DNA of 62,926 bases, the filler included, from Reticulomyxa filosa (Eukaryota; Protista; Foraminifera): NCBI GenBank assembly GCA_000512085.1. It is 7 parts of 7 records of this genome, joined end to end, with 100 filler letters (N's around TTAATTAATTAA, not from the genome) between each part and the next. Parts side by side here need not be neighbours in the genome. Positions count along the whole stretch, not along the records: positions 28,896 to 44,830 come from ASPP01021901.1; 6 more parts are not named here. One strand, 5' to 3'. Shown here piece after piece: positions 1 through 62,926 of the stretch; the first letter of the stretch is position 1, and every line of letters begins with the position of its first letter. The notes beneath the pieces are model-generated. The model ran no database searches. It worked only from the letters and a program-made list of their open reading frames with translations, and was not told where the DNA came from. The translations under genes were made by a program, and so were the position numbers.

Positions 1-1187
1 ACGTGTAAGGTGAAGAAAATCGTAAGAGATATTTACGAAAAGCAAACTATGTTGACTCAATAGATTGGGATTGCAATCAATAAAACGAAACTGCAATTTG
101 GTGTTATTGTGGAAATGTGAATGGAGATCATTCATAATAGCCACTGTATCATTCGCAAATTGATTAAACGTTTGAATCATTTCAAAATATCTGTTTTCTT
201 TCTGATTCCAGGTGATAAATCTACCATTGCCATCTTGTCTTTGCCAATACTCTCCTCTTGGAAGTATGGCAATAAAGTGGAAAATGATATCCCCAGGATA
301 AGAATATGTCATTGATACATTTGTGAATTGTGTATAAAATTGAATCAATAACAAATGAATTTCTTTTAATACCACATTCAATGGCTCTCCACTCCCAAAA
401 TCGTTTGTTCCAATCAACAGAAATATATTCAATTGATTTGCTAAAAGACTTTGAGATGTTGAACAGAATCTCACATTATCGACATACATATCAATCATTT
501 TTTGAAATGCATTTTGCTGAAACAATCTCCATCCTACTTCTTGAATTCTATCACCATCAAGAGCATATACAAATCCTTTTTGTTTTGCATTTGCTGCAGA
601 AAAATATGTTTCAAATAATGATTTGACAGCATCACCCTGCCAGGCTCGAGTGATGCTATCACCAATGAATATATTGATGGAACAAATTGTTTCGATTGAT
701 TTTGGATCAATCTCTAATTCTTTAGTTTGTGCTTCATGGCGATTGTACCAGTTTTTCCATGTAGTAGGGGATAATTCAATTCGAGGTGTTTTCCAATTTT
801 TATTGTTTATATCATATTGTACTGAACAATTCCATGGCACACAGCCAAATCGAGAACTGGATTTGTGTGATACAGTACTGTTAGATATTCCTATCAGGTA
901 CTTGCTAAAAAAATCATCCAGTTTTCTTATTTCAACTTCTTGTGTTACCACGATTGTTGAATCTTTTGCAGTCCTATCTGTTGTTCCTTTATTGTTCTTC
1001 ACATTCCTCCTTTATTCATTTTCATTATATTATTACAACAAAGCAAACGTTAACGCTGTTGAAAGAACAGTACAGCACAGGAGCAATGTGTTTACCTCAG
1101 CGATAGTTCAGAATTAATGGTAAAAATGATCATTAGGATTGCTATAAGATACGCAACACCTCTTTGGGTGCAATATTTGTTTATCAT
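1..1187 (-). CDS. SGNH/GDSL hydrolase, PAF-acetylhydrolase Ib-like, with N-terminal signal anchor; 3' end runs off the window
   Basis: Manual translation of the minus strand (absent from the ORF track because there is no stop in the window). It shows block I IFIGDSITRAW, block II ALDGDRIQEVGWRL, block III LLIGTND, then IAILPRG and catalytic DFLHL. Exon 1 (about 1096-1187, MINKYCTQRGVAYLIAILMIIFTI) joins through a phase-consistent GT-AG intron ending at about 1010. Confidence 0.85.
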
Positions 1188-1500
1188 TTTTTTATAATTT
1201 TCAAAAAAAAAATATTCATAGGGGAAAAACAAGCGAAACTTCTGCTCTACTTTTTGCCATCGATCTGGAATTTAATCCTCTTCTTTACTACAACAAATAA
1301 ACCAAGTCCAAAAATGAAAACACGAGGTTTTCTTCTTACTAATGATGATGCAAAACATTCAAGCCTAGAGAGTGAGTAATAAGAGAAAAATTTCATTTGA
1401 ATATTAAAAGAATATTATTATACAAGCAATCTAACAAAGTGAAGCCCAAAGAGCACACATAACTCAAAAGACAACATGAAGAAGGTATAAAGAATTTACT

Positions 1501-3244
1501 TTACAATTTGGCTTGTGTAGTAGCCAATTCCAACATAATTTCTTCCGAACCCGCAGCAATAGCTCCAGCTCGTATCATACGATAAAACTCTTCCACAACA
1601 GCACCACGTCCGCCTTTAACAAAACTTCTTCCACCAAAAATTTGAGAAGATTCAATGGCAATATATTGAGCCGTGCGAGAGGCATGGACCTTGAACAAAG
1701 CAATATTTCGAGCAATAGATTTGTCGTGGCGTCCAAACTTATCATATTTCAATTGATAAGCCACTTTTTCCATTAAAGCATAAACCGAAGCACATTGCCG
1801 AGCCATTTCTGCCAATTTATGACGAATTACCTGGTCGTTGTTATATTGTTGTTACTTGTTATATATACATATGTATAAATATTTTATTGACTGACTCCGA
1901 ATGGGATCATTTCAAAACTTTGAACTTTGCAAGAGAGGGAAAAAATAAATAAATAAATAAACAAATAATTAGACTTGGTGTTTGATCAAAGGCTTTCCAA
2001 ATGTGTGCCTTTCCTTGGCCCATTTAACACATTCTTCAATGGCCAAACGACAAGAAGAGACCATGTCGGCAGCGACAACAAACCGTTCGAAATTGAAGTT
2101 GTACATCAACGGTTTGAACCCCATATTTTCCTCGCCGATGATATTCGTTACTGGCACTCGGACATTGTGAAACGTCACCACTGCAGTGTCATTCAAATTC
2201 GCTCCTTGCAGTTTTATCTTCGATGTGAACAATCCAGTCGTTCGTGGCACCAATATCAACGATACACCTTGTCTTGATTTGTCTCCTTTGCATTTTTTTT
2301 ATTTTTATTTTTAAAAAGTATGTATTATATGTTAATTATTTCTTTGTTGTTAAATTTCAAACAACGACTAGAAATTTCTCAAAAGACCTGTTCTTGCCAA
2401 TGTTACAAAGTAATCCGCTCGCACTCCACCCTGATTTTTTTAATGCTTGCTTTTCAATGTATCGATCACCGGACAAACAACACAAAAATATAGCTACAAA
2501 ACAGTGATCCAATATTTCGAACCATTGATAATATAATCGTCACCTTCGCGTTTTGCGGTGGTTTGAATGTTTGCAACATCGCTTCCTCCTTTTTTTTTAT
2601 ATTATCGTTAGTATTATTATTGGATATTGCCATTGGGTTGTCTGTTTTGAGACGAACGAAAGCTTAGACGAGAACAGATGCTCGGACTGTTCCTTACCGC
2701 TCATCTCAGAAACAGCCAGAGAAATCATCTTCTCTCCCTTTCGCACTTCTTCGAACACTTGCTTGTGGATTGCATGATTTCCGAAATGCTTTACAACGGG
2801 TAAACAAATATAATGTATCCATGCTCCTTTACACATACAAATTAAATATATATGTACATACATATGAATATGTGTATATGCGTATTGCAGTGACAATTTT
2901 GGAAAAGGGACACATTTGTCACCTGTTCCTCCTTGAGCAGCCATGGTTTCGTAGCTGAAGATAATTGTGTAAAAGGGATCCCATTCACTTGAACCCTCAA
3001 ATTCCCCATATCCAAAGGGAAAGAAATAAGCGGCTGGATATTTTGTTGCCAATGTACTCATCAACTCTCGTGGCAATTGCTTGTCTTCATTGGACTTGCT
3101 GTAGCCTTCCCAGTATTTGCTTATCACTTCTTTGAACACGTCACGAATGTAGGTTCGAAAACGATAATGTCTTTCTGTGTAATAAGGACTTAAATGTTTA
3201 TCAAAGTCCACCAATGTTTGAAATTCTTCTCTATCATTGCTCAT
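1501..3244 (-). CDS. Acyl-CoA dehydrogenase (multi-exon), C-terminal -AKL
   Basis: Motifs [37 protein letters not shown] and IAAGSEEIM across ORFs 2597-3244, 1969-2259 and 1501-1815; the protein ends TQAKL*. Confidence 0.92.
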
Positions 3245-3719
3245 GTTGCACAGTTATTTTATTGTTTTGGTAAAAAATTAAAAGCCGAATTTCAAAGCTG
3301 CGAGCCAGTACAAAAGCAAACACATTCTAGAACTTGTCATTTTGACTACAAACAACATAAAATCTTTTTATAATCGTAACAAGAAATTGGAAAGCTTTTT
3401 GAATAAAGCAGCAAATATCACATACTTAAATTGCATTACTATGAAGAAATTTCTAACCGGATGAACAGTGCAAAAAGTGATTTAAAATTGATAATCACTT
3501 TTGACAAAATGAATTACTGGTACAGTTTTTGTAATTGTTTAGGGGAGCAGAAAAAAAAAGGAAAACGTTGTTTACATGATGAACTTTCATTAAAAATTTG
3601 TGTCATATTATCTCTTTTGAACTTATTGAAAAAAAGCAATGCTTTTTTTACAATGTAAATAAAATCCCTTTTTGTTAGATACCAAATCAAAAAAACAAAA
3701 CAAAAAAAATGTACTGCGG

Positions 3720-6700
3720 TTACGAGTATCTTTTTAATTCCAAGTGCAAGCAGCCTGACGATTGAATGTCCTGATGTTTGTATACTCCAACTAATGCATC
3801 AGCATATTGGAAGAATTTGTCTTTCAAAGAAATAACAATGACAGACAGCTCCTGTTTGGAAGCTTTATCCCGGAGAAATCGGCTGAGCCTCTGTACATTG
3901 TCTTTGTCCAACGCAGCATCCACTTCATCTAAAACAAAAAATGGGGCCTGATTGAACGAATGCATGGCAAACAGCAAAGCCAAACTGGCCATTGATTTTT
4001 CGCCACCACTGAGCTGGTCCATATTTCGAAAAGGTTTTCCAGGGGGTTGAGCAGTGTAATACAGTTCTTGAGCGAATGGCATAGCCACAGCAGATAATTT
4101 GAGATTGGCATGACCATGGACATCCGATTTGAACTTTTTTAAGTCGGGATCAAAAGCGGGTGTCAAATTTCCGTAAATAGCACCAATGACAGATCGAACA
4201 TGATTGTAACTTTTCATGAAGGCGTCAGTTCTATCTTTTTTGACCTTTTCGTAAGCATCCGTGGCTTTCAGCAATCGTTCGCGCAGCTTTTCTCTTTCAT
4301 TTTTGAACTCATTGTACGTTTTTGCCAATGACTCGTACTGATCATCGGCCTTAAAGTTTGGATACATGTCTTTCAGCTCTTTGTCTAACTTGTCGATTTT
4401 GTCCTTGAAGTCCTTAATGGCTCGATTTTGCTCCGCGCTGTCTTCAAAGCGAGCCTTTGGATTGGCTTCCATCGCACTAAAGTCGATGTCGTTCAGATTC
4501 AATTGACTGCCACTGATGTTCTCTCTCTTTTCCTCTTGTGGCTCCGGCGACGACTCATATTGATCACTGCTCGAGCCGTCCTCCTTTCTTCGACGTTTCC
4601 GGCGATGTCCAGCCTCTTTTTCCTCTTTGTCTTTCGCCATTTTTCTTTTGCGTTTTTTCCCAATTTTTGGTTCTTCCTTTTTCTTTTCTTCTTCTTCCTC
4701 TTCCTTTTCTTCTTCTTCTTCTTCCTTTTCTTCTTTCTCATCCGCTCTTTTTCTCTTTGCCCTCTTTCGTTTGCGTTTGGTTTCTTCTCGTAAGTCCACG
4801 GCGTCCAACTGGGCCTCTCGCAAGTGATTGTGGACAGAGAGCTCCATCTTCTCAATCAGAGACTCCCACGAACTGATTTCCGTTTGCGCTTTTTTCATCG
4901 CCTCTCTTTCTTGGTCGCTTTGCTTTTTCAGATTCGCCATTTCTTGTCGTTGCTCTTTTAACTCTTCCATCAGCTCATTCTGCTGCTTTTCGAGCTGGTG
5001 GTATTCCTTCTCTTCGCTTTTGTGTGTGCTTGTCGCGCCGCTTTGTCCTTTCATCAGCTATTGTAAACATACGTTCATTGTACTTATACACAAAACTCAT
5101 TATATATATATGTATATATCCATGTATATGCATATTTAAATATCTTTTTTGAACAATAAACTGTTTTCAATTGTGATTCCAAGTCTTTGATTTTCTTTTT
5201 GGTAGCATTGAGTTGTTCGTCCACATTTCTTGAATTTGCAAATTCCAACTTGTTTTTAATTTCTTGGATATTGCCTTGCAACGCTTGCTTTTGCTCATCT
5301 CTTTTTTGAATGCGTTCCAGCTTTTGTTCTTCAAACTCTTGCACTGACGAAAAGTTGACCTCTTTCAAAAACTTGGCAAAAATTTTGTTTTCTTTTTCGC
5401 GGATTTCAAATTCACAGTTTTGCAAAGCTTCTCTGGCGTCGTTCACCATTTTCTGTCGCTTGTTTATTTCCGGTGACAACTTTGTCATTTCCTTATTGAC
5501 ATTGCTCAAGCCTTCTTGCTGTTGCTTCAACAACTCATTCAAGGCTTGGATACGATTGTTCTTATCGGCCAAGTTCCTCTCCACGTCTTGAATTAAGGAT
5601 TGAATGTCCTCTTCGCTTTTGTCCGTGTCGAATCGATCGTTTATGTCTCGCAACTGTTGCAGCAAGTCGTCTCGTTTCGTCTCGATTCGTTTCAACGCAT
5701 TTTCGTCCCATCGATTGGCGCGATCTTGCGTGTTGCCGTGATTCGACCCTCCCGTGATGTTGCCATTCGGCGATATCATACTGCCATCTTCACACACAAT
5801 ACGGATCTTTTGACCCCGAGACCCGTACGCGATGCGTCTGGCCTCTTCCAAGTCTCTCACGATAATGGTCGTCCCTAACGCGTACAACACTGCTGGCTCG
5901 AACTGCTCTGGATATTTAATCACATCCACGGCCTGCAAGCAAAAACAAGACATTATGCATTTCAAAATGGTACACTGCAATTACAGTTCGCCAAAAAAAA
6001 AAAATAATAATAAAATACTAAACTGGAACAGCGGTGCCACCCAATCTTCGCAATCCTTGGTCGATTGGTTCGACACGTACGTGATTCAAAGGAATAAATG
6101 TCATTCGGCCACGCTTGCATTGCTTCAAGTATTCGATGCATTGCATACACGTGTCTTTAGAATCGACCACGACCGCGTCGTAATTCACTCCCAAGGCAAT
6201 ACTGATTGCAATGTTGTATTTCCTGGACGTTGGAGGAGCCAAATCGGCAAGACAGCCATAAACCCCACTGAACATTTGTTGCATGTTGCTCAACAACTCC
6301 CGTTGATCCCTTTTCTTTCGATTATCACTGTTGATTTTTTTTTTTTTTTGGATCGATTATTCTTTCAACTTTTGTGTGAATTTTTTTTAAAATCCAAAGA
6401 GAATCAAAATACAAACCGAATGGTGATGTCACTCTGTTCAAATTGTCTCAAGACACTTTCCAGCTCTTCGTTTACTTTGTTTCTTTGCTCACTACACAGC
6501 GCAAGTTAAACACATAATTTTTTTTTGACAAGTCCGGTCTTATACAACGTGTGAGAACAAAAACAATGAAAGATCCAACTTACGTTAGTGCAGAGAATTT
6601 TGTGTGATATTCAGCTAATTCCTTTCTTAAATTTTCACGTTCTCCATTCAATTCTTTCGTTTCTGCTCCCAATTCGGAGATTTCATACTTTTTTTTTTCG

Positions 6701-9040
6701 TTTTACAATTTGTTTAAGAGAACACATTACAATCTTATTACATTTTTTCAACCAATCAAAAAACACACAACATCACATGAAAAATTATTTAACTTGAAAT
6801 TGAGCAGCTTCTGTTTGAAAAGATTTTTGTCGTTCTTTGTATGCATCCATTTCCGTTTCAAGAGATTTCAATTGATTCTTTCATCAAAAAAAAAATGGAA
6901 TAGAAAAACATCAGAGGAAAAAATATAATTTTTTTCTAAACTTTTACGGCCACAAACTGGCGCTCCAATTTGTCTTTGGTTTCATTTTTTTCTGCTGTCT
7001 CTCGATATGCCTCTTCTTTGCATTTTCTGTATTGCTGATACTGAGCTTCTGCTAATTCAACTTGAGGTTCGTCTTCTCTTGTTTTCTTTTCAAACTCTTT
7101 CATTTCTCTCTCTGCTCCCTAAAAAAGAAGAATAAGCTTTCCTTAACAAACGCTTCACCTTGTTTTGGACATGTGTATTTTATTGGTTTTGAAAAGTACG
7201 AACCTGCAATTCGGCCTCCAAACTTTTCGCTTCGTTTGCACTTTCATCGTTTTGATGAGTTAATTTTGTTATATCTTTGTTTTCTTTTTGTATTTGTTTC
7301 TCCAATTCTGATTTTTTCATTTGGATGTTTTCCAAGTCCAAAGCCGCTTTGCTCAGTTTTTCTTTTTGCTTTTTTAATGTCTTTTCCATTTTTTTGGCGT
7401 TTCTTTTTTTTTTTATAAAAAATTAAGTGTTAAAAAAAACACAAAGATATTTATTTTATCGGATTTTTAAAATGTCGTGTTATTTTTTTAAAAAAATTTA
7501 AGATATGTACGCGTGTATATGTTTAAAAAAAAAAAGCGAAACGTTTGTGCTTTGCTCAAATCGGCTTGTTTGGATAAAATGACTTCGTCGTTTTCTTCCA
7601 GTCTTTTCTTAATTGTTTCCACTTCCTGCAAATGAACAAGTAAGATAAAATCTAACTGGTCTGAAAAATTTAAAAATTCTCTCTTTTCAGTTTGCCGATA
7701 TGATAAAACTAAACTTGATTCTTGGTTTCAATTCCCTCTGTGGCAATTGCCAAATCCTCGCGTAAATTGTACAATTGAAACATATAATATTCTCTTTGTG
7801 TTTCTCTTAATTCTTGCATCTTTTCAGTAAATGCTCTCGCTTCCTCCTTTTGTCTTCTCATATTTGATTTCTCTTTTGTTAAGTTTTTCCTTTTTCAACA
7901 AACAAATCCATATCTTTTTGGACCTATACAAAAAATTGGGTGAGTAGTGATTTGATTGGTTTGAACATCTCTCAATCAGCAAACAAACAAAAAACAGAAA
8001 CACAAAAGTACCTCTTCTTTTTCTTTGAATTTTTGATCATACTCTTCCTTGTATTGAATGGACCCCGACACTCGCTCCATCTATTTGTAATTTGATTAGT
8101 GGCAAAAAAAAAAGCAACATCAATACCTCAAACACAAGGCACATTCCAAAAGAAGAAAACATTTTGGGTATTACATACCCATTCGACTAGCTGTTTGCCA
8201 TTTTTTTGCGCAATTAATTCCACATCTCCCTGATAAACTAAAAAATTGGGTGACTTGACATCAACCCCAATTAGTTTCAACTTCGGTCATGTCATATTAC
8301 ACATACAAACACACAAGTCATTTGAAATGACCTGCGCCGACCAACAAAAAAAAAAACAAGTTTGATTGGCTGAACTTGATCTTTGTACTCTTGAGATTTC
8401 ACTCGCACGCCATTGACAAAATGAGTGATTGGTGAGGATTGTGTTCTTCGGATAGTCCGCTTAAATGAATATTCAGTGCCGCTTTCATACTCAGTATATA
8501 CCAATTCCACCGATGCACTAGATCCAACAAAATAAAAATGAAAAATAATAAATAATTCAAAAAAACAAAACAAAAATGTTTTGTGGTCTCTTTTAACGAT
8601 GTTGGGTCGCCGTTTTCATCATTTGGCGGTGATTTGTGAATGAGATCTTCCACTTTTTTCCCTCTCAGATCGTGTGCTTGTTGTCCGAAAACAAATGATA
8701 TCGCGTCCATTATATTTGATTTCCCGCTGCCATTTGGTCCGATGATACATGAAAAGTTATCAAAAGGTCCTAGCACAGATGTTCCTCCCCAGGACTTAAA
8801 ATTTTCTATTATTAATCGGGTTATTCTTCCTTTCGCTTTTTGAAAAGGGGATATTGGTTTGATTCTTCGCACATGTCCGGAACTTTTTCCACCGGACATG
8901 TTTACATCACCGTCATCACTTACCACCGACGGAGCCCGGCTTGACTCTCTTTCGACATGAGAATGAGAGGGTGACAAGGTACCTGCGCGGGCATTATGTA
9001 ATCGTCTATCACTTGAACTACTTATCTGAAAACTTGACAT
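3720..9040 (-). CDS. SMC1: Structural maintenance of chromosomes protein 1 (cohesin subunit), multi-exon
   Basis: N-terminal ENFKSW and Walker A IIGPNGSGKSNIMDAISFV; hinge GVYGCLADL...GRMTFIPL and DGSMISPNGNITGG; C-terminal QPPGKPFRNMDQLSGGEKS, Walker B PFFVLDEVDAALD, and VIVISLK...ADALVGV typical of SMC1. Confidence 0.95.
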
Positions 9041-10968
9041 TTCTGTAACAATTTTGATTAAAACATATCCAGAACAAAAAACCAAGGGCTTTTAGTTTAT
9101 TTTTTAAAGTCCTTGAAACTACTGAAAACACAGAAGACGTACCAAAGACGGGACTGAAACAAACAGGGAAGAGTGAAAATTCTGTTATGTGTACTACTTT
9201 TGAAGGGAAACAGTTGATTATAGTGTTTCTAGATGGATTGGCACTAAGCTCTCTATGCAAGATAATGTGATTTGTACACAAAAGCACTTAAACAAGTGTA
9301 AAAAAAGTGAGTATTTCACTGTGCAAAAAAAGTTATAAAATTACAGAAAATATTGATAATCACTTAATTTTATTCAATCTACAAAGAACATTTTGAACCT
9401 TACCACTGTATATATAGTATTAAGATTTTTTTAGATTTGCAAACTACTGTAAGGTAATAAATTTAAAATTTATTGAAAACAGATCATTTGACTGAAAAAT
9501 CGAAGGATCAATTTGATAACTTTTTAAAGTCTGTTGATATTCATCATTTTTTAGACAAAATTAGTGTAAAGTTGTTTGTTAAATTTTCAAATTTTAAAAT
9601 TTGCGAAAAATTTAAGTTAATTTTATTTTGTGAAGGACATTTGCAAATTCACACATTCCTTTATCTCACGACCCCGGTATTCGTTTTTTGAACAGTAGCT
9701 CCTTTTAGACAAAACTTTTCTTTAGTTAAATTTTTACTTTTAAATTTTAGCTTAATTGTTGCGTCAGCAGAAAACATTACTAGCATTACCGCTTAATGAT
9801 GCTATGAGATTTTGCTGCTTTCTTTAGGCAGTGATTCTGTCCCAAAAGACAAGCTTCTTCATGTAATAGAAATAAGAATATCAGTCATACCATTGAATTT
9901 GTTGTCATTAATGTCAAGTAGATTTTAATATCTGATTATATGTTAATTTGAAAAGTATAAGTAGAAATGTGTAAAAGATCATTGCGTATATCAATCTACT
10001 TATCATAGTTAGAAAAAAGAAAACTTTACAAACTAGTTGCAAAACATTAATGGCAACTGATTGTAAGAAAATAATATCAACTAGTTACAAAGTATTAACG
10101 TCGAAGTTGCAAAACATCAACACCAACCAGTTGCAAAAATTCAATCTACAAAACATCAATGCCAGCCTTTATCAAAGCATTGATGTCAACAAATCGCAAA
10201 ACACGAATACCAACAAGTTGCCATCATTATACGTGCAGACAGTGCTAAAATGACTTATTCAAAAGGAAAAGTTGACATTTTACTTAATCCACTTGAGAAA
10301 TTACTTAATTCCAGCAACAATATACGCAAAAGCAATGCAAAAATATTACATGATAAAGCAACAGACAATCAGTAACACGAAAGACGTTAAACATTCGGAA
10401 ATTTAAAGTTTAATCAAATAAGCTTTGATAAAAAATAAACGAACGGAAAAAGTTCTGTAAATAAATGTCGGATAGTACTGTTTAAAGTAACATATGGAAG
10501 AATTTTTTGGAATCTGAATGTTCAAGTATCATAGTTTCTAGAAATCAAATTGAACTTATCAAAGTGACTTAGTTTGCTAAGAATTTACCGAAAGTTCAAA
10601 GAATTGTACATTTAATTTTCAAATGAACTTTAAATCAAGATAAATTTACTAATATACTGGTTCACTATTAAATTTTTTAAAAACAGCTTTTTATTAAGTC
10701 GAAATTAATTACAAATAGTTTTTATTTTTTCCATTGCTTTTAATATTTACACTATTTTTTATCAATACAATATAATTAAGATATCTAGTTTTCTTTCTTC
10801 GATACAGCTGTTTAAAAACTTTAAAACGTTACATACAAAAATTGGCAGTTAAAGTAGTGATATAAATAGATCATGGATTATCGAAATAGAGACCACAATT
10901 CTTTTAAAGGCAAAGACGACTTTATGCCCCCTTTGTGGAATTGAAACATATATCCACCTAATATACAA

Positions 10969-13900
10969 ATGTGGCTGTTCATTGAAATTTTGTCCATAAT
11001 CTCACTTGCAACTTGTCATACTTGGGAACCTGTTCCACCCAATCCATTGACGATTCAGTTTCTACATTTTTTCAGTCTAAAAAAAACGAGGAACATGTAC
11101 AACGTGGGAATGCAAATTGCTTAATATAGAAATGTGCATATTGTATTTATGAATCATTTGGACGTTGGTTTTAGCGTTCCGGATGGATTGGGATTTGCTC
11201 ATGAGGTCGTGAACACATATTTTAACGGTATGAGATGTTCCATGAAGCCCATGTTTTTGTTTTCGTAATGTTATAAAAGTGAGCAAGCAAGCGTGATTTA
11301 AAAAAATAAACAAAAACAAAAAAAGTGTACTACCCACAAGCGATAGAAATGTATAAGCAGTCAGTAGAATTGAAAATCCCACCATATGTGTACACAACCC
11401 ATCCGTACTTGTTGTCCCTATATTTCAGCTGTCCACCGAATATGCAATTGGACTGTCCAAACGCAGGCAACGTGTCGGCAATGGAGAAAGCGATAAGCGA
11501 ATCAGGGAGCATCCGTTGGCACGCCTTTCCATTTAACAGTGAGTTGGAGTTATTCGATGAATCGATGTTGGCATTTGGAATCCAAGTGTCTCACGACCTA
11601 AGTACCCGATTCGGCGTTCCTCAGAGCAACGTCATATCACAAAGAGATGTTCCGGGAACAACGAGGAATATCATCCCGCACTTGTTACAAAACAATGTCA
11701 AAGCAATGACCATTGGATGCAACGGTGGAAGTGCACCTCCCGACGTTCCTAAGATATTCCGATGGCAAATGCCAAACGACAACAGTTCTGTTTATATCGT
11801 TTCACGTCATCATCGTAATAGATAATTACGCAAAATAGGCTTATATGTATATAATATTTATATGTTGTGGTGGAGACAGATAGCGAAATAATAATGATGT
11901 TACATCCTGGCGGCTATGGCGGTGTTGGATATAGCTCTTGCATTGTGTTGAATAACTTCACCGATGCTTTGTGCTTTGCAATTCGCGGAGACAACCAAGG
12001 CCCAGGAGACATTGAGTTTGTTTTGGAAATATACGCCGAAGTCAAACTTGAATTTCCAAATGCGAATGTATTTGCGTCTACGTATACTGCTTTTATCAAT
12101 CGCTTGTTGCAACAACCGTCGGTGGTGGCATCGTTGCCTCTGCTCACGGAAGAGATTGGAGACACTTGGATCCACGGCGCCCAAGGGGACTGCTACAAGC
12201 AAGCCGCATTTCGCAACATTCAAAGATTGCGTAACGAATGTCTAGTCAATGGCGGTTGCGATCTGAGCGATACCGCGTTGTACAATTTCAGTCGACTTTT
12301 GCTCAAAAGTGGAGAGCACACCTGGGGTATTATTTGTTTTTTTTTTTTTTTTTTTATGTATGTACGTATATACGTATACGTAATGTGTTGTTGATTCATT
12401 GACATATAACCTAATGTAAATTCTGTAACTGTAACAGGTGGAGATATTAAACATTTCTTGGCAAGTGGTGATCTCTCCGGTCCATATTACAACTGGTATT
12501 TTATACATGCACATACACACATAAATAAAAATATGCACGGAATATAACCATGACAAAAAAAAAAAAAAGTAGAGATGAAGAGCTTTTTTTTTTTATACAC
12601 CAACTCTTATTTAGCATATTAACAATATATTGAATGCAGGTCAAACCCTCAAGTTCATGCGTTACTCGCACAAAACAATACCAATATGTTCCTATTCCGT
12701 GCAACCTGGTGTGTCACTCGTTTTTGTTTATTTTTTTCCTCACACCTCCCACCCCTCCCTTTTTTGCTGTTCTTCAAATAAATAGAGAAATAAATAAACA
12801 TAAAAATACAACAAAGGTACGAACAAAGAAATTGGTCGATTGATATCCCCGTTCAAGCATTGAGCCTATCCACAAATGCCGCCAGTCAAAAGCTATACTC
12901 ACAAATCCAAGACGTATTGCAGCGCTTGCAAAATCCAATTATCCCAAATGTTAGCAACACGACAGAGTGGACATTAGTGACTTCGCCTGAAAATACAACG
13001 TTTTCAATCCGGGCCAGGGCGGATGGTAACATATACAATGTACAATTTGACGCAAAAACGGGAGGGATTAAATATTTGCAAAACACAAACACTGGGACAA
13101 ACTATGCATCTACCGACGACATATTGGGAGTATTTTTGTATCAAACCATGACCGAAACTGATTTCAACGAATTTGTTGCAGCTTATAGCTATCAACCCAC
13201 CGCTAGTTTTGTTGTACCTCTTTTTCTTTTCCAGTATGTGAGGCTCAAATTCCAAAGCATATGTTCAACGCTTTTTAATAGGCTGGGTACACTTTGATTT
13301 TGGAAAAGTGGATTTGGATGAAAGAGCAAATGTGACTCATTGGTATGGAAACGCAGAACTGGCAATGCTGTTTGTCAACAATGCTGAAAATACCTTTGTG
13401 AGTGTGCTGAATTTTGGTGAAAACAGCGAATGGCTGCGGACAAATTATGGCGCACCCATGGTAATTTATAATGTAATTAGTTTTGATAACGATAAAGCTC
13501 CCTTGACAATGGAATTCATATGGTCTAACAAAACGAGCAGTCGTATTCCCGAAGTTTTATATACATCTTGGAAAGTTAACAATTGTGATAACTGGGTAGT
13601 AAATAAACTTGGAAATCCTATCGATTTAAATCATATTGTCGCCAATGGCAGTTTTCATTTACACGGAACAACTGAAAATGTTACATGTGTAATGAATGGA
13701 AACAGTGGTCAAGTTAGCATCTACTCTGCCGACACGGCGTTGGTTACGTTCAAACCGACTGGAATGAGTGAATTCACTGGATTCCCAACGCCATTTGAGA
13801 AAGCTGATTTGACTCAAGGAATCGCTTTTCCTTTGTTTAATAACATATGGGGCACGGTATGTCACTTTCTTTAAATAAATATAAACAAAAAAGAAATGCA

Positions 13901-14015
13901 CTATTTTACACCTGTTTAAATCTTCACTTGTTTCATATAGAACTATCCGGAATGGTATCCGTTTGATGCAAGTAACGCAAACACCTCGTTTCAATTTTTC
14001 TTATTTCTTGAATAA
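10969..14015 (+). CDS. Secreted GH38/GH57-fold glycoside hydrolase-like protein (DUF5054-like), multi-exon
   Basis: Signal-peptide-like start MWLFIEILSIISLATC; VHIVFMNHLDVGF (GH38-type HxD), IRWHAFPFN, SQRDVPG, GDNQGP, LPLLTEEIGDTWIHG, EHTWG, NKTSSRIPE and C-terminal LFNNIWGT/NYPEWYPF; stop TAA at 14013-14015. Confidence 0.75.
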
Positions 14016-15127
14016 TATATAGTCTTAAATACAAGACTTAATTGTTGTCGGATGTGTTTTTGTGGTGAAATTTTTTAAAATATTTGTGTTAACAATATCC
14101 ATATCTCCAAAATTTCCCATTAAATGATTAAAATTCATAAAAACTTGTTCTATATAAACGTGACCTATATCTAGTCAGTTTTTTCTGATTTTGTTCAAAA
14201 AGACTAAATAGTCGTCGATTATACTTATTCTCGTATTCCCACTTTAACAGTGTGCTCTGTTCAAAGAACTTATTGCTAAAGTAAGTGACAGCAAACTTGT
14301 AAAACACTAGTATTGTTCATTTCATGATATTATAATGTCTGCTGTATTTTAATATAAATAAAATGATTTGAAATATTTCTTACACAAATGACGTTTTAAA
14401 AAAATTATAAAAAGTGTGATAAATGTTCTTTTTTTTGGTATAACCTACATATTTATTTAACAAATTGTATGATTATTTACAATAAAAAAATCAACAATTC
14501 ATGAAAATGTGGCTTGTTTTATTTAATTTAGATTGATTTTTTCATTTAAAATAAAAAAAAAAAATTTTATATATTATATATACAGCAAATAACAATTTTT
14601 TTGTCATTGTTTTTCATTATCGAATACTTTAAAAAAATTAATAATTAAATAAAAATTAAGTATACATACTATTACATCAAACCTGCAAAACACTTTTTTT
14701 TAATAAACATAAAGATTCTTGTATCAAATTACAATATTTGAATCGCTTCTTTATGTGTTTGTTGCACAAAATGTATAAACTCATTTCATAGCAGATGAGA
14801 CAGTCCCAAAACGTCAACTATGTTGAATTATTTGAATACTTTGCAATTGTGAATACAATTCGACTAATTGCTTTGTCACAAATATAGAAACAAAATACAA
14901 AGAAAGCAATCGTTAAAGATTTTGCGTCCAGTTCTGTAGAAAATGTTATAAACAACAGCAAAAAATATGTATTGTGACAACGGGCTATGCTGTTTTTCTT
15001 TTTGAAGAAAGAGCGTAAACCAACAATATCTCCATATGTCAAAGAGAAAAGAAAAAGAAAAAAATAAAGATCAGTAAATTTGATACAAGTAGAAGCAGAT
15101 AGAGATACAAAGACAAGCGTCAAGTGA

Positions 15128-17662
15128 TCACTCATAATTATAAGCAAACTCTTGTTTAGCAAAAATAGTTGTGGGTTTGGAAGAAGGCTCAGAGCTGTTT
15201 TCATGACCAAGTTTGACGTTGGTCAAGTACTTTGAAGAATTGAAAAACTTGATTTGCTCCATATACAAATCGCTCATTTCTTTCTTTATAGCACCCTGTG
15301 GAAAGGCACAAAATGTAATTTTAAAACAACAAGTAATAGTATATAATAAATATATAGTAAATGTGTGAAGAAAAACGAAACGACAATCCATGGATGACGT
15401 AAGACTTGAGTGGCATTGATGCGTTGTTTAGGATCTTTGGTGAGCAAAGCTTTAATCAGATCTTTGGCGGAGGTAGAAATGAAATCCCAATAAGGACTTG
15501 GAAAATTAAATTTGGCCGATTGAATTAACTGATATAATCGTTTTTGATTTCCATTAGAATCAAAAAAAGGAGGGAACCCACACAGCAAAACATAAATGAT
15601 GACTCCCAACGACCACATATCGGCTTGTGTGTCATAAGGGGTCAGCGCCAGCACTTCGGGTGCGACATAGTGAGCAGTACCGCAAGGTGTTTTCAAACCA
15701 CCATTCGAGCAATCCCCAGCCAATCCAAAATCAATTATTTTGATTTCCGAATTATTTGACTGATCCAGGTACATTAAATTGTCAGGTTTCAAATCTCTGT
15801 GCACAATACCTTTGGAGTGGATATGTTCTAATCCTTCCGCTACTTGTTGAACCACGTGACTTGCCTCCCATTCACTGAATGTCTTGAGTTTCATTATTCG
15901 GTCTAACACGTCTCCACCATTGCAATATTCGACAACAATGTGAATTCTTTTCTTTGTTTCCACCCAATCGATGAGTCGAACCACGTTCTTGTGATTTAAC
16001 TGCAATTGCAAAAAAATTCTTATGCTACAAAGAACGGCCAAGGGGGAAGGAAGCAAGAGGTAAAAAAAACAGTTCAAAGCAAAACTTTTCGCAAAATTTC
16101 AATTTCTTTTTGCAATGCTTCCAAATCTTCTTTGGATTTTCCAGCCTTCTTAATGAGTTTTAAGGCAAACAATCTACGGTCGTGTTTTCTCGTAATTTTT
16201 CGAACTCGTGCAAAAGACCCTTCTCCAATCTTGCCTGCTTCAATCCAATACTTTTTATAAAATTCTGCTTCCGTTAATTCTCCTTCTTTGTTCGCCAATC
16301 CAATTTCCTTTTGTTTTATCTTCTCCTCGTGTAATCGTTTCGAGGAAGTTCGCATCTGGTTGACCGAGTCATCTAACGATGTCATTCGTCCTGTTTTTCG
16401 CTTGTTCAATCCCGTTTCGAATTGCCGAACGTACATACTCTCGTCTGACTCATATCCACTTACATATTCCGGTGGTGGGTGAGTTGGTGGAGGTGGAACA
16501 GCTCCCCTTTTTTTTTTGTTCATTCGTACACAGTCAAAGGATAAATACAACAACCAGCAAAAAAAAAAAAAACTTTAAAAAAAAAACGCATAAAAAGTTT
16601 GTAAAGTATACGTGTGGTTTGAATGCGCACTGTATGTCGTACATATTACAGATACATATATGTTGTAAACACGAAAATAGATTATATTCCGTTTGCGTAT
16701 GTATATGTGTGGTAAAAGACATGATTTTGAAACGAAACTTTTTGGACTGTTTTTGAATGGATTGTTTACCGGGATGTTGATGCCGCTGCTTTGAGATGGG
16801 CGGTGCCGCGTGATCATCTTGCTTTGATTCTGGCCTTTTTGGAGACGGATTGTGCTCGTATTCCATTTGTTTGTTGTCCAATTGGTCCATTTCAACAATG
16901 GTTGCAATTTCAATAACTATTGGCTTTGCCACCTGTAAAGGCTCGCTTGATGAATGCTTCAATTTCTCCGATCCAATTGACCTCTCTGAGTCCGTTTGTT
17001 TATTTTTCCTTGCAAACATATTTACTTCACCCTTTTCGTCCTTCTCATCTTTTTCAGTTGCCGTTGCACCTGTGGTGGTTGTGGCTGTGGCTGCGGCTAC
17101 GGCTGTTGATGTTCGAACGGTCGTGGTTTTTGCTGTGCTTGGTCTTTGGGATTGCGGCTGTGGCTGCGCTGGCAAAGGCGCTTTTTTGATTTGTGTGCTT
17201 CTATTCTTTGAATGAGCCATTTCCTTCTCTGTGCCATCACTTTTTTCTTCGTTCACACCGACCACATACAACCCTTCGGGTCGAGCTTGCTCGTTTTTTT
17301 CCTGTTTCTTTTTTTATTGTTGTTCCCTTGGCAAACAAAGTTTCCTTTTTACAAACAAAAAAAAAAATACACTCAACTCCTCACCCGTGTGGAGGAATCT
17401 AGGGAAGGGTTTTGCTTTTTCTGACCATCTTTCGTTTCGTTCAACAGCGCTAAATTTTTTTATTTTGCTCAACGTTATGTGTTGCAAATCCAAAAAAAAA
17501 CAATACCATACGTTCTCTCAAGGTATTTTGTGTATTGGTGTGAATCTCGTTTGTATTATTCGCTGGACGAGAGCGTTTCCACCAAAATACACAGCCGACA
17601 ACTGCCGCGACAGCGAAAATTACTGCGATTGTTATCAGCATTACTAACCACAGTTCAGCCAT
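15128..17662 (-). CDS. CaMK1-like Ser/Thr protein kinase, probably with an N-terminal transmembrane anchor
   Basis: IGEGSFARV, FALKLI, HRDLKPDN, DFG, TPCGTAHYVAPEV, DMWSLGVIIYVLLCGFPPF, WDFISTSAKDLI. The upstream exon 17450-17662 encodes LWLVMLITIAVIFAVAAVVGCVFWW followed by KRSR. Joining it to the kinase needs one assumed homopolymer correction near 17416. Confidence 0.85.
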
Positions 17663-18027
17663 CTTGTTTTTTTTTTACTTTCAAAATATCTTCAATTTGA
17701 TCAAATCGAAATAACCAAAAGAAATGCTGTCATGATGCCAAAGAGGATTTTTCCGTCTTTCAAACGACTTTCGTTTTCCGCTAAAAAGCAGAATACTTTT
17801 ACAAACTCATATGTCAAATTCTTAAAATTATGCAAGATTTGGCTAGTTATGCAATATTTTAGCAAAAAAAACGTCTTTTGCAAATAAATTTTTCTTTCTT
17901 CAGTAAAATTAAATAACCACCAATATTTCCTTTGAAAAAATGCCGCAACCAACTGTTTTCCTAGAATCTTAGGAATATTAAGGGGATCCTGAACAGAGGT
18001 TGAATAAAAAAAATCTACCTTATTGCA

Positions 18028-21000
18028 ATGGCCGCAGAAAATCAATCAAAAACACAAGACGGAACTAGAAAAAACTGTTCAAATCTCGAAGAAAGATTGT
18101 CTATCCTTGGGAGTAAAGTTTCAGGAGAGAATGATGAAGGAGGTCATGAGTTGCGATACCCTTTCGTGGACAGGGAATCAACAGTCAAGCTATCAGAAAG
18201 AAAGCCCCAAAAGCAAGAAAGTGTCAATGAAATCGAAAGGACAGTTAAAAAAAAAACGAGAGTTTTTTTTGGTATTTTTATGTCCCCTTCTGATGCTCAT
18301 TTGGCGAGTGAGACAGAGGGTTTAAAAAAAAAAAAGAGTGAGAGATTAGTCGCTTTTCCCTGTTTTCATCTTTCTTGTTCTGGGAGTCAGAGAGGAATCC
18401 AAAGGGGGGTTTAAAAAAAAAGCCTGAACCAGGGAGTGAGCCGCCAAACAAACTAAAAAAAGCGAAATCAGAGTTACAAATGCACGAGCAGCAAGGAGAA
18501 AGCAGTCCGAACAAGTCGTCGAAAGATGTGTTATCATCCAGTATTCTTTCAGGTTTTCTTCAAACAAAGCAACACCACTTGGAATTTTTTTTTATAAATA
18601 AATTGAACCAAAAAAAAAAAAAAAAGACGCGAAACCGCGTAAACTGAAAGCAGAAAGTTCGAGCTTGAGCGTGTTTAACGAAGCAGACAATGGCCATGTG
18701 TGCGATGTCAATGGCGAGCATAGCCAACATTGTGCACGAAAAGTGATGAAAAGAGACAGCGAGCACGAGAATAATAATAATAACGGCAATGGTAATAACA
18801 ATGGCAATGGTAATAACAATGGCAACGGTAATAACAATGGCGTTGAAAAGATGAAAGTCAAACATAGGAACAAAAAAATAATAAAAAGCAAAATTGATCA
18901 TTCGGAAGACAAAGGGGCTAAAAATCCGACAAAAGCGCGCAAGGATAGTTCTGGACATCGCAAAGCGAGACAGTCGCAAGAAAGTTCCCATTCGTCCTCG
19001 GTAAATGCCAAAGACAACGGCAGCAGATCGTTGATCCAAACGCTGTTCTCTTGGCAAAGTATTGTACTGATGGCACTGGTGTTTATTGGAGCATTCGTTT
19101 ATAATGGATTCCAACGCCAATCCAAAGCAAGGTCTGGCATATATCCTTCACCTTTCACGAAGAACAGATTACAATGTCCTCAACAAATACATTTCATCCC
19201 AATTTCACAAAAAGAGTTTTTCATCAATGCCTCAGGTTCCATTGGGAAAAAAAAAGAAATTGCATACACACATATACACACACACATACATACATCTCTC
19301 TTTCGCATTTCGTGTGTATAATTATGTCAACCAATTCAATGGCATTTTGTCTCAAAGGAGGAGGGGGAGGTGGAGGTGGAGGTGGAGGGAGAGAGGAAAA
19401 AATACACATGCACATCCTTGAGATAATCTAATATTCTATTACATATATGTATATGTATATATATATATATATGTCCATGCTTATACACACACTAGTGCAA
19501 TGCATGCAAATACGTAATATGTTTGTTGAATGTGTGCATGCATGCGAATGAAAATACAGACGCGGGACTGGACGAAAACACAAAGTTTTATTGGGACGTG
19601 TCCGAATTGTATATGGATGGTAACAACCAAGTGAGTGGAGAAATGACGCCGGTATTGAAGATTGAACCGTACAAGAAATTCAAAGTGACAAATGCCAAAG
19701 TAACGCTGTACATGGAAGCAGAACATCCAATGACCGGCGAAGCGATACTACAGAAATGCGACATTCAATTGAAGTTCGCCAAGGCCGTGGTTTTTGGAAT
19801 CGATTTAGGAACAACGTACTCATGCATCGGATATCAAGTTGATAATACTGACCATTACCATCCGACGCTTCAGAAGCGGATTAACAAAATTGTCGTAGCC
19901 GACCCTTTGGTACTAACAAACAAACCATTTCCATTACACAAAATAAATCAATACATTTGCAAGTCTATGCATATGTGTATACGTATACGTATATACATAT
20001 GTATGTATATATATTTATATACATATATACGTGTGTGTGTGTGACGAACAGAGACAACAGTATTGTATACCCACAGCGATCTATTTCCCAAAAAAAGCAG
20101 ATGCACCAATACTATTTGGGCAGGACGCTCTAAAGATGCTGTCCGTCGATCCCGAAAATGTGATCTACGACGTTAAGCGTATCGTTGGCCGTCGGATCAG
20201 CGACAATGAAATTCGACGATTTTTGACAAATCACCCTTTTCGGCTCACCAAAGATGAACTTCCACAAATCCGAATTGCCAATCGAAATACGACCATATCA
20301 GCGGAACAAGCATTGGCCGCTGTTTTGATTCACTTGGTGGAGTTAGCATCGATGGAGTTTCAGGTCCCCTACATCCGCGACGTTGTTGTGTCCATTCCTG
20401 CTTACTTTCACAATGGACAGAGAAAAGCAATTCGAGGTGCATGCTACTTGGCAGGTCAGCAGAAGAACAACTTATCTGTACATATATATATGTACATGTA
20501 CATGTTATGTGTGTATGCACATGCTCTTTTTTTTAAAAAAAAAAAAAATTACTAGGATTAAACCTATTGCATTTGGTCGCAGAGCCGACTGCGGCCGCAT
20601 TGGCACATTCTTACTTAAGCGCTACTCCAAAAGATAATTACAAGCAGTTTATGACGTTTGATTGCGGTGGAGGTACGACCGACTGCAGTATACTATCGTG
20701 TATGGGGATCAACTGCAAGTGTGTGTTTTCTCTTGTATTTCAAAATTGTGCCAATGTTTATATATGATGAGCGATGTAACAATGCAAAATAAAATAAAAC
20801 AATAACACAATAACACAATAAAATTGATGGGAATATTGCAATAAACAGAGTTTTGGGAACTGAAGGTAATAGCACTCTCGGCGGTATCGAGTTCGACGAT
20901 GTCATAAAAGACATAATTCGTGAAAAATTTCGGACAGAACACGGATGGAAAGACGAAGACTTTGGAATAGAGCTGAAGCTGCTGAAAATCGCAGAACGAG

Positions 21001-21998
21001 TGAAACACGCTCTCACAGAAAACGAGGCTGAGGAAGTAATGCTAAAGAATAAGGCGGGATTTTATTCGGTCACTGTCACTCGTCGAGAATTTGAAACGCA
21101 TCCACGCACATTACAATTGATTGACTTTGCCATAGAAACGGCCAAACGGGCCATTCGTCAAATGGCATCTGGTAATGTTCGAATGATGCTAATGGTGGGA
21201 GGGACGTCTCAATTGCCAATATTGCAAAGGAGACTTCGCGAAGAGTTTTCGAATCTTTCTCAAGAAATAAAGATCGAATTGCCACAAGAGCCCCAATTAA
21301 TGGTAGCACTGGGTGCAGCCATTGTTGCAGGGACATATGAATTCGGCTGTGAAAGTGATCCTATCGTTTGTGACGGCACTATCAATGATCTTGACGATGT
21401 TATCATTAGAGATGTTTTGCCTTTGTCTCTTGGATTTTCCATTTGTGATTGCTCTTCAAAGTTAACTTTTTTTTGTTGGTTCCTCAGTAGATAATGTAAT
21501 GCAATAAATATATATTGTGCATTACATACATTTATCAAATGAAATAACAACAACAAATACAGAAATTGCGATAACGACGACAAATTGTGGGAATGCGATT
21601 TAATGAATGTCATTGTTCCAAAAAATACTCCATATCCCTTCAAATCGGCACCCATTTTTTATTGTCAAAAAGATCGTGAGTCCTCCATTGTCAAGTTGAA
21701 ATTATACGAAGGTGATGATCGTCTTGCAACACAAAACTATTTCTTGGGCGTTTTAGAAGTTTCTGATCTTCCTCCACGTCCTTCAAATGTATGCAATTCC
21801 ATTCAAGTCCAATTTGTCATTGATAAAAATGGAATTGCTGATATCAATGTCACTATTAATGACGAAAATCAAATTGCTATCAATCAATTTCGCAAACAAG
21901 TATCTATTGAAACCAAAGACGGCTCATTGACTTCCGAACAAATTGCCCGACAAAAACGAGAAATGAAATCATGGTTCCCTCATACCAGCGTCTTTTGA
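18028..21998 (+). CDS. Atypical Hsp70-family protein with long low-complexity N-terminus, one TM segment and truncated lid
   Basis: GIDLGTTYS, VSIPAYF, VAEPTAAA, FDCGGGTTDCSIL, LGGIEFD, LMVGGTSQLP, linker IRDVLPLSLG and SBD-beta (LYEGDD, QFVIDKNG). A hydrophobic WQSIVLMALVFIGAFVY precedes the ATPase domain. The 5' start is less certain. Confidence 0.85.
18770..18841 (+). repeat. Coding (NGNGNN)n repeat, about 18-bp unit, in the Hsp70-like N-terminus
   Basis: aataacggcaatggtaataacaatggcaatggtaataac... translates as NNNNNGNGNNNGNGNNNGNGNNNG. Confidence 0.8.
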
Positions 21999-22728
21999 GT
22001 CATACCGACAAATCTCTCTCTGCTTGTTTTTTCTCTTTTCTTGTTTGTTGTTATTTATCAATGTTTGTTTCGGTATCCAAACATATAGTTGTCAGTGGTT
22101 TGGAGGGGAAAGTTGTTGAATTTGTTCTGTTTTTGTTTTTGAAATAGAAATTCTTGAGGGAGGGAAAAAAAAAAAATGTTTTGATCTTGTGTTTTTTCTT
22201 GGACGATTTTTGTTTGTCATTTTTTTCGCTTTTTCTTCATTATGTGAAAATGAACTTGCAGAAATGTGACCAAACAGAAAGGTCTAATTGCTGAAATTAT
22301 CAACATATTGTTGTCTTTATTCATCGTAAATCTGCAAATTTGTTTTTCTACAGTTTCTCTAATATTTGCGACACCACAATTCCGACGTCTTTGTAGTCAC
22401 AATCATCGTTTTTCTTTCTTTGTTGCTATTGTATCGATTTTTGGTATATTAAATCAATATCCACATTTCTAACAAGCAATTGACTGTTTTTTTAACAGAG
22501 TACTGATGTAATCAGCACTGCTTTACAATTTTTCATACATAATGACACAATGCTGTATGAACAATTTCAAAAGATGCACTTGCGTTCAGTATACTTCGAT
22601 TACAGAAGAAAGAGGCTGTATACAGTATATTGAGGATTTCATAATTGGTGGTCTTTCTAAAGGTTTTAATTGAGTTTTTTTTTTTGCTCCTCTTCATCAA
22701 TAAGAAAGTATTACAAGTCGCAAGAATT

Positions 22729-25484
22729 ATGTCATCCATTTCCAATAACAATAATGGATCTGGGCAAAAAATTTTGACATTTGAAAAAGACTTACGAGTG
22801 AACATTTTTTTTATTTATTTACTTTCTTTTAAGTAGAACCATTATCTCGGTATAAAAACAATCGTTTTTGTTGAAAATTTGGGCAACAACGTGAAAACTG
22901 CGTATAGCATGCCTTTACCCACTTGAGTAGGCGTTTGGAAAAAGGAGTGACGTTACTAGATGACCTGACAGCAATGTTGCGTATCCGAATCGACTCAGAA
23001 GCCGAGCTTACGAGAGGCTTACAAAAAAGTGTTGCATCGAATGAACTCTGACGCCGAAGAGACCGGGACTGTCAAAGACGCTTTGGACGCCATCAAGGCC
23101 GACATCAAAAATGAATACACTGCAAGGTAAATTCAGCCACTGTTTGACGCCGCTTTCTGAGTTCAAAATGCACATTTTTTTTGTATTAAAAAAAAGGAAC
23201 GAATATTTCAATGCATTGAGCGATGACGTGTATAAGCCATTGTTGCAATTGAAGGATCATTACGCACAAAATAACCGACGAGTTCTGAGCTATTTGCAAA
23301 AGAGAAAAAAAAAAAAGAAATGTAGGCTTGATGCAAAAAGGACAGAAAAAAAAAAAAATAGTTTGCTCAAAGTATAAAGCAAAATGTGAAATTGCTGCAC
23401 AGTGCCAAAACCAAGTGGCAAAAAACGAGAATCAAATATGAAAAAGGTTAAACTCAAACTAAACGGATGAACAGACAAATCAATAATCTTTTTTTTTTTT
23501 TTTACAAAAAAATAACGTGTTTACAGCTATTCAAGAAGCCACTGTTGCAAGCAATCAGCTATTCAATGCTCAAAACAGTGGTGTGACGTCCACACAAGTG
23601 CTCAAAGTTATTGCATATTTCTCCGTGTATAAAATATTACGTATACTCTATGTTTTAGAAAGAGGTTGGACACAAATAGACATTGAATACAATGTAAATA
23701 TGTGTACGGAAAAAAAAGATAGCGGCTAGATCCACGACGGCCACGCAAAGTCAACAACAGTGGAAAGAAAGGGATGACGAAGATCATGCAGATTGGTCTC
23801 GTGAGAATGCACGCTTCAATGAAGAATTGACAGTCATTCTGCAAGGCATGGAGGCCAATGAATTCTCAAGACTTCAAGCTGTTGGAGATTGTCTTCGCAA
23901 ATGGGCTGTGTTCACTACCAATGTTTGTGCTAATCGTAACTACGATATTCAATCTTTGGCACAAGTCATGTCTTTGGTCAAACCAGTTTTGATAACAACA
24001 TTTTTTTTTTTCCCTCCCTTCTTTCTTTCCAATATTTGTTGAGATGGTTCGTCTTTGCTGTGAATAAGGAACAAGATCTGCAAGCATTCATGGCTGAGAC
24101 ACTTGCCAAATTCCCACCAGTTCATTTTTGTTATTTGTTTGTCTTTGCTGTTGTTGTTATTAGGTCAAAGGATAGAGAGAGCAAAGAAAGTTTGTGATTT
24201 TGAAAATAATAATAATAATGTACACACACATATTGTGCATTGCGTATGTAAGTCAGTCATCAGAAAACATTAATTTGAATGTGGGTGAAGAAATGACTGC
24301 CGGCTATGACTTGGGGTCGTTCAGTCGACAGTCATTCAGCACGTCGCTGACAGCGGAAAGCAAAAGTGTGGACGGTCCGACTCTTGGCATCCATCACCTC
24401 TCTCACACCGACGTGGAAGGACACGCTGTCATCAAAACAAATCCCATTTCAAACAATAACAATCATCGATCCTCAATAACTCATTCTCTAACAGATCAAC
24501 CACAAGATAGCACAAACAGCATATCCAAACTATTCACTGGATTCAAGTTATCCAGACGGGTTCGATGATATGCTTTGCATTCTATTATGTTTTTTTATAA
24601 TTATTATTATTCGACTTTGTTGATGTGATTGAAATGGAATATTGTATAGATTTGTTTGTTTATTATTGTATGTGTGTGCTATTTGTTATTGTTAGACGTC
24701 TGAATCGTCAACAATGATCACTCACAAAATGGACGACTTGTCTTTGATTTCCAATGACAGCAATCACAGCAATAGCAATAGTACAGATAACATTGCATCA
24801 CAATTAACACAACCTGGCGTGAGTGCATTGAAAAATAAAAAAATGAAAAAGCCTCGTCGGTTGGTGTATGATCCGACTGGTGTTGTGAATGCTGAAAGGA
24901 ACGCGAGCGCGAGTGATCCTATCTCCAAGACTACGGCCGCAACCACAACAACTGGTACAAGTACAATCGCAACTATCACCACAGCCGATTCTGATTTACA
25001 CAGCTTTAGTAAATTGGTAGGACAGCCTAGACCTGCCGTGCCACCACCCAAACCTCCTCCTGTTTTGTCCCCAATACAAGATGCTCCTGAAAGCGAGGAA
25101 CGTGCTACCAGCACTCGTACCACCAATTTCACTTTTAATCTTAACGACCATGCTGATCCTGTCTGTCCTTCCACTACAAACTCTCAAGATCATCCCAATC
25201 CGATTTCACTTGTCAAAAATGACAGCATTTCTTTGCTTTTAGGTTTCGTGTGTTTCTTTCTTTGAGTGGATTAACAAATGTGAAATTAGTTGAAATTTGT
25301 TTTTTTTTTGGAATACGAATCAGAGGAAGAAGCACAAATTAGCACTCCAAGAAATATTGATCCTAGTGAAGAACAAAATCCAAGCACAACTCGAAATGTT
25401 GGAGTCCCAAGCGTCGCCAGTACACCCACATTATCTGGTGTGGACAGCCAATTTGAATGGGGTTCAAGGTCGCCACGTAGGTAA
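22729..25484 (+). CDS. F-BAR (FCH) domain protein with Ser/Thr/Pro-rich tail, multi-exon
   Basis: TFEKDL...LSRRLEKGVTLLDDLTAMLRIRIDSEAELTRGLQK then EETGTVKDALDAIK (FCH pattern; needs removal of one A in the run near 23023). LQGMEANEFSRL...VNKEQDLQAFM matches the F-BAR C-terminal helix, and the tail has PAVPPPKPPP. Confidence 0.75.
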
Positions 25485-26272
25485 TCACAACGATTAATAT
25501 GTATCTTTAATTTTTTTTTTCCTTGAGGATAATACTAATATTAAAATAAAAAATGCACACCATTTTGTGATCTGAATGGAGGTGATTTTCCTTTTGGCGG
25601 TTTTGAATTGTGTTAGTTTCTTTTTTGTGTGATCTGTGCTGTTTTTGTTTTTTTAAAAAAATAATTTCACACGTCTCTTGTGTTCTCTTGATAAAAAACT
25701 TATGGTATTAATTTCGCCCTCGTCACAGAAATCATTTGGATGTTGATCAACTTTCATGTATTTTTCGTTTATAATTTTTTGGCCTTTTTTTGCAAACTAC
25801 ACGAAGGGATTATATTCTATGAGGGAAAAATTTCTTTTTAATAAATTTGGGATAGTGACATCCGAAACTTTACTTAATGCAAACTTTTACATTTGATTTG
25901 TGCAAGATTTCTTTGACGAATTAAGCCATAACAATTGTGATTTTTAATAGTATTGCTATATGTCGATTGTACAATGATATATTAGTTGCTTTATCTGTTC
26001 CAAACTGGTGCTGGTTCTTGCGTCGAAAATAGATTAAAGATACACAAAAAATTTTACATTTGTAGGAACAGTGAGATAAGCAACTAGAATGTAACACGAA
26101 AATATAGCCCATCAAAGCTAGTTTCAATAAAACAAAATTAATTAAAAAAAATAAAAAAATAAAGTACATGATTGAAATTATTACAAAATATGCAAGCATA
26201 TATTAGTAATATATTGATAGAATAATATCAACTTATTATATTTTAAGTATCAAAATAACGCATATTGTGTAG

Positions 26273-26502
26273 AAGGCAAATATTATGCACATTCACAAGA
26301 TTGACAAGATATCACAGTCAGCAAAAATAATAGAACGATCGAATTGTTGTCAAGTGTTGGTAAATTGATGGACAGAAGCAGCTAAATGAAATTCATGTGG
26401 TGGTTAAATGATAATAAATTATTAAATCAAACACAAGCAGGATTCCAATATTGTCATAATACATATGAGTTATTATTGAAATTGAATGAAACAATTCACA
26501 AG
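26273..26502 (+). mobile_element. Degenerate non-LTR retrotransposon reverse transcriptase fragment
   Basis: Frameshifted segments KANIMHIHK, SKNNRTIELLSSVGKLMDR and FMWWLNDNKLLNQTQAGFQYCHNTYELLLKL match the non-LTR RT pattern KxAxIxPIxK...NYRPISLLSxxGKLxER...QAGFR. Confidence 0.75.
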
Positions 26503-26780
26503 CAATCATATAGATCAAGAAAAAGTACATGATATCATAAATATGGAAGATTATCAATGAACGAGTTATATCATTTGGTGATGAAACAATCATTAGGCCA
26601 TTTATGAAAATTCTATACTATTTATTTCACCATTATGGTCTTTTAAAACATTTAATATTTGAAAATATTTAGCCAATTTATAATGTGAAAATGGAAAAAA
26701 TTGTTAAAAAAAATTTAAAGCAATGACAATGAAATCCACAGAAATCAAACAAATTACTTTTACAAAAAAATTTTAAAAAA

Positions 26781-28209
26781 TTACCAATAATCACAATCTA
26801 TGTCAATATTCTCATAATCTGTCGGTATATCTGACAAAACATCAAAATAATCTTTTTCTAAAAATTTCAAATCTTCACGAGCTTCAAGAAATTCTGTTTC
26901 TTCCATTTTCTCTTGAACATACCAATGAACAAAAGCTCGTTGTGAATACAGATAATCAAATTTCTCTACAATTCTTTTGTTAAACATTCGATAAATAGCA
27001 GTATTATTAGCAATAATAACAGTATTCTTGTTCCATGCACCAATATCATCTACTTCCAAGGTAGCAGCAGGGATTTGATCTAAATTCATTTTACATCCAG
27101 TTGGGCACCATTCTACCAAAGAAATTTTGTTATTTATTTTAAGCCAAATATATTCAGCGTTTGCTTCTTTAGATTTAACATCTCCACGAAAATTAAGATA
27201 AAAGGCCATATATTTGTCTTCTGCTGGATCAAAATTAGTATATTGGACAAGCCAATTGGATGGTTTAAAGCATTGATCAACAATATCTTGTAAAGTGTAT
27301 GAAATGTTGGATAAATGTGTTTTAGGTACAATTGGACTCATTCCTGTAGTCAAAAAATGTAATCGTTGAAAAGCAACCAAGGAGGTCGAATATTCATCCA
27401 GATAAACATTCAATTCTGCTCTAAATCGAAGAGAAGTAGTCATTGAAGATATCACTTTTGAAATTAAACGGTTCAAGTTATTTATGTCAGGTTTTGTAAT
27501 AAACAGCTTGTTTTGACAAAGACCATAAATAGCTTCGTTATCTAATACTAAAGATATATCAGTATGATCTATTAACCAATGTGTTGCTAGCAATGCATTG
27601 TAAGGCTCAGTAACACAAGTAGATAGTGTTGGTGATGGATATATATCAAATCCTATTTTTTCTTTTTTTTTATAATCTACTGCAAGATGTTCTAAAATCA
27701 ATGAACTCAAACCAGATCCTGTCCCTCCTCCAACGCTATGAACAATCATAAATCCCATTAAATAGTCAAAATGTTCTATTCTTTTTCGTATCTTGTCATT
27801 TACTTTGTCGATTATTTGTCCCCCAATTGAATAAAATCCCCGTGCAAAGTTATTTGCAGCATCTTCTTTTCCAGACAATAAAAACTCACGAGAAAATAAT
27901 GCTGCAAATGGTCCATTTATCACATTGTCAATTACACTAGGTTCTAAATCTATCTTTATTATTATTATTTTTTTTTTTAAATCTCTCTATTGTGTTAAAA
28001 ATATCGATTTTTTAAACTGCCAAGTTTCGTGGTATAAAATGACCATCGTTGGTTTCTTCAAAGAATACTGTGACTAAATCATCTCTTGACTTTTCATCTT
28101 TTCTTTTGCCCGTGTTATCAATATCATGTTCTGCACAATATTGCTCCCATATTGCATTTCCAAGTTGAATGCCTGCTTGACCAATTTCTATTGTTAGTAC
28201 ATCTGGCAT
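26781..28209 (-). CDS. TUBA: Highly divergent alpha-tubulin (one intron, about 27954-28017)
   Basis: GQAGIQLGNAIWEQYCAEH, PRNLA/DLEP, SGKEDAANNFARG, HSVGGGTGSG, EPYNALL, LDNEAIY, VEWCPTG and RAFVHWYV are alpha-type signatures. Confidence 0.93.
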
Positions 28210-28670
28210 TTTCTCTAAAAATGAACAAATTTACTTTTTGTTTAAATCTTCCAAAATTGCTAGGGCAATCTTTTTGTAGTCAAAAAAACGCTTCAATTAA
28301 AGTATACGTTATTTTAAAAAAATTTATTATCATTGGACAGTATCAATTTTTTTTTTAGTTTTTTGTTCAAAAAATTAGGCATTAAAGTCCGCTTTTTACA
28401 CGTTTACTTGAAATATTGTCTGTATTTTACTTACCTTTTTTTTATATACAGTAGAAAACAAAAATGAAAACAATGAATTTCATAATTTAAATCAAATTGA
28501 AAATCTTTGATGGATAGTAAAAACAATGATTCACCATTTAATACCACTGAAAAAATCTTTGGAACCAATTCGAAACAGAATGGAAAAAAATGGAAACAAA
28601 CATTTCTGAAACAGTAATAAAGTCGATGCCAAAGAGAATACATGAAGTTAAAAAAGCCAAAGGAGATATA

Positions 28671-28795
28671 CAGTAGGTTGCAAAGAAAACTGAACGCCTA
28701 AACGATATCTTATGATGATAATTGATTTTCTCAATGAAAAATCAACATTTAGACCTAATTTTTTAAAAAAAAAATATCTACAAGTCTTGTAGTTT
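28671..28795 (+). mobile_element. Putative Tc1/mariner-like transposon or MITE terminus, copy 1
   Basis: TA|CAGTAGGTTGCAAAGAAAACTGAACGCCTAAA...GATTTTCTCAATGAAAAAT...ACCTAATTTTT is shared with copies at 50675 and 59671, and runs into a contig gap. Confidence 0.6.
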
Positions 28796-28895
28796 NNNNN
28801 NNNNNNNNNNNNNNNNNNNNNNNNNNNNNNNNNNNNNNNTTAATTAATTAANNNNNNNNNNNNNNNNNNNNNNNNNNNNNNNNNNNNNNNNNNNN
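28796..28895. other. Assembly spacer (N-run with TTAATTAATTAA six-frame stop linker)
   Basis: The same 100-bp structure recurs six times in the window. Confidence 0.98.
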
Positions 28896-28963
28896 TGGTC
28901 ATGGTGGTCATGGTGGTCATGGTGGTCATGCTCATGGTGGTCATGATCATGGTGGTCATGATG
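28896..28963 (-). repeat. Coding His/Asp repeat (about 9-bp unit, HHD)n
   Basis: The plus strand reads (tggtcatgg)n; truncated by the gap. Confidence 0.85.
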
Positions 28964-31899
28964 TGCAAAATGAGTCAACGAACAAATGTTTGGCGAAATG
29001 GTTGTTCCTTCTGCATATCGATTGTCTCCCATAAGACGATATGTCCCTGGTCCGAATGACACTTGTCCAAAAATGCTCAATGATACGTATTCACACTGGC
29101 CTGGAGCCACTGACACTTGCCAAAGCCACAAGTCGAACAAATCTCCGACAAACCCGTTTGGTATCATTTCGTTGGTAAACTCACTCACCAATCCTTTTTC
29201 TTCGCATCGGCAAGGTACTTGGATCCAAAGCTCTGCCAAGGCTACTGGCAGTGGACTTGGATTACAACTTGCTGGTGGGTTCATTGCTATCGTTTTGTTA
29301 TTTTTTTTTTTTGTGCAAATTACAAAAATGTAGACTCCATACGTCTCTCACAATTAGCAAGCTTTTTAAGCAAAATGTGACTCTCTTCAAAAGTCAATCT
29401 TCATTTTTTTTTGGGAAAAAAAAAAACCAACTTACCAGCAGTGCAAACTTTGTATATGATCGTGGTTTCTCCAGTTGCATTGTCATAGTTTGAGTTGAAA
29501 AAGTCGAGTGACCATTCAGAATTAGTTGGACTGCATTGCATACGATGGGAAGGACATGGCACTCGATCTGCTGGAGGGCATACACCTTTTTTTTTTTATT
29601 TAATCATTCACAACAAGGTCATTTGCACAAAAGATGGCTGCCTCCGACTCCTTCTCTCTCTCTCTCTCTCTCTTCACAAAATAAAACAAACAAAACAAAA
29701 AGAGCTGGTTACCTTGCATTGTGGGTGGTAATGTAAGTGGAAGAGACGGAGGCAAAACGATGCTCGGGGTTGGAGCTGGAAACGAGCCAGGAGTAGGAGG
29801 GAACACTACACCACCGCTTGGAGGAGCAGTTACACCAGGAGTTGGAGGCAGCACTACAGGTGGAGTTGGAGGCCATACAACACTGCGGGTCGGAGCGACC
29901 GAAAAGGCTCCACTTGGAGGAATGGTGAAAGGAGGTGTTGGAGGAATGGTGAAAGGAGGCGTTGGATGCATTGTGAGAGGTGGAGTTGGAGGTAACGTGA
30001 GCGGTATAGTTGGGGGCAACGTAAGAGGTTGAGTCGGAGGCAATGTAAGAGGTGGAGTTGGAGGCAATGTAAGAGGTTGAGTCGGAGGCAATGTCATAGG
30101 TGGAGTTGGAGGTAGCGTAAGCGGTTGCGTTGGAGGCAGTGTCAAAGGTGGAGTTGGAGGCAAGGTAAGAGAATGGGTTGGAGGCAGTGTAAGCGGTTGA
30201 GTTGGAGGCAAAGTAAGAGGTGGAGTCGGCGGTAGTGTAAGTGGTTGGGTTGGAGGCAATGTCATAGGTGGAGTTGGAGGCAGCGTAAGTGGATGGGTTG
30301 GAGGAAGTGTAAGTGGTTGCGTTGGAGGCAGTGTCAGCGGCGGAGTTGGAGGCAGCGTAAGAGGAGCAGTTGGTGGCAATGTAAAAGGTGGGGTTGGAGG
30401 CTGTACATGTCCTGTCATTTGTGTTTATTTTATTCATTTTTTTTTTGTTTGTTTGTTTTCTCGTTTGCAAACAGTGAGACAAAAGAAAGTGTTAAAACTT
30501 ACCCACACATTGGAAGGTGATGACACCAGAGCCATAGAAAGATCCATGGTATTGCAAGCTTTTCGTTACTCCACGTGCAAAAATGACAGGTACTTGCACA
30601 AGAGGTAGTGTGGTATCAAAGTCAAACGAAAAGTATCTATTGTCATTGATTTGGACTGGCCGAACCATAGTGATCGTAGTGCTCGGGCCAGATTCAACGA
30701 CTTTACTGAACAATAATGAGCTCGGTAACATGACACCAAGGCTGTCATGTCCGAGCTTGTACTCTTTAAATCTGTTATTCACAGATATGTTCTGGAGCGG
30801 TTGGTAGATCATTGCATATGTCCCATCCATCACAATACTGCCGAAACCCATGCCAAACCATACATCGGCCATTTGCGTCCCTCGATACATCAGCATAATT
30901 TCCACAGTTGTCTGATGTACATCAATTTTTAGCAGATTGATATCTGCTTCCATCAACAATTGTGGCACAGCTTTCCAAATAACAGGCTCTACAGTTTTGT
31001 TTGTCCATGTGTTTTCATCAAATAGAGAGAAAAAAAAAAAAAAAAAAAGGATCAATTTTTGTTGTCGTTGTTATTAAATTAATCCATTTGTATTACAAAC
31101 CACTTTTGTCAGAGATAGACGCTTTCGCAAAGGCATGAAGCAGACTGGAAAATGCACATCCGGACATTATTGTGTCTTGCAATTGTGGAGGGCCACTACA
31201 ATCGGCAGTAACAAACTGATTCCTCGAAAATTCTCCTGCGCCATAGGAAAACGAGTAATGATCAATGCAAAGTGTCTCGTCTTTTGCTAAGTGATACTTA
31301 TACGTAACCGCACCATTGTCGTCACACACTCCATTTTGGCTTGACGCTGTCACGTTAATGTCATACTGGCACTGGTAATACGCATCACAGTTGCAATTTG
31401 TCGATGGCACTGATCGCTCAAACGTTGTCGGGTCGCAGTTCGGGCCTTTTTTTTTTTTTTTTTTATAAACATGCCAAAAGTGCATACATTTTTTTTTTAC
31501 GATAGGGACGAAGTTTTTTGCAGCTCATTTTTTTTTTTTTTTTGTGGGTTGTCCATAAGCAAGTCATGCAACAAAGGAGGGGGGGAGCATAATCTGCGGA
31601 AAAGGAGAAAAGGGGAAAAGTGCATGGCAATTACCCGAGTAGTAGTTAAAGTATGCATGCCCGTTGCTGTCGCAAGTGGCACGGAACCACTCTTCGCGAA
31701 CTGTAATGACGTCGCCATTTGGGGGCAGCACTTGTTTTACGTAGTTACATTGGTTTAGTGCAAATGGCAACTTTTCAGTTGGGTGATAGGCATAGCCACA
31801 CGCCTGACTTCGGATCACAGAAGGATAGTACAACACCAACAACAACAAGGATTCCAAAAAGAGTCCTTGCGCTCGAGTCATTAGTGATTGTTTATTCAT
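28896..31899 (-). CDS. Secreted modular protein: Cys-rich domain, DOMON domain, Pro/Thr 8-aa repeats, second Cys-containing domain, His/Asp-rich repeat; 3' end lost in gap
   Basis: Signal peptide LFLESLLLLVLYYPSVIRSQAC; DOMON VWFGMGFGSIVMDGTYAMIY...TMVRP...VIFARG...LQYHG; PPTxPLTL repeats; exon 29433-29585 reads GVCPPADRVPCPSHRMQCSP...; the last exon ends HHDHHDHDHHEHDHHD. The introns checked are phase-consistent. Confidence 0.8.
29720..30400 (-). repeat. 24-bp coding tandem repeat, about 28 units of PPTxPLTL
   Basis: About 20 well-conserved and 8 degenerate octapeptide units in ORF 29600-30418, with extensive synonymous variation. Confidence 0.92.
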
Positions 31900-33758
31900 T
31901 TAATTGTTTACTTTTTTTTTCTTCCAAATTTTTTCCTTCTATAAACACAAAAAAACGATAATATAAACAAAACGGATTTCACAGTTTCTAAAGAAAGGGA
32001 GAAAGAACAAAAAAAGTTCTAACTTCAAGAAGTGCTCTTTATACAACGTTATAAGTTCTTGCTTGCTGCCTTAAAAATAACTGCTAATTGTGCTTACAAG
32101 TATGAGTTACCATAGCATTCACGTTTAAAATCAAGTTATAACTTCTTTTGATAAAATTAACAATTAAACAAAAATAGGTGAAATTTTCAAAGCGATGTTG
32201 TAGTTATGTACAATATTGCAAAATAATTTACTTGGTAAAAAGAAGTTGGTAGTTTTAATTTAAAAAATGGTATCTGAAAACAAGCAGTTCTTATGCATTT
32301 TTATTCAAAGTATTATCTTCAGTAAATTAAAAGTGAACTTGGACATAAATAATTTTTATTATTTGTTTCCAAATACTTCGTAAAAAATTTTTAGTCTCTT
32401 TGTCGCCATGACTGCCATAAGAATTACAATATTACAGGATAAAATCTAACAACAAACGGCTCACAAGTTATGATGTCGCGTTTGACTTTTTTCTTGTGTA
32501 GGACAAGGCCCTACTAATTGCAAGAGAAGTTTTACTCGGAACAAGGGAAGGTTTCCTTCAAAAAACAACCTTCGTTCTTCTGTAACTTTTCTGTTTTCTT
32601 AGTCTTATCAGTGTGTCATTTTTTATTATTTAAATACTTTTGTTCTCTTTCCTGAACATTTATTCAATAACAACTTTCGTATTACATTTAGTGCTGCCTC
32701 TGCACACTTCACGCTTGTTTTTTTCTCATTTATCAGGATAATCATCAACATTCAACTATCTTTAGAATTAAGCCTGAAATGAATGAAAAAAATGCAATCA
32801 ACTTTAGATTATTTTAACTGTAGTCGTTTTTACTTTTAATATTATTTCATTGTGATAATATAAATCAATGATGTACTCTTTCAATGCATCACTGTATTTG
32901 ATAATTTTTTCTAAAGCTTCACTTCAGAACAGAAATGGAAGTAGATAACATTCTGTGAAAAAAAAAGCAAAATCACTAAAAAATGTTTGTATTGATTGTA
33001 TATGGTAACTGACATAAAATAAGTTGACTAGCTTTTTGCCTTTGGGTTTGGAAAACAAAAAGTTGTAATTTTCAAACTGTTTGCTAATGTTAGTACTCAT
33101 TGAAACTTCTTACTGCTTTGGAGATTATAAGTGCTTTGTATGTTTGCTCAGCCTGATATCAAATCTTTGTTTTGTACAGTTTGAGAAGTTTCTTTTTGTT
33201 ATTTGTGTACAAGTTTTTATATCATATAGATTTAAAAACAGTACGAACAAGTTGCAGTATTTATGAAAAATGAAAAAATGCTTGCAATCAAAGATTTTTT
33301 TTTGTGAAAAAATTGTAGAATTTTCGCAAAAAAAAAAACTTTGTTGTGTATTTTGAAATTTATTAAATGTTTTTTTGAATAAATGTATAAAAAAAACGAA
33401 AATTTTTTGTGAATTTTCGAAGGATGGATAACAGTATTTCAAAAGCACGCAAATAAACTATAAAAAGATTTTTGTATGAAACGTATATATAATCGTAAAG
33501 GAAATGCAGAAGCAGAGAAGAGAGAACATGAATACGACAATATTAAAAGATCCATGATCGAATATTTTGCAGCTAAATAAATAATCAATATTAAACAGTG
33601 AAGTAACTGGTACATTTAATGATTTTCTATTATATTTATAAGAAAACTTTTAAATGAGCTGCTAAATTATAAAATTTTGTTTTTTTGACAGATAATTAAT
33701 TGAAGAAAACTGACAAAACACGCCATGTTGCAAATATGATAAATTGAGTATTGAAACG

Positions 33759-35012
33759 CTAAGACTGCCAAGACTCTAGCACATCCAGATCAAAAATATG
33801 TTTTCCTTCATTAACATAATTGAACCACTTTAATGGCTCCTTTCCTCGAAGTTGTACCTTTCCGCTATTGAGCTCTTCAATAGAAATCCAGCACGCGCCA
33901 ATGCTTTCATAATTTGGAATCGATTTTGGAGCGCGAACAATGTCATTGTCAATTTTACTTTCCGCTTCATTAGTGTTTTGTTTACTGTTTTGGAATGGCT
34001 CTGCATAAAAGATAACACGTACACGATTATAGCGTTTTTCCATTTGTTGTGCATTGATGGCACAAAACTCAACACTTAGTATTCCTTTCAAACGGATGTC
34101 GATCCCTGCCTCTTCCATCGTCTCACGAAGCGCAGCAGAGCACACATCTTCGCCGGGGTCCACTCTTCCAGCAGGCAGCCAAAATCCACATTCTCCATAC
34201 TCTTGTACCATTAAGTACTTGTTATCAGTGGCCCTTCTCACCACTACCAATGCAAATACATAGCTATTCGTTCCGAAGTCATATTCGGGCACGTGATCAG
34301 GGGGTCCATGCACGTTGTGTAAGTGTACCTGAAAGGGCCTCCGGTCGCGGCTTTGAGAATCTTTTGATTTGATACATATCGGACACTTTACATTCAATGA
34401 ATTTGGAGCGCCAATATGATACAATGGACAATGCGTCCACAAACTATGCTGTGTCAATCCCTTTATAAAACATTTTGGGTATGGACATGCAAAAGTTGAT
34501 TCCGAATTCTCCTATGTATATGTACACGTATACATGTATTTATATTTAACAAAAAAAAAACAATTAAGTACATTTGATTGTGTAATCTGTTTTTTAATTT
34601 CAGCAATGGATTCACATGTGGTGACAAAGGCATGTGAATCAGATGTTATCATGTTGGCTCCTAAGTCTGTGCACTCTTGTCGGAACAAAGGACTTTCAAA
34701 AGCGTTTTTATGGTATACTACGGTGAAGATAGTATTCTTCTTTTCGATATTATACCTGATGACTGCTGGTAACAACGCTTTCATCTGGTCTTGCAACAAT
34801 AACTCATAAAAAACAACAATGTCATAAATTTTCCATTCACTACTTTCCAACTTGTTTGAGTAGGGAATCAAAGTAATCTTTGCTGCGAGTGCCAATGAAG
34901 TTTCTTTCGGCACAAGTGAATGCAAAGGAAATCTATCATCACTTTCATAGGGATGGATAATCCCAATTTGACAGAGCCCAGATAATGAAGAAATGGAATT
35001 ATCTGTTGCCAT
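33759..35012 (-). CDS. Nudix hydrolase (NUDT18-like) fused to a Di19-like double zinc finger and an N-terminal domain
   Basis: Nudix box GRVDPGEDVCSAALRETMEEAG preceded by YLMVQE...FWLPA; CPYPKC...LWTHCPLYH...CPIC...HLHNVH zinc-finger pattern; one intron near 34512-34568. Confidence 0.88.
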
Positions 35013-35374
35013 CTTTTCAAAGTTGAACTGTTGAAAAACCAGGGGAGGAATTAACCAAAACTCAAGGTCACTGTTTTGTGCTTATAACTTTGATTGAGAT
35101 TTTGGCAAACCTATCTGAAAAAATTACATTCTTAACATATTTTTTTTAAGAAGATAAGACAAAGTTATATGATGAATAAATTTTTTTTTAGAACGACACA
35201 TAAAACAACATCTATTCAATAGTTTTAGAACCTCATTCTGAAATACTTTGTAACACTCATTACCAAAAAAAGAACTTTGCACAGAAATGAAATGTTGTTT
35301 TTTTTCATGAATTTCAATTGAAATATTGAGAAAAGTATTGAGCTGTTTTATTACATCATTTGAAATATTTTTTA

Positions 35375-35852
35375 TTATTTGTTGGCTTCGAAAGCGGACC
35401 CAACCACAACTGTCCATGGCCTGATGTTATATTTGATCACTAATCCGTTCTTGACATAAGGATCATTCTCTGCAAATTCTTTCACTTCTGCTTCGCTTTT
35501 ACACCGGAAACAATCAATGCTCCATCAACATTATTATCGGCCCATGCACCACCAAGCAGAAGTTTCTTTTCCTTTACGTACTTGTTCGCGTATGCTAAAT
35601 GTGCTTGTCGATGAGGAACACGCTTTTCCAATATGTTGTCCACGTAGCCATAGAATAATGCATAGTACTTATTTTCATTTTGTGTGCTTGCCAAACATCT
35701 TCTCACATTATAAACGTTTGACAAACAGCTTCTTTTCAAAAGTACATGTCTAATGTATCGATCAGTACAGCCCACAACAGAGGGATTTTGTCAAGATGGT
35801 GTGTCTTAAGGTAAGAATTGTACCTGGAGATTTTCATAAATGAAGCGGACAT
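35375..35852 (-). CDS. YciI-family protein with probable mitochondrial transit peptide (apparent 1-nt frameshift)
   Basis: YYALFYGYVDNILEKRVPHRQAHLAY...LLLGGA...DGALIV; adding one T near 35508 continues FRCKSEAEVKEFAENDPYVKNGLV...IRPWTVVVG, the YciI HxxH/DPY pattern. The N-terminus is Arg/Ser-rich. Confidence 0.85.
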
Positions 35853-36432
35853 TTCGATAAGTATAATCAATTATCAAAAATTTCAGTTTTTGCAGACTTT
35901 TTGAAATGAGACCATTTTAAAAATACATTATTTTATAAAATGTTTTTTAATATATTTTTGTTCAAATCTAATTTTCTTTAAATCCAAGCAAATATATTTT
36001 TGTTTAGAAGTGTTATTTTTTTGTGCAAAATACTTTATTAAAAAATGTTTACAAGTTTTTAATGCTTATTTCACTAATCAATAGTTCAAGAAAAAGATCA
36101 GTTTAGAAGTTGAACTTTTTTTCAATATAAAAAAAGAGATTTACTGGGAATAATAGAGACAAATGTATCACATTTGAATTCTTCGTTATGGTCACTTTGT
36201 GATGAAGAAATAAATATGAAGTTTATAAAAACGTTATGAAGGAACATTTTCACCACAAAAATTATGCTGTAAAAAAAATCTTGTTGAATAGTTTGTTGAT
36301 GCACAACGTACTACAAATAGGTTAAGACAAAAAAAAATAGCGAAAGAAAGATATAGACTCTTTCCGTCCTTCGAAGAAAGGGAAAACAAACACGACTTTT
36401 GTTTTCCTCCTCTCTGGCAAGAAAAAAAAAAA

Positions 36433-37096
36433 TCAATGACCAGAATGTTCATTTAGCAGTTCCATATCATCATCAGGTAGAGTTTCTTCATCATAATCCC
36501 TTTCAATATCAATTTTTTTGTCAACAAAATGATCTCCAGTGACATGTGAAATAGCGCTGGTAAGGTTTCCCATTTGTCCCAAATGATAAACCGTGGCAGC
36601 TGAAAGACTCAACAACAATGCATTTAAGTACCAAACATAAGGTCCCCATGACTCAATATTCCACAGCACGAATACAACTATCAAATTTAATGGGATTCGG
36701 AAGATATTCATCACAGTGGCCCGAATCTGTCAAACAACAAAAAAGAAAGGTTGAACAAATGGAGTATGAAAAACAGTCTAAAAATTATTTCGAACGAGGC
36801 ATGCATGGACCAGATAAACAAGCAACAATCAGCACAAAACTTCATCTTGTACATATCGGCCGCGCAACACTCCGACAGTCGGAAACCACAAGCCAACAAA
36901 AAACTCAAATATAAAAAAGCTGAGTAATCGAATCTCATAGCTATTGGCCATGACAATGAACATGCAAACGGCTGTACACACGAACAATACCAACAACAAA
37001 ACCAGCTACATATTTTGGACATATATACAGCATATGCTTATATTTTGCATGCTATATTACAAACATATACATATATGTATATATAATATGCACGAA

Positions 37097-37129
<33 letters not shown>

Positions 37130-38545
37130 GAGTGTGTGGAAAATGACCTGATCCAACACAAAGTATCAAACAGATATATTCCGCGGACCAATTCAATCGT
37201 TTGGTCAAACCTCCATAGACGTCATTACCGATCAAACAACACAACATGAAATTTGCAAATATCCATCCGTGATCAACCCTCGATCGATCACCGGACACTT
37301 TTTCCAAGCTGGGACTCCACATGAATACAACTGTATTTTTATTTAATTTCGATGGGCGTTCATTGTTTCCCAACATAATAAAAAAAAAAAAATGAATGAA
37401 TAAATAAATAAACTTACTTATTTTGTATACAATATATACATGTACATATATATGCATATGTATATAACTTACACAAATACATAGAGCTTTCAAATCCACT
37501 TTGAATGACACCTAACAAAAAAATTTTTTTATCAGTGCGAAAGGCTTTGATGGATTTGGCAATGGTGTCGGAGACATTGGAAGTGACATCGCCATAGTTT
37601 TCCTCCCATTGATTCCAAATCAAAACCATTGCGACTATCAATGCCAAGCTGCTGCAGTCGAACGCCGCTACCTCTGGCGGCGTGCCACCAAATATATTGT
37701 ATTGCGAGTATATGTGCACCGCCGTGGAGGTGATCACCCCTGCCAACACTGCCACGATTGAATTCCAGCCCCACGCCAATTGAAATGTGTCACTTAACAA
37801 GCCCGAAGGAAAATGGCACAAGTGATGATGAGTTACCATGTACGACTCAAAGCCTGAAAATAATATCGCCGTCGACACTCCACCTAGAAATCTTTTTTTT
37901 TTTTTTTTTTTTTTTTTTTGAGAGAGGAAAGTACAACAATACGTATACTTTTTTTGTTGCGTTTATTTGTTTGAAAGAGGATATTAAAAAAAAAAAAAAA
38001 AACAAACGCAAGACCTTCCCAGCATAAGCACACGAAAGTCAGAATAATGTTTGGTGATGCAAGCAATCATGTAAAAAATGCAAAATGAAATGCATGTGAG
38101 CCTGCGTCCGAATCGATCTGTTAATCCGCCAACAATTATTCCAAATACACCTGCCGTTCCAAATCCAACCACAAACAATAGTGCTATTGCTTCTTGAGGA
38201 TATCCATACGAGTGATATAATTGATACACGTATGGCCCCTTTATTTGTTTAAGTTTTTGTTTTTGCTTTTTTTTTTGGGAGGGGGGAGAAAAAGGGGGAT
38301 TGCTGTTTCGTGCCCTTTATGAACGGAACAAATCATACTTGCATCCAATCTGCTAACATTACCATCAAAAATATTACCACATATGAGCCTTGAAACTGAT
38401 AGAATTTTTTTGTGGTTTCTGCGTTGTTATTTACCGTTTTCTTTTCGAGAAAAAGATTCCAGCCTAATCTACTCTTCAGATAGAGCACTACCAAAAATAA
38501 CACTAAAAAGTGAATATGGTGCTCACGCAAAAGATCAAAGTTCAT
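36433..38545 (-). CDS. MFSD5: MFSD5/MOT2-type molybdate-anion transporter (MFS), multi-exon
   Basis: FQGSYVVIFLMVMLADWMQGPYVYQLYHSYGY, LFVVGFG, GGLTDRFGRR, GRFLGGVSTAILFSGFES, WEENYG, IQSGFESSMY, FMWSP, HGWIFANFM, MNIFRIPLN. Confidence 0.9.
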
Positions 38546-39041
38546 TTCCACTTCGACAATTATGACGTGACAACAGCAATTTTTTCCATAATTCAGGGGA
38601 TAACATCAAACCGCTTTCTGCGGTTTTTTTTTTGAGTGCATCAAGTTTAAAATAACTCACGTGACGAACAAGATTAGTTATTTACCGTCAGAAAAATAAG
38701 ACGTAGAAAAATATCTTAATTACAATTTCAAATTTGTTCGATCCAACATAATAAAGAATGGATTATTTACTAAACCCGAACTTTATACATCCATGCAGTT
38801 GTAATAAAACGAGGTATCAATTACAGGTGAAAATAAAAACGCAGACAAATTTGATTGCTATATTGAACAGAGGTAGGAAAAGCGAGGAAAGACTTTTTGA
38901 AATTTTCTGCACACTGAATCAAATCGATTATACCCTCCCCTTTTTGTTTCATAAATCCAAATTCCACTTTTTGCACACAAAAAAAAACACACCTATCTCA
39001 CAACAAACAACCTCTTCAAAACACATTTTATAAGGTTTTAT

Positions 39042-42000
39042 TTAGCGAATGGATTTAGTTGTAGGGGCATCTGCTTCTTCAACAAATTTTATTCCTGATT
39101 TTGGGCTTGATGGAGCAGCTCCAACAGCTTCAAGTTCTGTTTGTGGATTTTCCTCTGTATTCACAACTGTTGACAATGGAGCTTTATCCTCTTTGTCACC
39201 CAAGCATTTTTGAACCTATTGATCCGAAGTAAAAAAAAAAACAATTAGTAATAATAAAGTTTGTTTTTGGTAGAAATGGCCCACAAAATGAAAAAAAAAA
39301 CTTACCTCAGCAGCCACAAAGACGATAATCACAAGGACCACCCATGCAGCATGAGCATACAATAATTTGATATCAACATTGAATAAACGCATTCCCAAAA
39401 ATACATTCAACAGTCCTAAAGTCACGCAAACGAATCCTCCCATAAACGTGTGATAAATTTTCCACAATGTGTAAATAATTCGTTTGGTATCCATATCGTT
39501 GGCTGGTGGTGCTGGGCGTAACAAACCATTGATTGGTTGTTGAAATCCTGCAAAGGTGATGATAATTCCCAAGATTTTGTGAAGGTTGTTGAAATGTTTG
39601 TTGTGGTAATGTTCCGTGTAATATATTGCCAGCGCAAATCCCGCCAATCCACACAATAGCTTTTTTTGTTGTTGTTATTGGAAATGTGTTTTATATCTTA
39701 TTTTTAGATTATTTTTTTTTAAAAAAAAAGAAATGGCTCAGTGTTGTTTTAAAACTCCAATTCCACCAAAGATGCGATGCAATAAAAACCATATTCCAGC
39801 TTCCTGGTCGTCGAAGAGATAGCGATTTCTCGCCAAAAAGACTGAAATGACTCCAAAGAATGACCAGGCAAGCCACATGAGAATAGCGTGAATATATATG
39901 ATAATTCGGTCTCGTTTGGTTGGAGTTGGTGTTGGATTAAAGCCAAGCACAATGGTGTCACTTACGCCGTCATGAACAGCCAACTGCATTGACGATCCCC
40001 AAGCAATTCGAAAAGTGATCGATTGAGTAGACAAATCCCAGTTGGTCTCTGTCAAATATTGCCAGTATTTTACAGTCACTTGGTTGTTTACTGTTGTGGT
40101 ACTGCTTTCATACCAATTGCGTGTCGCTTCGTAAACTACTCCTTGAGGTCTATAAATATGATAATAATATAAATATGTTGTTATTCTTATTACTATATTA
40201 TCAAATGTTCTACTTCCCTCGTTTTTTTCTTTTTTAAAAAAAAAAGATTTAACTCATAATATATAAGATTGTAGAAATAGAGTCCAGCATGTCTAGTCTC
40301 GTCTTCTTTTCCTGTGGTGTAAACCAGGGAATCCCCTTGCATGAGGGTGTTGAAGACAATTCCACACCATTTGTTTTGCGGACAGGTCATAGAAATTTCA
40401 ACAGTTTCATTCAAGCAAGAAAACGTGAAACCAATGACAAATTTTCCAGCAGCAGTGGAGATCGTTGTGCTTCCACCAAACGTATTGTTCTTATGTCCTG
40501 AATCTGAAGGGCAAAGGGTCTTGGCCCATGAAGAGGTCACATCGACAGGAGAAGGCCAGTACAAAGTGCTGCTTGGCGAAGGTACAAAGCGCAAAAAGGT
40601 GCTATTTCCAAAATTGTTGACGTTGATACTTTCCAGCGCATCTCCTGGGTTTCCGAAAGCATAGGTAACATAGACTCCAGTATCATTCACCGTAAATTTG
40701 TGATCGCCATAGACATCTTGTGTATCCATATCACGGATGTAATTGATTGATCTCACTCCACCGACAGCGGCGTAAGATATGTGTTTTAAATCTTGACTTG
40801 AGTCTAATGAAACATCTGAGTAATTGTAACCACTTCACAAAACACACAACACAACAAATGTAACATAAATTCGCGCACAAGCATAAAGTATGACAAAAAT
40901 CGAGCAACAAATTTACCTGACATAATAATCGGCTATTATTGATGATGTAGTGTCATATATATGTGCATCTCCTCCATCCGTTACCGATCTTGCAAATACA
41001 TAGCCAAACCAGGTATTGTCCACAACTGTCAACATCGAAAGCAAAAAAATTAATCAATCTAAATATACATAAACATATATGTAATGTATATATGTATATA
41101 TAAAAAGAAAAACTGCGCACATGACGTTTGGAAGCGAGCAACGGTTGTATTGAGACCGACAGTCAATTTAAATGGAACTGAGTTATGCGTAGCCAACACT
41201 CGAGAGCAAATGTGTGGATATGGAACACCAGGACAATTTTGATTTGGTGGAAATAGATCTGCTTCGGCATATGCAATTAACCCAATGACCAAATCGGATT
41301 GCACCTTTTTCAAACTGGCTTGGAAGTAGTAATAGAAACTCTTCAAATCCGAGTTGACCGCACTCAGTAAATCCCATCGTTCATCTTCACCGTAATTACT
41401 CCATGGCATACGCAATTGGAAGGTGATATTGACCATATTGCTCGAAAGTGCTTTTGTGCTGGGGGCTGAACAGGCGTGGGATACTAAACAATTTTTTTCA
41501 AACAGTTTCAAATTGGTGTGTAATCTTGATGCAATGACGTTTCTCCATATTTGAGCTATGGTTGTGTTCAATTGAACCAAATGTTGGCAATCCAATGCAC
41601 CCGAAAGCAAGAATCCAACCAATTGATGGAAAACTCTGGCATCCGTGGGCGCCGCGGTCGGAGGAACGGTAGGCGCAGAGGTAGGTGGTTGTGAAGGTAT
41701 TCGTGAGGGAGCGGCTGTCGGCGGCTGGGAGGGGTTTCGAGTAGGGTGTCGTGTTGGATGGCGTGTAGGATGTCTCGTCGGATGTCTGGTCGGAGCTCTG
41801 GATGGCGTTCGGGATGGAGATCTGGTAGGAGCAGCCGTAGGTGAGCTCGTTAACACATCGTAATAAAATATGGATGTTCCATGAGCAGTGGTGTTGGCCG
41901 GAATACCGAACGAATTACCAGTACCATACCAATAGGCATATGGCAAGGCATGTTGCACTTCCCATCTTGTCGTGTCCCAATACTGGAATATCTTTTCCAA

Positions 42001-44722
42001 ATACATGTATCCTGTACATCTCACTCGGATCGTACCAGGTGAGCTCGGCACATTGTTACGATGATACGAGTTGTTGAATTTGGCTGAAAAATCGAAATTG
42101 GACTGTATGTTGTTGATGAAGCTACGACAATCCACCGTGTATGTCTGGCAACGGTCGTTTGTACTGTCAATTCCCACCACTACGGTTGTACCATCATCAA
42201 ATGGATTGCTGTCGTGGAAATAGTTGCCCCACAATACGAACATGTTATCTGGTTTGGTCACGTCAATACTGTAAATACCTTTAAATGGATTGTACGAATA
42301 CGATAGCTGTATTTGCCCATTTGCAACATAGTCTGTCGATCGCATAATATCTATTTTCAAAGAACAATGTATATATTATATACGTGTATGTATGTATCAT
42401 TGCGTGTAAATTAATTTTTCTTCCCTTCTCTGTTTTTGTGTTTTATGCTTAACAGTTTCCGGTCAAATTGAAATGTTTGCAAGTGCCTTGGCCCCTTTGA
42501 AAGAAAGAATAGCTTCTCTTGGTGTCATCATTACGAGAGAATTCACACAGATAATGACCGGTCACAAAGAATGTGAAATTCAGCTGGTAGTCGGTGGAAT
42601 CGTCTGTAATCAAGTCTCTTGTAAATACAACGTGGGTGGTCGAATTCAGTTGCGTGTCATTGTACCATCGGATATTGCGAATATTTTGAGGATAATTTTT
42701 TGACAATCGGTATCTTGCCGAGTTGACAGAAGCACTTGAGTTGTATTGCACAACTGTTTCCCATATTTGGCTTTCCCATGGGCCTACCAAATAGCCCTTT
42801 TGCTGATTTAAGTAGGTGAAAAACGCATCCGGAGATGACAGTGAATGCGAGAATGTGCTGTTGAATACCATTACCCACGCGTATTCCGTCGGCCCATAGA
42901 AATGAATATCAGCATAAGACTTGGAGTTATCCGGGTCCGAATAGATGAACATTGAGCCGCCCATCGGTGCATTGAGTCCAGTTGAGGATGCTGGAAATGA
43001 AATTGACTGATAGTATCGTACTTTGTTTGTATTTTGTTGTGGAGTGTTTGTTTTACGTCTAAGATCCAAGTTACCAAATCAAACCTTTTTTTTCCTCAGA
43101 AATTGATTGGGACAAAAATTATTTTTAAAATATATATACATAAATATGACAAGATTTAATTGGTTGAGACAAATCTCTTACATGCTGGTGGTGTTGGCTG
43201 TGGAGTGGGAGGCACTGTTGGATGCCTTGTGGGATGTTTTGTGGGCTGTTTTGTGGGATGGCGGGTCGGGGCTCGACTTGGCGAAAAAGTGGGAGCCTCG
43301 GTGGAGGCCAGTAAGGTTTGTTGGTAATACCAGTCATGAGTATCTGGAAATGAGGTTGTTCTATCTTGACAATATGCCATGAATGTCAATGTCAGTGGTC
43401 GACACACGGTAAATTCTTTTGGATTGAAATGGTCTGTTCCATTTATAGTAAATATTAGTACATAGGTTTTATTCAATGAATACGTACGTAGAGCAAGGGG
43501 AAAGGGAGCGTCAATTCAAAATTAGTATTTTTTTTTTTCTTCATATACTGAAATATTTCCTCATAATTTCCATATATTTCTCTCTCTCTCTCTTCTTTGG
43601 TTTAGGGAATATAAGGTACTTAACATCCACAACTGGTAAGACCTCGCTCAACCAAGGATAATCGATAACCATTCACAGTTTCATCTTGTAATACTGTAAA
43701 CTGTGCCGCTTGATCATCGTAGACCATACTGCAATTTTTATGGCCACGAGAGTAGGTGCACCAATGTCCATCAAAAGGAATAGTCATTGCTGTAAGCCCG
43801 GGTGATACCGAATTATTCGCGCTATAGTAAGTTGTAACAAAGCGGGTTCTCTTCTTGTTGTATTTACTCAATGTGCCATATGTAGGCGATATAGCAACGT
43901 CCAAAAAACCAAGAGCATGATAGCGCTTGTAGTTGCCCTTCATTTCAATCAACGCATGTTGCGCCGTTTCATTTATCGTCACACTCCCGTTCAAATAACT
44001 GTAAGTGCTACTACAAGTTGAGGATGCGGCTCCCCATTGAAACGTATGTTGTAGCACGTCTGTTTCAGCCACACAAATACATAACCCCTTCACGACACGT
44101 ATACACATGTGTACCCTTTTCTCTTTCCCCCCCCCCCCTTCTGTCGTATCTCTTTTACACTTTCAACAACTCTACAAACTGTTTGTTTTGTCGATACCAA
44201 AAAAACATCTCAAAAAAAAAAAAAAAGGAAAGTACTATCTCTTGTTTGTAATTAGAGAATCCGTACATTCGCCTTACAATTTACTTTCACACGAAACATC
44301 AGTATAAATAGCAGACTTTGTGAAAAAGTGGAGAGGGGAAAAAAAAAAAAAAGTGCATAAGCGAAAATAAAAACCCAAAGTTACAGCAAAAAAGTTAATA
44401 ATATGAACAAAGAGATACACAAACACATTAACGATTGTTGTTGTCTTGAACAGCTTGATTGTATGGGTACACATACGATCGGTCGCTGAAGTGAGTGCAT
44501 TCCAAGCTCATCGTGTCACCAAGTACCAGCGTCAGCAGAAATGGAGTGCAAGTCTTCAGATCTGACTTCGAAATTTGAAAGTCGTTGTTGTCTCCAGTGT
44601 TCATCGCTCGTCTCACGACTAACTTACGTCGACCATTTGCGACCTCGTTGCTCAGCACTTCCAAGTTTTGTGTCGTTTGAACTGTATAATAGTTGCTTGG
44701 TTGACTGGCTTCACAACTCTGT
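39042..44722 (-). CDS. Very large multi-DOMON plus cytochrome b561 (ferric-chelate-reductase-like) membrane protein; 5' end lost in gap
   Basis: C-terminal b561 with four His (IHAILMWLAW, WFLLHR, LHKILG, WKIYHTFMG). The adjacent DOMON has KWCGIVFNTLMQGDSLVY...IAWG...AVHDG. Several upstream DOMON-like modules are separated by PTRHP/PTAAP linkers. Stop TAA at 39042-39044. Confidence 0.82.
41640..41845 (-). repeat. Coding PTxx tetrapeptide repeat (PTRH/PTAA) linker
   Basis: SPTAAPTRSPSRTPSRAPTRHPTRHPTRHPTRHPTRNPSQPPTAAP in ORF 41059-42360; a similar linker lies at about 43185-43305. Confidence 0.85.
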
Positions 44723-44830
44723 TTGATTTTTTTTTTAAGTGGGGAGAGGAAAATTGATAAAAGAATTTTTTTTTTTTAGGATTAATAAAAAAAAAAAAAA
44801 AAAAGAAAAAAAAGAAAAAAAAAAAAAAAA

Positions 44831-44930
44831 NNNNNNNNNNNNNNNNNNNNNNNNNNNNNNNNNNNNNNNNNNNNTTAATTAATTAANNNNNNNNNNNNNN
44901 NNNNNNNNNNNNNNNNNNNNNNNNNNNNNN
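44831..44930. other. Assembly spacer with six-frame stop linker
   Basis: N-run containing TTAATTAATTAA. Confidence 0.98.
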
Positions 44931-45020
44931 CGAAATGTGACGAATGAAAAAGGACAGAAGAAAATAATACAAATGAAACACAAAAAAAAAAAAAATAAAA
45001 AATAAAGGAAAACTGATAAG

Positions 45021-47100
45021 TTATTGGGACATGACACCAGAAATGTGTGAATACAACAAAATCCCTGTAAACCCTTGGCAACCATCACCCGACAACCCTT
45101 ATTTCAGTAGTGCGGCGGCGGCTGCAGCAAATGCAGCAGCGGCAGCCGTGACAAATCCTCACAACAAAGATTTGTATAAAAACCCAATTAACGCGAGCAA
45201 TATGACAGTGATTGCTCAACGCATGAGTGGCGCCCATGCTGGCATTCTGCAAAACTCATTGATTTCGTCCTCAGGCACGTCTGCAGATAGTACGAACTCG
45301 GCCAACACGAGCAGGGAACATGGTCGCTCTCACAGTCGCAGTGATAGTCGTAGCAACAGTCGTGGTCGAAGTCGAAGCAACAAACGTTCTTCAAAGAAAT
45401 CTCGCCATCATGAATCTTCCAACAATAACAAATCGATAATCGAGCCAATCACCGAACCGGGATTAGCATTGACTGCCAGAGGCGCTAATCCATTGGCCGT
45501 CGCAGCCGCTGTTGCAACTGCTACGACCAATCCTTTGATTATGGCACTAAACAATCCTTTATTGAAAAAAGTCGGACAACCCAATATTCCTATTGGAAAT
45601 GCTTCCAGTACTGGGATATCTTCTTTTTCCTCTTCTTCTTCTTCTTCTTCTTCTTCTTCTTCCTCGAATAGTGGCAATGTCGATGGCATACCCAAATTGG
45701 TACCCACTGCACCATTGCTCGCTGTCAATCCTTTGGCGGCCTTATTGTCCAAAATGAAAGAGGCCACACAAGCAAACAAAGGAGCGACGGCGGGGGCTGG
45801 AGCTTCTACGAGTAGTGACCCGTCTGCTCAAGCGAATGACAACGCCATGGGAAGGGACGAACAAGACCTCGCCGATGCCATGCAACAAAGCAACTATCTA
45901 CACGCTTCGCGAGCATCCAAACGCATTTATGTTGGAAGCTTACCTCACAACGCAGATGAAGAATCCATTCGACAATTTTTTAACAATGCGATGATTGTTG
46001 CTCAAGGAAAAGAAAGAGAACCAGGAGATTCCGTTACCAATGTATATTTGAATACGCAAAAAAGGTATTTTTTTTTTAAAAAAAAAAAAAAAAAAGATAA
46101 CACAATACACATATATGCTACTTTTTTCTTTTATTTGTGAAAAAGATTTGCGTTCATTGAGTTTCGAAGTGCTGAAGAAGCAACCCAAGCAATGGACTTA
46201 GATGGCATTCAGTTTTATGGAGAGTCATTGAAGATCGGACGCCCAGCTAACTATAATCCTTCTTTGGTACCTGACGAACTAAAACCAAAGAATGTTGCCA
46301 AACTGAATACTGCACGGCTGGGTATTGTAAGTAACCATGTTCCAAATGGTCCAAATAAATTATATTGTGGAGGAATTCCCTACTCGTTGACCGAAGACCA
46401 AGTGCGTGAGTTATTGCAAACATATGGACCTCTGAAGGCTCTCTTCCTAGCCAAAGATCCTGTCACTGGATTTTCAAAAGGCTATTGTTTTTTTCAATAC
46501 GAAGATTCCAGCGTGACCGATGAAGCCATTGCCGGGCTGAATGGAATCAAAATTGGAGATCGTCAATTAGCTGTAAGAAGACACACTCCCGCATCGGGAT
46601 CAGGAATGCAAAATAATGCCACTTACAGTCCATTCAACCAAATGTTCGGAGACAACCCGCTAGAAGGATTGTTGAGTGGCACAAATAATCCATTTGGAAC
46701 TACTTGGGGAGGCAGTACCAACATGGCAATGGAGGCGGACATGTCAAAAAATATGAACAGCAATTCACAAATCGATTCCAATGTAACTAATGTGCTATGC
46801 TTGTTGGAAATGGTCACTGAAGAAAATTTGGTTGATGATAGGGATTTTGCTGATTTGTATGAAGATGTCAAAGAAGAGTGTAGCAAATACGGTGAAGTAC
46901 TGAGCATGGAAATACCGAGGCCCTCAAAAGATAGTGATAGTACGGATAAATCACCAGGCGTGGGGAAAATATTTGTTGAGTATCATACCCTCCAAGAAGC
47001 AATGCACGCCAAAAGCAAATTAGAAGGGAGAACCTTTGACGATAGAATCGTCACTGCTACATTCTATCCGGTAGCACAATACAAATCAAAAAAATTTTAA
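45021..47100 (+). CDS. U2AF2: Splicing factor U2AF large subunit (U2AF65); 5' exon(s) lost in gap
   Basis: ULM-like YWDMTP right after an acceptor at about 45020; RRM1 KRIYVGSLP...KR/FAFIEFRS...AMDLDGI...LKIGRPANY; RRM2 NKLYCGGIP...TGFSKGYCF; UHM VLCLLEMV...EDVKEECSKYG...IPRP...GVGKIFVEY...GRTFDDR; intron 46065-46145. Confidence 0.95.
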
Positions 47101-47531
47101 AAGTATCATTGTCTTTTTTTCCCCCCCCTCCCCCCTCTGTTTCTCTTCGTTACAAAAGTGTTTCGAATAATTTTTCCATCATACAGGATATCTCCTTTTT
47201 ACTTTTGTTGTGACAATAAATTCGGACTTGATGCTATTATTGTTTTTTTTTATTATTTTACTTTTTTTTTTTTTCTTCCCCTTTGTGCGTTTACGAATAA
47301 TTTTTGAAAATGCACAAATTGGATCATCAAACAAGGCGTCTTTTCAAAGCTCTGTCAGAAAAAAATTGTCTTTTTGCAACATAGAACAAGATAAAAAACA
47401 AAAAACCCAGAAAAACATAAATGGGAAAAATTTTCTCCCACGGCAAGAAAAGAAAATCTTCTGAACAAAATTAAAAATCGTACAAACATGTCTCTCACTC
47501 TCAAAATAATAAAGATCTTTTGTTGGCTTGT

Positions 47532-48392
47532 CTATTCGTCTCCACTGACCTCAATACTCCAAACATTTTCTAATATTTCTTTTGCTGCCTGTAGTCATTG
47601 TTTAAAAGATTTTTTTTTTCAATATAAAACAAAAATATACAAATGTAGGAAATGAATATGAACCTCGGCAATTGAGCGTGGAGGGTCAGTGAATATTTGT
47701 CTATCGTTAATCACTGCCCTAAAAACATCGTGACAGCGCATTTCAGCTAATCTAGAAACATGAACCTCTTCAATATCATCAATTTCTTCTTGCATATGTT
47801 CGTCATAGCTTAATTTTCGGCCCACATATAAAACAATGTGGATCAAGTGTTTCATTTTGATTTTAGTTTTCAAACGGGTTTCATGAGATTTGTCAGTCTT
47901 TTCCTCTTGTTCTTGTAGATTGGGCATGACCTCAGCATTACGATTGTTATTGTGATGTAATTTTTTCTTGGTAGCATTTTGTTGTTGATATGAAATAGCC
48001 CTTTGCAAAATTCGAATAAAATTCATCGTCTTATTAATTTTGACATCCAACGTGCGAGACACGTTACTGTTAATGACATTGAGAACATTTTCAATTCCAT
48101 AAAAATCGGTCAACGTGGAAGCAAGGTCAGAATCCTTCGGAGTGGCATTTTTCATTTGGCGATGCCATAGCTCAACATCGATGAGAGTTTGGCAGAAGGA
48201 CTGCACAAACACACAAAAAAAAGCCTTTAATTTAGAGTCGCTCATGATTAATTGTAAATCCACCATTTCGTCCAAGCGATTTGTGTACGCTTCAATATCA
48301 ATTTCCCTTAACTGTGATTGAAGTGTAGTTAACTGTCGTTGAATCTTTGTTGCGTGGTGTCTTCTTTCTCGTTCAATTTCCGTCGCATTGGC
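47532..48392 (-). CDS. 3' part of an unknown helical/coiled-coil protein
   Basis: Open frame from an acceptor near 48392 (ANATEIERERRHHATKIQRQLTTLQ...) through ORF 47619-48275, an intron, and a last exon AAKEILENVWSIEVSGDE*. No family recognised. Confidence 0.65.
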
Positions 48393-48433
48393 CTATTTGT
48401 CAATGCGGTCATACATTTTGTAAAGAGAGAGAG

Positions 48434-48533
48434 NNNNNNNNNNNNNNNNNNNNNNNNNNNNNNNNNNNNNNNNNNNNTTAATTAATTAANNNNNNNNNNN
48501 NNNNNNNNNNNNNNNNNNNNNNNNNNNNNNNNN
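48434..48533. other. Assembly spacer with six-frame stop linker
   Basis: N-run containing TTAATTAATTAA. Confidence 0.98.
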
Positions 48534-48577
<44 letters not shown>

Positions 48578-48636
48578 GAGGATATTATAGTGTGTTCAGT
48601 GCACTATAGTTTGAATTTTTTTTTTTTTTTTTTTTA

Positions 48637-49946
48637 CCAATAAGCAAAGAATTGGACAAAGTGCCAACAGCGGCCACGTAGCTAATGAAAAATCCTACTT
48701 TCCAAGCGGCAGCTGCATCGCATCTTTGAGCACCAGTGGGAACATGGAGCGCCACAGCGACGTTCCAAAAGTGGACAACAACGCAAACATCATGATTTGT
48801 CTCAATGGACTCCGGTTTGCTAATGAAACAATATCCCTGACATGTTCTCCAAAAAACTGGGATACGTATGATCGTTGTAGTGGACGGACTCCATCTTTTT
48901 TGTTGTCCATTTTGAACGTTTTAGAGCCAAACGTGTTCGACTCCGTTCCAGGAGAGGACGCCCTACCGCTGTTACTATTACTGCTACCATTGCTATGAGC
49001 GCTACAATCACTCGAAGAGGATTGGATATTGGGCAAGCATGACGCATTCATCAACACACAAAAAATGGAAATCAAACAAGAGATTAAAGCATCGCCACGG
49101 ACACTATAGTGTTTGGCTAGTAAGCCCCCCAAAGCACTTCCAGCAACCATACCACTGCCATATGATAAAAACAACCTCCCCATTGCTTGTTCACGTTCTT
49201 GCGTAGCACATAAATGTGTAATGCACGCTTGTGATGTTTGCATCGCCTTGGTTTATTTTTTTTATTTTTTTAAGTAAAAAAAAAAAAAAAAAAATTATTC
49301 GTCCATATAAATATATATATGTATACATATATGTATACGTATATACAACTATAACACACACACACACACACACAAACACTTGTTGAAAAATGGTAAAAAT
49401 GCGAGATAAAAACAGCCACGTCAAGTTGTTCGCGATTGCCAAACTAAGATAGGACAGAGCCGATCCAATGTGACAAATCAATAGGCTCTGCCTTGCACCG
49501 TACGTATCCGTATATTTCCCCATTATTGGACCTCCTATTAACAGTAACAGAGATACTACTCCATTCAACTGTCCAAATATCGTTGCGTCCGCTCCCAAAT
49601 CTTCTGTCAAAAATGCTAGCACCTTTTTTTTTTTGTCCATTTTTTTTTGTTGTTGTTGGTTTGGAGTATTAAAAAAAGTTTCTTTTTTGCAGACCTAAAC
49701 TGATTGTTGCATCCAAAAAGCAAGTGCGTAAAGGAATACATTAAAATGTATTAACAAGGCAGACTTCACGTGAGCAGGGGATTTTGCATGTGTCCACTGC
49801 TCCAAATACGTAGACAGGGCCCTTTTTTTTAAGTTGACGGGCATCTCACCCGCTTCCTGGGAAGAACACGCTGAGATAGATAGATTACCACTTTCTGGAT
49901 CCAGAGAAAAAAAAATATTTTCCTGAGAATTCAAAAAATCTGACAT
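48637..49946 (-). CDS. SLC22A18/TetA-like MFS transporter; 3' end lost in gap
   Basis: FNVFLYALAFWMQQS/VLAFLTEDLGAD..IFGQL, MFS motif A GGPIMGKYTDTYGAR, LFLSR, QACITH...REQAMGRLFLSYGSGMVAGSALGG. Confidence 0.85.
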
Positions 49947-50267
49947 GAGAAAGTAATACAAGACATAGTTGAACTTTTTTAATGAAAATCAAATCAAGTG
50001 CTGCCCCCTTCAGACTTTCTTTTCTGTTATGAAGACAATTAACAAACTAAGATGTGAAAATAAAACTATAGATGCCACTCGATATCCAATCTAGCAGATT
50101 ACGAGGGAACTCGAAGTTTCCTTGATTATAGTTTAATTCTTAAAATAACATGTATGTTGTTTTTAGAATTGGAGTGTCAAGGTAGTAGAGCGCTTTTGCA
50201 TTTTTTTTTGTGATTGACAAAGACCAAGTGTGCGTTTTTTGACTCCATCTCATACTGATAAGGGATC

Positions 50268-50391
50268 ATGTCAACCAATAACAAACCAAAAGCCGGTAGC
50301 TTTGTGCGAGGGACCATGGGTGATGTTGGTGAGATTATCGACGTGAAAAAGCGTCGCATGGTAGTAAAATATGAAAACGGTTCTTATGCAT
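50268..50391 (+). CDS. Candidate first exon of a small protein with SH3/KOW/Tudor-like beta pattern
   Basis: ATG...MSTNNKPKAGSFVRGTMGDVGEIIDVKKRRMVVKYENGSYAW ends at a GTATGG donor; GC content is higher than the flanks; the downstream exon is unresolved. Confidence 0.35.
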
Positions 50392-50674
50392 GGTATGGTT
50401 TTTCAAATTGCAGATTATAGTAAAACTTTCAACTGACGAGGCTTGTAAAAAAAATAAAATTTTTGTATCAAAGTCGGAGTGAGAAAAAATGTAGAGTGAT
50501 AAGGATAAAAAAAAGAATATTGGCTCTGATTTCAACAGAAGCAAGTTGAAGTGAAGAAACTTGCTGATGATATTAAAAAAAACCATTGAATCTTCGTCAT
50601 TGCAACAAAAGTAAAAACTGCAGGTAGAGAGGATCATTGCATGTAGCTGGTGTTTGTTTATATTGCAATATATA

Positions 50675-50790
50675 CAGTAGATTGCAAAAAAAACTGACAT
50701 ACCTAAATGGCACTATACAAAGAGAATCGATTTTCTCCATGAAAAATAAAGATTTAAACCTAATTTTTTTTTTAAAAAATATATACTAAT
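50675..50790 (+). mobile_element. Putative Tc1/mariner-like terminus, copy 2
   Basis: TA|CAGTAGATTGCAAAAAAAACTGACATACCTAAA...GATTTTCTCCATGAAAAAT...ACCTAATTTTT is colinear with 28671-28780 and ends at a gap. Confidence 0.6.
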
Positions 50791-50890
50791 NNNNNNNNNN
50801 NNNNNNNNNNNNNNNNNNNNNNNNNNNNNNNNNNTTAATTAATTAANNNNNNNNNNNNNNNNNNNNNNNNNNNNNNNNNNNNNNNNNNNN
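50791..50890. other. Assembly spacer with six-frame stop linker
   Basis: N-run containing TTAATTAATTAA. Confidence 0.98.
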
Positions 50891-50930
<40 letters not shown>

Positions 50931-50931
50931 G

Positions 50932-52294
50932 GATGTGAAACAAGTAATACCTTGGGAGTCGAACTCGAAGAAAACTTATGATCGATTGCTGTCCAGTGAT
51001 CTGCCCGCAGGAATGACATCTCCTTTGTACGTAATCATTGACAGTGGGTCCGATGACACGCTTTGGAATGACTTGTATTTCAATACCACTGCTCTCGTGT
51101 ATCACCAAATTGTGCAGGAATTCCAAAGTGAATTAAATAGCGACTGGATTTCCAACATCGCTGTTGTCGATGGCGTGTCCATTTCATATCAAATGGCTTT
51201 TGACATTGTACACAATGTGAACAATTGCATTAACCAGCCCGGGGCTAAAGTTAAACTATTGTTACAAAAAAAAAAGCTAACTATATTAATAATAATAATA
51301 ATAATAAAAGGATTACAAGTATTTATTTGAATCACTAGTAAATGACGATAACACAAGTGCGATAATGGAAATTATTCCACCATTCGACACCGAATCAAAA
51401 CAAGGCAATGACTTGATTTCACATTTACGCAATTTGCTTAAACGTTTGATGAAAGACTCCACTTACTCTTTTTATTTAACTGGCTCTCCTGTCAATGGCT
51501 ATGATTCCATGACTGTGACTTTTGATTTTATGCCGTTTGTTGTTTTGGGAACATTCATTGTCATATTCATTTTTGTTGGTTTTGCATTTCGTTCCTTGTT
51601 CATACCACTTCGCTATTGCGTTGGTCTATGCATTCCTTTGTCCTTTGTCTTTGGCATGAGTGTATTAATTTATCAAGATGGCATTTTCAATGACGTCTTC
51701 CATTTTCAACCACTTTCAAGCACTATTGGCCCAATGTATTGGTTTGTGCCCGTTCTTTGTTTTTCCTTGTGTTGTGGGCTTGCCCTCGACTATGACATTT
51801 TTTTGGCCAGTCGTGTATACGAATTTCGAATGAGTGGATATGATAATAATAGTAGCATTGTCAAAGCAGTTTACGAAACTGGTATCTGATAATATTCATA
51901 TGTATATACATTGTGATTAGGTCTTCTATCATCTATGTTTTATCTCTTCTTTTTTTTTTTTTTTCAATGGACTATTTAATATAACCAACTTATGCTTTTG
52001 CTGTATCATATTTTGTCTTGATTTGGTAAAGGGAGTATTATCACATGTGCTGGTTTAATAATGATGCTTGCTTTTGGTGGCCTGATGGCGTCTTCGAGCC
52101 CTATCATTATTCAAACAGGGTTTTGTATGACTTTCAGTGTGCTATTTGATACGTTTGTTATTCGCACTGTCATGGTCCCAGCTTTCATGGTCTTAGTGCA
52201 AGACTGGCATTGGTGGCCAAACCCACGCTTGCCGAAATATAATTTGCTTAATGAATTTGGACAAACCACCGACGTTGTGACAGAACAGTCGTAA
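50932..52294 (+). CDS. MmpL-type RND transporter, C-terminal half, with spliceosomal introns
   Basis: AFRSLFIPL, GLALDYDIFLASRVYE, ETG/SIITCAGLIMMLAFGGL and FDTFVIRTVMVPAFMVLVQDWHWWP match the MmpL/YdfJ C-terminal consensus; GT-AG introns near 51250-51311 and 51882-52031. Confidence 0.88.
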
Positions 52295-52943
52295 CATTTC
52301 TTCAAACAATACTTTGAAAATAATAAACATATTGGCGTTGAACTGGTTTCAATTAATTCAGCATTGCTAATATTTCGAAATAAATCATTGTTGTCAATGT
52401 CTTGTTTTGTGAACATATTTCAATCTCTTGCTATTAATTCATAATATACGCGTGAATGTTGAAAAATTTCAAAATTAGAATACAGTTTTCTTTTGTAATA
52501 ATATTTATCATGCAATTATGCCTTTTACTTAAATTATTTAAATAAATAATCCAAAAACCTAAACAACTAATGATACAACAACATTCATGAAGTATTGTTG
52601 ATAATTCTATGTTAGTTAAGTTATCCTTTTCAATGAGAAACAATATATTTTCTCATTTATAAACAACTTATAATATATTATTTATTATTAAATACAGTTC
52701 TACCAACTATTTATATTGAAAATAAGTCATTGTATGATATACTTTATAGTCTTATTAAAATTTTTTTACTAGTGGAAGATTATCGAATTTCTGGATAGTC
52801 AGAGACAAAAAGAGTCTATTTGTTATAACAATACAAATTAATGATTCTTATGAGTGACAATGTCTTGACAATACAATCACTTCTGGATAATCAATAGTTT
52901 AATTTCATATCAAATTTAGAAGGAAAATGAAAAGAAAAAATAA

Positions 52944-54950
52944 TTATGATTTCAACAAAAATTTTTTGAGTGTGCATTTTTCATTGCCTTTGTCGTGGTA
53001 CAATGAACCATGAGTAACTCCTAATTCATTATCATTTGACCGAGGGATGAACTCTCGCAGGGCAAATTTAGATGGTCTGCAGTCAATGAAATCCAAAGAA
53101 GGTGGATCTTTAAACACGACACCACTCTGTTTTAAGTATTTTCTGCATTCCGTTTGGTTGTCAAATCCAAGGGCTGAAACAAGTGATTCTACTGAATACT
53201 GCATTTGTCCATATGCAGTACAAATGTAAATTAATGTTCGATACCTTACTTTATGAAGAATTTGCTGCAACATGCATTTGACGAAGTGTGGTGCTGTTTT
53301 ATACAGGCAAAAGAATTTCATAAAGTGCATTGATCTTAGTGAGTCAATAAGGTTACGTACCTTTACAATCTATTGTATCCCCTCCTCTCCCCCCCCCGCA
53401 AAGAGAGAGAATTGGCCAATCGTTGTAAGCACATTAAAACTCGAAAAAAAGACCAGAAAACGAAACTTCGGGATGTCTTCGAAAGGAAGAATTCGTTTTC
53501 AAAGTGTCAATTATCCCAACCGAGTTTCGTGTAATTGCAAAGTATAGCAGTCGATATGACAAAAATTCTACAAAATTTTGTCGAAAAGATTTGTTCAACT
53601 TGTATAATTCTTTCAATTGTGACTGGCACTGGTTAAACTCGGACAAATCCCCGACCTCCAAACAAATACGTGCATTACATTCATAGACGTCAACAGTGAA
53701 TTGGTTCCTTATATGTTGGACTCGCAAGTCTTGTCGCAGTGATTTGAACTGATTACCAACAAAGGCGTAATCCCCACTTAAATTCCACTCTTTCAATATC
53801 ATGCGAAAGGCTAAATTACAAGTTTCTTCATCTCGAATTTCTTCCGGTTTAGGTGCCTTGCAAAGATTCACACACACACACACATACATACGCATACATA
53901 TATATACGTATACATACATATACATATATATATATATTTTTTTTTCTTTTGGCATAAAAAAAAAAAAAAAAAAAACAAAGTACACAAGTGAGTCGCAAGT
54001 AAGGCTTTTCAATCTCTTTGCATGTTCCAATAATATGCAAACTAAGGTAATCGGACTTGTCAGTGATCTGTGCTTCTGCAATTGGAATATCATTTTTTGT
54101 GTATGGTTTTTCTTTTGTTTGAAAACGAGCCTTTCGTGCCATTATCTTTGCTGTCTCGTCGCTTTCTATGACATTTGCAAAAATTGCTTCTTTGGTCATT
54201 ATTGATCTTTTCAAGTTGTTTTTCTTTGCATAATTGCCATCTTCTTCACTCCATGTAATTGCTTGTTCGTCTTTGTCTTCGATAAATGCATCGATTTGTT
54301 TTTGTATGCCACTGTTCATTGCTGTTGCCACTGCTATTTTGCCTTTCTTTTTTTGGTTGCCTTGATTGTTTTGTTTTTTTCTTTTTCTTTCAATTCTGTT
54401 GTTCTGCTGAGGCAATGTCCACCGTGATGTGACTTGCTCATAGTTCTCTTCAAATGACTCGAAATCTAAATCTGACTCCGTTTTGATTGACTCCGTTTTG
54501 ATTGGCTCCGTCTTTTTTGGTGCATTGCTTAAATTCTTTGTTTGTTTTGTGTCCATCTTTTTCTCAAATACTGCCTCCGTTTTTTTGTCATCAACAGTGG
54601 TTTGGTCAGATGTCATCGCCATTACATACGCTCTACTATTCATTGCTTTTGCATTTCCTGTTTTCCATCCCGTCGAATCGGTCATTATATCAGAATTGCC
54701 ATTGGTGTTGGTATTGTTATTATTCTTGTTCTTCTTGTTCTTCTTGTTCTTTTTTTTTTCTTCTTGCCAGCTGTTGATACTCCTTCCTTTGGCTCTTGAA
54801 GAAAATCATTCACCCTTGCGTCTAATTCAGTGGGCGAATCCTGTTTTCACAAACATTTGTCTTAAGATGATAACAACACTTTAAAAAAAAAACATTGTAC
54901 GAAACCGATGGTATCATACTCGTAGTTCTTCACTCTGGAACGGGTTTAAC
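52944..54950 (-). CDS. LENG8: LENG8/THP3 (SAC3/GANP PCI-domain) protein; start uncertain
   Basis: IIGTCKEIEKPYLRLT/APKPEEIR, NQFKSLRQDLRVQHIRNQFTVDVYECNARICLEVGDLSEFNQCQSQLKELY, EFLSYRLLY. Confidence 0.88.
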
Positions 54951-55239
54951 CTTTTTTTGAGACAAATATTTGTATTATTCTATGCCTACCTTGAACATGC
55001 ATTTTAACTTGTGTGATGTCCACTCGACTTTAATCTGTGGACAACAAATTTCTTTATGAAAGCATTTTTAACAATTTTTCACTGATAGTAAGCATATAAA
55101 AATCTTTCTAGCGAAACTAAATGTATAATGTCGTCGTTAATTTTGTGAAGAAAGAGAATGAACGGTGATTCGGAAAAGTTAGCGCAACTTTTGTGGATGA
55201 TTTCAGGGAAAAAGTGATCTACGAAAATAACATTATCCC

Positions 55240-55700
55240 ATGTCTCATTCTCAGAATGCGCAGGATGATCGTCCTGCTTCAACAGCGTGGCACTCTCGCT
55301 TGCGGCGCATAACAGTTTTTTGTGAGATGCTTCGCACCCTGTAGTTTGTGCGACGAAAGTGTTTGGTGTTTGTAATATTTTAGGATGCTTTCAATGCGAC
55401 TTTGGTGCAAGCAGAGCCAAGCGAGGCCCAAAGCCCAACACAGTCGCAGCAACCCGCCAACACCTCAGGCAGCCGTTCAAGCGGCACTGGGAGCCGTTAC
55501 CGTGTGAAGGCTCGGCCCATTGCAGCCCCAGTATCGACAACACCGAGGGACTCAGAGCATGGACACAGTGGAACAGCGGACAGTGGTCGCGGTAGCAACC
55601 CTAGTCCCAGTTACAATCAGCACTCCCCGGACACTGTCAATGGTAACACAGCAGGTGGTCCAGTGTTGGCCCGCAGAGTTGTGAATTCGGCACATTTCTT
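55240..55700 (+). CDS. 5' part of an unknown protein with disordered Ser/Thr/Pro-rich N-terminus
   Basis: MSHSQNAQDDRPASTAWHSRLRRIT, a putative intron, then DAFNATLVQAEPSEAQS... (ORF 55402-55719); GC-rich relative to flanks; truncated by the gap. Confidence 0.5.
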
Positions 55701-55776
55701 CCAAAAAAAAAAAAAATAAATAAATAAAATTTTTAGGAACAAAGTAAAGTGAAGAAAAATCATTTGCTTATCTTTT

Positions 55777-55876
55777 NNNNNNNNNNNNNNNNNNNNNNNN
55801 NNNNNNNNNNNNNNNNNNNNTTAATTAATTAANNNNNNNNNNNNNNNNNNNNNNNNNNNNNNNNNNNNNNNNNNNN
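55777..55876. other. Assembly spacer with six-frame stop linker
   Basis: N-run containing TTAATTAATTAA. Confidence 0.98.
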
Positions 55877-55877
55877 G

Positions 55878-55921
<44 letters not shown>

Positions 55922-55927
55922 GCAAAA

Positions 55928-56582
55928 CTTTGCGGATATGATAAACCAGAAAAGAGAACAAACTAATATTCCAAAATAATTGGAGGGCCGCGCCAATGCC
56001 GATAATCAATCTGTCTGCAGCGGGATTGGAATAACAACCCTTGGCTTGCAACAGGACGGTGTGTGCAATGACGATAATGCCATAGGAGACAAAAGGAGTA
56101 ATCCCCAAAAAAAATTGTATTGTCTTGGACACTTCGAACACACTCCCCTGCAAAATAACTGTGGCTCGCACGAGGTAAAACGAAAATAATAATCCTTCAG
56201 TAAACACTCGCAAAGACGATACGTATAACGCCCTGGTGCATGCCATACCGATGTCACCTAGGCCAAAGATCAGACGTTCACAGACCTCTCCAATACATAT
56301 CAGATAGCAACACAAGATGTACAAGGTCACAATCCATTTGATCTTGCGGTCTATCGTAGTCTTTGGCACATTCCTTTCTGTTGGTGATGCACTCACGCTC
56401 ACTTGGACTGACGATTCGTCCGACGATAAACTTTGCGGTCGCGATCTCGTCCCTCTCCACATAAAACGCCACGTTACGTACAACAGAAACAGGCAGTATA
56501 AACTACATATTGTGCTCACTACCAGATTTGTTATCAACAAATCTTTAGAAGCAAAACCTGCTTTTTGCACATTAAGAGGCAT
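55928..56582 (-). CDS. Multi-pass (7TM/GPCR-like) membrane protein, first five TM segments; 3' end lost in gap
   Basis: Five hydrophobic helices in ORF 55821-56582, with Cys at the start of TM3 (MACTRALY) and in the next outer loop (KGCYS), and FYLVRA at the end of TM3. Confidence 0.6.
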
Positions 56583-57046
56583 TTTTGTTCTAATGCAGAT
56601 TATCCAAAGTTAGCTTGTACGCGTTCATTCAAAAAAAAGCCTGGTACTTGTGAACCGACGTTTGGATTTTTTTAGTTTTAAACTTTTACCTACAAGCAAG
56701 GACAACACTCTTACATCTTTTTTAAAAATATTTTGTGCAACTGCACTTAATGAATTGCCGTTAAATCATGTCTTTTTTTTTAAGAAACTGCCCTAAATTG
56801 ATAAGCAATATTTCAAATAGGCTGAACCTTAATTTTTCTTCTTTTTTTTAACTTTTTTGTGTTTTATTGAAATTGTCTATAGAAGACTCCTTTTATTTCA
56901 CCTAGATTGAGAACCTTCATATTTCGTCAAGTAAGAAAAAACAGTTTTGAGGAGACTTACAGTTCAAAATTATATGAATTTTTATAAAGAGGTATGGCAG
57001 TAACAAAAATCAATAAATTATATGATCTCTAGAGCAAGATGTTGTC

Positions 57047-58311
57047 ATGATAACAAAGGGCACGATGCTTTGTAACGAAACGAAGCGCGAAAAGTTAGTA
57101 GCGAAGCCATACGACCGAACTGAGGACAACACATCACAAACTACTTTGGTATTTAAAAATGTTTTTTTTTTTTGTGATTGGACAATCGACAAAAGGTGTT
57201 TGCATTTAAAAAACCAAAAAAATAAATGTTATACATATTACGTGCACAAGACGACAGCGCAAGTAATGACAATATTGGACAGATGGCGTCAGTCAGCGTT
57301 AATTTCTTGGGGATGGATCAGTGAATTTGACAAAATGATTGCGAAATATGTTACATTTGTGTGTGCGTATTTGTTATGACCACTCTGGCGTATGTAAAAA
57401 CTGTCCCGACTTGTGGTAATGAAAACAAATAGGCCAAGCACTTTAAACAAATAAAGCTCGTTCAAGTACATTTGGGAGATGTGACATACATAAAGTTTTC
57501 GCCCAATGGCAATAAACTTGTCTTGTGTTGTAATGACGAAACAGTCCGAATTTTAGACGTGGTGTCAAGAAACACCGATAAAATATTTTGTGGACATTGT
57601 AAACACATTTGTGAAGCGCAATTTTCATCAGATGGCAATATGATTGTATCATGTTCATGGGATAAAACAATTCGATTGTGGGATGTGCAATCAGGAAAAG
57701 AAATGAAAAGACTTGAGGGACATTTCGATGCGGTCACGGCAATTCAGTTATCACGCCGTGGTGATACGATTATATCGTGTTCCGATGATATGACAATTCG
57801 ATTATGGGATGTGCAATCAGGCAAAGAGTTGAAACGGATGAAACGGTATTCCGACTCTGATAACGCAATACAATTCTTGCACGACGAAAAGATTGTGGTG
57901 TCATTCTCTCCTTACGGTTCAATTGAACTGTGGGATGCGAGCTCCGGAGAAGGAATAGGTGAATTAGCTGGGCACTTATGCAGCGTGCTAGGAGCACACA
58001 TTTCTCCTGATCATTGCAATATTATCTCGTGGTCAAAAGATATGACAATTCGCTTATGGGATATTGCATCACGGACAGAAATTCAAAGATTTGTTGGACA
58101 TTCCGATTGGATCACACAAGCTCTATTTCTTCCTGATGGTCACAAGATTGTATCTTCTTCATTGGACAACACAATGCGGATTTGGGATGTAAAATCGGGA
58201 ATACAATTGCAAATTCTGAAAACTTTTCCATTAAAAGGAATTGATATTTCACCTGACGGTGACACAATTGTATCTTTTTCTGGCGATGGGACTATTCGAT
58301 TGTGGCAATAA
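57047..58311 (+). CDS. WD40-repeat protein (about 7 repeats) with short helical N-terminal motif
   Basis: Repeated GH...V...FSxDG..IVSxSxDxTIRLWD units in ORF 57472-58311; upstream exon ILDRWRQSALISWGWISEFDKMIAKY. Confidence 0.92.
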
Positions 58312-59049
58312 TCACAATGCATTCATCTGTATTTTAAAAAAGTAATGCATTTAAAGGAACTTTCAAAGGCTATTGAATTTGATTAAAATGTTCCTTTTGT
58401 TTAATTAAGGATGCCATTTTTTTAAACAATTTGTGCCCAGATGTAAGTTATCAGTCGTGCATAAGATACTTTTAAATATTTTTTTGAAAAACAAAATATT
58501 ATTATTTTTGCTGAAATTTTAACTATCGAGAATCTTTCTCCAAAAAAAATTTTAAAAAGCCTTTTGCAATTTATGTTCATTTCATGTTTACTTTGGTGAA
58601 TACAACGTGACATACATACCTATTTCATGCATATCAAATATCAAAAAAACAAATATTCAATCCTCGGATCGAATGAGAAAAATTCTACGAATGATTCGGT
58701 CTAGGACATAAGATATCAACGGCATCACTTTTAAAAAAAAATTTGTATCTTGAACAAAATAAGCGTAAAATCTATACTAAAGCTCTTATTGCAACAACGG
58801 AAAACAGTACGATTTCTGTAAGTTCTCTTTCCGTCCTAGGTTAATTTTTGTTCACATTTTCTAGTTGATGTCATTATTGCACCATAAAAAGTATGTAAAG
58901 ACAAAAAACCAGATGGTATCAAAACTCGAGAAAATTAGTCAAATACACATTAGGTCTTTAATAATCCCTGTGCAAAAACAAAAAAATATATACTGACAAT
59001 CCATCTTTTTTTAATTGTAACGTTCTTTTGATTTTGCTTTGTCTTATCC

Positions 59050-59640
59050 CTCCAAACTAATTCGTACTTTTACTGGACATTTATGTGCGGTATAAAGTAT
59101 TGATTATTCAACATTTGATAGTGGACTGTCCCTATGTTCTGGATCAAGTGATAATACAATTCGAATTATGTGATGTAAGAACTGCTGAGTAATCGCAAAT
59201 GCTCAATGAACACTTGGATGCAGTGTTGTGTCACATTTTCTCTATATCATTTCTCTTTTTATCGTCCCACATTTGCTCTGCATCATGGGACAAAATCATT
59301 CCGTTTTTTGGGATGTCAAGACCACCAAGGCAATGAAAATTTTTATTGGACACGTAAATGGTGTCAATGGCATTCAATTTTCGCCGTTCAATGGTGGTCG
59401 ATATTTGTGTTCTGGGGTCGATAGACAGAACAATTTGTTTATGGGATGTTGAAACGTCTAAAGTATTGTATATTTTCAATAGACATAAATCCAATGTCAC
59501 TAGTGTTAATTTTTCTTCATTGATGAAAAATAACCACTCTAGTTTCATTACTGGTTCTATTTTGTATAACATATAATACTATTCGTATATGGGATATGTT
59601 TTCGATTGTTGTATGGAGTGCATAATATTCGCCGTATGCA
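59050..59640 (+). pseudogene. WD40-repeat pseudogene
   Basis: SKLIRTFTGHLCAV*SIDYSTFDSGLSLCSGSSDNTIR, FIGHVNGVNGIQFSPFNGGRYLCSG and DRTICLWDVETSK lie in different frames with in-frame stops. Confidence 0.8.
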
Positions 59641-59670
59641 CTCGTAGTTGTTGTGTGAAATACCATACTA

Positions 59671-59709
59671 CATTATGTTGCAAAGAAAACTGAACGCCTA
59701 AAACATATC
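59671..59709 (+). mobile_element. Putative Tc1/mariner-like terminus, copy 3
   Basis: TA|CATTATGTTGCAAAGAAAACTGAACGCCTAAA has 2 mismatches to copy 1 over the first 32 nt and ends at a gap. Confidence 0.6.
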
Positions 59710-59809
59710 NNNNNNNNNNNNNNNNNNNNNNNNNNNNNNNNNNNNNNNNNNNNTTAATTAATTAANNNNNNNNNNNNNNNNNNNNNNNNNNNNNNNNNNN
59801 NNNNNNNNN
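59710..59809. other. Assembly spacer with six-frame stop linker
   Basis: N-run containing TTAATTAATTAA. Confidence 0.98.
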
Positions 59810-62800
59810 TGTAAATTTTAGTTAGAAAAAAAAGACATAGTGTTCAATTTGGTGTCATAATTTGTCCGTTTAACAACCTTTTAAATTTATTTACGTTTTT
59901 ATGGTTGGGCTATGTCCCTTTGGGGCGGGGTCCTATAACCATTCTTCTAAAAAAAAAAGAAAAATATTACGATAATGAAAATATATAAATAGACATTGGA
60001 TAATATTATTATAGCAATGTAACAAGATATTGCTTTGTGTAAAGTAATGAATTTGTGTAACTTGTGTAATTAACTAAAAGCATCTTGTTGTGTATCATTA
60101 AAGTATCTTTGATGTCGATTTTGTCGCGATACCACTTGAAGTATGTACAATACTGCCTTTGTGGTTCGCGATATAGAGTTGAGTTGTGGTATTACTTTGG
60201 ATTGTCGTCATTGTTGTTGTGCAGTCGTTCGCGGACTATGCTGGTTTTGGTTATCAATCGTGTGTGATATTGGCAATGCATTGTGGATACATTTCTTCAA
60301 ATTCATTCATGTTACTGATCGATCTTTTTATTGAACCGCTTCACGACATTTGCTGTAAGTTGTATAATAATTTTCTTTCTTTTTTGTTCGTGCATAAGAA
60401 AACATGTATATATTTGCATATGCGCATAGATATTCAATTTGTAATAAAAAAGAAAAAAAGAACAAAAAAAGGAAAGCGATATACGTATTGAAAAAAAGTT
60501 ATGGTGACAATGTGGACAACAGAAAAAAACAAGTCCGAACAGTCGTCTGCGATCATAAAGTGAGCAATAATTGGCCAAAGTTACTTAAACCACTTTGAGT
60601 GTTTTGGAAAGGTTTAAAAATATTTGCATTACCATAATACAAACCACTTATAAGTCCAGCCCATCTATCCTTTAATAGACCGACCTACTATCAATTATAC
60701 ATAAACTAGTTTCGTCGTTTTAGTGGAACACTTCTTCTGCTTCTCAACTTCCATTGATTTTGCATCATCTTAACTATCATATCAGATTGCCATTTCCAGT
60801 ATTAGATATCGGACTCTGGTTATACGCGCAATTAATGTTATTTATTGCGATCCCACAAGTGGTGTTAATTACATGATTCTTCAATATGGAAAGTTTGTTT
60901 TGTAGATGAATGGACAAGAACTTGAAATATTGAAGCTATCATCTCAATAATGTGAATATGTAGAAAGTTGATCAGCACATATTGTTCAAGTTGGCCCAAG
61001 TCGGATCTCTTGCATATAGCATATAATGAGCGAAAACTGAAATGTGAAATATGTATGGTATAAGCACTTCATTTGCAGTCAGTAGTCAATAGCTTTCTCA
61101 AATTATAACAGTCAAATAGTTTTATGAAGTATATAGAGCGAACCAAAAAACGTCTTTAAAAAAAATATGACATACACGAAAACAGGTTACGAAACAATTT
61201 GTAAGTTGCTTGCAAGAAGATTTGTATTGCATTACATTGAATAGACAACCAAAAAGTGTAAACGATTGTAACGAATATAGTCATCATGTGACAGTCTAGC
61301 AGCCATATGCATTTGCTTAATCTCAACTATAAAAAACAATATATTATCTGATCTGTTTCTTCTTAAACGCAGCAACAGTGACAACAATAATAGCATTATA
61401 CGTAAATAACGCAACCTCGTTGCGACAAGACAAAATATCATCAAGACGAAGCAGTAGCAGTCCTAAAAACGTGTAATACCAACGAAAAAGATTTTCCTTT
61501 AAAATCATATTAATGTTCATAAGTTATTAACCGAACAACAAATTATTGTAATATAATTCTAGTCATATCACCTTTACTACTCTCAACATAATTCAACTCG
61601 TTTTTAGGTAAATCTCTAACACAATTAATAATATTAATAACAACAACGCAAGATCTTTATACGTATATCGATTATATATTTATATGTGTTGTTTAAACTA
61701 TTTAAATATTTACGTCTTGTGTGTAGATGCAAATGATACTCGTAAGCGTACGAATCAATCATGGAAAGCTAGTTTCGTTGAAATATATAGAGTCCGTTTC
61801 TGGTCCATACAGATGAATACAGTTGCTGTTGTTCTCATTGCAATTTGTGCTGCAACGAGTTCACAGCAGCAATAGCAAAGCAAGCAGCAGTAGCAAGAAA
61901 GTCCCAATAATGTGCTACATCAAGTCAGATTGATATGACTATTATATTCAAGTATTGTCAAAGATCCAGTTCCATCGAGTATATTGAACTTTACTTGTGG
62001 AAGGCACGACGAAATCGTTTGTTATTCGTTTGCTAGATCATTTTTCAGTATTGCTCAAAATGTCAAGTGCCAATCACACAAATATCACGATCGTATTGTT
62101 AATTATCAAATTAACTTGCTTTGATTACTCAATGTTTCAAAAATAGCAATCTAGTACTTATTTCAACGACTGTAGCTAAATTTGTGATATGATACTACAA
62201 TTACGCATACATTCTACATCTAAGTATTACTTACAACATCCGACATTTGCACCAACAAGATCACACACTTGATTTCATTCACGTGAACTTACTACTGTAT
62301 CGAACGCGAGACACGCACTGTCTTTCGATCTCAGTCATAACTTTTTTACACTGTCTATCATACTGCATCTTGACCTTTACTGTTTGTGTTGTTAATTGAA
62401 CTGATAAACTTGAACAGCTAAAAATATACTCTTTCGTGCGTGCGACTTTGCGCAAGCTCATAGATGAATTGCATACTATGTAATTTGATGTTTTATTGAA
62501 AAACCCGTAAATTCAAAGCTATTATCCAAGTTTGTTGGCGCTAACATAAGAAAGTGTTGCCTTCGTTCATTGAATGCCTTAAGAATGAAAAGATGAAATA
62601 AATCACTAGCTGGAAACAAGAATAATCTTAGACATTGACATTAAAACATTTACTCGAATGTTTGAAGCTTCCCATCATCTTTTTTAAAGAAATATTATGC
62701 TGTGAATGTAACAGAAATATTTCATTAGACAGTTGTAAAAACAATTTGTGTTTACATCATATGCTACCAAGAATATGATTCATAATCTTTTGTCGTAAAT

Positions 62801-62926
62801 TTGTTGTAATTGGTGATTATCTTGGAAGGTATCTTTTTCAATGAATTCTTTGTTTGATTATGTTGTCACTATTTGCATTTTCTTTCAAATTTTAAAACTT
62901 CAACATTGCACTTTTCTCCTAAGTTA

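Follow-up and report, generated by a model that had tools for sequence, protein, structure and literature searches.

Textbooks treat the recognition of uridines by U2AF65 as a fixed part of how 3' splice sites are chosen. The acceptors of Dictyostelium are A-rich. In Dictyostelium and Entamoeba, the polyT signal of short U2-type introns peaks 15-40 nt upstream of the acceptor, while most fungi show an even spread, according to two comparative studies (PMC2483917, PMC3033335). In human U2AF65, a structural study lists N289, Q333, A335, H230 and D231 as uridine contacts, several of them running through backbone atoms, and found K260A/N289A to cause a 36-fold loss (PMC3616741). The human R227N and D231V changes raise uridine specificity, and R227N disfavours purines, in another (PMC9128377).

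The MFSD5 intron and the curated intron set

We analysed a 63-kb stretch of DNA from the foraminiferan Reticulomyxa filosa, hereafter the window. An earlier note on this DNA had drawn attention to one intron of an MFSD5 gene, described as carrying a T-run after the donor and an A-run directly before the acceptor AG, with boundaries fixed by the conserved GR/FLGG. The features of this locus are as follows.

36433..38543, minus strand: MFSD5 (molybdate-transporter family) coding region, with five introns (acceptors: three A-rich, two T/G-rich)
37892..38014, minus strand: MFSD5 intron 2 (focal intron), 123 nt, GT...AG, phase 2, within the Arg codon of GR/FLGG; placed by homology and top profile score
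37986..38002, minus strand: T17 run, beginning 12 nt past the focal donor; read from the sequence
37893..37919, minus strand: A27 run of the focal intron, the A of the acceptor AG counted in; predicted single-stranded, with a mean pairing probability of 0.07-0.11

In the sense direction, the focal intron starts with GTCTTGCGTTTG-T17 and ends with A27-G, as claimed. Its excision gives G-R-F-L-G-G, and none of the six aligned relatives (from P0051-P0058) has an insert at this point. When all in-frame GT/GC-AG pairs within 45 nt were scored, the focal intron ranked first with a profile score of 139.9, the next splice choice reaching 127.8. Judged by homology, the focal intron is real; it is also an extreme case among the introns of the window. 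The adjoining exon is 100% identical to the public R. filosa model RFI_25472, which lacks the focal intron and translates its A-run as poly-Lys. This model conflicts with the homology-supported splice sites at four of the five MFSD5 introns and keeps intron pieces as coding sequence; its poly-Lys and poly-Phe inserts are missing from all aligned relatives. The T/A intron pattern misleads gene finders, and such errors call for caution with foraminiferan proteomes and with intron statistics derived from models of this kind. Another MFSD5 intron, 36972-37147 on the minus strand, has a strong predicted fold (z -3.3), built from TA-repeat palindromes and from T20 and A13 runs that lie next to each other.

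All intron counts given here are based on 69 curated introns from 16 genes of this window alone. The introns were called by an ab initio model free of splice-composition terms and then corrected manually by eye; ambiguous regions and gap-touching introns were excluded. The set contains 21 introns of tier A, 42 of tier B and 6 doubtful ones (tier C), and the composition results were unchanged when tier C was dropped. Some tier A labels depend on presumed family motifs. Profiles of relatives were applied to 24 introns of the SMC1, MFSD5, U2AF65 and acyl-CoA dehydrogenase genes, and ranked the curated acceptor first in 21 and both ends first in 20. The exceptions were an SMC1 junction that lies next to a frameshift and was uninformative, MFSD5 intron 36972, for which the profile preferred an alternative splice choice, and dehydrogenase intron 2827. 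The other 45 introns were placed by visual inspection of phase and open reading frame, by which the choice of acceptor may be biased. Excision from GT to AG restores the conserved protein, as for U2-type introns, and intron length ranges from 60 to 324 nt (median 96). Mobile introns (introners) were considered as a source and rejected: among the 69 introns there were six short matches (23-50 nt), all between carriers of TA/TG simple repeats. A search against Rfam gave no match anywhere in the window.

The SMC1 gene, on the minus strand, is an otherwise intact 13-intron gene with a one-base frameshift at about 7890-7895, beside an A-run, which is probably a homopolymer error. Six 100-base gap blocks are found at 28796, 44831, 48434, 50791, 55777 and 59710, several of them beside long A or T runs; the five that were read contain the TTAATTAATTAA spacer. 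Since genes are cut at these blocks, the window consists of several joined contigs. Homopolymer run lengths may be inexact, because the SMC1 frameshift lies beside an A-run and gaps abut long runs. Two further genes were observed: a strongly divergent tubulin gene with one intron (26781-28209, minus strand), which we take to be alpha-like from its motifs, and a gene at 18028-21998 (plus strand) in which a long N-terminus of low complexity and a predicted membrane segment precede a domain that we presume from motifs to be Hsp70-like.

Composition and splice signals of the introns

The introns are T-rich at their 5' end and A-rich at their 3' end. AT skew was -0.28 over the first 30 nt and +0.10 over the last 30 nt, and 50 of 69 introns had the higher value at their 3' end (p=5e-6); for the 21 profile-confirmed introns it went from -0.26 to +0.06 (3' end higher in 16 of 21, p=0.046). 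T content was 46-50% over the first 32 nt, and A reached 50% at positions -13 to -4. Homopolymer runs of at least 7 were found at 12.0 per kb in introns, 5.0 in intergenic DNA and 0.8 in coding sequence. Their placement within introns is also uneven: the last fifth of the intron holds 23 of 47 A-runs and only 2 of 42 T-runs, and 13 of 69 introns end in an A-run of at least 7 followed by G (null mean 2.8, maximum 11 across 2000 draws). A T-run preceded an A-run in 18 cases against 3 in the reverse order, the corresponding ratio in intergenic DNA being 11:11. The T/A polarity of these introns is therefore real and exceeds chance, although it is not universal among them.

The individual sites listed in the earlier note were recovered. 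They comprise A-run acceptors at 31446 (A18G), 29586 (A11G), 49623 (A11G), 16507 (A10G) and 23196 (A8G), (AAT)n-AAAG acceptors at 27954 and 51310, T-runs behind the donors at 12327, 46065 and 53983, and an intron with a normal T-tract, said to lie near 6880 and found at 6878. The two kinds of run do not go together at these sites. The seven A-rich acceptors have 5' T-runs of just 2-7, none of at least 8 within the first 40 nt, and in the introns of the three T-run donors the 3' A-runs measure 2-5, none longer than 5 within the last 40 nt. Representative introns are listed below.

7403..7542, minus strand: SMC1 intron ending in A11G, with T11 past the donor; the only terminal-A intron besides the focal one with a T-run of at least 10 near the donor (profile)
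6688..6793, minus strand: SMC1 intron ending in A10G, without a long 5' T-run (profile; no in-frame alternative)
2589..2697, minus strand: acyl-CoA dehydrogenase intron ending in A9G, longest T-run 3 (profile)
31446..31634, minus strand: intron with a terminal A18G and T-runs of up to 4 (curated by phase)
12327..12437, plus strand: intron with T19 past the donor, acceptor without A-run (curated by phase)
53857..53983, minus strand: intron of a gene presumed SAC3-like from a family motif, T20 past the donor, acceptor without A-run (phase)
46065..46145, plus strand: U2AF65 intron in which, near the donor, T10 leads straight into an A18G that is not used; the acceptor in use has a T-rich stretch and then A5G

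Acceptors were classified as A-rich (29 of 69), pyrimidine-rich (17) or mixed (23), and different kinds occur even within a single gene, MFSD5 having both A-rich and T/G-rich ones. The final trinucleotide was AAG in 27 introns (39%), CAG in 24 and TAG in 18, GAG never occurring, so that the acceptor reads HAG; position -4 is an A in 49 of 69. Between -12 and -2, AG is depleted relative to GA, which points to an AG exclusion zone (3 against 28 over all 69 introns, a count that curation could have inflated, and 0 against 7 in the 21 best-supported introns of tier A). By the definition of PMC2483917, a minimal polyT motif is missing from the last 30 nt in 33 of 69 introns and from the first 30 nt in 12. 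Eight internal sites with an A-run followed by G are skipped. Four of these lie within 36 nt of the donor, three deeper, at 67-74 nt past the donor and 27-70 nt upstream of the used acceptor, and one in a doubtful intron; an A-run plus G is thus insufficient as an acceptor. The used acceptor is the first AG past nucleotide 50 in only 32 of 69 introns (GA control, 18 of 69), and a nearest-AG rule therefore holds only partially. None of seven branch-point patterns was enriched over shuffles at -50 to -8. This does not exclude a U2-type mechanism, because degenerate branch points are frequent in intron-rich species.

Two classes of donor were observed among the 69, GTT (n=33) and GTA (n=25). GTT donors are preceded by an exonic A in 21 of 33 cases (G in 8) and have G at +6 in 16 cases, against 4 at +5; GTA donors are preceded by G in 17 of 25, and their +5 position is G in 11 cases, against 2 for +6 (contrasts between the classes, p=0.001 and p=0.0004). 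The sequence of the GTT class would be compatible with U1 pairing moved by one base.

U2AF65 encoded in the window

The window also encodes the protein that normally reads the pyrimidine tract.

45031..47100, plus strand: U2AF65 gene, 5' end missing at an assembly gap; identified by orthology search

Orthology to U2AF65 was supported by an E-value of about 1e-41, against 1e-22 for PUF60. The tandem RRM1-RRM2 and the C-terminal UHM are present, together with segments that we take, from their motifs, to be the RS region and the Trp-containing ULM. In human numbering, to which its residues map unambiguously by sequence, the protein carries the changes R227G, H230A, D231N, F262Y, N289F, Q333R and A335H, and retains Y152, F197, F199, Y302, F304, R150, K225, R228 and K260, which include the RNP and stacking aromatics. 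G227 and N231 occur in all 33 sequences of P0001 and P0071-P0103 that span these positions, whereas the outgroup has R227 in 91 of 94 rows and D231 in 92 of 94. Position 289 is F in R. filosa and N in 88 of 94 outgroup rows, an outgroup that is mostly animal and whose plant and other non-animal rows likewise differ at 289 and 333. F or W289 is found in 24 of the 34 rows (P0001, P0071-P0103), along with Y262, R/K333 and H335.

A tree built from 54 of 129 aligned rows recovered a supported 34-row clade that includes the second R. filosa copy and the chlorarachniophyte Chlorarachnion reptans, whose U2AF65 has G227, N231, Y289 and R333. As the changes are common to a clade with this species, they are likely ancient within Rhizaria. 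Of these changes, R227G, D231N, F262Y, N289F, Q333R and A335H fall on or next to uridine-contact sites of the human protein, and the R. filosa U2AF65 likely no longer needs a pyrimidine tract. Because the human R227N and D231V changes increase uridine specificity, the direction in which the R. filosa changes act is not predictable from them.

At least two U2AF65 genes are present in R. filosa (82% identity over the exon searched), with the changed residues in both; the second is P0071. The N-terminus of the paralogue RFI_02482 looks like a translated intron at the same junction. P0079, whose label is Nonionella stella, has H289 and does not group with the clade that holds R. filosa and Chlorarachnion reptans, and may be mislabelled or a paralogue. 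When metagenomes were scanned with the U2AF65 alignment, 16 loci were obtained, ten of them on short contigs with 62-69% identity and a match length that leaves no room for introns, two (L014 and L019) off-target and intron-free, and four at 39-41% identity.

Readings of the pattern and comparison with known systems

The earlier note suggested that U-runs at the 5' end may pair with A-runs at the 3' end and so define the intron, much as AC/GT repeats bridge the splice sites of fish introns. The polarity of the runs is correct for such pairing, introns 37892 and 7403 each have a run of either kind at their ends, and in 7403 the two ends are predicted to pair with each other. However, a 5' T-run and a 3' A-run occur together in 7 introns, with 9.3 expected; in none of the 12 window/length settings did co-occurrence exceed expectation or reach significance, in a test with a simulated power of 0.98 for 60% versus 15% linkage. 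Run lengths do not covary positively either (correlation -0.14 to -0.20; Spearman -0.20), a T-run of at least 10 within the first 40 nt is found in only 2 of 13 terminal-A introns, and no T/A linkage across exons was seen (7/24 versus 10/29). Co-occurrence across introns is the defining evidence in the fish case, in the text available (PMC4691745). Folding of 67 of the 69 introns gave 9.2 end-to-end pairs against 7.9 in shuffles (p=0.28), with expected values of 3.9 for terminal-A introns and 6.0 for the others; the mean folding z was slightly below zero (-0.43, p=0.03), with z < -2 in 9 of 67. In the focal intron, a forced U17:A helix carries a penalty of 4.1-5.7 kcal/mol and A27 is predicted to stay unpaired, the 5' end being occupied instead by an internal hairpin.

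37957..38011, minus strand: predicted internal hairpin, 12-bp stem between intron nucleotides 4-15 and 47-58 (z -2.1; 6 of 200 shuffles equally stable)

Since U-runs and A-runs are seldom present in the same intron, end-to-end pairing is unlikely; the data do not support the pairing model, which we hold to be quite improbable. Still less probable is that the A-run acceptors are artefacts of annotation or assembly. The likely homopolymer error in SMC1, the gaps adjoining long runs and the different acceptors of the public model speak for it, but the terminal-A acceptors at 37892, 7403, 6688 and 2589 all rank first by profile, and the inserts of the public model have no counterpart in relatives.

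Two other readings are somewhat less remote, yet both appear doubtful. The T-first/A-last order could be a general trait of non-coding gaps between coding blocks, through UTR composition or nucleosome-linker polarity, with splicing merely tolerant of it; the pattern reads the same on the opposite strand and so could operate in DNA. AT skew is -0.26 over the 30 nt past stop codons (negative in 10 of 14) and +0.16 upstream of start codons (positive in 7 of 9), which together gives the expected sign in 17 of 23 flanks (p=0.017), in small samples with predicted starts and after omission of two YciI coordinates and one MFSD5 coordinate that failed a codon check. These flanks did not differ detectably from those of donors and acceptors (p=0.67 and 0.77). 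Oriented poly-T/poly-A tracts of Dictyostelium, whose lengths are uncorrelated, are linked to nucleosome-free regions in the text available (PMC3371697). On the other side, run order is balanced in intergenic DNA and polarised in introns, and the AG exclusion, the 39% of AAG and the U2AF65 changes are left unexplained. U-rich 3' UTRs and A-rich start contexts, moreover, have separate causes. The like skew at stop and start codons means that part of the polarity is not specific to splicing; this part may be a general coding-flank or chromatin feature, partly compatible with a tract-independent acceptor. Slightly less probable again is a rhizarian U2AF65 re-specified for an A-rich tract, with the A-run as a positive acceptor signal in place of the pyrimidine tract. 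The clade-fixed aromatic and basic substitutions on the RNA face (at 289, 262, 333 and 335) and the crowding of A at the 3' end favour it, but the 69 acceptors include 17 pyrimidine-rich and 23 mixed ones, the eight internal A-run sites stay unused, Chlorarachnion reptans is likewise changed at 227, 231, 289 and 333, and the human R227N disfavours purines in the text available (PMC9128377). A bolder version, equally tentative, would have both intron ends rewired in Rhizaria, most of all in foraminifera: U2AF65 would read A-tracts, and U1 would recognise, in a register shifted by one base, a further major class of donors, A|GTTnAGT. If U2AF65 did read A-tracts, this would be a natural spliceosome using a poly-A acceptor tract.

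We favour, with a probability of about 0.58, short GT-AG introns spliced by the major spliceosome, with an acceptor that needs no pyrimidine tract, a relaxed U2AF65, and runs that grow by slippage under a ban on AG. From the observed ends, composition, AG exclusion and U2AF65 residue changes we infer intron definition, relaxed binding and slippage. The short intron would be recognised over its whole length, and its 3' site would be a near AG downstream of a degenerate branch point. U2AF65, with altered uridine-reading side chains and retained stacking aromatics, may bind the tract with little base preference. Homopolymers could then expand by slippage wherever the sole strict rule is the absence of AG, and under that rule an A-run in the 3' zone would be closed either by T or C or by the G of the acceptor. 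The two kinds of run would be independent outcomes of the 5'-T/3'-A bias, with pairing not required; the T-first/A-last order itself is left unexplained by this tract-independent model. The earlier note's alternative suggestion, altered 3' site recognition, is plausible and has a specific protein correlate. The acceptors without minimal polyT, the frequency of AAG and the clade-fixed U2AF65 changes lend it indirect support. Its description as an undescribed system is better replaced by that of a variant of the major spliceosome. A lineage with up to 40% A-rich acceptors and contact residues fixed differently offers a natural, testable variant of U2AF65 reading.

Foraminiferan A-rich acceptors or an altered U2AF65 were not found in the titles and abstracts searched. 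A description of R. filosa acceptors was likewise not found in the available text of PMC13746701, PMC11347168, PMC12730881, PMC11069148 and PMC10245619, whose figures and supplements may hold splice logos.

Comparison with described systems, as far as the available texts go, places the R. filosa introns among known variants with two distinctive features. Like fish (AC)m-(GT)n introns, in which U2AF2 is bypassed, they have complementary simple repeats enriched at opposite ends; the fish repeats occur together across introns and add to folding stability (PMC4691745), whereas the R. filosa runs do not co-occur above expectation and the intron ends pair no more than in shuffles. With the poly-T/poly-A of Dictyostelium gene ends they share strand-oriented homopolymers of uncorrelated length in an AT-rich protist, but the Dictyostelium tracts mark transcript starts and ends, and the word 'intron' does not occur in the text of that paper (PMC3371697). 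The protein is a clear orthologue of human U2AF65, whose RRM1-RRM2 has been described on a pyrimidine tract (PDB 5ev1, 6xlw; PMC3616741, PMC9128377), with aromatics retained and the seven residues given above changed. As in the U2-type introns of fungi and amoebozoans, the introns are short and GT-AG, with T-rich motifs not focused at the acceptor (PMC2483917, PMC3033335). They differ from these in a T peak past the donor, A-runs touching the AG and the share of AAG, and a branch-point consensus, which fungi and Dictyostelium have, was not detected in the window. Weak or displaced tracts are already known in fungi and amoebozoans; A-runs that touch the AG, and the changes in U2AF65, were not found in the titles and abstracts searched.
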